DNA of 63,727 bases, filler included, from Reticulomyxa filosa (lineage: Eukaryota > Protista > Foraminifera): assembly GCA_000512085.1 (NCBI GenBank). It is 17 parts of 17 records of this genome, joined end to end, with 100 filler letters (N's around TTAATTAATTAA, not from the genome) between each part and the next. Parts side by side here need not be neighbours in the genome. Positions count along the whole stretch, not along the records: positions 26,172 to 38,071 come from ASPP01005846.1; 16 more parts are not named here. One strand, written 5' to 3'. The notes under the pieces were generated by a model. It had not been told where the DNA came from. It saw nothing but the letters and a program-made list of their open reading frames with translations, and made no database searches. The position numbers and the translations under genes were made by a program. Positions 1 through 63,727 of this stretch are shown here, piece by piece. The stretch's first letter is position 1; every line of letters begins with the position of its first letter.

Positions 1-210
1 TCACTGCGGGGGATATGGTCTTCGTTACACTTGCCAAGCTTGCCGCCGCTCCGACCACCGCATATACCCGAGTGTCTGCAGTGCCGAGGCCATTTTTTTC
101 CAAACACTATGCACCATTTATATCAACAACAACAAACACTTGATAATAATATATGCAATATACATATATATATATATACATATATATATATATGTATATA
201 TATAATTGTC

Positions 211-241
<31 letters not shown>

Positions 242-959
242 CTAATTAAACTGATCGAACAATCTCTCCATAAAAACGACCTCCAAATGCTCCCAAAATA
301 TATGAAGGCCCAACCACACCGGCCGGAAATTGGAATGTTTGAAGAAGTGGCAGAAAGACCATCCAAATGATAGTGGCGCCTCCCAATTTCCAAATCAAAT
401 CCGAGTCCCCCCAGTCAGTGTACGAACACGGGACTTTGGTGTCTCCTCCACATGCCTCTAGATGCGTTTGTATGAACAAATCGGCCACTGCGCTTCGCGC
501 GGGCCCAAGTGCAAATTGTCCCACAAAGAACTGGAAAGTGGAAAACAATATGACCACGGCCACGGTAATCCCATATGGATTCGTGCCCAAGTATTTGGCC
601 TGATATTTGCGACGGAATAACACAAACCAAGCATTGCACTTTACGACGAACAAGCCGACCAAGCCGAACAAGAAGCCGAGCAGCAAGAACAGCGGCAGTT
701 CGCCGGACTTGTATGTTTCGTGGCCCTCTTTCGAAAACTTGGTGGCATTGTCGCCGATAAAGTGCTGGAACATCGAAACATGCGACACGCTGCGATACAA
801 CACTTTGATAAACGTCGACGCAGAAATGCCACAGCAAAACGCCGTCCAATAATTCGTCACGGGATAATACGTGCTGGTTACCTCTATTGAAAACAGTACT
901 CCTCCAATCGGCGCGCCAAACACTGCACCCAGTGCACCTGCGCACCCTGCGCCCAATAG
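1..959 (-). CDS. CLC chloride channel, internal fragment (exons 959-252 and 106-1)
   Basis: FGAPIGGVLFSIEVTSTYYPVTNYW, ELPLFLLLG, PAGVVGPSYILGAFGGRFYGE. After a phase-0 GT-AG intron (251-107) the frame continues YAVVGAAASLASVTKTISPAV. All are CLC helix motifs, closest in style to ClC-1/2. Confidence 0.95.
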
Positions 960-962
960 CTT

Positions 963-1000
<38 letters not shown>

Positions 1001-1100
1001 NNNNNNNNNNNNNNNNNNNNNNNNNNNNNNNNNNNNNNNNNNNNTTAATTAATTAANNNNNNNNNNNNNNNNNNNNNNNNNNNNNNNNNNNNNNNNNNNN
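1001..1100. other. Artificial contig linker N44-TTAATTAATTAA-N44 (first of 16)
   Basis: Identical 100-bp spacer with six-frame stops at 1001, 2318, 7460, 23125, 26072, 38072, 39732, 42570, 43695, 49485, 50880, 52292, 54037, 55703, 59866 and 62483. Confidence 0.99.
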
Positions 1101-2317
1101 ATCTCCAACTCTTGCTCCATCAACTTGCTCGGCTCTTGCTGCGTTGACTCCGTCAGTATCATGCTCTGTGCTAACAATTGCATGGTGATTTCCGTCGGCG
1201 GGGTCATCAACGTTTGCATGCTTACTGTCCTCTCCGGCTGGTTGCGCAAGTATGCAAACTGAATCTGCGGAGACTCAAACACTTGACGCGCTACGTCGCT
1301 GTTCTGGTACGACAGCATAAATGTCACTATCTGCGTATCTACAAAGCACTCCTCTTGCGGCACATCGTATAGTGACGACACGTGAAACCCAAGAGACTCT
1401 TTCGTCGTTTCAATCAGGACTAACACGTTTTGACGACTGACACGCTTTTTTTTTTTTTTTGAATGACGTTAAAAAAAAATACATCTTTATTTATTTATTT
1501 ATTCAAAACTTTGTCGTAAAGGGTGAACAATTGGTAACCCTCATCACGCGTATTGAAAAGCGTTTGGGAATCACCGATATGACATTTGGGTGACAACCAC
1601 ACCCAAAGTTGCAAAAAGTCAGCCTTGTTTTTCAGAATGGCCGACTGCTTCGGCCAGTCTGGATTCCACGACGGCCATCTCCTTGCCACTTCCATGTCTT
1701 CTATGTCCAATCGATCGAATTTGTCGCTACTTAAATACGGCTCAAACGCAAGCCTCGCTAGTGTCATCGGGTCCAACTTTTGCGATTCTATCATCAATTC
1801 CTCGCGAAATTCGTTGAAATTGCTTTTCGTTATTATTGTTATTATTATTTTCGATATGTATAAACATATTACATATCTTATGTAATAAGACATAATGTGT
1901 ATGCTTGTGTACAAGTTGTAAGTTTGTGTACGTATACATAAACAACACGCAAAATTATACATGTACATATAAATACCTCGTCTTCAACAGGGCCTCGGCG
2001 GCGTTGTTCAACAAAGTCAAGCCAACTCGAAACAGTATCTTGTATCTCTCGACGCAGAAAGTATCGACGAGACTAAGCAATGATTCTTTATTCAAATAAT
2101 TTGCGTACATTGTTGCAAACCCATCGGCTAATATTTTTTCAATGTGAATGCCGTTTTCACTGATATGCTTTGCTATTCTTTTTATATATAATATAAATGA
2201 TCAAGAGCTGGATACATACTTCAACTTTTTTTAAAAAAAAAATTTGAAATTTAAAACCTTTAAAAAAAAAATTACATACGATTTCACATTGTCTGCAAAA
2301 ATATCGATAAAAGTTCT
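1101..2317 (-). CDS. TBC (Rab-GAP) + TLDc protein, TBC1D24/Skywalker-like, partial multi-exon
   Basis: Exon ~2180-1977 reads LVDTFCVERYKILFRVGLTLL (TBC C-terminal helices). The next exons read SAIL..FLQLWVWLSPK..LFNTRDEGYQLFTLY and VLVLIETTKESLGFHVS (TLDc N-terminal motifs). Confidence 0.8.
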
Positions 2318-4306
2318 NNNNNNNNNNNNNNNNNNNNNNNNNNNNNNNNNNNNNNNNNNNNTTAATTAATTAANNNNNNNNNNNNNNNNNNNNNNNNNNN
2401 NNNNNNNNNNNNNNNNNAAACAAGAAATTCTCTACGTCAGCACTTAAACAACATGTAGCATTAGTCTCAAAAAAGCTTAAATTTTGCATGACTATGTTGA
2501 GTCAAGTGAAAGAGTGAGATATCATTTGCAAATGCAATCCCATGTTTAGAAAATTACTTTTTATTTTATAGATAGCTAAGTTTTTACAGTAGCATAAAAA
2601 GAATTAGCAAATTTGATGAATATGAGAAAAATACGACTGTCAACTCTTTTCAAAATTTCAAAAACAAATGAATTTTTTTCGAAAATTTGAATTTTTGATT
2701 ACGTGTTGTCCTCATGGAGAAAATCAATTATCTTTATGTTTTTTATGTCAGCTCTCTTTTTTATGCTAGTGTATGTCCTATTTACTCGCACTTCTAAACT
2801 GAAGACTGGTCATATTAACTAAATAGAAGGCCAAAACGTAAGTTCTTCTGCCTTTGCAACTGTTACAAACGCAACTTAGAAGCTTAGACAGTTCTTTATT
2901 GTAAGTCGGTCATATCAATTTCATATAAAAAACTCATCAAAATTTGACATAAGCACCATAATAATTTGAAGAAAAATTGAACTATGAAATTATCGATATT
3001 CTACATTTTTAGAAAATTTTATAAAAGTATCTGCAAATCAAACGTTCAAATGTATTTTTTTCTACAATTTTTTGCAAATTATGAGTATTTTGTTATCTTC
3101 CGTATCACTATAATTTTACTTTATTAATTTCTTAGTTTTATTTATTAGAATTTTTAAGATGTTAATTTTTTTCATGTTATTAGACAGTATGAACTTGACT
3201 TTATTCAAAATTTACAAAATTACCAAAAGACGCACATTTTTGAAACAATTAGAAAAGAAGAAATAAAAGCAAATATATTTAAAAACTATATAATTTGCAG
3301 ATTTTTTAGGAAATGTTGTTTCTTCATTTAGAACATCAGTATCTCCAAGTTGTCATCTTAAATCAATCTTTTTTGCATTACACTATATTTCTGCTGTTAT
3401 ATACCATAAACATTGTTTAACAATAGATGTAACTATTAATTGTTTGCAATCATGGCAACTAAACGAAATCTTATGTGGGATAAGTGCATTATTAATAAAT
3501 CAGCTTTATATATGTCTGTAAAATTGTTTTAGAAAATTACGATGAACCCAACAAAAACAAATGTTCAAAAAAATTGAAAAATGTCTGTTAAAAAAACATG
3601 GTACACTTAAAATAATACAAGTTTTACTAATTTAACAGCAAAAAAAACTTGCAAGATATGAAGCTATTTAAAAAATATAATTTAAATGAATTAAACTAGT
3701 TATCTGAATGAAATGATAAAAACACAAATTTATAAAACCAATTTACATTGCAAATGTGCAACAGACTGCATTTAGAAAAAATTGCTATGCTAAAATTAAA
3801 CAAACAAGCACAAGAGATTATGGGCGAGAATAAATCTCTGTTTCACATTCACAAAAATGACGTCATATGTTTGGACAAAGGTCACGTGGCTGACATTATT
3901 CGCCAGTGGAGCCTTCCCTTATTGGAATATGGAGCCATTAACCAAATTCGAAATAACGTTTTGGATCTAAGCACTATTGAAAATGAAATTTTTTATCGAT
4001 TTATCAAAACCGTCAATTCTATTTTAAAACTATTCACTAATTCTGAAGAATTCAGATTAGTTGTTTTACAAAAACTTTGAAAACGTCCAAAAATTTTTAA
4101 CAATAAATTACTTTTAAATGAATAGCTGGTGGTGTAAAAAAAGTATTGCTCTGTTCAAAAATAATATCACTTTGTCAAAGATGTGTTCTATTTAAGTTGT
4201 TTTGAATTTTTAATAGTTATCTGTATCTTGAAAAAAAAATTTTTCAGTTTAATAATAATGTATGCAATGAATATTTTAATTTAACGGCAAACCAAGTCTA
4301 TCAGAT

Positions 4307-6240
4307 CTATTTTTTTTGTAAATTTTTATGGAAAAACTGAATGAGCCCTCTTTTGCCGTTATGTCTCCAATGTTCGTCTGTTTTGTCCAATTGAACAGCC
4401 GTTTCTTCAGGTACTCCAATGACAGCATCCTAACCAATTCATTAAAACAAATTTTTTGGAGTGTACAAGTAAAGAGATGGATAATAAACATAGCAAGACA
4501 AACCGATTTCATTGTCCTCAATAAGACAAAGCTGGTAGGAAAATAATCGACAACATCTTTTAAAGGAGTAGATGGCTTCCATTTTCGGCACGAAACAACC
4601 TTAATTAGCATTTGATGATAAGATAGTTTTTGAAGGAGAAAAATGAATAGATATATACACATATATATGTTATATAAGATGATGATAAAAGCAAACTCTT
4701 CGATAGTTGGCATCGCCTTTAATAAAGGTCAAAGCATCCTTTTGAAAGAGTTGATAGCAGAGAAGGCCAGTTTCGCAAGTAGTCATTTGATTGAACATGA
4801 GCGCAGTGTTCCAGAAATGTGACTCGACAACCTCAATCAAATGAGCACTCAAATAATGGCTAATTCGGTCATAAAACTCTTTCAGCTCCGAATGGCGGGA
4901 GGTTTGAATAAACAAATGACCGACATGAAGATCTACATCTTCCCTTGTCACATCTGAAACATAGGTTGGATACAACTTCACATGCAAGTATATCTGTTAT
5001 TATTATTATTATTATTAATTTTCATTTTTTTTTTTGAAAAAAAAATAAAAGATTGAAATACACCAAACTTTGTCACAAAAACGGTGAAACAATAAAAAGT
5101 CAGCCAACAACAAATCATGCAAAAACTCTGCGCCACTGTTGTCACAAATGAAGCTGATCGAAGTCAATTGTTTCGATTCCGAATCCAAATTGCACTTCAT
5201 TGTGTTCGAACGCAGTTCCATCAGGTATTTGCACACTTCCACTCGATCATCGACAATTACCAAGTTTTCTTGACTTTTGACTTCAGAATCCATTTTCGCA
5301 TCCTTTTTTTTTTTCCGTTGTTATTATCATTATTTGTTGTAATTGTCTTTGCACATGTACGTACACAAACATAATACAATGTACAGATACACCATATGCA
5401 TATGAATGTATACATACGCACAGGTTTGAAATTCAAATCAACCGTGTTTGCCCATAAATCGGCAAACAAAAGTAACGCCAATTGCTGATGCAACTCTTTG
5501 TCATCGACTTTGGAATTGAACAACTGCTTCACTTGTTTGCTGTAGTGTCCCCACAGCGTGTCGTCCATTATTTCGCGCAGCTTTTGACGGCCAAAGGGAT
5601 CCACTTTGTATGTGCTTTTGTTCTTTGCATTGAAATACTCACTGTGCTCCAAAATTATTCGGAACAAATATGATTCGATCCAATAAAATGGCACGTTGCA
5701 CCATGTTTGCTTTTGACAAAACTGTTCGTATTCTTGCCACCAATATCTTATATATTTTTTGCACGTATTATACACGGATATACATATATGTATATGGTCT
5801 GTATTTGCTGCACATGCTTTAACATTATTTGAAATGCACGAAATAAACATTTAAACTTTAACTTTTTTTTTTTTTTAGTACTTACCGCTGGAAATTGTCG
5901 ATGTTTAGAGATGTGCCAAGTGGAACGCAGATCAATTTGTTCTGTTCCATTTCTTTTGCTAGTGTTTCCAATCGATTGCAGATTGTTGCAGAAAATCGGT
6001 CCTTGTTGTGAGATATTACTGCTCGAACCATTTCTATTTCAAATGATTTTTTTGTCCACTTTTTTCTTTTGCTACGACTTTTTTTTTTCTCGTTTGTTTG
6101 AAACAGTTGGAATGATAACTCGGTAGACGAACTCGCATGGTCTCTTGGGCAAAGGAACCTTCGTCACCACAAGACCACATGGGTGGAATAATATCTTTTG
6201 CATTCTCATTCTGCTTGGTTGTGTCGCTCATATCGTTCAT
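4307..6240 (-). CDS. ARMT1: Damage-control phosphatase ARMT1/DUF89 family, multi-exon
   Basis: Ordered motifs SFAQETMRVRLP, PFYWIESYLFR, DPFGRQK, LWANTVDL, CDNSGAEFLHDLLLADFL, HVKLYPTYVSDVT, KGDANYRR, LRTMKS|DAVIG..WRHNGKRGLIQF. ATG at 6240, TAG at 4309-4307. Confidence 0.92.
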
Positions 6241-6957
6241 ATTTTTGTCCCCTTGACAACGTGTGACGTGCTCAACAACACAGAATAGCAAACAAGTTCG
6301 CTGGATTACTTCTTAAAGACATATGCAAGATTGGATTTCAAAAGCAAAATCAATAGCAAATTGCAAGCTCACCGTCAGTGAAATGAAAACATTGAGTAAC
6401 TAAAAAATGTATTGGGTTTGTGTCAAGCAAAACCTGTATTTTCGTTTAATAAATTCCATCGTATTGAGTACCAAACTTTGAAATTAAAAAAAGAAAATTC
6501 ACTCAAATAACGTTTGCCACGTTTAATGTGTGCTCTTTCAAGTTTTGACTCTGAGAAAAAAAGGTCTTCTCTCATCAAACCCAAAAAACGAAGAAACAAC
6601 ATAAACAAATGAATAAAAGGAAAGAAAAGGCTTATGAGCCGGAGAGTAATAATCAACAACAGACATCCCATCCATCCAAGGATGTTTCCATTAAAAAAAA
6701 AACACCATTTTTCGACTAGGTCGGTCCACCAAAAAAAAAGAAAAGGATTTGGTTTTTCAACTTTTTATTGGCATTCGTTCATTAACACAAACAATTAAAA
6801 AAAAAAAATGGATAGAAACACTCAAACAAAAGGAATGTGGACATTGTTGAATAAATTGTTCAAGTTTGTATAAAGTTTGTTTTTAAACGGGAAAAAAGGG
6901 AGAGGGGATTGATATTAAAAATGCTTCATTTTAATACTTATAAAGTATGTAAATGAA

Positions 6958-7426
6958 TTATTTTTTGGAATTATCTATGGCCTTCTTGATTTGTTCGGGT
7001 GTTAAGACAAAGAGTCGAATGTTCAAAGTCTCGCAAATTTCATTGATGACTCTAGACACGTAGACAAACCAACAAGTGGCGACATAAGCCAATAGTCCAT
7101 AGACAACCAAAGGCGAGTTCATGGAAATATTGAAAAAGAGGCGAACACCCCAAAAGCCTTCGATGGCGCTGAACAGTGCCACAAACGGCAACAGCAATAG
7201 CAAATTATGATACATTTTAGTTTTCATCCGAGTTACATCCGCGACAATCAATCGATGGATCAGTCCACTGAACACAAAGTTCTCAATCCAAATGAACACA
7301 CGTGGATGTGATGAAAACACTCCGACCAAATTCCAACATGTGAATGACAACACAAACAAGGTCATGTGGAGTAGTTCATACACACTGCCGGGATCTTCTT
7401 TACCGTCTTTCTTTTTATATAATTTT
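6958..7426 (-). CDS. Choline/ethanolamine phosphotransferase (CEPT/EPT/AAPT family), last exon
   Basis: Hydrophobic helices with LIHRLIVADVT and C-terminal VINEICETLNIRLFVL, typical of the family C-terminus. The catalytic motif is not in the window. Confidence 0.7.
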
Positions 7427-7578
7427 CTATACTCAAAATAAAAAAAGGGGGGGGGGGGGNNNNNNNNNNNNNNNNNNNNNNNNNNNNNNNNNNNNNNNNN
7501 NNNTTAATTAATTAANNNNNNNNNNNNNNNNNNNNNNNNNNNNNNNNNNNNNNNNNNNNAAAAAAAAAAAAAAAAAAG

Positions 7579-10500
7579 CAAGTGGAAAGTGCTCCCAAAT
7601 GCCTGTCTGCTTGTGTTTGGTCTCCAAGTATAAATTTTTGTCACTGTTGGACCAAATGATGGATTACGTATTGACAAGATGGCTGTGCTGTCCCGAGGCG
7701 ATGTTTCCATTCCTCGATAGCATCCTGAGCCATCCCACCCCTTCGCTGGGCGATTTGATTCACGTCCACGTGAAGTCACAAACCCCAAATGTGCCCGATG
7801 ACACGGTGACTTTATGGCTGCAGGACACGTTCCACGTTTCGTTGCGTCGATTGTTTATGACGTTGTCTATTGATGTCATTATCGTGGTCATATCCTGCAT
7901 TCTCAGTGAAAAAAGGTTACTTTTTTTTTTTTTTTTTTTGAAGTGAGAAAAGGGAGGGTGTTTTTTTTTGCATGGACCCTACATGTTATACATACATGCG
8001 CATTGCAATAAGAATGGAAATGATTCTTTGATTGGACGGGGCGGGGAAAAACAATAGAATAGTATTTGCAAGCGACTCATTGCAAAAATTGAGCAGCTGT
8101 ATCCACGGATTTATGTCGGTGATATACCCTTTCCGTTGGCCACATGTGTTTATTCCGATATTACCCGAAAAGTTGCTGAACTATTTAGGAATGGCGTCCC
8201 CGTTCATTGTCGGTATCAAGCTGTATTTGGCACAATACCTAACGCGCTTTTCGATGAACGACATGGTGTTGGTAGACCTGGATCACAACACGATCAAGTC
8301 CAGCTACCGCGAACTGACGAAATTGCCGTACGAGCCCACGCGGAAGTTGAAGCGCGAGTTGACACGACTGTTCAAAAAGTCGAAGGAGCTGTTGTCGATA
8401 GACACAAAGAACATTGACTCCAAAGAAAACGCGGCCATGTCCGCCTTTGCTGCGGCCACAAGCTCGACGTCCACCCTTAAAGTCAAAAAATTGAAAATTT
8501 TTGACAACATTCAAGGTTTTTTTTTTTTTTTTTTTTACTTATTTATATGAATTAATTCATTTTATTAATAAAATGAATAGCTTGTAAGTAATACAAATTC
8601 AAATAATAATAATAATAATAATAATAAAACAACTACTTTTGTAATACTCTTATTAATTGAATGAACAATTGGGAAAAACACTAGACATTGCCAGAGGGTG
8701 GGACGGGGATGCGTACTTGGATGCTTTTTTGGCCTACTTTGTTGTGCTGATCGGCGATTGGAAGCACTTTTATCACGCCCACTCGCCGACGGTGCCGATC
8801 CCACCTTTTCACTTGGCGATTGAGGACGTGCAGCAAAAACTGGTCGCGCAAATGATAAGGACGGGCCATCCATTGGCGAATACGTGGAAGGAGGCGGAAA
8901 TGACGCCACTAGTGCTGAATGAACGTGAAGATGACAACGACGACGACGACGACGGCGATGGCAATGATAACAAAGGACACGGGTTGATGACGGTGGCAAC
9001 GAGTGGCAATGACAGTCCTCGCAGCACCCAAGGCCCAGATGGCCTTGTCGATTCCATGGGACGTCGGAGGTCTCTAAGTCACAGTATGAGCGCGAGCTAC
9101 GGTAGTGCGATTTCCCTCAATTTGGATGGCCCTGATCATGCCAATCCAACTTCGTCTTCGCCGTCGTCGTCGCCTCTGATGTCTCCATCCCCGGCCCCGT
9201 CCAACAAATCCCCTTCGCTGGGCAACAAATACATGGGCGGGCTGAAGGCGTGGGGAGGGAAGCTGTATAAAGCTGCCGCCACCACTGTTGCTTCCATGAG
9301 TGGAAGTGGAAACGCAAATGCCAATGAAGATGAGAATAAAAATAATAATAACAACAATAACAATACCAATACCAATAACAATAACAACAATACTAATGAC
9401 AATGACAATGGCAATGGCAATGGCAATGGCAATGGCAATGGTGACAGAAACAGAAATGGCAGTGGTATTGGCAATGGCAATGGCAATGGTAATGACAATG
9501 ATCACGACAATGAGAGCAAGTACGATGTTTTTAATGAGATGGTCGAGAGCGGCCGTAAGCAGAGCGCTCAACATGACTCCAACGAAAATGTAGATCGAGA
9601 CAAAGACCGTTGGATCGACCAATCCACGAAAACGACCAACAAGCAAGAACCGCGAATCACATACGACGAAGAAGCACTGAAGTATCTCACTATCTTTTGT
9701 CAAACGCAGCTTTTCCAAAACTGGTTTGTCCAGCAACAACAGCACGATTTGCATCCCAATGTCAAGCTGCAAACCATGCAAGTAACTTGTGTTTGTTTAT
9801 TTAATAACATTGATATATGTACATATACATATATATATATATATATATATGTATATGTATTCTTTAAAAGGAACGCTTTGACTATGCCATCAAAAATCGT
9901 TCGCAGTTTGGTGGCTTTTCATACTCGGGTTGCTTCAAATTTCTCAGAGCAGCGGCAGCGAGACGTGAAAAGAGAATGAATTTGACGTCCAATTTGAAGG
10001 GCCACGTGGATGATATCACGGCACTGACATCCAACAAAGAATTGGAAGTCTTTGTGAAACAAAAAGAAAAGCTTGCCAAACGACTGGCCATGGAAGGCCA
10101 TCATCCTCGTCTCTTCCATGCATTTTCCAATGTGTTGGATTATCGGTTAAAAGACACTGTTGGCAAAAACCATCCCCATGGATTGATGGCCCTGTTTTTG
10201 CTACGAACGTTTTTGGAAAAGTCGAGCGATCGCTTCGTCGTCGCTGCCACCAATTATTTTTTCCCAAGCATCGTGGAACTCACCAAATATAAAAACTCAA
10301 ACGAACGTGTCCAATCTGAGTTCATATTAAACAGTCCTTTTTTTTTTTAAAAAAAAAAAAAGGTTTGTGGATAGAGATACACACATACATATACACCAGT
10401 ATGCGAGACCAAGCGACGAAGTTGTATCAGCTGATTACTTCCAGCGACCAGTTAAGAAAGGCTAGAATTGGACTGTATGGGGCATTCAAGGAGTTGCACA

Positions 10501-10771
10501 ACTATCAGTTCAAAGAGGAGGACCACTTGGAATTCATTAAGAAATTGAATCTTGTCGAAGAAAAAATTACCAGTGTGGACTTTACTCAGCACGAACTCGA
10601 TTTGACTGATGAAAGCGATCAGCATGCCATTACTGCCTTCTTACGATTGCATTTAGATTTCAATTACGAAGGCAACGTTGTCTTTAGTCAGGTTAACTTG
10701 GTCTCATTGTGTAAATCAACACTTAATTTTGGGGCTTCATCTTGTGTTTGCTTACGTTTGTTTATTAATTG

Positions 10772-10802
<31 letters not shown>

Positions 10803-11271
10803 AGACGTCACAATTTGATGCGAAAAATCCTAATCCATATCGTGGCAAAATGGCGGCAGGAGAAGTCAAACTTATCCCTCCTTTTTGTCATTTGCGCAGC
10901 CAATTTCGACCTCCAGACTCGTGTCTCGCTTCAAGATTTCAGGACGATGATGAGGACGAAATTGAGTATGAACCGACACCGAATCGTCCTGCTGACAATC
11001 AAAAGACAACCGATCCCAAAGAAAGTATACCCGATTATAACTTGCAATCACTCAAACAAATCGCAATTGATAATCAACGACTTAGTCGTTAAGACCAAAT
11101 CTTTACTTTCTGCTCCTCTTAATAAATAAATAAATAACATTCTATTCTGTTCTTGCTCTGTTCCTTTCTTGCACAGCTGCGAGTGACATTTCAGCTGCAC
11201 CGACTCCATTGAACGAGGATAACGGGCATCAAACTCCACCACTAACTCGGGTTGATAGTAGTGATCCTTGA
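7579..11271 (+). CDS. DENN-domain Rab GEF with C-terminal ENTH-like domain, 5' truncated, multi-exon
   Basis: CLCLVSKY, ILSEKR|IVFASDSLQKLSSCI..IYPFRWPHVFIPILPEKLLNYLGMASPFIVGI (cDENN), FCQTQLFQNWF (dDENN). ENTH-like segment ~10000-10470. The last exon ends at TGA 11269-11271 with compatible phases. Confidence 0.88.
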
Positions 11272-11856
11272 TCATTTTGATTGATTACTATAAGCAGCAC
11301 AACAGTTTTGTCCTCAAAGCCAAAACTGTTGTAATTTTCACTTATTATTTTTGTTGTCAAATATAAAAACACTTGAAAAGTTTTTTCAAAGGGTACATGT
11401 AAAACTGGAAGAGGGATGGGATGCAAAGAAATAGACTGTGTGACCGAAAAAAGTTGTATAGCACATTATCTCACAATTTTGATTTTTTTCCCAAAAGATT
11501 TCACTTGTAACAAAAACAAAGGAAAAGTTGTGTATGCACATCTCCCTTTTTTTTTGCTTCTGTTTGTGATTGTGTTTGAGCATTTTGTTTTTTACCAAAC
11601 TTTGGATCAAGAAGTTATGTAATGTCATTCAAACTTCTAATGTTATGTTGGGTCTATCTATTTTCGAGTCATGAGGATCTCATTAAATATTCTTTTTTGA
11701 TATTCACTATACTTTGTTTAATTTGTAAAAAAGTTTTGTTAAATTGTTGCTTCAACCAACAAAACTCCTAATCTACAAAGTCACGGTTTCTAACATTTTT
11801 CATAGTCGACAAGTTATTTTTTGAGTGAAAGAAAATTCAGTAGGAAAATTTGAAGA

Positions 11857-14800
11857 ATGGCATTGGAACAAAAGAATACAGAGATTGCCAAGTGTCATGT
11901 CGAGAATATCTCCAAACCGACAGTTTTTCCCTTTCCATATACCCCCTATCCTCCCCAACAACAATTGATGGAGTGCCTGTATCGTACGTTAACTGACGGA
12001 GGCGTGGCAATTTTGTCAAGCCCGACAGGAACGGGAAAGTCTTTAAGTATCATTTGCAGTTCTTTGCACTGGTTATTAAGTCAATCCAGCCCTGCACATA
12101 CAAACAAAACTGGTAAGTGTTGAATAAGACTCACCTCGAAGAGCGAAGGAATCACACACACACTCACCCAATCACAAAAAGATCAGTCCGAAAAAGAAAC
12201 CTGCCAGATTGGATGACGACTTACTTGATCAGCAAAAGAAAAAAGAGAAGTTTAGTTACTTGTCAACTTTTTGTTATTTCAGCATCAAAGACTGCAGACA
12301 ATATTTGTACAGAAAAAAAAGACGCTCTCGCTTTCACACATAAAAAAAAAAATTGTTGCAGGAGCAAACAAGACAGAAAAAGCTTGAAATATTGGAGCAA
12401 TATGAACAACTGGAACGAAACGCAGCAAACAAGAAGCGAAGATACAATCACACGTTTGGTTACTCTTTGTTATTTTCATGGTTGTTTTGTCCCAATCTAT
12501 TGAAACTCTTCCCTCTGTACAAATAGCAACGGCGAAGGACTGCCCGCCGGAGGCACTAACCAAACGGACACCAAAAATCGAAGTGTGAATGAATGGATGG
12601 TGTGTTCTAGTGTTATTTATTTATTTATTTATTTTTTTGCAACCAATCAAAAAACATTTGAGTTGTAACGTTTTACAGAAAACATTTGGGTTGTAACGTT
12701 TTACAGAAAACATTTGGACTAGAATCATCGTCAACCAACTCGTCAGCAATGACTGAAGTAGCTTCCAGATGTCGAGTTATATTTGTTATTCTATGTGCAC
12801 ATACACATATGTATATATCTAGAGAAGCACGTTCACAAAAAAAAAAAAAAAAGACCCCGCAAATAATTTATTGCTCTCGAACACACTCGCAGCTACAACA
12901 ATTTATAAAAGAGATTCGCAAGACCAAGTTTAAAGACGACCAGTTGGAAATTGTCCATTTGGGCTCACGAAAGCAGCTGTGTGTGAACGACGACATCAAC
13001 CAAAAACAAGTGGGCGTGGAACACATCAATGAAAAGTGTTTGGAGATGCAGCAGAGTGCCTCTGTTCCTGGAGAAGTCAAAATCCACGCGAAGAATAAAA
13101 AAGCAGCGACAGCAAAGGGAGGAGAGTCCACTAAGATATCAGCAGCGGGTCAAAAGAATGAAGCCGTCCAAGCGAAAAAAAGAAGTCGAGCACAAATGGA
13201 AAACGAGGCGAAACACGGAGCCAACGAAGCAAAGAAAAAGGGCAAAAAGCAAAGCAAGTGTCCGTATTTAAATGATCGAATCGAACAGTTTTCGCTGATG
13301 TCAACACTGGAAATGCATGATATCGAGCAGTGCTTTGAGTTGGGCAAAAAAATGAACGCATGTGCTTATTATGGCATCCGCAAAAATGTCGCCACTGCTC
13401 ATTTGATTGTTGCGCCCTATAATCTGCTTATTCAGGAAAGCGCACGAGAGTCGCTTGGAATTCAGTTGAAAGACAATGTTGTCATTATTGATGAAGCACA
13501 CAATCTCATTGAAACAATCAATGTTATAAGCTAAACGAAGCAATGATGGTGGAGTGAAGGAGGAGGGAGGGAGGAAAAGAATAATAATATTACAACTTTC
13601 TTGCACATACATATATACACATATACATATACATTTATATATTTATATATTTATATATATATATATTTTTTTTTTTTTATTATTCGTGGGAAACTTAGGC
13701 AACGCATACATTTTGCGTCACATTGCAAACATTACAACTGGCCCATGATTTAGTGAAGCAGTACTTTAGCAAGTATGAAAATCGGTTCAAATTTGGCAAT
13801 GCTGCAAGACTGAAGCAGCTGTTGAAAGTGTTGGAGGCTTTTCTCCACTACCTGGGAGAAAGTGGTGTGCAAGATAAAAGCACGGCGTTCAACGGTGGCT
13901 CTTTCACCGCTGTTGTCGTAAATGGAGATGATATGTTGTTCGATATGAAAATTGATCACATGAATTTCTATGAGTTGACTGACTTTGTTGAGCAACACAA
14001 TCTTGTCAAAAAATTGCATGGGTTTGCCATTTCCAATGTCATTGACAACGCCGCTTCGCTTTCCAGAACAAAGTCACCATTAGCGTCTTTGACGAACTTG
14101 CTAAAAAGTCTGATGAACAAAGAAGAAAATGGAGCTGTTATTGTAACAAAGTATTCCGCAATCGAAAAACGACCACAGTTTAGTATTTGTAACATGGTGT
14201 TTATGATTTACAAGCTCGTGAGGAAAAGTGGCTGCTCCTCTCCCTTATTTTTTTTTTTTTTTTTTGCATTATTGAAGGAATGAACTCAAATATATTTTAT
14301 TGAATCCTGATGTCCATTTCAAGCGTATTGTGGACGAATGTCGCTCTGTGGTGTTAGCGGGAGGGACAATGCAGCCAACTTCGCATTTCGTTCAACAGTT
14401 ATTTCACCACATCCCTGCTGAAAAGGTTCACGTGTTGTCCTGTGATCATGTGGTGCCACAAGATCATGTACTGGCTGTCACGCTCAAGAGTGGCCCAAGC
14501 AATGTCAAATTTGATTTTACTTTCAAGTTCACCAGAGTATCTACACCTTGAGAAAAAGAAAATAAAACAAACAATTTGTCAATCAAAAATAATCGCACAA
14601 AAAATCCTTATATTTCAACTTATAGAAACCGTTGTGACACAAAGATGTTGAATGAATTAGGAAGAAGTATAATCAATATTGCCAAAGTAGTCATGGGTGG
14701 AATGGTGTTATTCTTTAATTCTTTTGATTACATGGACCTGGTTTTGAAACATTGGAAGCAACAGTCAGTCATTTATCAACAATTATCTGAAATCAAAGTT

Positions 14801-15520
14801 TAGCAAATTTGCCAGTAAAAAAAAAAAAAAATTGCTCTTTACGACATTTTATCATTGTGTACGAACCCTTCCACAATATGTTCTTTCAACAGACGGTGTT
14901 TGTTGAATCTCATTCCTCTGCGGATGTGGAGCCACTGCTGCTACAATATAAAGAGTGTATCTATCCTTTGGTTGAAAACAAAGATGATCATGAAACATCT
15001 AAGACAAGCCATGGCGCAATACTGATCTGTGTTGTTGGGGGGAAAATGTCCGAAGGAATCAATTTCCAAGACGATTTGTGCCGGTGTCTTCTCTTTCTAA
15101 TAACATTTGGAAAGGTTATGCTCATAACAATATCAATACACGTTTAATAATTTTAAAAAATACAGATGTGTGATCATGTGTGGTTTACCTTATGCAAATA
15201 AAAACGATATTGAATTGAAGCAAAGAATGGAGTATTTAAATAAAAAACTTGGTAATGATGCTGGTAACAAATACTATCAAAATCTATGCATGCGGGCAGT
15301 AAATCAATCCATTGGTCGTGCTATTCGACACAAAGATGATTTTGGTGCTATCGTTTTGATTGATCAGCGCTACAGTGAGAGGGACAACATTATCAATGAT
15401 ATTCCTTTGTGGATACAAAGATCTCTTTATCATGCGACTTCTTTTGGTGACTGCTTTCATAAAATTACAAAATTTGTGAAACACTGCAAATCCTTGTATT
15501 GCAAAGAAAAGGAAAAATGA
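11857..15520 (+). CDS. DDX11: Fe-S DNA helicase DDX11/Chl1, multi-exon
   Basis: [54 protein letters not shown] Fe-S cysteines, [43 protein letters not shown]. Confidence 0.96.
12651..12717 (+). repeat. 28-bp tandem duplication spanning a 3' splice site of DDX11
   Basis: AAAACATTTG(A/G)GTTGTAACGTTTTACAG at 12651-12678 and 12679-12706, plus a partial third copy at 12707-12717. Confidence 0.95.
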
Positions 15521-16432
15521 TACCAACTACTGTTTCAAAAAGTTTTTTAGATTTTACTATTTAATTTTTGCAAGCACGCAATATATTAATTTAACAAACT
15601 TCATAGTATTTGAAAATTCACAAAAAATATATAAGATTAAAATAAAAAATCCACACATTTTTAAAAGTAATTAAATTAAAAATAATTGGATATAATTTCT
15701 ATATATGAACAATCAACGATCAGTAATTCAAGAAATGGATGTTATGCTATTGTTACAAAAAGCAGTATTGTGGAGCTAATAAATGTTTAGAATTATCATA
15801 AAGCTGCAAAGAAATTCAAGAAGTCGAATGTGCTGCAATATAATTATCACTTAAAAAAATTTGATATGTGCTAAAATCAACTCAAAATTAGATCAGACAT
15901 ATGTCATAAATCAGACGAAATACAATGTGTTGCAAAAAAACTGAATACATTACAAAGGTGATCGATTTTCTGCTGAAAATAAATATGAAAACTAATTTTT
16001 ATGGTAATCTTAAAACTCTTTGATGCCTTTTAAATATTGTAATCTTTTTAAACAGCGTTTACATTGTAATTGCTCTCCAAGTTGTAATGGATAATATTTA
16101 TTTTTTTCATTTGAATATTTTTAAGTTACTTTTGATCCACTGCATTAACACGTCAAAAAAAGTGATATCTTTAAATTTAAAAGTACTCAAATCACAAAAA
16201 TTAATTTTAAAAAAACAAGGTAACAGCAACAGTTTATTGGCATAACTTTAAAGATAACCAAGATGACTCTACTGCAAAAAAAATTACGTAAACATTTTTT
16301 CTTGACATTATTTTCTGTTAACTAATTTAAAAAATGTTACTTTAATTTTATAACAGTATAAAAATTTGTCGCAATCAAATCTCATAATCGCTTAAATTTT
16401 AATAAAATACGATAATAAACGGAGCAAAAAAA

Positions 16433-18815
16433 ATGACAATAAAAATTGGCTTTGAGATGATGGATGAATGGATTTTTGATCGCCCCAAAATTGTACAAAA
16501 AAAAATGACAAATAAAATTATACCTCATCCGATGTGGAGTCTATCACCAATATCTCGTTCACACTCACGCTTCGTAAGAAGGTTAGATGTGATTAAATAT
16601 ATTTTGTTTATGGAGTTATTACCAATAATATCTTAGTAAAAATGTTGATGTCTATGATTAGTAGCACGTACGAAACACTCAAATTGGCTACAACTTCTTC
16701 ATTGCCGGATTTACATTCAACTCATCCCAGTGAGGAAAAATCAAAAACTTCAGGTTCAATGACAAGGAATATGTCTCAACCCCTTCCTGTAAAACCACAG
16801 TTAACTACTTACGCAACGATTTCAAAGTGTTTACCTGTTTCGTCAATAATCTGTCAAAGACCTCTGTCTTCAAAAAAAACGGGACAAGATTTGTTGCCAA
16901 CAGCCAATGTTGAAGTTTTGAAATGTAATTATCAAATCAATGATCTTTTGTTTATTTCGTTTCTTTTTTCACTGGGCTGTTTGCAGAAAGTAAAGGAAGA
17001 TATCACCATAAGGAAGGACACTCAACTCAAAAAACGCATTCGACAATATAACTTAACAAAAAGCCAGAGAGAAAAAAATAAAAGAGATACCAAAAAACTG
17101 ACGGAATCTTTACATTTTGGGCTACCAGAATGGTTGAAACAATCTTCAGAAAATCAAAAAGATAGATCTTATCAACAAAAAAGTAAATGGAACATTGTTA
17201 GAGATATAGTAATGAAAAATAAAAAGAATTTACATTTTGATAATTTACTCTTAACAAAATTCAATGATCTTTGTATGATAACTGGCCAATATTGCTTTGA
17301 CAAACAGAAACATTACCAATATCTTATCACACGGTTGCAATTGAAATATATTCTGATGAAGCAACTCACACAACAGCATTTCATAGATGGTACATTGCTT
17401 GAACAGTTGTTGCAATTTTGTTTTTTACAGCGATTCTCTGCACAATCACTCGTCTATTCGCAACATGAACCACGCGAACACATTTATATTGTGTTGAGCG
17501 GAAAATGCACACTCTTCACGAATAAAGAAAGCGTAATATTGCAACAACACAAGTCCAACAGGTATCTAAATATCTAAATTTTGTGTAAAAAAGAAAGCTT
17601 TGCAAGTTATGGGGGGAAAAAAGATCACTCGAAAAACTTGATCCAGCTATTTTTACAAAATGTGTATTCAAAAAAGCACATTCTCTCATCGGCACAAAGA
17701 TTAAGAAATCTGACACTAAAAACTTCTGGTCAAACAATTGTATTTGTTTGGAAAACACCTTGATGTTGGTTGTACCACTGGAAAAATGGTGGCTTATCAA
17801 CGGCATGTTGATCAAAAAAAGAAAAAAATGTCGGAACTACTAATTAAAGAGATTGAAGATATCTGTGACATAAGTTTGCCCAGCGATGAAAAACAGCAAA
17901 TTGCTCGTGTGATTGAGTACCAACGATATACCAATGGAGAGTACGTCTATTATCAAAACACCGCGGCAAAGCACTTGCACTTTATAGTGGAAGGAAACGT
18001 AATGCTGAGCAAAGAGATAGTTGTCGAGCACAAAAACAAATACCCCATTTGTTTTGACACGTGGGAAGTAAAGAAGTTCATAAGATCATACCATGTGTCG
18101 GTGGATACATTGGATTGCAAAAAAAAAAAGTACTTTGGAATGGAGTGTATCAGTAATAATGCTAATTATGCGTGCACCAGGTTTGTTTACAAAACGAATT
18201 ACTATAAATTTCAAAGTTTACGCATAATTTCTCTTTTTCTTTCTTTTCTCTGCTCCCACTCCAAACTCTCTTACTTAAGAATTCAACTTAATCTAAAAAA
18301 AAGTTTATTGTTTCTCTCAAAAAAGCATTTGCATTAGCCCTGAACTACTTTTACTATCAATCGATATATTTCATTTGCTGAAATATTTTCCTCCTCGGTT
18401 CGCTAATGTGTTTTTAAGAAACGAACTTTCCTCACTTTGGATTACAACTAATAATGTCATTGATCTGTTTAAGTTCAAAATTAAAACGGGCTCAAAAAAA
18501 TATAAACGCACCTCACGCCCCAACAAGGTCAACAAAGCAGACTTGCTTGACATCTGCATGACCAGCCACAATATATTCGATAATGCCATGATCAAACACA
18601 TCAACTCGAAATTTCGGTCAAGAAATCCAAGAGATTATGACCGTATTATTGCCAAGAGCTTGCCCTTCAACAATACGGGGCAAAATACTTTCATAAATAA
18701 ATATTCAATGAACAAAAAGTTAGTGATATTCCATGCAACAAACTGTTTCCACATTACCCAAATCTTCAAAGTCAAAAAATCTAATTTTTTGCAAGATAGC
18801 TTTCATTTACACTAG
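16433..18815 (+). CDS. Protein with two cyclic-nucleotide-binding-like domains, multi-exon (ends approximate)
   Basis: LQRFSAQSLVYSQHEPREHIYIVLSGKC and YQRYTNGEYVYYQNTAAKHLHFIVEGNV..YFGMECI match the CNB beta-barrel pattern. Confidence 0.75.
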
Positions 18816-18861
18816 TGTTACAAAATTGACCATTTAAGTAAATATAAGTTGCAATATACAG

Positions 18862-19546
18862 TCAGTGACAACTCTTGACACCAACATTACATATTATGAA
18901 AACGATCGATTTTCTAAGTCAAAAATAAACATTCTTTCATTTTTTAAATATCTATAAATCTTCAAGTGTTCAAAATGTATTTCTTTTTTTTCAACAATTT
19001 TTTGTCAATTACAAACATTTTTATCATTTTCTACAACATTATTATCTTGCTTATTTATTTTTTCTTTGCAAATTTGGTTTTTTCATGCTTTTATTAGTTC
19101 ACTTATAAAATTTTAATTTTCACATATTGTTTTGTGCATTTTTTGGTCTTTTTTTGCGTGTTTTTGCAATAATAATTGTAATTAGAATAATATTTGAAAG
19201 CTAACAAAGATATCAATTTTTTTAAATCAAATCCTTTTTGTTTTTTTTTGCGGTCAGCCTATGTTAAAATGCAATTTTTTAATAAATACAAAAGAGTGGT
19301 ATTGAAAATTATAATGACATAATTAAAACAATTGTGTCTTTTATGGCTTGATGTTTTTCAAAATCTAAAAACTCTAAAGTGAAATGATAAAAATGTTTGT
19401 AATTGACAAAAAATCTTTAAAAAAATGAAATACATTTTGAAACACTTGAAGATTTATAGATATAGCAAAAATGAAAAAATGTTTATTTTTGACTTAAAAA
19501 TCGATTGTCTTCATATAATGTTGGTGTGTCAATACTTTTGTCACTG
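18862..19546. mobile_element. Non-coding fold-back/MITE-like element with ~170-bp imperfect inverted repeats
   Basis: 18862-19030 is the near reverse complement of 19381-19546 (e.g. AAGTCAAAAATAAACATT, ATATCTATAAATCTTCAAGTGTT, TTTTTGTCAATTACAAACATTTTTATCATTT). No target-site duplication resolved. Confidence 0.7.
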
Positions 19547-20584
19547 CTTGTAACTTTTAAAAAATTTGATTCTAAAAGAGATTTATCTTTAATTGTATGT
19601 GCAATCACATAACACTGTTTCCTAATTAAAGAATGACTCGTCATAAAAGAATACATTATAAAAAAAAATGAATTATTAAAAGTTATACAATTACAAATGA
19701 CAACATTTGACTAGATCAGTCAACTATTGTGAAAGTAATATTCAATGTATATGTAAATGGATTACATTATGTTTGATTAACCAATTATTAGTTATGGAAA
19801 AATTACGAAAAATAGTAAAAATTACGTTATTTCTACATTTTTTAAACGTTGATTAAATATTATTTCTTCGTCGAGAAAATAAATTCTCTATAATGTGCCA
19901 TTTTAGGTTTTATGTTTTTTTGTTTTACTGTATTTTTATCGTCTACTGTTTTGATAGTTGAGAAAATTGTGAATACTGTTTAATTACCACTCATTCGATT
20001 ATAAGTGACCTTGAGGGAAAGTCCCTATAATGCAATTTTAAGTATTAAAGGACGGTGGAACCCCCAGTGGGTTAAAACCGTCTTCAAATACAACTTGCTT
20101 TCGTCTTGTTGTTTTTACTCGTTTTTCTTATTGCGTTGTAATTATTTGTTGTTAATTTAATCCTTTTTACTGAAATTGATTTTTGGAACTAAATTCCTTT
20201 CGTATTACACTTAGTCCACCTCACTGTCCCTACAACCTGTTATTTTATACTGTTGTTCGTTATGAATTAGGCATCAATAACTTCAAAAGTCTAAAAAGGT
20301 TTCCAAAAGTGTTTTTACGTTTTGAAGTATCTGGCTTGAATTGTAGCATTGTTTAAACCCATCAATTTTATCATTTTTTTTGAACATATTGTAATACTTT
20401 ACAATTCAATCTAAGCGTCTCTCATTCGAATTAAAATTTAGTAAAAATATTTTAACTCCAATTTGACTTTAAAAAACAGTGCCTCTCTTTTTGTGGGAAA
20501 CCACGGTGATCAATAGAGGATTTTTTTGAACAATAATTGGAATTATCCAAGTTTCATTTGAGCATAGTGTCTAACGTGGAAAAA

Positions 20585-21609
20585 ATGTGTGACGGCAGCA
20601 ATGAAGTCCCCATACTGAGTTCTGGTGTTCCTGGTTCGATTCCTTCTAAGCACGTAGGTGTCGGTTTGTGTGAAAGCAGCCACAAAACGAGACATATTCA
20701 ATATGTATATAGATAACTCGTCGACAATTGCAAAGATTTCATGAAGATTTTGTAATAGTCGATATAAGAGAAGAAAAGGAGTTCGGCAATGATCAAAAAA
20801 AGAAATTAATAAGTGGTATTGTCAATGTGCCTATGGGTGTGATCCTTAGTTCAGGTATCAAAGGACAAAAAAAAACCAAAGGGTTACTTTGCTGCGTTTT
20901 TGCGAGAATTTCTCATGTGCAAGAAGTTACGATGACTTGTTTATATGTGTATATTTTTAATAAAGCCTGGCGTGCATCCGAGCATTCCAAGAAATTATTT
21001 GGTAATAAAAAGAAGATCTGTTTCGTGTGCCCCCGTGGAACGCGTGCAGATTTGGTGACAAGATGGTACAATGCAAATACTGCTTTCGATTGTTATACGC
21101 TCAAAGGAGGTTATTCAGCATTTGACGAACCTTTTGCAAAAGATGATGATTGGGTATACGTTTGTTGTTTTCGTTTGGTCATCTTTAGGACATGGTCGAA
21201 CATTTGATCCCAAAGTTTGAATAACAACACATATATTGCACCGAAATAGGTTGTTGTGTTGGCATATGGAGAAGAAAACCCTGAAAAAGTAGGACTGGCT
21301 TTGAATTTGGTCAATGCCGGAACTGCTAAAGGCAAAACCTCAACATTGATTTTAATGGCCAATGCTGTGTGGTTAGCCACGAAATCATTTCGTACCAAGA
21401 ACCAATTCAAATTATCTGACACGTTCAAACCTTGGGAAGAGCAGTTTGCCAATCTTTTTTCGAAACATGGACAATTAATTTGTTGTACGAGTTGTTTGAA
21501 AGAAAGAAAGATTAACGACGATGACTTAATCAAAGAGGCAGTGAAAATGCAAGGACCTGATTTGGTTGACATCTTGCAACACTCGGGCAAAGTCCTTCAA
21601 TTCCTATGA
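20585..21609 (+). CDS. Rhodanese + DsrE/DsrF-like fusion sulfurtransferase, 252 aa (exons 20585-20653, 20713-20854, 20966-21153, 21250-21609)
   Basis: Rhodanese motifs VIVDIREEKEF, VNVPM, ICFVCPRGTRA, TLKGGYSAF. DsrE-like motifs GEENPEKVGLALN, LILMANAVWLA, LICCTSCLKERKI..DLI. Three phase-compatible GT-AG introns. Confidence 0.85.
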
Positions 21610-21982
21610 CCAATTTCTTCTCTCCATCACTCTTCTTCGATTGTTGTAAGCCAATTGCTTTTTCTTTAAGGAAATAGTTCACTTGATTAGTTGGTCATCA
21701 AATTTTTTTTAATTCCAAAAAAAAAAAAAATTGAAATGCAGAAAAAAAATGTGTGTTAATAAATCGACAAATTCTTCTTGCACAAATTAAACGCCAATTA
21801 AGTAATAGAAGGAAAGAAAAAAAAATCGAAATCAATCACTCATGAATTGTGAACATTAGGATATTGGACATTTTTGACAAAACAACGACAAGACGAACCA
21901 AAAACCGACGAACAGCAACAAATGATAATAATAAAAATTTTCATTTGAAACAAAAGCGGAGATGTACGTCCCCTCTTTATAT

Positions 21983-23045
21983 TTAATCTTCGACATCATC
22001 GTCAGTGTTTGCATCAGTTGAAGAACGTTCTTGTCGAGGAATATTTTTAGGTTTGATGACTTTAATGTTTCTTTCATCATGTAAATCACTCAAATCCAAT
22101 TCTCCCAACACTTCACATCCATGAGATAAATCCAACTCCTTCAATTCCCGAAATGAATCTTCGTGAATTAACAGGCTTACAACTTCCATTGCTTTTTCTT
22201 TGTCAATTGACGGGTCTAAGCTCTGAAGGACGATAAAAAGTTTAAACATAGTGATTGTCGTTTTTTTTTTTTTTTTTGCCTATGACAAAAGATACAATGG
22301 AGATAACAAATCAAACCACAAAACATACAATCGTTAATTTGCGCAATGGCAACTTGACCAATGCTTTTAATCCATTAATATCTTTATTAGCTGTGATAGC
22401 ATGACAGCGACCAATATTGAGTTCCCTGACAGTAACCCAAACAACAACAAGCTTGTAACCAAAGCAAAACAAAAATAAAAAAAAATCAAATATAAAAACA
22501 GAAAGTAATTAAATTAACTGTAAATTGGGTGCTCTGATTTGAATTTTCCATAATGCATTGGAACCCAAACGACTACAAAAATAGAGATTAATGCTAGTTA
22601 GGTTTTTGTTAGGTTTCTCGCGATTATCTTTCTTTAATTTGCGTGGAGTTCTTCTTGACTTGTCTTTTTTCTTTTCGTCCGAGTCTGGAGCCAAGGCAAC
22701 CAAAATCTGTTTTCAAACATCAAATCAAATCAAATCAATTCAAATCAATTCAAGTGAGAGTGAGAGTGAGTTGTATATGCGTTATGTTTGTAGAAAAGCG
22801 ACAACAAAAAGAAAAACAAACAAATAAAAATACAATGAATGAACTCGGTCCAAATGAGAAGCCTTTAAATGTGTGCAATACCGCAATGAGAGTTCTGAAA
22901 CAGCGTGAAACCTTGGCAAGAATACACCAAAAAAGTTTTTTTCATCAAATTGAGGAGATCCAATTACTCCATAAAATTCACTCAAATCCAACAACTTGGT
23001 ATTGCCATAAAATCGGATCACTGCTGATTTCCACGAGGAACAAAC
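21983..23045 (-). CDS. Leucine-rich-repeat protein (FBXL/AMN1-type Cys-containing LRRs), 5' truncated, multi-exon
   Basis: VSELSLRYCTHL, NLTSINLYFCSRL, NLQ|LNIGRCHAIT, ELKELDLSHGC. Confidence 0.7.
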
Positions 23046-23093
23046 CTTTTATAATAATAATAATAATAAAAAATCTTGAACTTCACATCCTTG

Positions 23094-23124
<31 letters not shown>

Positions 23125-23497
23125 NNNNNNNNNNNNNNNNNNNNNNNNNNNNNNNNNNNNNNNNNNNNTTAATTAATTAANNNNNNNNNNNNNNNNNNNN
23201 NNNNNNNNNNNNNNNNNNNNNNNNTTTTGCAAAAAGCTAACTTTTCTTCATATCAAAGATAATGTATCATGTCATTATTATTGTCAGTATTCGCTGAACC
23301 TTTCTTTTTTATCTTATAATTGCATAATTCTATATCAAAAGTGAGAATGATTATGTGCAACGAGGTCTGATCATATACGGTTGAAAAAAAAGTTATTTAT
23401 AAGAACATTGATGTTCCTTCGTTAAATTTGGCAAGAATTGAAAAGTTGAAGTTTGAAGTGCTAAGTTGAAACTATCCTTCAACCCAATAATTCGGCC

Positions 23498-24590
23498 ATG
23501 TCCACCTTGAATGAAGTTCATCACTCAACGGAGACAATGCTTTCTACAAGCGCCTTGACAATTTACGTGACATAAATTTTGTCCAATGAGTTCGAAAGAG
23601 AGCAAGAAGGCCGTGCTTGTCCTTTGAGTCGATGGATACATACACGAGCAGTAGACTGAACAATATGGAACTGTTTCATGTGGACACTTCGAAACAATTT
23701 GGCGAGTCGTTTGCGAATGAAAAATTGCAAGAAGAATAAGTGGAAGAAGAGTTACGAAAGCGACTGTAGCAACAAGGACAAATACTCACTTTAAATCATC
23801 TATATTATATACATACATATATATATGTATTTATTTATAGATTGAATTTGAAACAACAATATCTGCTAATGCCAGACAACAGCCACATAATAAACACTGA
23901 GTAAGAAAGTTGAAACATGATACCATTGTCGACGACGTTGGACAATGGAGACTCAAACCGAAAGGCGAGAAGCGATGGCGAAGAGATGAAGACAACACTG
24001 AACCAACTGTGGAGCAGACACAATTTTCAAATCAGTTGGCCATATATAAAAAAAATAGATGATATATTTACTCAAAGTGTTGTTGCAATTTCAGCTGTCG
24101 AAGATGAAATAAACACTATTTTGGAAAAATTGAAAAATGATCTAAGTGCAATTATTCCGGCAATATATGCAGGAATCACATATGCTACATTGTGTTTATA
24201 TATTGTCTGTTATGTATCAAAAAATTAGAAAAGCAAAGTGACATAACAAAATTTGCAACATGTAGCCAAGAATTTAAGTTTTGTAATTTTGTTTGTTTGT
24301 GATTTTAATATATTTAATTTAAAAAAACAAATAATTATAGGAAATCGTCATATTATGAAGATAATACTTTAATAGGTTTAAGAGCCATATTAGTTGATTT
24401 TTTAAAAGTTATCAGATATAATATGTCAACATCATTAACACAAAATTGTAAACATATACCAAATTATTTTGAAGAATTTAGTGAAGATTATGAAGAACTT
24501 ACTGAAGGTTAAGAAAAACTTAATGAACTCGATGAAAAATTTACCGAAGATGATGAAAAATTTACTGCGAAAATATCAAAATCATAAATA
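23498..24590 (+). pseudogene. Degenerate coding-like region of unknown family
   Basis: Protein-like stretches interrupted by in-frame stops, with intron-like spacers. No motif recognised. Confidence 0.3.
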
Positions 24591-25287
24591 AATGGACACC
24601 AGAATCACAAATCTGGTGACATAGTCACAATAGATGATCTGATAATGTTGAAATTTCTGACGATTGAATATTTTAAATGTGTTGTAGATTGTATTTGGAT
24701 ATTACTGATAGATTGTGTTAACAGTTGCATTAAAGAATATAAAATTATAGATGAACTTCAATTTGATATAATATTTGTATATCTTAAAAAGAAAAAAATA
24801 TGTATAAATATATTATCTGAATCCTAAATTTTTTTACTGGCAGTGAAATCTATTAACAGAAAAGTGTTTTTAAGGATCTGTATACAACTTGTTATGAGAT
24901 TTATAATTTTGACAATTAAAATTGACAATTATTTATGCAACAAATGCTTGCTGGAAACATAGTTAAATAATATGCATTATGACATAGCAATAAACTAATA
25001 TTCCGCATTATATCAAGTTGATGTTTATAACAAACTGATTATTAATTAATAAAAAAAATGAAAAAACATAATAATATATTTACATTCATTTCGTATCTAT
25101 ATGCACATATCGAAAAAAATATAAAAAAAAAATAAGCATAACACTCTCTTGGCTCCAGCAAAAATATTTTCTAAATTATAAATAATAAATTTAATTATAA
25201 ATGTATATGTGATATTCCAAAAAATTAAACATAAATCACACTTTTAAAAATCATTACGTATTTGTAATTAAAAAAATTATTGTATTT

Positions 25288-25750
25288 TCATAGTTGTTCA
25301 GTATTAGTAATTAAATGTTGTTTCATATCTTTTTCAAGACAATAATGTCCACATCCAAAATATCGAAATTGACAATTACTTAATCGTAAAGTGCATTCTA
25401 TATTTAAATGATCCTGCAACTCTGTTAATTTTACTTTAAAATTACATCTACTTACATCATCTTCTCTTTTGATTTTATTCAATGTATGTATCTCTTGTTC
25501 AAATTGTTGTAGACAAATAACTTGTAATTTATCAATGTAATTCTTGACATCTTAGCTTTTAAATATCGACAATTGTGATTTGGTTGATTGGGTAACATGC
25601 TTTATTTTTTTTAATGAATAATTGTAAACACTTCTATCCAACGATCAACGCTTCATCACTATCTTATATCAATTGTAGTCATAACATTTGTATATTTGAG
25701 TCATTTTGAGATAAAATTCAGTATCAATTTATTCTTTATTTGTAGAATCC
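25288..25750 (-). pseudogene. RING/TRAF-type zinc-finger pseudogene
   Basis: LQVICLQQFEQE..CNFKVKLTELQDHLNIECTL..CQFRYFGCGHYC..MKQHL. The upstream RING portion is broken by stops and frameshifts. Confidence 0.75.
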
Positions 25751-26171
25751 TTAAAATCAACTTTATATAATTAAATTTTTTCTTTATTATTTGCATTAAA
25801 CAAAATTTGAACATTCAATAATATAATTTTTGAAATGATTAAATTCTAATTATCATAATTAGAAAAAAGCAAAATTGAAGATACATAAAGTTTAAGCAAA
25901 AATGAAAAACTTGTATTATATTTAAATTTTTGTAAATCATATCCAGTTTGCAATCATTTACAAATTTTTGAATTTGTGAAATTGAACATGTAGTATTACT
26001 ATGATAAAAAGTATTTGTTATAATCATATAAATTATGAGAAAAATAATTCAGTATTCTACAATTACACTAGNNNNNNNNNNNNNNNNNNNNNNNNNNNNN
26101 NNNNNNNNNNNNNNNTTAATTAATTAANNNNNNNNNNNNNNNNNNNNNNNNNNNNNNNNNNNNNNNNNNNN

Positions 26172-26457
26172 ACTCCTCTGCCTGAATCAACACTCGCAAA
26201 TACTTTTTGGTTTTCACATTTTGAAATTTCACTGACAATTGGCAGTCTTTGCTTGTACTACCCACTGGCTCCACTTTCCAGTGTGCATATTCGGATAGGC
26301 TTTGCTGTGCGTTAATTGTACTTGTCTCTTGTTCTAGACACCCGATATAGTGCTCTCTCGACAGCAAGTCACGCTCGGGCTGAAAACATATCGTTGCTGG
26401 CTTTACAAAGTCGTACGGCCTGAGAGCGGTAGGAGTTGTAGTAGTCATTTTATTCAA
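26172..26457 (-). CDS. 5' part of a protein with a probable fascin-like/beta-trefoil repeat
   Basis: ATG at 26457, open to the contig end. HWKVE..VKFQNVKTKKYLRV resembles a beta-trefoil strand pattern. Confidence 0.5.
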
Positions 26458-26955
26458 TTTGTTCTACCTCTCGCGGTAAAAAGTAAAAATAAAATAGTTT
26501 TTGATTCAAGCAAAAAATATTGTTCTCGATGATAATAATAATTAGATGCAATTTTTTTTTAAGTTCCCCGTCTTGACGGTTGTGTTTAATAATAAAATGC
26601 ATTAAATTAGTTTCATTTTTGTAAGGTATTTACTTGTATTTAAAATGCTGAACTTTTTTATGGATATTTTGCAATCTAATTTTAAAAATTTCACACTTGG
26701 TCATCACAAATGGACACTTTATTTTTCTTCATTTACAAAAAGGACAAGTAGATAGAGTTACACTATATACAATGAATGACACTGTTTATCAAATTTGACG
26801 CAGCAATTGAAACTAGAATGTTTAAGATTATTGACAAAGCTCTGTCTTTGCGTCTCTTAGCTATAAAATACCAAAAAATAAAGAAATTTAAGACGTCGAA
26901 GCAACCATTTTTATATTTTTTATGAAAGGGAAATCTCTAGTTAGTTAGGTAAATT

Positions 26956-29258
26956 TCAAAATGCTCCCCATAACCGGATTGTTTTATCGCTGCCAGATGA
27001 CACAACTGTGTTACCATCTGGTGAAATATCCACTCCTATTACGTAATTGGCAGAGCCTTCTAGTTTCTGAATTTCCACACCTAATTGTACATCCCATAAT
27101 CGGATTGTCTTATCTAATGAACATGACACAACAGTTTGTCCATCTGGAAAAAATTGCACATCTCTTATCGTAGCAGAATGTCCTGTTAAGCTTTTCAGCT
27201 CTTTTTTTGTTTTGTCATCCCATATTTTGATTGTTCCATCGCTTGAACAGGAAACAATAAAACGATTGCATGGAGAAAACTGTGCAGTCATGACATAACC
27301 TAAATGTCCTACCAACGTGTTTATTAGTTCACCTGATTTCACATCCCAAATGCCAATTGTATCATCGGAAGATGATGATACGAGTCGTTGGCCATCCGAT
27401 GAAAATTCTACATCATTTACCCAATTAAAATGCCCTTCCATTTTTTGTATCTCTTGTCCAGATTGAATATCCCATAACCGAATAGTTTGATCACAAGAAC
27501 CAGACACAACAATTTTTCCGTCTGGTGAAAACTCGGTTGATGTTATGCTATTCGAATGCCCTCGCCACATTCGTATTTCTGAACCTGATTTCACATCCCA
27601 CAATCGTATTGTTCTATCAAGCGAACACGACACAACCATATTTCCATCTGGTGAAAATTGGGCATCATAAACAGAAAGCACGTGTCCTTTCAATACTTGG
27701 ATTTGTTTTCCTAATTTGGCATCCCATATGACAATTGTTCCATCTTCAGAATGTGAAAGAATCTTGCTTCCATCAGGTGAAAATCTTACACCATATACAA
27801 TTCCGGTATGTGCTTCAAGAATTTTTAATGGTCTGAAATATTTCATCTGTATTTCTTTTAGAATATATTATCTCCAAAAAAAAAAAAAAAGAAAAAAACA
27901 AATCCAAATGTACCAGAATGTATCTCGAAATAATGATATTGAAATCCTCGATCCATCCCATTTTGATAAATGATGAGTGAATCCAATATTCGATTATCAT
28001 TGTAATTTCTCTTTTCCTCTTATATATACATGTATGAAAAAATGCATTTTTTTGTCCAATTCAATATCACAAGGTAAATTAAATATACAAAAATCTTTCA
28101 TCTAACCTTCCATTTTTTAACATCAAAATCTTCTTTCATTTCGATCAGTTCGTTTTTGATTTTTTCTAAATATTTTTTCTCTTCTTCTTCTGTTTCCCAT
28201 TGTATCTCTTTTTCTGTTTCTTCTTGCAGCCATTCCTTCACGTTCGTTTTCATGTGTACTGATTCTATCGCATCTCCGTCATATCCGCCAATTATATGCA
28301 GAAACATATTGTGTTCATGCAATACTGCAACAAGATGAGTCAATGGACTGGGCAAATTATTTTCAAATTTCATCCATGTATTTTCCGTTATTGAATACCG
28401 ATGAATTTCTGTTGAAATGCTGCAATCAGAGTCTCCACCAAAAAATAAAATAAAGCCATTGATGCAAATATATCCATAGGAATAAAGCTGTCTAATACTT
28501 GTGCAAACCCATACTTTGTGAAACTGAAAAACGTTGTTATCTTCATCATATTCAATTGACAATCCTACATTTTTATAAAATAATAGCATTTCGTGCACCT
28601 TTTCATCTGTGAAATTTCTTGCTGATCCCTTTCCTATCTTTGGCACAAAACAATGATACTGAATACAGGCGTCGTCAATTGGTAAATTAGCTTGCTTCAC
28701 ATGTTGGAATGTATTCAAATCAAATACATGAATGTTATTTGGACAATGTGTGATAAACAATAAATGATTTTTGCTTCCACCAACAAATGCACGTGCTCCA
28801 GTATAATCATCTTCATTCCTGCCAATGGAAACGGGTTTATTGTCTTTGTCAACGAAAGGAATCCATTCGTTACAATGTTCCATTTTTTTTATTTCATTGC
28901 TGTTATCCCAAACACTAACATATTTCATCATTAATGTATGTTTTTTCTGTTTTTTTCCTTGTCCACCAAAAGACAACAAAGTGATGGCATTTGCGTCTTG
29001 GCTGTTGTTTATAAGCTCCACCACACAATGTCCGTTTAATCCAGCACCCTTTGGATAAGAACAGATGGCCCTGTACTCATTTTTAAGTATATGGTATGAA
29101 TAGCAGCTCCTTTCCCAAATACTTCCACAAACGAGGATTTCATGTTTGTAGATCACACATTGAGTTTTCTGAAGCGGAACTGGGAAAAAAGCTAACGCTT
29201 CAAAGGAAGTTGCCCGCATATTTTCAGTTTCTCTAATTTTCATGTCATTTGTATCCAT
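26956..29258 (-). CDS. Kelch-like propeller + 7xWD40 protein (exons 29258-28107, 28018-27914, 27846-26956)
   Basis: Kelch-like TQCVIYKHEILVCG, GHCVV, LLSFGG, ILFFGG, LHIIGG. Linker MGWIEDFNIIISRYIL. Seven GH..FSPDG..IRLWD repeats. Phase-0 GT-AG introns. Confidence 0.93.
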
Positions 29259-30066
29259 CAAAGTAATAAAGACAAATAAATCTGGAGGCTTCAGGTATTC
29301 AAGAGAAAGATGATATATATATATAATAGCTCAGGGTTTTGAAAAAACTGGAACTTTGAACGCCTTAACACAAGATAGGTAATAAAAAGGTCAATTGCAC
29401 AATCTCAGTTTTGAACAATCATTTTCAACCAGCTATCTCAATTTTTTCTATCTTTTACGTAGGTGCATGCATATACATTATATTTTGTTTATTAAAAAGC
29501 CATTTTTTGTAGTTTATGTGAGTTTAAAACAATTTTTTTTGACTGTACACTATTAGTTGTATTTGTGACCAAAGAATATTTGACAGCGTACACGAAAAAT
29601 CGATAATATCATAAAAGGTAGAAATTTATCCGATATATTTTTCCAGAACTTTATATGAATGTCAGCCCAAGCTTCAAAAAAGAGTAATCGGATAATTACT
29701 AGCAAATGCCCAAAGGTTATTGATCAATTCAATGCATCAGCTTTGTTTCATCTTAATACTCTCATTTCAGAAGACATCCAACATAAAACAAAAAAATTAT
29801 TTACAAAACACAACCACAAAAATAGAGTGCATTTCTTTACTTTATTTATGCTATTATTATATAATTGCATTTAATATGCCAATATTCATTTATTTAAAAA
29901 ATAAATTTTATTAAACGGAAAAAGTTTTAAATAACACCTATCTAATTTGACCAGCAAAAACAATAATACGTTTTTCCATTTGGGAAAAAATGTAATAGAT
30001 AGTATTATTTCTTTTGATTTGCATCAAATCCCAAGTAAAAATAGGGATGTGATGAATATTTGCTAA

Positions 30067-33000
30067 TCATTTGCGGCCTTTCTTTTTTGAATTTTTATTT
30101 TGAGTTAAATATTCGCAAGCTTCATTTGGAACTTGGTACGGGATATAAAACCAATCTCCAAAAAGGCAGTTACACATATATTGCATAACTTGTTCATGAT
30201 TTGAATTCTTGTTCGAAAAAAAAGAGTAATTTTTCATGTGACTAGGTATTACTTGTTCATGAAGTACATCTCCAAGCAACGTGTTTTCACAACTGTTATG
30301 AAATTTACTAGGAACGCCCATAGAATTAACAAAGAATTCGACAGTTTTTAGTATTTTCCGAACGGATTTGATAATGCAAATATCCACTGAGTGAATGTAT
30401 CGGTTACTCATCGCACGACCTCCTAACAGCAATTCGTGAATGTATTTTTCTAAAAAAAATTGATCGCATTGATATACAAACGGAGAAAAGGAGTGATTGA
30501 TTCGATGCATCGATCGAATCGATTTAAAATGAATCAATGGATCTTTCATCATGTTATAAATAAAATCATTGATTAAATCCATTATGTAAGGAATTCTACA
30601 AATTAAACATTATTTATTTTATTTTTTCTTTATTATAGTTTATGTATCTTTCAAAAAAAAAAAAAAAGAAGAAGAAACAGGGCATTTTAATGAATTGTAG
30701 TTTGAATGAAGCAAACCTTTGTTTACATGCAAAAGCACCAGCTAAAAAAGGCCAACCTCCATAAGTATCACTCGTTAGCGAGAATTGCTCGCTGTTTTTT
30801 ACAATGGACGATTCAGGACCAAAAAAAAAAGGGTTGTCGTAATGATGACAATAATATCGATGAAATGGCTTATTTGAATTTTTAACCCAATCTGTTAAGT
30901 GCGTGTGATCGTTTATATTGTAAATGCTGTCAATATCACGGATACAAACAAAAGACTTTGGCCTTTTTTCCAAAATGGGATCACCCAATGCCTCCAAACG
31001 ACACAGCGTGCCAAAAAGACTTCGTAAGTGCAGTTCATCCCAATTGGAATTTACGATCGTTTCTCTGCAGCGTATTTGCGTGTAGTCCATTTCATACAAT
31101 TGCACACGGGGATGACAGCGCAAAAAAGATAAGAGTAAATTGCATAATTCATCCTTCACTACTGATTTGTCATAATAATAACGAAACACATAATCTACAT
31201 CTGTGATTTCAATTTTTATTAATTTTTGTTGTTATTATATCGCAAAGATTTTTTGTTATGAATGTACATTTTTTTTTTTTTTTTTTTTTTTTTATTGCAA
31301 TTGGATTTCATTCCAAGGGGTTGAATGTGTTACTCACCGTCAGATATGATCGATTCAAATTGATGGAGATTTCGTATGATCCCGGTAATGTACTGGATTC
31401 CCCCTCCAAAGTTTCGCAGCGCAGTTGATTCATAAGAAATGAAAAACGAATAGCTATAGAGATAAATAGGTCGATTAGAATGTTTAGAGAAGGCATGCTT
31501 TGCCAATTGGCCTTGGTGCACCAGTTTACAGCATCCATATTTATGGGAGTCCTCCGGACGATAGCCGTCCAACGGCATCGCCAATTCTTCGATTAGCGAA
31601 TGTGAGTAATGAATACATGAGTACACATCAAAGTACGACAGACAGTCGAACGAACCGATTGTACTTCGCTGACAATAGTCGAGAAGCCCATACTTTAGAA
31701 AATAGTAGTTTAATTGCCGAGGATCGCAAACAATACATTTCCAATTTTTCAAAGTCAATCGATTTTCAATTTTTTTCCATTTTTTGCGATTGACAATAAA
31801 TAGCAGGCAACTTTTGCAAAACGCAAACAATCGACGTTCGGCTCTATTTTTATTTCATTTAGCAGGAACGACAACATGGATCAAAAGAACAACGGTGATT
31901 GTTTGTTTGTTTGTTTGTTTATTTACAACTAATTTGATCTAGGTTTTGGATAGTGACAAAATACACAACTTTGGACTTTTGATAGAAATGCATCCATTTG
32001 ACGCCGAGCAATGAAAAACTGGCATAAAAGGTTCATCTACGTTGCTAATTCCGCACAGCCGGCAGTAATAATCATGCGAATATGATGTACTACATCTACG
32101 GTTGTGCTTGGTTTGATCAACCGATTCCGAGTCGCTTTCGTCTTGCTCTTCGATGCTTTGCCATAGCCATGGGTTTTCACTCAAATTCATTGTCCCTTTG
32201 ACGGTGTAAAAGTCATAGCAATTTGCACAAAGCTGTAAGCGGCATTTGGCATCCAGCAAAGTTGAAAACGGATGTGGTTTCAACTCCTTCAACAAATACC
32301 AATCGTGACATATCCAACACGGATGTCGCTCCACATGCATTCGATACTCGTCACAATATTTAAATTCATCTACACATGCATGTACACATATGTTTGTATG
32401 TTTATTCATTTCTTTTTTTTTTTATTTTTATTTTTATTTTTAAAATGTTGTTCCCAATGTGTTTTTAAATCTTCTACTTGTTCCAAAGTTTGAGTTTCGA
32501 AATCAATAATGTTTGTATGATTGTTAGAGTGGTGAAACCTGGAAGGAAGGGTTGCAAAATGGGCGGGCAAGGACTGGCACAGTCCTTAAGCATAGGCAAG
32601 CAATGCAAGTCGCGCGTGTTGGGGGATTGAGATGAAAAGGACCAGAAATTCGGATCCGAGGATGAACACTCTGCCAATGCAGGCGCCCACATTTCATTGG
32701 GACAAGTTGAATTGGGGTCGAAATAATACACTTGATCACTGGCTTCATCATACACTTCCACCGTCTTTTTCGTGTCAACTGTAATAGGTACTATTGACAA
32801 GTTCATGATGATATTGTGGGCATGTCTTGGATGGATTCGCAGTCTTGGATCGTCATGACAAAATTGCATCTCCACAATGACATTGGCCAAATTGAATCGA
32901 ACAGTTATCCATTCATTGATACTGACAACCATTCCCAATACCCATAAATTACGACAATCACTACTCACATACATCTCATGTGTATTATCACTGTTGCAAT

Positions 33001-33893
33001 TTTTATCTGTGGCTTCAATTGATTCACTCCACGCAAAAAATTCGTCGTGTGCGGCAGGACCGTATTCTTGCACTTGAATGTTGTGCTTGCGACACCAGGA
33101 CACATAAGCTGGGTTAATATGAACGTACACTGGACAACCGGGCCTTGCAATTAAACCCCATATCTGCACACACCACCACTGCGAAGTAAAGATTATAATC
33201 GAATTCCCGTCCTTGTCCTGATACAACGGGTCTTCGCTTACATAATTTCCTGCTAATGAGTCCTCAAACAAGTCTATCTGTTCCTTTGGTATCAACTCTT
33301 TTTGATGATACCGCAAAGGATAGTGCTTCAAGTCAAATATGTTCTCCTTCACCAACGACCTTTTTTGTGGTTGTCTCCAGGGAATTTTGTCTTCTTTTTC
33401 ATCACTTGTCTTGCCGTTTGACAATATCTCTACTTCATCTGACTTGTTTTCTATCCTTTTTTTTTTTTGCTGACAAAGCAAAAAAGAACAGCACTGTTTT
33501 TGATTGGTTGCGCATGATAACGTTTTACACCAAGTAACAGCCAAAAAAAAAAAAAAAGGTTTGTGTTGTTTTTTTTTCTCTCCCCCTCTCGTGTTCTGAA
33601 CACGATTTAAGAAAAATAAAACAATAAGAAAATAAAAAATAAAAAGAAAACCAGCTAGTACCACGGCTATAGCTGTTGTCTATTCCTTGTGCATTCTTGT
33701 TACATGCTGCCGGGTCATCACGTAACAAATCCGTTCTTCTGCTTCGTGGAAAATATGCCGCTGTGCTATGCTTTGTATTGTCAAGTTTTTTTGTGGATGT
33801 CTTACGCTTTTTGCGTGGTGGTTCCGCTTCGTCTATAGTGTGGGTATGCTCAGCAGATTTGCGCGTTCTCTTCCGTGAACATTTTGATTCCAT
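30067..33893 (-). CDS. 6-exon protein: basic N-terminus, WW-like motif, ADD zinc finger, C-terminal DxD glycosyltransferase-like domain
   Basis: ADD ligands in order CWIC..HP..LCANCYDFY..YCRLCG..CSASNGC..AFCKSCL..WKCIVCDP. Then YSYSFF..YITGIIRN..FRYYYD..GTLCRL..IRDIDS..DW..KPFH..FLAGAF..YQCDQFFLEKYI. All five introns are GT-AG and phase-compatible (1,1,2,1,2). Confidence 0.85.
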
Positions 33894-34199
33894 TTCAGTG
33901 GGAGAGTTCAGTCAAAACCCCAAAAAGTCGACTCCGTTTTTTTTTGAAGTACTGGTTGGCCCAGCGAGTGTTTTTCAAGAAAAAGAGCCCTTTTTGAAAG
34001 TTTTTACACAAACACAATATGCCAGACAATGACTATGTGTGACTGAGAGAAGTTTATTACAAGTAGAGGCTTTTTGCTTGTCACATCGAAAAAAGTGCAC
34101 ATCGAAAAAGCTAAGTGAACAAAACTAGTTCATATATTGAAAAAGGTCTAAATACTAATTTGGTTCCTCAGAACTGGTGATCCTTCAGAAGTTCATACA
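33894..34199. promoter_or_regulatory. Putative bidirectional promoter between divergent genes
   Basis: 306 bp between ATG 33893 (-) and ATG 34200 (+). Direct repeat CACATCGAAAAA at 34082-34093 and 34098-34109. Confidence 0.5.
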
Positions 34200-36228
34200 A
34201 TGTCGTTCGATAACAGACCGCCAAAATTCTTAAAGAAAAAAGTATACGCAAATTTCGACGACATAATTTCTTTCTTTGACACTTATTTAGCACTGGTAGA
34301 AGAATGCGAAAAGAAATTTGAAGAAAACTGGGTAAGTTAACCAAGAGTACACGTATATAAACATGTGTGTAACTCGAACGTCATACAGTCAAACAAGTTT
34401 GTTCAATTGGAAGTAATTGATATGTGAAAAGTTTGACAAATGCACAATCTGGCATCGAAATGTGTTTGTAATAGACGTTTTGCTACGAACTCGTAGTAAA
34501 TGTAGATGATCAGTTCTACAGCTGTATACTAAAGATAGCCCAAGCAAAGTTACGAGAGCTGGACGCGAACCTTCATGTGAGTGGTCAACATTATTATTTG
34601 TATGAGCACAACAAAAAAAAATTTTTCCTTCCCCCAAAAGTACACACCAAAAAAAAAAGAAATACACAAATATAAATGTAAATGTATACATACACTTATT
34701 TATTTACAAACAAAACTGAACAAAAGTGCAGTCAAACAACGGGGAATATTGTTTCGCAACTAAGGGTTACCCAAAGCTGCCAATAAACCATGATTTAAAA
34801 AACAATCTCAAGACAACGGAAAAATACATGAAGCAGTTGCAAGAATTGGAGAGCGAATCCAAACTCCTTTGTTACCCGATATTACCAAAGATACATTCAC
34901 TTCGAGGTCCTACTGTGAATGACTATCAGCTCATTTTAAAGTTTAGATATATTTATATATATATGTATATATTCCCTCTTTCAAAGTTCTTTGGGCATGT
35001 TTGTGATGGCATTAATAAAAATCAATAGCTATTTGCAACACTGCTTCAGTTCACCACAGCTTCTGAGAAAGCCATGGTTTTGGAATTTTTTTTCTTTGAC
35101 AAACGGCATAAGCAAGGACGGAGATGTGTTTAGAGATGTTAAGCGCATCCTTGAACAGCGAGCGCAGACAAAAATGTTGCAATTTAGGCAAATCTACGGC
35201 CGCGCCCACTTAAGGCTCTCCAGCTTGTATGTTCAAACTCTGAAAAAAAAAAAAAATAAAAAGTACAATATTTGTTTATTTGTTTTGGAGTCAACCTTAC
35301 TCCCCCTCCACATACTTTCAGATGACGTATATACACTCTATTAAAAAAAAAAAAAAAAAATAATAATAATAATAAAAAAGACTTGAATTGAATTCAGAGA
35401 CCTTTCGAACAGCGTTGATCGGATACCGAGAATTGGAAAGGGGCCCTCGGCAGGTGCCAACGGCGAAGCATTGGTGCTTAAACTTTATCGGAACAAAGTT
35501 GCTGCGGGTCGAGTTTTTCAGTGATTCTGGTGTAGTGATATTCCTGTTTGAAAACTCCAGAGAAAGTCGACGCGTGTTTTGGTATCATTGGAATGACAGC
35601 AGAGGAGATTTTACCAAGCGATGGAAGGTTTTTTCTCTTAAACCTATTATCAATCTCAGTGGTATTGCTTTCATTTTTTTTTTTTGCAAATGATCACTCC
35701 ATTTATACATATATGTATATATTCAAAAACAAAGGAAAGGAAATTGGCTCATGGCTATACTTATGGCGACAATACCACGGACAGTATCATCCTTTGCAAA
35801 ATAACTGTCAACACTTTGTTCGTGATATCATCAGTGCCATCGACGAAAAGGTGGCCAATCAATTGATATCGCTGATGGATCATCACAGTGTTACTGCTCT
35901 ATTGCCTCCATTGTTTTACTCCGATTATTGGGACGAAAAAATGCGCACTCGCGAAATACGCAATTTCTTGCTGAGCAAAGGCCCGGTTGTACTTCGTCTG
36001 TGGAAACAGAAGGACGCGGAACAGGATCACAAGTCCAATGGACCATCCACTGCTCGTTCGCAACTTGGTGCGGAACCCATTGCCCCTTCAAAACCGGAGC
36101 CAATGACTTTACCTCTGCCACTCGAACGGAACAATTCATCAGTTCAACACAAATCAAATTCGGATTATGTTTATTCTTTACTTTTTCAAAAAAAAGATTT
36201 GGAAAAAACAGCAATTACTTTGCTTTAA
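34200..36228 (+). CDS. PX-like domain + permuted papain-fold (PPPDE/LRAT-like) domain protein, multi-exon
   Basis: HWCL (catalytic His candidate) and YHPLQNNCQHF (catalytic Cys motif). N-terminal CYELVVNV..LRELDANL..PILPK..YLQHCFSSPQL..FWNFF is PX-like but degenerate. Confidence 0.65.
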
Positions 36229-36721
36229 ATAATTTTTTTTTTTTTTTTTTTTTCTTTTTAGAGACACTTTTTGGTTGGTTTGTGAAATTTTTTTTTTTTC
36301 ATCATGACTGCGTTGTCTGTGGACCCAATGTGTAACCGTCTCTCCTAGGCCACTCCACTACTGTATGCTCTTGGATCAGAGAGAGGACTAAATAATTCAA
36401 CTTATTGTAATTTGTTGCTTCTTTTTCTCTTATTTTTTTCTCTGGAAGATTACTCTCCAAAACAGGCATTTTAAAGATATCCCCAGATGTCATACTGATA
36501 AACAAACTTATTAGGATTTTCAAAAAATATCTATATATGTGCATGTGAAAACCAAATAGCAATTGTATTACTGGACAAAACAATTGCCGCAAAAAAAAAA
36601 AGAGCTTTGTAAGCCTGAACGTCAAAGGGGGGGAGGGCGGATGAATGGAAGACGGGGAAAGTTGGAAATATTATTATGCCAACAGGGCTGACGGCCTAAT
36701 CCCATAATCGTATATTATACA

Positions 36722-36881
36722 ATGTCCTTAAAAAGAAGCAGATCTGGACAAGCGCGACTGTTGTCGTCACAAAAGTATAAAGGGTTGGGAACGAGTTCAG
36801 TAAGGTCAACTTTTGTTCGTCGTAAAGACGAGATAAGGCCAAATGTCTGTTACCATGCGAAGGCATATTTTTCGCAGCAGA

Positions 36882-36915
<34 letters not shown>

Positions 36916-38071
36916 GCAGCAGCAAAAGCAGCAAGCGATGACATCAGCGTTGGCGAGAGGAGTGAGAGCAGCGACGACGACAACGAATGAGATGATCGAG
37001 ATGATCCAATGGATGATAATGTATGCAACGAATGCAGGGATCCGAAGAATGACAAAAGAGGAGTTGTCGAAGCACAATCGTTGGTTGCACACAATCGACC
37101 GACATTACTACGCATTGTTCGCAGAAGCGAAGGAGTCAAAAGAGCAAAGCGAAGCAAGACAGCAAAGAAGCTCGGGCATATCGAAGAGCACAGCAGAAGA
37201 GCGAGTGCGTGAGTCAATAGACGTATTATTGGATATGTTTCAATACACACATTATTATTATTGGAGTTATAAACGTTTGTATGAAGTGTTATCAAAGAAT
37301 GTATTATCATCATCATCATCATCATCATCATTATCATCACTATCATCATCATCATCATCATTATCGAATGTGGGTACCATGGCCACATTTCTGCACGACC
37401 TGCACGTGGACCAGGTGTATTTGCACTTGTATCAAATCAGCTTATACGACCTGGGTGACGTGGACCTGTCGTTTCGAATCATGACACACTGGCTGAGTCA
37501 TGGTTTCCATATCCACTTTCTTTCGGAGCACCATATGTTGGGAGCGAGTTCATTTGGCCAGCGTTATTTGGTGACCCATGAAAACGCAGACGACGCCACA
37601 TCCGAGCACAATCGTGAACGTGAGCATGAACATGACCATGAATTGCTATTGTTCGGACAAGAGGACAGAGTGAGAAAGACTTGTGCGGCCAATGTCATCT
37701 CAAAGTTGCGATGGCTGAGATTCGGAGACCGACCAGAATATCTCCTTCGCACCATGTATATCACGTCAATGTTCCACTTGCTATCGACCCGTCCGCGGAC
37801 TTGGTCGAAATGTATCGGACAACGTCCATACATTTTGCCATACTTTGAACAGGACAACTCAACAACATCATCACCCAATGTCACTGCTACGGATGCTACT
37901 GCTCTTCTTGTCCTGTGGACTCACTTGCAGCAGTATTTCCATTCGTCCAGTCTTGTCGATACCATCAGAAGAGCCCTCCTTTCTTGTCTCGTCAAAGATC
38001 GTGAAAGACATCGCGTTCAGCTTTCTGCAGGCCAACAATCCAACCAAGTGAAGTTCCATTACCCCCCCCCC
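36722..38071 (+). CDS. Uncharacterised protein with poly-Q, poly-S and HE repeats, 3' truncated
   Basis: 450-codon open frame from ATG 36722 to the contig end. No family recognised. Confidence 0.7.
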
Positions 38072-38199
38072 NNNNNNNNNNNNNNNNNNNNNNNNNNNNN
38101 NNNNNNNNNNNNNNNTTAATTAATTAANNNNNNNNNNNNNNNNNNNNNNNNNNNNNNNNNNNNNNNNNNNNAAAAAAAAAAAAAAAAAAAAAAAAAAAG

Positions 38200-38637
38200 G
38201 AATGTCTGGAACAAATGTTACCTCCCAAACAAGAAGCAGTATTTTGTGGACAAGGTACTGTGAAGCAAGTGTTTACCGTGACATCCAAAGAGACTCAAAG
38301 TATGGTTAAAATTGCTGGCATTTTTGTCGATCGCGGCAAATTTTATGCGAATGGACACTATCGAATTAAACGACAGGGAAAAATTGTTTATGAGCAAGTA
38401 GGTGCAACTGAATTGAAGCACTTTGCCGCTCAAGTCGATCAAGTACAAGGAGGAGACGAATGTGGTGTTAAATTAGATTTCGAGGATTGGAAAGTGAATG
38501 ATATCGTTGAGTGCATGGAATTTCGACAAGAGAAGAAAAAGATTGACACTCCACAATTTGAATTGGACTCAGAGTTGCAGAGCTCGTTGCAAAGTGCAAC
38601 ACCTGAAAAACATCTTGACGCTGCATTGGGAGAGTAA
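38200..38637 (+). CDS. Translation initiation factor IF-2 (bacterial type, probably mitochondrial), last exon
   Basis: GQGTVKQVF..IAGIFVDRG..RQGKIVY..LKHF..VDQVQGGDECGVKLDFEDWKVNDIVEC is IF-2 domain IV. Preceded by an acceptor AG at 38198-38199. Confidence 0.9.
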   Translation, partial: ECLEQMLPPKQEAVFCGQGTVKQVFTVTSKETQSMVKIAGIFVDRGKFYANGHYRIKRQGKIVYEQVGATELKHFAAQVDQVQGGDECGVKLDFEDWKVNDIVECMEFRQEKKKIDTPQFELDSELQSSLQSATPEKHLDAALGE

Positions 38638-39190
38638 AAAGTTGCAATGTAAAACTTTTTTTGGAATTAAATTCCTCCAAAAAAATGAACAAGTATATTA
38701 TTTTCGTTGGTTTTTTATTGTCTTGACTTATGTCTAAAACAAATTTTCCTTTCATTCAACCGAAAACTTTGATAAAAGCTTCGATTGGTCAGAAACTCAG
38801 CATATTCTATAAAATAAGAAAATTTTAAATTAAAAAATTTTTAATATAATCAAAAAAAAAAAAATGTGATCACTTCATTATATTTTAGACAATCCAAATC
38901 TGAAATCAGAACGTTTCTATGATGAATAGATAGTTAGCATTACTTAATTTATCATGAACCTATCAAACTTCAACTTTTTCACTTGTTTTTCTTGATCGTT
39001 TCAGCTTAAAAAAAAAAAGTCAAAAAAAATTAAAATTATCCAGAACAATGCATCAATCATATAGTGCATTTCCAATGAATAGTCATCAATGGGGGCCGGA
39101 AGGTATATTAGTGTCTCTTTTGGCAACCTAAGTAATGAAGCCAAGCGAAAAGGGTTGTGTGTTATGGTGTAACAAAAAAAAAAAGTAAAC

Positions 39191-39661
39191 ATGGAGCAAC
39201 ACATGTTTGGCGAGCAATATTCGGATGAGATGTACTACAATTATTACCCGTTGGCAGCGACAAGCCCCCAAATGTCAATACCCCCTGTGCCATCCCCGCA
39301 TCAAATAGCAGCGGAATTTGGCAACTACTATACGGCATACTCACAAGAGATGTATTATCCCCACGCAGCGTTGGCATCGAATGTTTCCACAAGTATGTCA
39401 TGCAATGGACCTTACGTTGCAGACATAGCAGCCACGACAATGGCGACTGCCGTAAATGACAGCTACGACACCCTTGGCTACTCACAGCAACGACAGCAAC
39501 AACAGCAACAACAACAGCAACAACAGCAACAACAGCAACAACAACAGCAACAGCAATACCAGCAACACTCGCCATCACCAGCATCGACTCAAAGTCCAAA
39601 CGCCATGTTTTTGCCTTGTGAGCCAACTTTACAGGCCCACTGTGAAAAAAAGAACAGTTGA
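39191..39661 (+). CDS. First exon of a Tyr/Pro/poly-Q low-complexity protein
   Basis: ATG at 39191 with a CAG/CAA poly-Q tract. An intron-like T/A tract follows before the contig end. Confidence 0.55.
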   Translation: MEQHMFGEQYSDEMYYNYYPLAATSPQMSIPPVPSPHQIAAEFGNYYTAYSQEMYYPHAALASNVSTSMSCNGPYVADIAATTMATAVNDSYDTLGYSQQRQQQQQQQQQQQQQQQQQQQQQYQQHSPSPASTQSPNAMFLPCEPTLQAHCEKKNS

Positions 39662-39831
39662 ATGAAATTATGTTACTTATTTGTTTGTTTTTTTTTTTTT
39701 TTTTATAATAAAAAAAACAAACAAACAACAGNNNNNNNNNNNNNNNNNNNNNNNNNNNNNNNNNNNNNNNNNNNNTTAATTAATTAANNNNNNNNNNNNN
39801 NNNNNNNNNNNNNNNNNNNNNNNNNNNNNNN

Positions 39832-40226
39832 TCTTTATAATCACTATTATCATCTCTTCCAATAACAATTGGATGATTGTGATTGTCTGTCAAAGGAATT
39901 CATTAATTGTAATTGTTTGATTTCTTTAATTTCTTTGATATATAACTCCAAACACTTGTATATTTCATCACCAATGTATGTTTACGATGTCCACCGAAAG
40001 ATAATAAAGTGACTTGATTACTATCTTTATTGTTATTAGATACCAGTTTCACTACACAGTGTCCCCATAATTTAACATTACTTGGATACTCACAGATAAA
40101 CTTGTATTCGTTTTTGAGTGTATGATAAGAATAACAAGCTCTTTGTTGATAACTTCCACAAATGAGGAGTTCGTGTTTGTGTAGCATATGTAACTCCTTC
40201 AAAGTTTGAAAGATTTTGTTGCTCAT
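39832..40226 (-). pseudogene. Kelch-like family pseudogene
   Basis: FQTLKEL..HKHELLICG..CYSYHTLKNEYKFICEYP..GHCVVKL..LLSFGG, paralogous to 28107-29258, but missing the P.PL..TQC segment and with an in-frame stop at 39905-39903. Confidence 0.8.
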
Positions 40227-42382
40227 GTTGTTAATGTTGGAAAACTATGAAGTAGTTTAAATTTTTAAAAGGATGAAGGATATGAAAAAAGTCGTCCTTT
40301 TAAAAGTAAAACTAAAGTGTATGATATGACTAGGAAAATAAAATGATTGGTTATTTAATTCTTTATATGTTTGATTTAAATATATTTCAATTTATTAAAT
40401 ATCATGCTTTACCAGCTAATAATAAAATAGCATTTCATTACTTTGTATCAAAGTCCGAAAATGAACAAGAAACGAAAACAAATCACTCATTTTTTTCTTC
40501 TGAATTACAATAACAAAATACAAAATAGATGTGATAGTGGATAAAAGAAAAATATTGACATTTGAAGAACTTTTTTGTCAAACATACAATACGAAACTAT
40601 AAAAAATAAAATCTTTCTAAAAAATAAAATATGATTGAACAAGTACATCAAGAATATACGTATGCAACTGTAAGAAAAATATCAATTCCATTGATTAGAA
40701 TAATCTGCAAAATTTCAGTTGTTTCAACTATTGCTTTCTTTTGTGAAGAAACAAAAGGAAAGTTAAACACATTTTGAGCATCCATCAATATTTTAAAACA
40801 TACGCTCAATGTGCCTACAAAATGGATTAGGAAATTTTTAATCAAAAACTCATTCTTTTCACATTTTACACAAGAAACAAAGATAAAATATTTTAATTCA
40901 GGGGTAAGCATTGATTCTGTTTAGCTTAACAACCTTGCGTTTATATCTTGCAAAGATTATCCTTGTTGAATCAATCTTTAACAATGCTTCAAATTGACTA
41001 GGACTGTATTATTGCTTTGTTATGGCATATTAATTTGATGTTTGATACGTTTTCTAGTGCCCGCATTATAAATGGTAAAAAATTCACATTCGTTTATTGA
41101 AAATACTCCAAAAACTTATTTAAATCTACATTTAATCTGGTTAATGGATCACAACTGAAGTATCATTGATATTTGATAATGAAGTTATTTACGATACTTG
41201 TCAAAAAGTCTTGTTTCAAAATTGAGTATTGATAATTAAAAGAGATTATAGTGAAGATGGTGGAAGAAATTGTCTCAAATCTATACAATTAAAAAAGAAA
41301 AAAAATGACGACTGTTGTTGTGATATTAATCTGTTGCACGAGGAATGGTTTGTTTTATATTTGGTATTTGTTTTTATTTTGTCTTTAAAAAATTTAATCT
41401 TTTTACTGATCCAATTTGAAACTTCTGTTATTTTTTTATGTTTTCAAATAAGCAAAACATCTATTTAAATGTAAAAGAGAAGCAAGTTGGTGAAAATAAA
41501 GGAATAAACAATTTATCTAACTCATAAAAAGTTGACTAGTCGGGAGTAAAAAAGCGAGCATGAGTAAAGTTGAAGCCAAAGGCTGCAATGAAAAACATAA
41601 CTTGTTTCAATTCAACATAAGGAATAAATCAATCATTATAGTTGTTTATTGCAAACAATCCAGTCGAAATCAATTGTATTCAACATAAAGATATAAGAGA
41701 ATTGTCTAAAATAATTCCATGACAATAATTATAATATATTAAAGTAAAAACAAATACAAATAATAAACTGGATGTCATATGTCAAAGACAATTTCAAAAC
41801 AATTGGAAAAAATGAAGAAAAACGAACAAATGGCACGATGGTATAATTTTTCTTTTTGTGAATAATTTAATATTTTCATCATTTGATCATTGAACTCAAA
41901 CTATTGTTCAAAATAATGTTATTGTTATTTTACATGCCCAAGTGATGTAAAGGCATATCAAGAAGGATATATTTGCTTTACAAACAGCCACAACATAGAG
42001 AGAATTATCTTAAGATGAACTATTTCTGAGATACATTTTTGAATTACTGATCATTCATATCTTGCTTCAGGACTCTATTGTCCTTTTTACTTTATCCTAT
42101 TTTGAATGTTCGATACTATACAAAAAACAATACCAAATAGACATATTTTTAAAAGTGATTTGCAATGAAGAAAACATAGCACTTGAAATATTTTGCAATT
42201 TATTTTGATATTTCGATACGATTTTTATGTATTATGCTTTTGAATTCTTTAAAAAACGTTTTCAATTTTTTAAACAACAAAGTAAAATAAAACACAGCTT
42301 TCAATTGATCGCATTCAATCAAATCAAACAAATTTAATATAATCTTACTTTTCCCAAAAAACATTATTGGACAAAAATTAAA

Positions 42383-42569
42383 TTATCCCCAAATACGAAT
42401 ATAACCTTTGCGTGAACCATAACACAAATTCAAATTATATGTAACATTCTTTGTCTTCTCTTTCTTTTTCAATCCAATAAATTTAAGACAAATTATTCCA
42501 TTATCTTCTTTTTCATCTCATTTGATCATATACAATTCATTCTTATTTGATCGAATATCCCAAAAACGA
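42383..42569 (-). pseudogene. WD40 family pseudogene, 3' end
   Basis: RFWDIRSNKNELYMIK*DEKEDNGIICLKF..LCYGSRKGYIRIWG* with an internal TGA. Confidence 0.75.
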
Positions 42570-42669
42570 NNNNNNNNNNNNNNNNNNNNNNNNNNNNNNN
42601 NNNNNNNNNNNNNTTAATTAATTAANNNNNNNNNNNNNNNNNNNNNNNNNNNNNNNNNNNNNNNNNNNN

Positions 42670-43210
42670 TAATATTGGTGTGATTGGTGGAAATGGATAT
42701 ACAATGTGTTCTGAATCATGGGATACAATCATTCGAATATGGGATATTGAAACAACGAAACAATTCAATGTATTTAAAGAACATGAAGGCCGGATTATGA
42801 GTGTAAAATATGGATCAAATGAATTAATGAATACAATATTATCTGGATCAAATGATAAAAGTGTTCGCTTGTGGGATATTCGATCTGGTGAACAGATTCA
42901 AATGTTCAATGGACATTCAAGTGTGTAATGTTTGTCGAATATTCACCATTTGTAATAAAAAATAGTATTTGTAATTCAAATGTGATATGTTCTGGATCAA
43001 CTGATAATACAATTCGTTTTTGAGATATTCGATCAAATAAGAAAGAATTGTATTCAATCGCAGGAGGTAATGAAGAAGATAATGGAATATCAAGTCTTAA
43101 ATTTGTATCATTGAAAAACAAAGTAAATGATAATGAACAAAAATTAAAAAATGATTTTGGTGTCTATATATTATGGCTCATATGATGGTTTAATTCGTGT
43201 TTGGGGATGA
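42670..43210 (+). pseudogene. WD40 family pseudogene
   Basis: IRIWDIE..TILSGSNDKSVRLWDIRSG..FNGH, then a frameshift near 42920, TGA at the Trp of RFWDIR (43021) and a further frameshift before IRVWG*. Confidence 0.85.
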
Positions 43211-44186
43211 ATATGTGCGAATGAAATTTTGTTTTTATTTTCATTTTTGAATTTATTCAATTTATTCTTTGTATTGCTGTTTAATTTATTTTTGAATTTT
43301 TGTCATTTAAGAAAAAAAAGGTTTATATTTTTGTACGCTTTTAAGCTGAATTTTGGTACATACCTGAATATAATCGAAAATCTGTTGTTGATAGTGAAAA
43401 CAAAAATATACAAAAATGGACAATTCATATCAAAAGAAGAACTTTGTAAATAGAATGTAAAAAATTGACAAAGAAACATGCACATAAAGCGAATACGATC
43501 AATATACAATGCAAAGATAATGTAATCAAATGGTAATTTTCACTAAAAAAATTATCAGTTCTTATGCTTTTGGATTAACTTGACTTATTTGGCATTGTGC
43601 AAAAAAAACAAATGATAAATGGAGAAAAAGCAAATAGTAGCAAAAACTATCATGCCTTTATAATGCACAAACTTTAAAAATAACATTACAAAAANNNNNN
43701 NNNNNNNNNNNNNNNNNNNNNNNNNNNNNNNNNNNNNNTTAATTAATTAANNNNNNNNNNNNNNNNNNNNNNNNNNNNNNNNNNNNNNNNNNNNTTTTTT
43801 TTTTCCGCGTTAGTACCGTCAAAATTTTACTAAATTGGCAAATTCAAAAAATAAATACATGAAAACTTAAATACTTTTTGCAGATTCACATTTGGATATT
43901 CTTTTATTTCCTTTTCTATTTCTATTACAGATTCTTCCACATGTGTTTTATCAATTGAAATGATTGTTTCTTTTGTTCTTTTTATTGTTCGTTGTTTAAA
44001 TAATTGCTTTTTTCAATAATCATTTACACTTTTAATACAACACTTTATTTTTTTGTATTGTTTTAAATTGCAAAAGTAATTACATTTGTTTTTGATCTTT
44101 TAAGCAGTTTTAAGATTTGAAGTGATTTCAATATCCTTTTTGACACGAAAAAAGTTCAAAAATTTTCTGAATTTTGCGTCAAAAGC

Positions 44187-45581
44187 ATGGAAGATAAGCT
44201 CTACTTGTTGTGTCAGTTGATGACAGATTTTGCAAATATTTGCAAAACATCATCTCCACAAACGTACATAAAATTGTTCTTGGGGGTACTGGAAATTGCG
44301 GCACCTGAAAAGAAAAAGAAAGCAAATGATACATCACTTTTACGTGAAGTATTATTTAAGTACCTATATAATAATTCATTGGTAATAACTTGTTCACAAT
44401 TTATAGAGGCAATCCAATATTTGCATGAGAATGTGGCAACACTTGGAAGGGATCAATCAGGCAATGAAAGAGACAATCAGCCACTGTTTGAGAAATTGGA
44501 CTCTGACGCTTTCTCTTATTTGTTATCTTACTTGAATTGTCAAGAATTGATGTCATTGCAAACCGTGTCCATTCGCTTTTTGAAGCAGTCACGTATTTGC
44601 ATGCAAAATACGATAAAGAGGATGTCTCGTGATGGCAACCCTTTTGTCTTGTACGTTAACCGAGACAATTTGTCGAGTATTCGTTCGTACGAATTTGGAC
44701 TTTGGCCTTATTATTATTGCACTCACGTGCAACTATACGATGTGGTAATGGACGAATGTTTAATCCATTTTTGTGCTAGCTTTGAAACTTGTATTCCAAA
44801 TCTCCAATGGTTGAGTGTGGACTGTTCCCAAACGAGAACAAATGCAACATTGACTTCGATGACACTTACTTTTTTACAACAAAAATTGCAATGTCTTCGT
44901 ATCAATGGAAGCGCACAAGGCGTTGCACAGCATTTGCTGTTTCCGTCAAATAATTTCTCATGGACTTCTTTGAGATGCTTGATACTTTTTGGATCTATTA
45001 ATTTATATTTATTCCAAAGACTTCAAAAATGTACTTCTCTCACTTGTTACGAACTAAATGCTCCTTTTTACACGTACGAAACAGATTATACTGACATAGG
45101 CAGCTTTGAACATGTCAAAGATATTATTTTAAGGAGTTCGTATCTTCCGGTCACTCCGGAATTTTGCTTGCTTCATAGCCGTGTTCAAAAACTTCATTTA
45201 CTTAGCAGATATCATGTTCCGCCTGATCGGTTGCTTCTTGTAAATAAACATGTCAAATTTTTTGGTGAAATTGTGGACATAAAAATTGTCAATTGCTGGA
45301 ACCTGAAATGGGTTTTGCCATTACTTGGTTCTTCTTTTCCTCACAAAACACTGAAAAAGGCCAGCGTTACGTTTGAATCTGTCATGAACTGGGATGATTT
45401 TGATGGTGTTGCTAACGCCAAAAATTTTGTCACTTATTTCATGACAAGAATGGCACAAATTGATCGTTTAGAACTTGAATTCTTTGATGAAACTCAGTTT
45501 ATGGCTTCTCTTGTTACCAATTGGATTCGAAACAATCCAAAGAGACGGCCTAAGCTTACAATTTTGCATACAACCTGGTAA
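44187..45581 (+). CDS. F-box protein with degenerate LRR-like C-terminus, single exon, 464 aa
   Basis: FEKLDSDAFSYLLSYLNCQELMSLQTVSIRF (F-box), then PNLQWLSV, KLQCLRI, SLRCLIL, RVQKLHL repeats. Confidence 0.75.
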   Translation: MEDKLYLLCQLMTDFANICKTSSPQTYIKLFLGVLEIAAPEKKKKANDTSLLREVLFKYLYNNSLVITCSQFIEAIQYLHENVATLGRDQSGNERDNQPLFEKLDSDAFSYLLSYLNCQELMSLQTVSIRFLKQSRICMQNTIKRMSRDGNPFVLYVNRDNLSSIRSYEFGLWPYYYCTHVQLYDVVMDECLIHFCASFETCIPNLQWLSVDCSQTRTNATLTSMTLTFLQQKLQCLRINGSAQGVAQHLLFPSNNFSWTSLRCLILFGSINLYLFQRLQKCTSLTCYELNAPFYTYETDYTDIGSFEHVKDIILRSSYLPVTPEFCLLHSRVQKLHLLSRYHVPPDRLLLVNKHVKFFGEIVDIKIVNCWNLKWVLPLLGSSFPHKTLKKASVTFESVMNWDDFDGVANAKNFVTYFMTRMAQIDRLELEFFDETQFMASLVTNWIRNNPKRRPKLTILHTTW

Positions 45582-46143
45582 GCAGTATTTTATCTTATGA
45601 ATTTTTTCTATTAGTCTTTGAATACAAAAATTTATCATTAATTGCCTACTTTATTTAATGTTGACACCAAACGAGTGTTATTACAGTATTCAAAAAATTG
45701 AATTGTTTCTACCTTTTTAAAAACTATCCTTTGAGTCTGCATTTTAATGTATGTTTTTTGAAGCTTTTTTTTTTGCATTGGATAGTTGTTTATGTTGATC
45801 CTTTTTACTTTTTGGAAAAAGAGAAAAACTTTTTCTTCTTTGTAAATGGCCGTGCACTCAGTTTGAAACAATATAACAAATGGAAAACTCAATAATGACT
45901 GCATTTGGCAGTCAATCTTCTATGATTTGCTTTCCTTTTCCCCGCAAACACTCTTATTTAAAAAATTAACACGCCAAGTAACAGACAAAAAATTGCCTGG
46001 CCACCAGTGTTTACAACAAAAAAGGGGAGAAGAAAAGAATAAAGAAAAAAATAAATTGAGAAAAAAAGGAATATCGTCATAAGATGAAAAATAGAATAGA
46101 AGATTTAAAATTTAAAATGGAGAGAGGGGAAAAAAAGAAACAA

Positions 46144-49100
46144 CTAATTTCCCTCCACAGCATTTTTACCTAAGAAAAGTCGTTGAAATTTGTCTTTGAT
46201 TCTGGCAGAATTAGGTGTCGTATATCTGTCGTCCACACTAAAATCTTGCAAGTGATATTGCTGATGAGTCTTATGCTGAGGATTGTTAGAGTTATAATAA
46301 TAATTATTGGGATTGTCTTGTTCTGTTCCATCAGCTATTTTATTGCTTTGTTTCAATTGATGATATTTGGTCAGCGCAGAGGACTTTGAAGACGTGTTGC
46401 CATAGTTCTTGGTACTACTATGTGCGTGACTGTTGTTTTCGGTTCCAGTATTGACAATAGCATCATCCGCAGGCAAAGCTCGTGTGTGTTGTTGAGCGTT
46501 ATGCCTATTGGAAGTATGATTTTGGAGTTCACTATGTGTAGTAGTATGATAATTGCTCTTCTTTATCGATGATTCACTTTTGTATGCATTCATATTTCTT
46601 CCTCCTTCTTCTTCTTCTTCTTCTTCTTCTCTTAGCTCTGTCTCTTCCACACTACTAATATCGTAGTGTCGTCTTGTTTCCGCGTATTGCTTGCTGGCTT
46701 TTTTTTCTTTTTTCTTTGTTTTTTTTTATTTCCGAGTTGTTTTTAGGAAGCGATTTTACTTGGCCAAAGTCGTCATTGCCACTATCATACTCTTTGCTAG
46801 GCGTTTTTTTTGGAGTGCTTACGGGTGGATCTGCTGATTTGGTACGTGCCGATTCAACTTGTCCAACTAAATTAACATCTCGCAAATGTAATCTATCCAA
46901 CCGACGACGACCTTTTTTTTTTTTTTAATAAAAAAGGGAACAAGTATTTGATTACATATATAATCCAAAAAGGATAAAAGGTATCGGTTTATATGAAATG
47001 TTTAAAGTTGCAAATGGATTGGTTGAGGAAACAATTGTTTACGTATGTCAACACATAAAGTCGTAAAGTCGGTGTATATGTCCATCAAAACTTTTGCTCG
47101 AGCCACCAGCAAAAGCAGAGCTTCCCATTGTGGTGTCAGTGCGTATGAAAGAGGGCCGATTAATCGTATTTTTGCCTCGTTCGGGCATGTATTCGCTGAC
47201 ACTGATGTCGGTAGTAGTTCTGACGGCAGACTGCGCTGATCCCTTTGTCGATGAGTCCAAGTCGTTGGGAAAGGCAATGTTGGTGACGAGCAACGAAGCA
47301 GAAGTCGAGTCCTTTTTCTTGGAGCTAGAACGGTGTTTTATTGGTGCTTGGATAATCACATCGCGCGGAAGAGTTGGCTGAGAAGAGGTTTGCGTTAATT
47401 CGTCATTGGGAAGAGCGCTTGTTCTATGTTTGTTGCTGTTGTGATTGTAATTCGAATTGTGAGTATCATTATTGTTATTATAAGTGAAATATTTGCTATT
47501 GCTCCTATTCTTATTGGTAGCACTGTCATCATCGTCATCGTCATCATCATCATCATTGTCGGTGATATTCGTTTTCTCGTCGTCAAGATCAAGATCAACG
47601 GTAGACCGAGTGGACACCAAAGAAGAGCACAAGTCTTGATATTCTTCATATTTGCGTCGATTCCAAGCCTTTTGATCCAAGTTGTTTTGGTCATGGCGTT
47701 GCGTCAAGGCTTCATTGACACGGAACAGTCTTATGACCGAGTTCTTTGCGTGTTGCAGGTCGTTTGTCAACTCTTGGATAGTACCCAATCGATTCAACAG
47801 TTCGACTTCATAACCACTTCGGTTGATTTGTATCTGCTTTGCCAATATCTTCATTTGCTCGTCTAGTTGATTTCGAACATTTGCAAGTGTGCTTACCATT
47901 TCGTTTATTTCTTTTTGGTGCGCTTCGTCTTGGTTTTCCTGCGACCAACAAACAATTCATAAACACGTGGCTCATGACAATGATATCAAATTCATCAAAA
48001 AAAAAAAAATAAAAAAAAATTATATTACAAAAGCGAAACTTTTAATTGTAGTATTTCCTTTTCGTATGTCGTTTTCAGCTCTTGCAATTGCTTCTGATGA
48101 GCTATCGTTTGTTGAAACATTTGGTCGTTCAAGTCTTTGATATGATTATTGCTCGTGTTAATTTTATTGCTGTATTCGGCCAACACCGAATGCAACGCAT
48201 TTTGCAAGTCCGTGTTTTTTTAATTTGCTCTTCTAACATCATTGTTTGCTCACCTAACAAGTCTTGTATCTTTTGTGCCTCCTCTTCATTCTCTTTTTTT
48301 TTTTTTTTTCCCCCCCCCCCCCGAACATTCCCCCACACAGACAAACAAACAAACATGTAGATAAATTGATACATAAACATGAACATATTTTATCAGACTT
48401 GTGTGTACATCTACACAAAACTGATGTTTTTTTGCTCATCATGCGACGGAACAAAGTTTCCAATTGCTTCCAAATATTCATTATATGTGTTTACAATATC
48501 GTTGTACAACTCGAACTGTGCATCGATTTCATCTTTTGTATACGTGTTGTTTTTTTTTTTTTTTTTTGTAAATGTAATGTGTACGTATAAAATTAAATTG
48601 CATTTATTTTAAATTCCAAAGAAATAACAACACAATTGCAATACAAATATATATGTACATATACGTATATATATATGCAAACCGTCATCCTCGACATTTT
48701 CATCGTTTTCATGAGCTTTCAGATCAAACTCTCCTTGCAACGATTGGAACAATACTTCGTTTCTTTGCTCAATCGATTTCATTAATTTTCAACGTTCGCT
48801 TGCTTTGATAACGAACACAGATCTTGCGTTCTTGCTTTTTGCTTTTCGATCAATTCACTTATTATTTCGTATAATTGCACTATTTTTTGCCCGTTCTCAT
48901 CCAGGCCCTCTTCTCCTTCTTCATTCCCCATTTCTTCTGTTGCTTCTCCTTTCTCTACTTTGTTCTCATCTCCCAATTCTTCTATTGTCCCTGCTTCCAT
49001 TTCTTCTCGTCTTCTTCCTTTGGTGCCATTAGAGTGTTACACATTCAATTTGTAATCCTGGTCTTGTTGTTCCGTTTCAGAATATTCTTTTACATGTTTT

Positions 49101-49440
49101 TTTTTTAGTTTGAATATTTTTGATTGGTTGACAAAATGAACAAGAAAAATGTTTTGGTTTGTCGTTTTACACTTATCACATTTTTGGTAAGACAAGAAAA
49201 GAAAGTAATTTTCCTCTAGCACACAAACAAATTTGTTAAGAAATACATACTTGATGTTCTTGAATTTGCCATTCTTTCTTTGTCATATTCATCTTCCCTT
49301 TCTTGTTGGATCACTTCTGGAGATTCGTCTGTTTGTATATAATCGTCTACCTCTCCTTCCATTTTGTAGTCTTTCGTTTCTTGTTCATATTCGCACCACT
49401 GTCCCTTTCGAACAGGATATTCGAAGCTAGTGTAAGACAT
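46144..49440 (-). CDS. Long coiled-coil/low-complexity protein, multi-exon
   Basis: Chain of E/Q/K-rich heptad exons from ATG 49440 to TAG at 46146-46144, separated by GT-AG A/T-tract introns. Confidence 0.7.
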
Positions 49441-49584
49441 CTTCAAATACAAATATACTTTCAAATTTTTTAAAAAAAAATTCTNNNNNNNNNNNNNNNN
49501 NNNNNNNNNNNNNNNNNNNNNNNNNNNNTTAATTAATTAANNNNNNNNNNNNNNNNNNNNNNNNNNNNNNNNNNNNNNNNNNNN

Positions 49585-50879
49585 AAACCCGGTTAAACCC
49601 TTTCGGTTCCAACCGGGTTTTTAAAAACCCGGAATTCAAACCCTTTCGGTTCCAACGGAAATAGTCGATTCCTCTGAGATTTTACCGCGAGCTTATTTAA
49701 CATGAACAAACAAAAACATCTCTTTTTGGTTTGTGTGTTGATACGCACATATCAACATGCATAGTTATTACCTGCATTAATCATATCAGTGGCCTCAGGA
49801 TGTTGACCTTGTTCTGCCTTTTTATTTGCCTAAGTTTTTTGTTCAAAAGAAAGCATATGACATAAGAACGTACGTAGCATTGAAATATATTGTATGTAAT
49901 GCAAAACTTGAAGAAGTGTTTGTGACATTTCTCGAATTAATTTCTGAAATTCGGAATCGAATTGTTCCAACTTGGAGTCCATCTCCTTGTACACACGATC
50001 AACAGTGGAATGCGACACTCGCTTCCATTGATCACATTCTTGTTGCAATACTTCATAGTAGTTTTCAATCTTCAATTCCCATTGTTGCTTTTGGGTCGGC
50101 CATTCCTTTTCGTTTTCCAAATCAAACTTTTCGATTTGTTGGTCCAATTGTTTTATCACACGTTCAAGTTCTTTCACGTTGTACGCCAAGCCTTCTTCCA
50201 ATGTCGAGTTTTCTTTTGTTCCATTGTTCTTGTCTGCATTACTATTTTCTTCCTCCTCGTCATCATCCTTGTCTTTATTTTTGCGTTTTTGCGATTTTCC
50301 TTCATTTTTTTTATCGTTGGCAGCGAGACGACCCGAGTTTTGCCGTTTGTAAGATGGTCTTTTTTTAAAGGCTTTTTTCATTTGCGATTTCTTTTTCTTC
50401 ATTGTTTGCAGTTTTTTATTTCCATTTTTTGATTTTTTATTACTTTTTTTTTTTTCGATCGTTTCTCGAGTTTGTTCCCTTTTTGTTGTGATAGAGCCTC
50501 GGAATCGGATAAATCGGATATTGGAGACGTTTCGTCCGTTTGTTTTTGTTTCGCTCCTGTTCTCTCTTTGTTGTCCATATCATCATCCGCACTGTAATCC
50601 CCATTGCTACTGTCATCACTCTCTTCCGCCTCTCCATCAACTTCGTTTTCTTCCTCGTTGTCGTCATTGTCGTCGTTGTCTGCGTTGCCATCATCTTCAT
50701 CTCATCCTCGTTCTCGTTTTCATTGTCCTCATCGCGATTGTCACTGGTTGGGGAAGTCAAGGAAGTTAATTCTTTGGCCTCGCTATCGGTTTCATTTTCC
50801 GATTGCTTGACCTCATTTTCTCTTCTTCTTCTTCCTCTTCCTCCTCTTCTTCCTCTTCTTCTTCCTCCTCCTCTTCCTC
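49585..50879 (-). CDS. Acidic/basic coiled-coil protein, internal fragment
   Basis: Poly-E start, K-rich segment and heptad region YNVKELERVIKQLDQQIEKF.. at 49830-50402. Both ends truncated. Confidence 0.6.
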
Positions 50880-50979
50880 NNNNNNNNNNNNNNNNNNNNN
50901 NNNNNNNNNNNNNNNNNNNNNNNTTAATTAATTAANNNNNNNNNNNNNNNNNNNNNNNNNNNNNNNNNNNNNNNNNNNN

Positions 50980-51516
50980 GGCGAACATGTTGTCGTAGCT
51001 CTTGCCGGCGTCTTCGGCGGTGCGGTCAAACGAGTACGCGTCCTTCATGGTGAATTCGCGGCCACGCATCACGCCAAAGCGCGGGCGGCGCTCGTCGCGG
51101 AATTTGGTCTGGATCTGGTAGAAGTTTTTCGGCAGCGCGCGGTAGCTGCGCAGCTCGGCGCGGGCGATGTCGGTCACCACTTCTTCGGAAGTGGGCTGAA
51201 TCACGAAGTCGCGGTCGTGGCGGTCTTTAAAGCGCAGCAGCTCGGCGCCCATGCCGTCGAAGCGGCCGGTTTCCTGCCACAGGCCGGCCGGCTGCACCAC
51301 CGGCATCACCAGCTCGATGGCACCCGCGCGGTTCATCTCTTCGCGCACGATGTTTTCCACCTTCTTCAGGCTGCGCAGGCCCATCGGCATCCAGTTGTAC
51401 ACACCGGCGGCAACCTTGCGGATAAAGCCGGCACGCAGCATCAGCTTCTGGCTGACGATGTCCGCGTCGGCGGGGGCTTCTTTCTGGGTAGAGATGAAAA
51501 ACTGCGAGGCACGCAG
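50980..51516 (-). CDS. proS: Bacterial prolyl-tRNA synthetase, N-terminal part
   Basis: [77 protein letters not shown]-rich, no introns. Shine-Dalgarno AAGGA at 51530-51526 and candidate -10 TACAAT at 51559-51554. Confidence 0.98.
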
Positions 51517-51596
51517 TGAGCGGGTTCCTTGGAAATTCTGCGAAATGGCGTTGATTGTAGCGGGTAGCAGCGGGCGGGGGGAAGGTTGGCCGCAAC

Positions 51597-51617
51597 GGGG
51601 CGGCCGGCGACCGCCCC
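51597..51617 (-). terminator. GC hairpin, possible terminator of the upstream bacterial ORF
   Basis: GGGGCGGTC-GCC-GGCCGCCCC on the minus strand, 10 nt after the stop at 51628. No clear U-tract. Confidence 0.45.
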
Positions 51618-51627
51618 TTGGTGCAGT

Positions 51628-52291
51628 TTAGACGGTGGCTTTTTGCAGGAAAGCGTCCCAGGGCACCGGGCCACTTTCAGGACGTGGGAGTTGGCGGACC
51701 AAGGCAACAAAGGGCGGGCAAGCAGTCAGCCAACAACTCTCTAGCATGGCTCTACTGCCCTGCACTTCAAATATTCTCTGCAATGCGCTGGATGCATCCT
51801 CATCAAGACAAGAAGGTAATCGCGCATTCCACAGCTGCTGCCCTTCCTGATCTGTATCACCCATGCCTTTCAGAACAGAAGCGACAACCACTGGGTCTGG
51901 CAAAATCAGTAAATCTGCCAATCCATGCATCAGATGATGAGCAATCACTCGCTCCCTGTACACATGCCAGTCTGTATAACTGCTAAAGGTTAGCCACGTA
52001 ATCAATAACGGAGCACCACCGGCAAGCAATTTTTCGATGAATGCCAAAGGTTGGAATTGTTGAATTTCTGGTAGGTGTCTCGTCAAACTCACATGACGGT
52101 AAAGCAACCTTAGCCAATAGCTGGGCTCCATCTGGTGATTGACATGAATTTCCTGCTCCAGGGCCATCGCTACAACCCGTAAATGGCGTTCATAATCAAA
52201 CTCAGCAAGCTGTCCATGATTCAGAAAGTTTTCAGCCTCATAAAGGAATCGCCCTGATAGATGACCTGGCTGGGCCATGGCAAGCTCAGAT
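51628..52291 (-). CDS. Bacterial hypothetical protein, probably 5' truncated
   Basis: 216-aa ORF that stays open upstream of ATG 52278 to the contig end. Lower GC than proS. No family recognised. Confidence 0.6.
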
Positions 52292-52391
52292 NNNNNNNNN
52301 NNNNNNNNNNNNNNNNNNNNNNNNNNNNNNNNNNNTTAATTAATTAANNNNNNNNNNNNNNNNNNNNNNNNNNNNNNNNNNNNNNNNNNNN

Positions 52392-54036
52392 ATGTGGAAA
52401 TCGAAAATGTGGATATGTGTGCAATGTCCACAGGGCCATAATAACATAATAGTGTCATCAGTGCAAATTTTCAATGATGGCTATGTGCAATTGAAAAATA
52501 GAAGTATACGGTTCTAAGGAGAATGTTGAGCACCAATCAAATGCAGAGTATATATATCAAGACATCTGCAATGAATACTTCATCACATAATTCGGGAATA
52601 TCATCATCATTGTACGTATTGACATATAAATCATTATCGCACATGTACATAACAGTAAAAAAAAAATGATCATGAAAAAAAAAGGGAGGTTTACGTATAG
52701 CAAGAGAGGTAAGGGGGAAGAAGTATTATATTATGATAGATTTGATTTTAAATGGATTTTTTTAAAAAAACAAAAATAGTGTATTTACAAGTAGCAAAGT
52801 AGAAGCGGGTGTAATGGTGATGACAAGCACACTACAGTTGAATGGAATGTGCAAATTGTTTGGAAAGCAAGGAGGGAATATAACATTCAATGCATTGTTT
52901 GCGACTAATTGCTCCAGTACCACGTTAACGCGAGCACCGAATTTGGCTATCAACAATATATGCAGTTGCAGCAATTATGCGCTTCAAATGTTTCGTGCTC
53001 CAACTAAAACATTGAGATCCCAAATTTATGCAAAGCCCAGCGTCCACATCCAAGCTATTGTCACAAACACTCGCATCTTCGTCATGTTCAACAACTTGAT
53101 AATCGCCAAGTGATAGTTCTATCAGCGAGCCATTTTCAAACGCTGTTCGATACTTCAATGTTATGTTCTTTTTTTTTTATTTCTTTTTTTTAAAAAACAA
53201 CAAATAAAAAAAAAAATTTGGATAGGTCTTACGATGTGGCGCAAAAAAAAAAATGTAGACATGGACGAAAAGGACGACAATGAGGACTTCGACACAGGGC
53301 ACGACTAGCTACAATTGCTTGTACAAATTTTAATTGAAATTCTGTGGTCGTCACATGGGCTAGCACCTGTCTTTAAGGTGGAAGAAGCTCTGTTTGCGCA
53401 AAGAATGATATGGTCAATAACACAATTGACAGGCAATCGAATTGCAAGTCAGTGGTGGTGTCCATCATTTTTTGTGCATCAGTTACTTTCACCAAGGCAT
53501 GGTCTATCAATATCACCATTCTACACTACATTGATCACAAAGCTCGCATTGCTCAATCTCATAAACAATACACTGGTCCAACTCATTGAAAACAACGCAA
53601 ATCTTTTGTGAAACTCAGTTGATAACACCAGCTTCCAAATCAAAATGTGACCAATGTTGTCTTGACAAGTTATTTTTTATTTTTTTATTTGTTTGTTGTT
53701 GTAAATACATGTTTTTGGTTGTCACGTGCATACGCTGAAAGGTATGGAGCAATTGCGATGAAGTGCAAACAATGATGAACTATTACACATTCGAGACATC
53801 AATAAAAGGTAATATATTGTGTTTTTTGTTTATGCGACTTACACCTATATGTGTGTTGTGTACAATAGGACTCAACAATGTGAACAAAGAAAGAAGAATA
53901 CGGGGTAGAAACCACCCCGTCTCCGAAAGGAGAAATAAAGGTTTGTTATATATATATTTATATATTTTTAAATATGTTTAAGTTTTGTATGTTGATATAA
54001 CATAGGTTCCTCCGTCCACCAAAGTCGTTACCTTAT
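52392..54036 (+). pseudogene. Degenerate multi-exon pseudogene of unknown family
   Basis: Protein-like blocks (52814-53113, 53315-53611) with in-frame stops, separated by intron-like GT..AG tracts. Confidence 0.3.
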
Positions 54037-54499
54037 NNNNNNNNNNNNNNNNNNNNNNNNNNNNNNNNNNNNNNNNNNNNTTAATTAATTAANNNNNNNN
54101 NNNNNNNNNNNNNNNNNNNNNNNNNNNNNNNNNNNNAGAATAACGAATTTTTTTTAGCTTTGCTCCAAAATTTGAAGTTTCTTTATCCAACAAATTCAAG
54201 GACCATGATATTGTTCAATTTTGTATGTTCTCTTGCACATTATCAAACATTCAATGTATTTTTTAAAAACGTATCAGACACTCCAATGAATAAGTGAAAA
54301 GCTTTGATCTGGGAAGATTTTTTCAAAAACTTAGACTGTGAATATCAGCGACAACAAGTGCAATTTGCTTTTGTTTGGCATGCCGTCCAAAACCTCTTTA
54401 GAAATGCAATACAACATTTTATTTCATTTTTTAACTGTTCATCACTATACAAAATATATTTATTTTATTATAAAATAAATAAATAAACATAACATCTAA

Positions 54500-54960
54500 C
54501 TGTGAAGCGTCACGTACACGTATATTAGTTTTCATGTGGCTTTTTTAATATTATTTTTTACTCCAATGGTGTATATATGATTGTCTTATTTACTCAATAT
54601 TGAAATACTATCACATAGTGGGCTTTGTAAATCCTTTTCAAATAACGTCCATTTTTTTCTTAAATTGAATATTTAAATATTGATCTTGGCACATTGTTGT
54701 TGTATACACCAAAAACAAGATTATATCATTTATACACACATATACATATAATGACGAAAGGTCATCGCAAATATTTATTTTATTAGATTGAAAAGTCTTG
54801 CTATCTTTATTATATTCAATTGATAGTCCTATATTAAAAGAAAACAACAGTATTTGATAATTTTGTTTATTTTTTCTTTAATTGTTTCATAATTACTTGT
54901 CTTGTCTATTATTTCAATTAATATAAAGCATGTATAGCATATTCAAAAATATTATTACGG
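54500..54960 (-). pseudogene. Kelch-like family pseudogene, C-terminal blades
   Basis: IGLSIEYNKDSKTFQ..YVCINDIILF..HMKTNI aligns by eye with 28107-28600, with multiple stops and frameshifts. Confidence 0.75.
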
Positions 54961-55264
54961 GATGACATTGTGGATAACGGTAAGTGAAAGCGTTGAACAA
55001 ATCTTGGAAAGTTGGTCATATCTCCAAATTTGCCAGGACAGAAACAACATCGGTTGCAAATCAAGTAAGATCATAAACAATTTTTTTAAGTAATTGTGAC
55101 AATGAGCAATCAGCAGTATTAAATGTGCCATTGTTTGGAAAAGAGAATTGGGAAGAGAAAAAAAGCCAACATTGGGTCACCCCCAAAATCACCAAAAATG
55201 TTTCTGGACAAATGTCAGATACTTTTTACAAGGGAAAAAAATCAACAAAAAAAAAAAAAAAAAA

Positions 55265-55702
55265 TCATCGCGACCAAATTTGGATAAAAGGCCATCCAAA
55301 ATGTGATTGAGAGCTAGTGGTGGTCGATGAGACCGGAGTTTGTTGTTTTTCACGTTGCATTTTGCCAATTTGGCGCATTTCAGAGCGCATTCGATCTATT
55401 TCGGATTGTGTGCTACGCAAGAGTGCAATTTTGTCTTGGCGAGCGCGTTCGACCTCTTCGCGGAGCGCCGTGATTTCTTTGATTTCTTTTGCGTCATCTG
55501 TGTCAATACCAATGAGCGATATTTGATGCATGGATTTTTTGAACTTTTTGCGAGCCGTTTCCAATTCCCTCAAGTGTTGTTCCTTTTGCTTATTCAATTC
55601 ATCGACGTATCGATGAATTTGCATTAGTATATTTCGTAAGAGTTGTGGATCTACGATTTGTTCATGTTTAGCCTGAAGTGCATTAGCATTGGCATTAGCA
55701 TT
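55265..55702 (-). CDS. Coiled-coil protein, C-terminal exon
   Basis: Open from the contig end (NANANALQAK..) to TGA at 55267-55265, with a heptad pattern. Confidence 0.65.
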   Translation of the reverse strand, partial: NANANANALQAKHEQIVDPQLLRNILMQIHRYVDELNKQKEQHLRELETARKKFKKSMHQISLIGIDTDDAKEIKEITALREEVERARQDKIALLRSTQSEIDRMRSEMRQIGKMQREKQQTPVSSTTTSSQSHFGWPFIQIWSR

Positions 55703-55830
55703 NNNNNNNNNNNNNNNNNNNNNNNNNNNNNNNNNNNNNNNNNNNNTTAATTAATTAANNNNNNNNNNNNNNNNNNNNNNNNNNNNNNNNNNNNNNNNNN
55801 NNATACCAAAAAAAAAAAAAAAAAAAAAAG

Positions 55831-56489
55831 ACATGCAATTGTCGGTATCGGATATAAAACCCTACTTATTTGTGATAAAGAACGACTTTAAGGAGTACTT
55901 GGAGAATATATGTCGTGAAAAGGACAATGACGGTATCAATAGCAACGGGCAACGAGAAAGAGACAGGACAATGGACGATGGTGACGACGAGAATGACGGT
56001 GATGATAATGACGATGATGACGATGATGATAATGATGATAATGACGATGAAGATGACAACGAAAAGAAATGGATGAAGAAGAAAAAACAAAAGAGTAAGA
56101 ACAAGAACAAGAACAAGAACAAGAGTAAGAATATAAAGAAGAAGAAGAACAAAAAGAAATCAAACGATGGAAATTCAAACGCGAGCGCAGAGACTTTTGA
56201 AATTCAACACTATTTGAACTATTTGCGTTGGCTAAAAGTGAGAATTGAAACCAAAAAAATATCAACTTTTTATCACGTCTCCCACTCGCAGTTGGCGGAC
56301 ATGCTGCTCGACGAGCGCCGAACCACTTTGCAACAGGTGTTTTTCCAAGTTAGTACTCGATGGAATATGGATATCCACATGAATATCAATATGAATATGC
56401 ATCTGTCATCGACTCACTCTTCGTTGGTCAATCCTTATCTTCGTTACCAGTATTTGCAAAATAATAATAATAATAACAATAATAATAAC

Positions 56490-56579
<90 letters not shown>

Positions 56580-59500
56580 AATAATGATAAGGATTCATTA
56601 TTGTATGGAAAAGAATGCATTTGCTTATTTTTATATTTATGCATTGTGCATTACTGTCGGGTTTATGTGACAAAGTTTTTGTGCGAAAAGGAATCGACCA
56701 GCAACAAAGCCATGTTTGGCGGGGTGGATGTGTCCGCCACTCTGTTGCCGACCAGACCTGTGTTGGCTAACAACAATTCGGCGTCCATGTCGTATTCGAC
56801 AACAGTCCACTCCAATGCAAATGGCAAGTCCCACCACTCGTCCATACTGTCCCATGACCTGGTCCAGCATAACAGCATTCCAAAATGCGGCTACATTCCG
56901 CCCACTTGGAACCAGTGTCACAAGCACGTCACTGCCATCTTTCAAAAGTTTGTTTTGTTATTTGTGCACCACACACATACACACACACGCACATACATTG
57001 CATGTCATATGTCACATGTCACATATCCGAGATATCGAAGAAACTAATTATTAACAACATAGCAATATATATACATTATACACAAATATATGAACTTTTT
57101 TTTTTTTTTTTTAAAAAAAAGATGGTATAACAGTTTCCAAACGGAAATGCTGAGTGTAAACGGATTGAGAAAGTTTGGCGAAGAATTGCAAAGTGTAATA
57201 AATATGCCAAGCGAGCCATTGATAATACAATCCCGACTGAACAAGAAAATCATGCTACCCCCGACAAACCCTCCGAAATCGGAATCACGAGAACAAAGAC
57301 AAAGAAGAGGACAAGAACCAAAAAGAACAAAGGAAGAAGAAGAAGAAGAATACGAGGAGGAGGAAGAAGAAGAAGAAGAAGAGGAAGAGAGTCCAAGCAG
57401 CGTAAGAACAAGACACACAACAGCAGGCGTGGAAACTATGCGTACGATTGCAACGACGAGGAACAACAAGAAAGGAATCCAAGGTGTCCAAAGATCAGTG
57501 GCAGGAGCAACAGCGACGACGACAATGAAGACGACAAAGACGAAGACAAAGACGACAAAAACGACAATGAATCAAGGACAAAGATCAAACAGTTCGCAGC
57601 CACCACTGCCGATATTGAAACACTACAAGAGTAATCCCATCAACCATCAGAGCGCAAGCGTGCTAATGAAGGGAAAGAAGGGATCCAACAACAAATACCA
57701 CCATAAAAAGAAAAAGTCGTTTTCTGGGTCCAATCTATTCGAGAACAAATCGCAGTCGCAATGGGTTTCAAAGAAACGGAAGACTATGCCAGCCATACAT
57801 GTAGATCCTTCTCTGTACGCGTCCACCACTGCCGTGTATTCTCATCCTCATGGTCATGGTCATGGTCATGGTCATGGTCATGGTCTTGGTCTTGGTTCTG
57901 GTCCTAGTTATAGTGGTCTTGGTGTTGGTGTTGGCCATAGTCATAATAACGCCTATACAACACATAACCATTCTCATTCTCATCATCCTCATCATCCTCC
58001 ATGGCATTCTGTCTATATCCCCAACTCCAATTTCTCCAATGGCATCTCTTTGTATAACACTTTCTCCACTGTCCCCATGGACCCACGCTACTCGTCATTT
58101 GCTCACCCCTCTTATCCCACCAATCTTCTCCACAGCCACATCAAACAACCCGTTTTCATGCCCATGGCCCCTCCTTGGCAAGACTTTCCGCTGCACCCCA
58201 ACCCGGTCAGCGATATTTCGCACTTTCAAAGGCAATCACAACAACTGCAGCAAAATGGAAGTCTTGCAAATGCCAAGCCATTGAATGAAGAGAAAGAAAT
58301 CGACTATGACGACAATGACGACAATAATGATGACAATGATGACAATGATGACAATAATGACAATGAAAATGAAAATGAAAATAACAACAATAATGACAAT
58401 GACAAGGAAGACTTGCCACCACCTCCTCAGCAGACACATCATCATCATCATCATCGACGTCAAACCTTTACATCCAACTCCTCCACTTCCAAATCCAAAT
58501 CCAAATCCAAATCCAAATCCAAGTCCAACTCCAACTCCAACTCAAAATCTACGATGCGTAACCGGCAAGGCCGAGTTCGTGAGTTTCCGCCCAACATAAT
58601 CCTGCCAAACACACTCAACGGCAACAAGGAGAGATCACATCAAAGACACGCACAATTGGAGCAAGAGCAAGAGCAAGAGCAAGAGCAAGAGCAAGAGCAA
58701 GAGCAGGAGCAGCGACAACAGAATATGGATACGAGCGATGCTGACCAGTACAGTCAAAGCAAAAGAGCAGGCCAAAGCATCGACCTCACAACTCGTCGAT
58801 GGAAGCGATTGCAACAGCGACGGCGACGGCGACAGCAACAGCAACAGCGACGGCCATGGCTTTAACCGACACCCCGACGCCCACGCCCATTACGACACAT
58901 AAGCATAGCAGCGTGTTCCCGATGAAGGAGCTGCACGAGCAAGAAGAGCAAGAAGAGCAAGAGGAGCACGTGCGAGTGCAAGTGCCGCAGCTGCAGCAGC
59001 TGAAGCAGCATTCGCAGCTCTACTTGACGAGCGGCGATGAAAACGACACGCCGATAAAGAAGCTGACGACACCAGAGCTTGTGATCCGAGCCGAGTTGAG
59101 AGATAAGAATGCAACGAGCGACGACAACGTCGAGACTATTGACGCATTGCCCGGTTTGAAGTCGGTATTCAATGAAAACCAAGCCAACGGCGGCGACTTT
59201 TTGGCAGTGCAAACGCCAAAGATATCTTTTCCTAAACTCGCCCACGTTAATGAGACTGAACATGGACATGGATATAATGATATCGGTACTGCTACTGCTA
59301 TTGCTGGTGCTGGTGCTGGTGCTACAACAACAACAACAACAACTACTACTACTACTACTACTGCTATCAGTGGAATTGGAGGGAATCATAGACGTCGTAA
59401 CAGCTATCACAAAAACAATGCTAATGATGGTAAACCAATACATCCTGTGCAAACGCCGCTTTTCCGCTGCTCGTCGAATGAGGATGACAGGGGCTTCCCA

Positions 59501-59865
59501 AAGACGACAACCACGACAACGACGACAACGGCGACAACGGCGCAATGGAGGGCAAAACACGACAACAGGAAAAAAGATGACGAAGAGAAAGAGAAAAAGT
59601 CTCACAAACGATCGGAATTGACGGCGGAAGAGCAGCTGGTCAGACTGCTCGAGTCGTACAAGTTGGAACACTTGAATCAACGCTTTTATCGCTATTGCAC
59701 GCCGCCGTCCAAAATCCTTGCCGGCAAGGACTTGGACAATTGTCTGCGAGATCTGCTCATGGAAGCGGTGGCCCCTCCCTTTCATTTCCAACCTACTTCT
59801 CGTTTCAGTCATGCCAAAAAGTCCATCGCAGACAATGATGATAATGACAATGACAATGACAATGA
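55831..59865 (+). CDS. Large low-complexity protein, internal multi-exon fragment
   Basis: Long ORFs 55833-57047, 57090-58865 and 58799-59865 with D/N, E, HG, KS, EQ and AT repeats. One apparent frameshift near 58755-58765. Confidence 0.7.
56461..56577 (+). repeat. (AAT)n microsatellite
   Basis: About 39 AAT/AAC units, the longest of many (AAT)n, (TA)n and homopolymer tracts in the window. Confidence 0.95.
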
Positions 59866-59965
59866 NNNNNNNNNNNNNNNNNNNNNNNNNNNNNNNNNNN
59901 NNNNNNNNNTTAATTAATTAANNNNNNNNNNNNNNNNNNNNNNNNNNNNNNNNNNNNNNNNNNNN

Positions 59966-60507
59966 CCCCCCCCCCTTTTGCCAGTTTGGATTTTTGCCTT
60001 TTTGTCAGAACTATAACTTTTTTTTTTTATTGTTTGGAGAGTTTTTTTTCCCTCCACTAAACTGATAGGGGCTGAAGACTGAGAAAAAGTAATCAAGCAT
60101 CTCCATTGTGATGTGTGGACTGTTAGGCAGAATATGCAATGATTGTAAAGCCGATTTAAATTGCTTGAAACTCAGCAAATCGTTGTCATCTTCGTCACAC
60201 TCTTTTAGTTTCTCGCATAACTCGGCGCACAATAATATCGCCTCTTCACTTTTCTTACTTGTTATCATCCCATTTTGGTCACGCTGAGCCGTCGTTTGTA
60301 ATTCATTTGGCCGTTGCTTTTGTTTTTTTTGTTTTGTGGTTTGTTTATCCATTTTTGTTTGTTGGAGCAAATGTAAACGACGTTGACAGAATCAAATGAA
60401 CTGACGCAACAAACTTTGGAGGTTCGAGCATTTTGACTTGATGTTATGGGTTTCGAATTCCTAACTCTGCGTGTTTTTTCACCAATTGATGCGGTTCGCA
60501 TTTTCAT
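59966..60507 (-). CDS. EF-hand protein, 5' part
   Basis: LKECDEDDNDLLSFKQFKSAL is an EF-hand-like loop. Probable first exon from ATG 60507. Confidence 0.55.
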
Positions 60508-60989
60508 TGGAGAATTTTTCTTAAAGAAGCTGCAAAGGTTTTACTCGTACCATCTTTATTCTACTTAACATTTCTTTTTGTTTTGTTTGCTGATATGCAA
60601 CAACTTTTTGATAACTGTCTTGTTATTTCAATGGCGACTTCAAAGAATTGTTTCAATAATAAATGCGTCAAAAATAAACATCTGGTTGTTTGTCACTGAT
60701 TTAGCATTTTCTTAGCGTTGGTACGCCAAATACTACTATATTATTATTCGAAAAATTAACTCACTGTTTGGTCTTTCAAACTGATCTTTTAATTTTTTTG
60801 TGGTCGCATTAAAAGTGTGAAATATTGACAACGTATTTATAGCTTTGTTTTTTTTAATCTGTTGCGTATTATACTTGCATACAGACGAGATGCTAATGCT
60901 CTTGATAGCACTACCTATTGTCTAAAAATACCTGCGTATTGTTCAAAATTGTGCAGGTTACCCTCAAAAAAAAAAAAGAATAATCTTAA

Positions 60990-62210
60990 ATGGGAAAAGG
61001 TTATCATAAAAAACAGAAAGAACGGAAGGAATTCTTAGAGAAACAAAAAAGGCTAAGAAAGAAGAGACAATTGCGTAAAGAGCAAAAAGTTGAAAAAAAG
61101 CTTCAAAAGAAAGTGAGTTTACAAAACGCAAAAGAAGCAAAAGAGGACAAAGAAAAAGTAATTCCAATTACAAAATGGGAAGAAAGACAAAATTATCAAC
61201 ATTTTTTGAAGAGACAAGAAAATCATCGAATTAGTGCATCTCAACGAATTCGAGAATTGTTAGAGCAATCAAAGAAAAAAAAGCAAAAAAGAAATAATCC
61301 AATCAAAAAAAGGAATGTGACTTCAGATTCATTTATTGATGAATCAACTGATAATGAAGAAGAAGAAAATATTGATGATAATGATGATAGTATGAATAAT
61401 AATAAAAAAATAAAAAAGGAGAAAGAAAAAGAAAAGGAAAAGAAATTGAAAAATAAAAATAATAATAATAAAAAAAAATCAATTGAAAATGAATTGGAAG
61501 AGAGATTAGGAGGAGCACAATTCCGTTGGATGAATGAATTTTTGTATACAAGAAAAGGGAGTGATGCATTAGAATATGTGGAAACGAATGAGAATGCGAA
61601 AAAAGAATTTGAAGATTATCACAAAACATACAATCGAATAATTGACGAAAATTGGCCAATGTCACCTATTCAAAATATAATTAAATGGTTGGGAAAATAT
61701 ATTAATGAAAATAAAAATAAAAAGAATTTAGTAATTGCTGATTTTGGTTGTGGAGATGCAAAAATAGCAAGATATTTTAATTCCAACAAAGAAAAATTTA
61801 AAACACATTGTAATATTTTGGTTCATAGCTTTGATTTATGCGCTATCAATTCTTATGTTACTCCTTGCGATATTACTAATGTTCCTTTGAAAGATGCTTG
61901 TATTGATATTGCTATTTTTTGTCTTTCTTTAATGGGTACCAATTATCATCAATATTTAGAAGAATGTCATAGAGTTTTATTGCCTAATGGTATTGTCAAT
62001 ATTGCTGAGGTTAGAAGTCGATTATTAAATTTAAATCAATTCAAAAAATTATTGCATTGGTTAGGATTTGATGTTACCAAAGTTGATTTAAATAATACAC
62101 ATTTTATTACTATTCAAGCAATTAAATCACCAAATCGTCAACCTGTTGGTGTTCCTTTCAATTTTGATGGGACTAAAATTTTGAAACCTTGCGCATATAA
62201 AAAAAGATGA
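60990..62210 (+). CDS. RRP8: rRNA m1A methyltransferase RRP8/nucleomethylin, single exon, 406 aa
   Basis: RLGGAQFRWMNEFLYT, WPMSP, VIADFGCGDAKIA, HSFDL, FCLSLMGTN, IAEVRSR, LKPCAYKKR*. K-rich N-terminus. Confidence 0.97.
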   Translation: MGKGYHKKQKERKEFLEKQKRLRKKRQLRKEQKVEKKLQKKVSLQNAKEAKEDKEKVIPITKWEERQNYQHFLKRQENHRISASQRIRELLEQSKKKKQKRNNPIKKRNVTSDSFIDESTDNEEEENIDDNDDSMNNNKKIKKEKEKEKEKKLKNKNNNNKKKSIENELEERLGGAQFRWMNEFLYTRKGSDALEYVETNENAKKEFEDYHKTYNRIIDENWPMSPIQNIIKWLGKYINENKNKKNLVIADFGCGDAKIARYFNSNKEKFKTHCNILVHSFDLCAINSYVTPCDITNVPLKDACIDIAIFCLSLMGTNYHQYLEECHRVLLPNGIVNIAEVRSRLLNLNQFKKLLHWLGFDVTKVDLNNTHFITIQAIKSPNRQPVGVPFNFDGTKILKPCAYKKR

Positions 62211-62790
62211 TTTAAAAAAAAAAGAAAACAATATTTTTGTTTTCTTCTATCGTTGCTTTATTGAAAAACTGTTTTTATTTTCTTTGTTTTATCAATTATC
62301 ACGTCTCTTTCCTGCTTTAACAAAGCATTTCACTCACTTTATAATTAAATCACAAAAGTATTCTGTTCCAAATTCACAAAAACAATTGTAAATACATGAT
62401 TTGGTGCTTTTAACAAAACAGGACCTTTTTATTGGAGTAAAAGATTTAGAATCAACCTTTTTGTAAAAGTTGGAAAAGAAAANNNNNNNNNNNNNNNNNN
62501 NNNNNNNNNNNNNNNNNNNNNNNNNNTTAATTAATTAANNNNNNNNNNNNNNNNNNNNNNNNNNNNNNNNNNNNNNNNNNNNATATGTTTTAGGCGTTCA
62601 GTTTTCTTTGCAACTTACTGTACATTCATTCCTTTTTTTTGTTCTCGCCGAAGGGAAACTTTTTTCCTGAAAAAAATCAAAATAGCGGATCAAAAAAACA
62701 CATAAGTATCGCTTTGATGTTTATTGATTGTAATGAAAAATTACATCACAAATTTTGATCAATTTTTTTTTCATGTTAATTCTAAACCCT

Positions 62791-63243
62791 GATTATTGAT
62801 TTTCTTCATGAAAAACAACATCAAGACATAATTTTTTTTATTTTAAAAAATATCCGAATCGTGTAGTTTTTAAATCATTTTGAATTTAGTTTTTTATTAT
62901 ATCTTTCAATTATTTCAATATTTTGTCCTTTTTTTTTTGGCTCAGTATAGTTCGATATTTTTGTTGTTTAATTATTAATTTTTTTTGAAAATGATTACGC
63001 ATTTAGCACTTTCTGAAAATGCTTTTAAAAAAGTTAGTAAATTTCATGTTTACGACAAAGTCATGATTGTCAGTTTTTTCTCGAAAATTTTCAAAATCAA
63101 TAAAATATTCAAATTTTTTAAACAATTGGTAAAGATTTAATAAAAACCAAAATGATATTTAAAAACTACACTATTCGCAGATATTTTTTAAAATAAAAAC
63201 AATTAAGACTGTGTATTGTTTTTTCACGAAGAAAATTAACTTT
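62791..63243. mobile_element. Second non-coding fold-back element with ~95-bp imperfect inverted repeats
   Basis: The reverse complement of 62791-62883 matches 63148-63243 (CAAAATGA..TTTAAAAACTACAC.ATTCG..GATATTTTTTAAAATAAAAA..TTGTTTTTCA.GAAGAAAAT). Confidence 0.65.
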
Positions 63244-63727
63244 CCTTTGCATTATACCCTTGGATAGAATCACAAAAATCTGTAAAGAAAAGTGACTGTG
63301 ATTGAAAATAAAAAATTGATAATTTTTTTTCCAAACAATAACAAAATTTTTTAAAATGACATAAGTGGTTTTAATAAAAGATTTTTTTTTATATAAGGAG
63401 CTGTAACATTCATCAGATTAAAGAGTTTTTCCAACAAAATTATCATTTTCATAAATTAAATATTACATAATTTGCAATGAATCAAAAAATTGTTTAAAGT
63501 TTGAGGAGTCATTTTGACTAGACAAAGGGGTACTACGAAAATATTACTATCTGCGAATATAAACGATAACTAACAACAATAAGAAAAAGAGACAGAGAAA
63601 GTGCGAAGTAAGTTTGGATAAAAGAGTTCCAGAGTCCCCTCCCTAATCAATAGTTTTGTCATACAAAAGCTAAAAATTTCGTCACTAAAAAAATATAATA
63701 AAAACAAAGGAAAGTGTCGAATGATAC

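What the first reader, a model, noticed from the sequence alone, without database searches (positions are those of the whole stretch)
30067..32370. ADD histone-reader finger fused to a glycosyltransferase-like domain: candidate chromatin/DNA glycosylation system
Seen: the 12 Cys ligands of an ADD domain in ATRX-like spacing (CWIC, HP, CANC, CRLC, C..C, AFCKSC, WKCIVCDP). These run within a single exon (31843-31338) into YSYSFF..YITGIIRN, so the fusion does not depend on my splice model. The frame continues to GTLCRL..IRDIDS (DxD at 30940-30926)..FLAGAF..YQCDQFFL. Established: ADD domains read the H3 tail (H3K4me0, plus H3K9me3 in ATRX) and are normally coupled to a DNMT3 methyltransferase or a SNF2 ATPase; neither catalytic motif set is present here. 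DxD after a hydrophobic strand is the hallmark of GT-A transferases, and DNA-base glucosylation is known (base J in kinetoplastids, glucosyl-hmC in T-even phage). Inference: the C-terminal motif order recalls a poorly characterised GT-A-like family (S.SL.G..Y..G...N / RD.DS / GG.WG / DQ.FL) that I recall from bacteria and giant viruses. The protein may be a chromatin-targeted sugar transferase acting on DNA bases or histones. The basic N-terminus (PPRKKRK) fits nuclear localisation and no signal anchor is visible.
Basis: partly seen in the sequence, partly recalled or inferred. Interest (0 to 1): 0.82.

Follow-up and report, generated by a model that had tools for sequence, protein, structure and literature searches.

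The report
Zinc-finger protein with possible sugar-transferase domain
A Reticulomyxa filosa (foraminifer) gene joins a three-zinc, ADD-like cysteine finger to an orphan domain that looks like, but is not proven to be, a GT-A sugar transferase; if both readings hold, it would be an undescribed way of aiming glycosylation at chromatin.

Summary
One uninterrupted exon (31843-31338) carries both the end of the cysteine finger and the start of the C-terminal domain. GenBank holds the core as hypothetical protein RFI_07334 (ETO29786.1) and splits the locus into three gene models. GT-AG introns with matching phases join them into one protein of about 1,020 aa.

- **Zinc module:** non-random (5 CxxC in 175 aa; P = 0.002 against shuffles). 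No profile confirms ADD identity: DNMT3 ADD-PHD E = 5.2, CDCA7-type zf-4CXXC_R1 E = 0.064, no PDB hit.
- **C-terminal domain:** no Pfam, NCBIfam, PHROGs or PDB hit. A HMMER search of 1.84 billion proteins found one relative, a 90-aa marine metagenome fragment. It conserves IRDIDSI and, past an intron, YCHHYDNPFF.
- **GT-A reading:** rests on one lead-level source. ESM Atlas neighbours are GT6, GT8, GT77 and PLOD-GT by features. By shape they are giant-virus hypothetical proteins (TM 0.65) and GNT-I (TM 0.58/0.65).
- **My AlphaFold models:** unusable (pLDDT 29 and 37.5).
- **Not tested:** transcription, H3 binding and sugar transfer.

Interest is moderate: possibly a new architecture, weakly evidenced.

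The parts
33662..33893 (-). Putative exon 1: start codon and basic N-terminus (MESKCSRKRTRK...PPRKKRK), an NLS-like cluster
   Evidence: Open frame and ATG seen; no hydrophobic segment. The link to the downstream exons is by splice model only; GenBank puts it in a separate 457-aa gene.
32539..33450 (-). Putative exon 2: about 300 aa of unknown function (the 5' boundary is uncertain)
   Evidence: 304 open codons. No Pfam, NCBIfam, PHROGs or PDB hit. The donor CCAG|GTTTCA at 32539/32538 is phase-compatible with the acceptor at 32370/32369.
31958..32369 (-). Exon 3: GATA-like C2C2 finger (CWIC..HP..CANC), a 51-aa acidic linker, and the first half of the PHD-like finger (CRLC..HCSASNGC)
   Evidence: The donor at 31958/31957 is the one used by public model P0001.
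31338..31843 (-). Exon 4: second half of the PHD-like finger (AFCKSC..WKCIVCDP), a linker of about 85 aa, then the start of the C-terminal domain (IYLYSYSFF..GGGIQYITGIIRN)
   Evidence: Single 168-codon open frame; same junctions in P0001. Weak profile hits fall here only: PF21255 E = 5.2 and PF10497 E = 0.064.
30717..31200 (-). Exon 5: core of the C-terminal domain
   Evidence: The only relative, P0002, is 42% identical over residues 59-125. Atlas neighbours are GT-A families.
30926..30940 (-). RDIDS: a DxD-type motif directly after the hydrophobic stretch SFVCI
   Evidence: IRDIDSI is invariant in the marine homologue.
30824..30853 (-). YCHHYDNPFF: the most conserved stretch of the family; role unknown
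   Evidence: 11 of 12 residues identical in TARA scaffold L002, across an intron that R. filosa lacks.
30731..30760 (-). GGWPFLAGAF: a glycine-rich stretch. It sits where GT8-type enzymes carry their NxG loop (placement from memory of those families).
   Evidence: position relative to DxD only, inference.
30067..30595 (-). Exon 6: last 175 codons plus stop, with CDQFFL at 30468-30451. GenBank annotates part of it as a separate 161-aa gene starting at an internal Met (30552).
   Evidence: Open frame and 7/8. The acceptor tgtAG|A at 30596/30595 is in phase with the donor AG|GT at 30717/30716. It lies 61 bp from the end of P0001. Chance of 175 open codons is about 2e-4.

Best explanation
This is one soluble protein of about 1,020 aa in Reticulomyxa filosa, probably nuclear, and over-split in GenBank into three models.

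Its centre is a three-zinc cysteine module laid out like an ADD domain: a GATA-like C2C2 finger followed by a PHD-like C4C4 finger. After a linker of about 85 aa comes an orphan domain of about 380 aa. That domain most likely has the GT-A (nucleotide-diphospho-sugar transferase) fold. It uses the conserved SFVCI-RDIDS strand and DxD to hold a divalent metal and an NDP-sugar.

The likeliest mechanism is that the finger docks the protein on chromatin (a histone tail or DNA) and the C-terminal domain transfers a sugar to a nearby protein or base.

- **Shown:** the motifs, the single-exon fusion, the non-random CxxC pattern, conservation of the DxD stretch in one other organism, and the lack of a membrane anchor.
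- **Lead-level:** the GT-A fold.
- **Inferred only:** ADD identity, H3 reading, nuclear location, catalysis and substrate.
For: - **Fusion:** exon 4 is one open frame holding both parts, and public model P0001 has e3-e5 contiguous.
- **Zinc module:** 5 CxxC pairs among 15 Cys in 175 aa, none in the remaining 284 aa, P = 0.002 against shuffles. It matches an ADD-layout regex I wrote from memory of ATRX/DNMT3. The only Pfam hit for P0001:1-200 is the DNMT3 ADD PHD model, at the expected place (E = 5.2).
- **C-terminal domain, features:** for P0001:235-461, all ten best named neighbours belong to one GT-A clan (GT6, GT8, GT77/Nucleotid_trans, GT_PLOD at 0.88-0.90). GT8 was also seen for exon 5 alone.
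- **C-terminal domain, shape:** the Atlas's own model of this region aligns 175-179 residues to giant-virus hypothetical proteins (TM 0.65) and to a GNT-I family cluster (TM 0.58/0.65).
- **Conservation:** IRDIDSI and YCHHYDNPFF are conserved in TARA fragment P0002/L002.
- **Secondary structure:** my low-confidence AF2 model gives beta-alpha-beta-alpha-beta at the domain start, as a Rossmann-like half needs.
- **Location:** no TM segment, and a PPRKKRK cluster.
Against: - No family profile or solved structure matches any exon at E <= 1. Neither ADD nor GT-A membership is statistically supported.
- The Atlas feature scores are at or under 0.90 with only about 100-114 shared features. The tool itself rates this as a lead, and says a third of shuffled proteins also get ten concordant hits.
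- Features and shape count as one source, and both sides are predicted models (query model pTM 0.49).
- Several shape neighbours are bacterial proteins labelled only as TPR.
- My AF2 models failed (pLDDT 29.2 and 37.5). Fold searches on the second gave only generic Rossmann-like noise.
- The finger departs from ATRX/DNMT3 spacing, with a 51-aa linker between the fingers and a 19-residue loop before FCKSC. A CDCA7-type profile scores better than the ADD one.
- Joining e1/e2 and e6 to the core is a model only.
Confidence: 0.35

Rival explanations
1. The zinc module is a generic PHD-like or CDCA7-like cross-brace finger, not ADD. It would bind DNA, another protein or another histone mark. The C-terminal region is a lineage-restricted orphan domain whose resemblance to GT-A is superficial, with a different function (scaffold, hydrolase or other).
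For: - The best profile hit on the finger is zf-4CXXC_R1 (E = 0.064), ahead of ADD (E = 5.2).
- There are no ATRX or DNMT3 hits in the PDB.
- The C-domain has one relative among 1.84 billion representatives and no family hit.
- The Atlas evidence is lead-level by the tool's own calibration.
- The AF2 model is not confident.
Against: - The zf-4CXXC_R1 hit covers only profile positions 33-63 of 99. The C-terminal CxCxxC cluster of that family is absent, and the next Cys are at 185 and 195.
- A separate upstream C2C2 finger with an internal HP is an ADD feature, not a CDCA7 one (my knowledge of those families).
- The GT-A neighbours are concordant in two Atlas searches.
- The conserved strand plus DxD is what GT-A needs.
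Confidence: 0.33
2. The C-terminal domain is a very degenerate DNMT3-type (class I Rossmann) methyltransferase-like domain. The protein would then be a DNMT3L-like ADD protein that has lost the catalytic motifs and acts as a regulator or reader rather than an enzyme.
For: - ADD is normally coupled to a DNMT3 methyltransferase domain (established knowledge).
- By eye, FGGGIQYITG resembles motif I, D-I-D-S-I..L-x-D-W resembles DNMT3A's GDVRSV..IQEW, and GGWPF resembles GG-x-PC with Cys replaced (sequence; the DNMT side is from memory).
- The N-terminal beta-alpha-beta pattern fits any Rossmann-like fold.
Against: - No DNA_methylase hit at E <= 10 and no DNMT chain in the PDB searches.
- There is no PC dipeptide or ENV motif in the right spacing. 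The candidate motifs lie about 110-140 residues apart where DNMTs have 40-50.
- I could find two different by-eye matches to the same DNMT3A stretch, which shows how weak such matches are.
- None of the Atlas neighbours is a methyltransferase.
Confidence: 0.1
3. The three GenBank models are right. The finger protein ends in the poly-T read-through after ...ACKQRF, and the 161-aa and 457-aa products are separate genes, so there is no complete C-terminal domain and no basic N-terminus on the finger protein.
For: - This is the public annotation.
- There are no transcript data to overrule it.
- The split-domain complementation test gave no answer.
Against: - The gaps between same-strand models are only 61-65 bp.
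- The read-through tail (KMPCFFFFFFFFERYINYNKEKIK) is a translated polypyrimidine tract of 19% GC bounded by GT..AG.
- Exon 6 stays open for 14 codons upstream of the annotated Met, right up to an in-phase acceptor.
- Even if this rival were true, the finger-to-DxD fusion remains within P0001.
Confidence: 0.12

Closest known systems
ADD domain of ATRX, DNMT3A/B and DNMT3L (GATA-like finger, PHD finger and C-terminal helix; reads H3K4me0, plus H3K9me3 in ATRX)
   Same: - Twelve Cys in the order CxxC..HP..CxNC, then CxxC..C(x5)C..FCxxC..WxCxxC followed by (D/H)P.
- A 23-residue stretch between FCKSC and WKCIVC, against 20-21 in ATRX and DNMT3A (from memory).
- An acidic residue three positions before the first PHD Cys.
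- The module is followed by a possible helix, then an enzyme-like domain.
   Different: - No significant profile or PDB hit.
- A 51-aa acidic insert between the two fingers (about 19 aa in ATRX and DNMT3A).
- A 19-residue loop with an extra Cys before FCKSC (4 residues in ATRX).
- The partner domain is neither DNMT nor SNF2.
Retaining GT-A glycosyltransferases of the GT8, GT6 and GT77 type (LgtC, glycogenin, AgtA), and GNT-I (GT13)
   Same: - A hydrophobic strand followed by DxD.
- The helix before it carries R-L..L, as in GT8 (from memory).
- The order is DxD, then L..W, then a Gly-rich loop, then DQ..L.
- Atlas feature and shape neighbours.
- Soluble, like the cytoplasmic Skp1 glycosyltransferases of protists.
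   Different: - No HMM hit to PF01501, PF03414, PF03407 or PF03071, even at E <= 10.
- About 55 residues lie between the DxD and the Gly loop.
- No recognisable C-terminal HxxGxxKPW metal-binding motif.
- The N-terminal motif is not the D/N-x-x-Y of GT8.
JGT, the base-J glucosyltransferase of kinetoplastids (a GT-A-like enzyme acting on hydroxymethyl-uracil in DNA)
   Same: Precedent for a nuclear GT-A-type enzyme that glycosylates DNA in a protist (established knowledge).
   Different: No sequence relation was detected. JGT has no ADD finger. No TET/JBP partner could be looked for in this genome with the tools at hand.
CDCA7/CDCA7L zf-4CXXC_R1 (hemimethylated-CpG sensing zinc finger)
   Same: The FCxxC...WxCxxC stretch gives the best, still sub-threshold, Pfam score (13.9 bits against a cut-off of 22.7).
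   Different: Only a third of the profile is matched. The terminal CxCxxC cluster is missing, and an extra upstream C2C2 finger is present.

Membership tests
ADD domain (ATRX-DNMT3-DNMT3L) | N-terminal GATA-like C2C2 zinc finger | tested here: inconclusive
   CWIC-x26-CANC with an internal HP is present. No hit of P0001:1-60 to PF17980 or PF17981 at E <= 10.
ADD domain (ATRX-DNMT3-DNMT3L) | Imperfect PHD finger (C4C4, two zinc ions) ending FCxxC...WxCxxC | tested here: inconclusive
   The pattern is present (regex). PF21255 (DNMT3 ADD PHD) scores E = 5.2, 7.7 bits against a cut-off of 27. The loops are longer than in known members.
ADD domain (ATRX-DNMT3-DNMT3L) | Significant match to an ADD profile or to a solved ADD structure | tested here: not met
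   Nothing at E <= 1 in Pfam. No ATRX or DNMT3 chain at E <= 10 in the PDB.
ADD domain (ATRX-DNMT3-DNMT3L) | Single globular fold in which both fingers pack against a C-terminal helix; H3 residues 1-10 bind as a beta-strand | not testable with these tools
   AF2 of exon 3 alone gave pLDDT 29. There are no homologues for an alignment.
GT-A glycosyltransferase fold | DxD (or equivalent) at the end of a hydrophobic beta-strand | tested here: met
   SFVCI-RDIDS at 30955-30926. FVAIRDIDSI is in the only homologue. The strand character is inferred from hydrophobicity, not from a confident model.
GT-A glycosyltransferase fold | Alpha/beta/alpha sandwich with an N-terminal Rossmann-like nucleotide-binding half | tested here: inconclusive
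   The Atlas ESMFold model of P0001:235-461 aligns to a GNT-I cluster (TM 0.58/0.65, 175 residues) and to giant-virus proteins (TM 0.65). My AF2 model reached pLDDT 37.5, with beta-alpha-beta-alpha-beta at the start only. Foldseek against the PDB gave no hit at E <= 0.001.
GT-A glycosyltransferase fold | Significant match to any CAZy or Pfam GT-A family profile | tested here: not met
   No Pfam, NCBIfam or PHROGs hit for any exon or for P0001:230-461. PDB profile search: nothing.
GT-A glycosyltransferase fold | Metal-dependent NDP-sugar binding and transfer | not testable with these tools
   Needs a biochemical assay.
DNMT3-type C5 cytosine methyltransferase | Motifs I (FxGxG), IV (PC), VI (ENV), IX and X in order and spacing; PF00145 match | tested here: not met
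   No PF00145 hit at E <= 10. No PC or ENV in the sequence at DNMT spacing.
SNF2 ATPase (ATRX type) | SNF2_N and Helicase_C domains | tested here: not met
   No Pfam hit in any exon of the locus.
zf-4CXXC_R1 (CDCA7) | Four CXXC pairs plus a terminal CxCxxC, full-length profile match | tested here: not met
   13.9 bits against a cut-off of 22.7, profile positions 33-63 of 99 only. There is no CxCxxC after WKCIVC.

The most novel reading that the evidence does not exclude
A foraminiferal chromatin 'writer' of a kind not described before. An ADD-type histone-tail reader would be covalently coupled to a GT-A sugar transferase that glycosylates histones or modified DNA bases. It would belong to a tiny orphan family shared with marine relatives, and perhaps distantly with unannotated giant-virus proteins.
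Probability: 0.18. Interest if true: 0.85.

Novelty: new variant of a known kind. Interest (0 to 1): 0.5.

Why it matters
Chromatin readers are known fused to methyltransferases, remodelling ATPases, acetyltransferases and ubiquitin ligases. I know of no ADD- or PHD-type reader fused to a GT-A sugar transferase, and full-text searches found none.

If both domain calls hold, the protein would give a direct handle on targeted glycosylation of chromatin in a eukaryote outside the kinetoplastids. That glycosylation could be histone O-glycosylation or base-J-like DNA glycosylation. Foraminifera are a group with very unusual nuclear biology and almost no functional genetics.

If they do not hold, the locus is still a useful annotation correction: three GenBank models merged into one gene. 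It is also an example of an orphan domain family with only two detectable members among 1.84 billion protein representatives.

Tried and rejected
- **Family scans:** Pfam, NCBIfam and PHROGs on every exon and on P0001 slices gave nothing significant.
- **PDB sequence searches:** every exon, P0001:1-185 and the two-sequence profile gave only chance hits such as henipavirus G, antibody light chains and archaeal Rpo1C.
- **Word-index protein searches:** exon 5, P0001:1-200 and P0001:235-461 found only the protein itself.
- **Full HMMER search with exon 5:** itself plus P0002.
- **Locus scans:** viral contigs and JGI metagenomes found no relatives.
- **Back-translated HHYDNPFF pattern:** 0 viral hits and 1 bacterial hit. 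The bacterial hit lies antisense inside a 1,425-aa Acetivibrio ORF, so it is chance.
- **tblastn against phage records:** only E = 5-7 noise.
- **AF2 of exon 3 alone:** pLDDT 29.2.
- **AF2 of P0001:245-461 with P0002:** pLDDT 37.5. Foldseek against the PDB and the Atlas shape search on that model returned generic GTPase, GT-B and Rossmann rows with TM 0.2-0.38. I treat these as meaningless.
- **Complex prediction:** the exon 4/5 part against the exon 6 product, meant as a split-domain test of the gene merge, returned 'no answer'. This is no evidence either way.
- **Literature:** no paper mentions RFI_07334, ETO29786 or X6NUU3, nor an ADD-glycosyltransferase fusion.
- Exons were searched by reference, and the public model P0001 served as the contiguous e3-e5 reference. 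No search or fold covered exon 6 together with the rest of the domain.
- **T-even phage precedent:** considered and rejected as a close analogy, because those DNA glucosyltransferases are GT-B enzymes (established knowledge).
Full report
**Where it is**

The piece (window 26172-38071) is the reverse complement of Reticulomyxa filosa contig ASPP01005846.1, assembly GCA_000512085.1. It is AT-rich (27-46% GC) and carries spliced eukaryotic genes. Its neighbours are a WD40 propeller and a Kelch-like protein. The finding lies on the minus strand.

**Checking the observation**

RDIDS is exactly at 30940-30926.

The key structural claim holds. The stretch 31842-31339 is one open frame of 168 codons. 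It starts with AERRLFAFCKSC...WKCIVCDP and ends with IYLYSYSFFISYESTALRNFGGGIQYITGIIRNLHQFESIISD. The end of the cysteine finger and the beginning of the C-terminal domain are therefore in one exon.

From the sequence I infer these exons:
- e3: 32369-31958
- e4: 31843-31338
- e5: 31200-30717
- e6: 30595-30067

All introns are GT..AG, 114-169 nt long and 19-31% GC, with compatible phases.

The e3/e4 and e4/e5 junctions are the ones used by the public model P0001. This is RFI_07334 / ETO29786.1 / X6NUU3_RETFI, 491 aa, annotated 'hypothetical protein'.

GenBank splits the locus into three same-strand models separated by only 61-65 bp:
- a 457-aa upstream gene (33893-32406);
- P0001 (32340-30614), which reads through the last intron into a translated poly-T tract;
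- a 161-aa gene (30552-30067) that starts at an internal Met of my exon 6.

The in-phase splice sites, the tiny gaps and the nature of the read-through tail make a single gene of about 1,020 codons more likely.

The PPRKKRK cluster is real (33893-33662). It belongs to the finger protein only if the e2/e3 splice is real. No 19-residue window is hydrophobic enough for a signal anchor (maximum 1.33).

**The cysteine module**

In the first 175 residues of P0001 there are 15 Cys forming five CxxC pairs, plus C111-x5-C117. The remaining 284 residues have 12 Cys and no CxxC pair. Shuffles of the same 175 residues reach five pairs in 0.2% of 20,000 trials. A zinc-binding module of about three zinc ions is therefore close to certain.

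Its layout is CWIC-x26 (with HP)-CANC, then a 51-residue acidic linker, then CRLC-x14-C-x5-C-x19-FCKSC-x23-WKCIVC-DP. This is the ADD order, and some signature residues agree with what I remember of ATRX and DNMT3A: HP inside the first finger, CxNC..(F/Y), AFCKxC, WxCxxC(D/H)P. That comparison is from memory and is a lead, not a test.

The tests I could run do not confirm membership.
- Pfam gives nothing at E <= 1.
- At E <= 10, the only hit for P0001:1-200 is the DNMT3 ADD PHD model at residues 135-167 (E = 5.2, 7.7 bits against a cut-off of 27).
- On shorter slices, the CDCA7-type zf-4CXXC_R1 model scores better on the same stretch (E = 0.064, 13.9 bits against 22.7). It covers only a third of that profile, and the family's terminal CxCxxC is absent.
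- phmmer against all PDB chains finds no ATRX, DNMT3A or DNMT3L chain at E <= 10.
- The word search found no relatives.
- AF2 on exon 3 alone failed (pLDDT 29).

I rate 'ADD-type' at roughly 55% and 'some PHD-like cross-brace finger' at about 95%.

**The C-terminal domain**

No exon hits Pfam, NCBIfam or PHROGs or the PDB.

A full HMMER scan of 1.84 billion cluster representatives with exon 5 found the protein itself and one other sequence, P0002. P0002 is a 90-aa ORF on a 939-bp TARA Oceans scaffold.
- It is 41-42% identical over about 70 residues.
- It keeps FVAIRDIDSI.
- After an intron that R. filosa lacks, the scaffold continues with YCHHYDNPFFYG, 11 of 12 residues identical.
- An upstream ORF on the same scaffold plausibly matches the alpha1-beta2-alpha2 stretch. 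That match is by eye only.

So the family is real, eukaryotic and very small. The DxD strand and the HHYDNPFF stretch are under constraint.

Nothing else turned up. The viral contig scans, JGI metagenome scans, the bacterial and archaeal genome scan, and the phage tblastn all gave no relative.

The only positive fold evidence comes from the ESM Atlas, which holds P0001 letter for letter (model pTM 0.49, mean pLDDT 0.52).
- **By language-model features, residues 235-461:** the ten best named neighbours all belong to one GT-A clan (GT6, GT8, GT77/Nucleotid_trans, PLOD-GT). Scores are 0.88-0.90 with only about 100-114 shared features. The tool calibrates this as a lead, and notes that a third of shuffled proteins also get ten concordant hits.
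- **By shape:** the region aligns 176-179 residues to two clusters of Nucleocytoviricota hypothetical proteins (TM 0.65 by query). It aligns 175 residues to a GNT-I (GT13) cluster (TM 0.58/0.65). It aligns about 143 residues to bacterial proteins whose only Pfam label is TPR.
- **Exon 5 alone:** also had GT8 among its feature neighbours.

These searches count as one source.

My own AF2 run on P0001:245-461 plus P0002 gave pLDDT 37.5. Its secondary structure starts beta-alpha-beta-alpha-beta, which fits any Rossmann-like half. The fold searches on it returned noise.

Read against what I know of GT8-type enzymes, the motif order is coherent. It runs: a helix with R-L..L, a hydrophobic strand plus DxD, L..DW, a Gly-rich loop, then DQFFL. 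The same sequence can, however, be read by eye onto DNMT3A motifs. I even found two alternative by-eye matches to one DNMT3A stretch, which shows how little such readings prove. No DNA_methylase profile or DNMT structure is hit, the PC and ENV motifs are absent, and no Atlas neighbour is a methyltransferase. I keep the DNMT3L-like reading as a 10% rival and put GT-A at about 55-60%.

**Mechanism**

The best-supported picture is a soluble protein, probably nuclear. Its three-zinc finger would tether it to chromatin. Its C-terminal GT-A-like domain would use the conserved DxD and a divalent metal to bind an NDP-sugar and glycosylate a nearby histone or DNA base.

Only the anatomy is shown. The fold is lead-level. 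Reader function, location, catalysis and substrate are inference. JGT of kinetoplastids is the nearest functional precedent. The T-even phage DNA glucosyltransferases are GT-B fold and so are not a close one.

**What was left out**

Exons were searched by reference, and P0001 gave e3-e5 as one reference. Exon 6 was therefore never searched or folded together with the rest of the domain. A split-domain complex test of exon 6 against the e4/e5 part gave 'no answer' and is not evidence either way.

**Verdict**

However, both domain assignments fall short of membership tests. Interest is 0.5. The novel reading, a chromatin-targeted glycosyltransferase, has about 18% probability and would be of high interest if true.

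Noticed in passing
window 30067-33893 (L001 4179-8005): GenBank annotates three adjacent same-strand genes (457, 491 and 161 aa) with gaps of 61-65 bp. In-phase GT-AG splice sites join them into one gene of about 1,020 codons. The 491-aa model ends in a translated poly-T intron tract (…KMPCFFFFFFFFERYINYNKEKIK).
   Followed up: partly
L002 1-939 (TARA_SAMEA6005692_METAG-scaffold_262998): This is the only detectable homologue of the C-terminal domain. It has an intron between ...IHRYY and YCHHYDNPFFYG that R. filosa lacks. An upstream ORF (97-333) by eye matches the alpha1-beta2-alpha2 stretch. The source organism is unknown, presumably a marine protist.
   Followed up: partly
window 32539-33450, minus strand: About 300 codons upstream of the finger contain Trp/Cys-rich stretches (SQWWCVQIWGLIARPGCPVYVHINP; NLWVLGMVVSINEWITVRFNL). 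By eye these recall Tudor- or PWWP-like barrels, but no Pfam, NCBIfam, PHROGs or PDB hit supports this.
   Followed up: partly
window 26956-27846 and 28098-29261, minus strand: A seven-repeat WD40 propeller (PF00400, E = 1.6e-81) and a Kelch-like beta-propeller protein (E = 4e-9) lie downstream on the same strand. The public annotation joins the WD40 part into a 717-aa model.
   Followed up: partly
window 35548-36228, plus strand: The ORF contains ...YHPLQNNCQHFVRDIISAID. By eye this recalls the Cys/His motif of PPPDE/DeSI-type peptidases. Pfam found nothing on the raw ORF, which is probably one exon of a spliced gene.
   Followed up: no
window 36722-38071, plus strand: A long open frame runs off the end of the piece. 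It has poly-Q and poly-Ser tracts and His/Glu-rich repeats. Its only hit is a weak TFIIA-like low-complexity match (E = 0.009).
   Followed up: no
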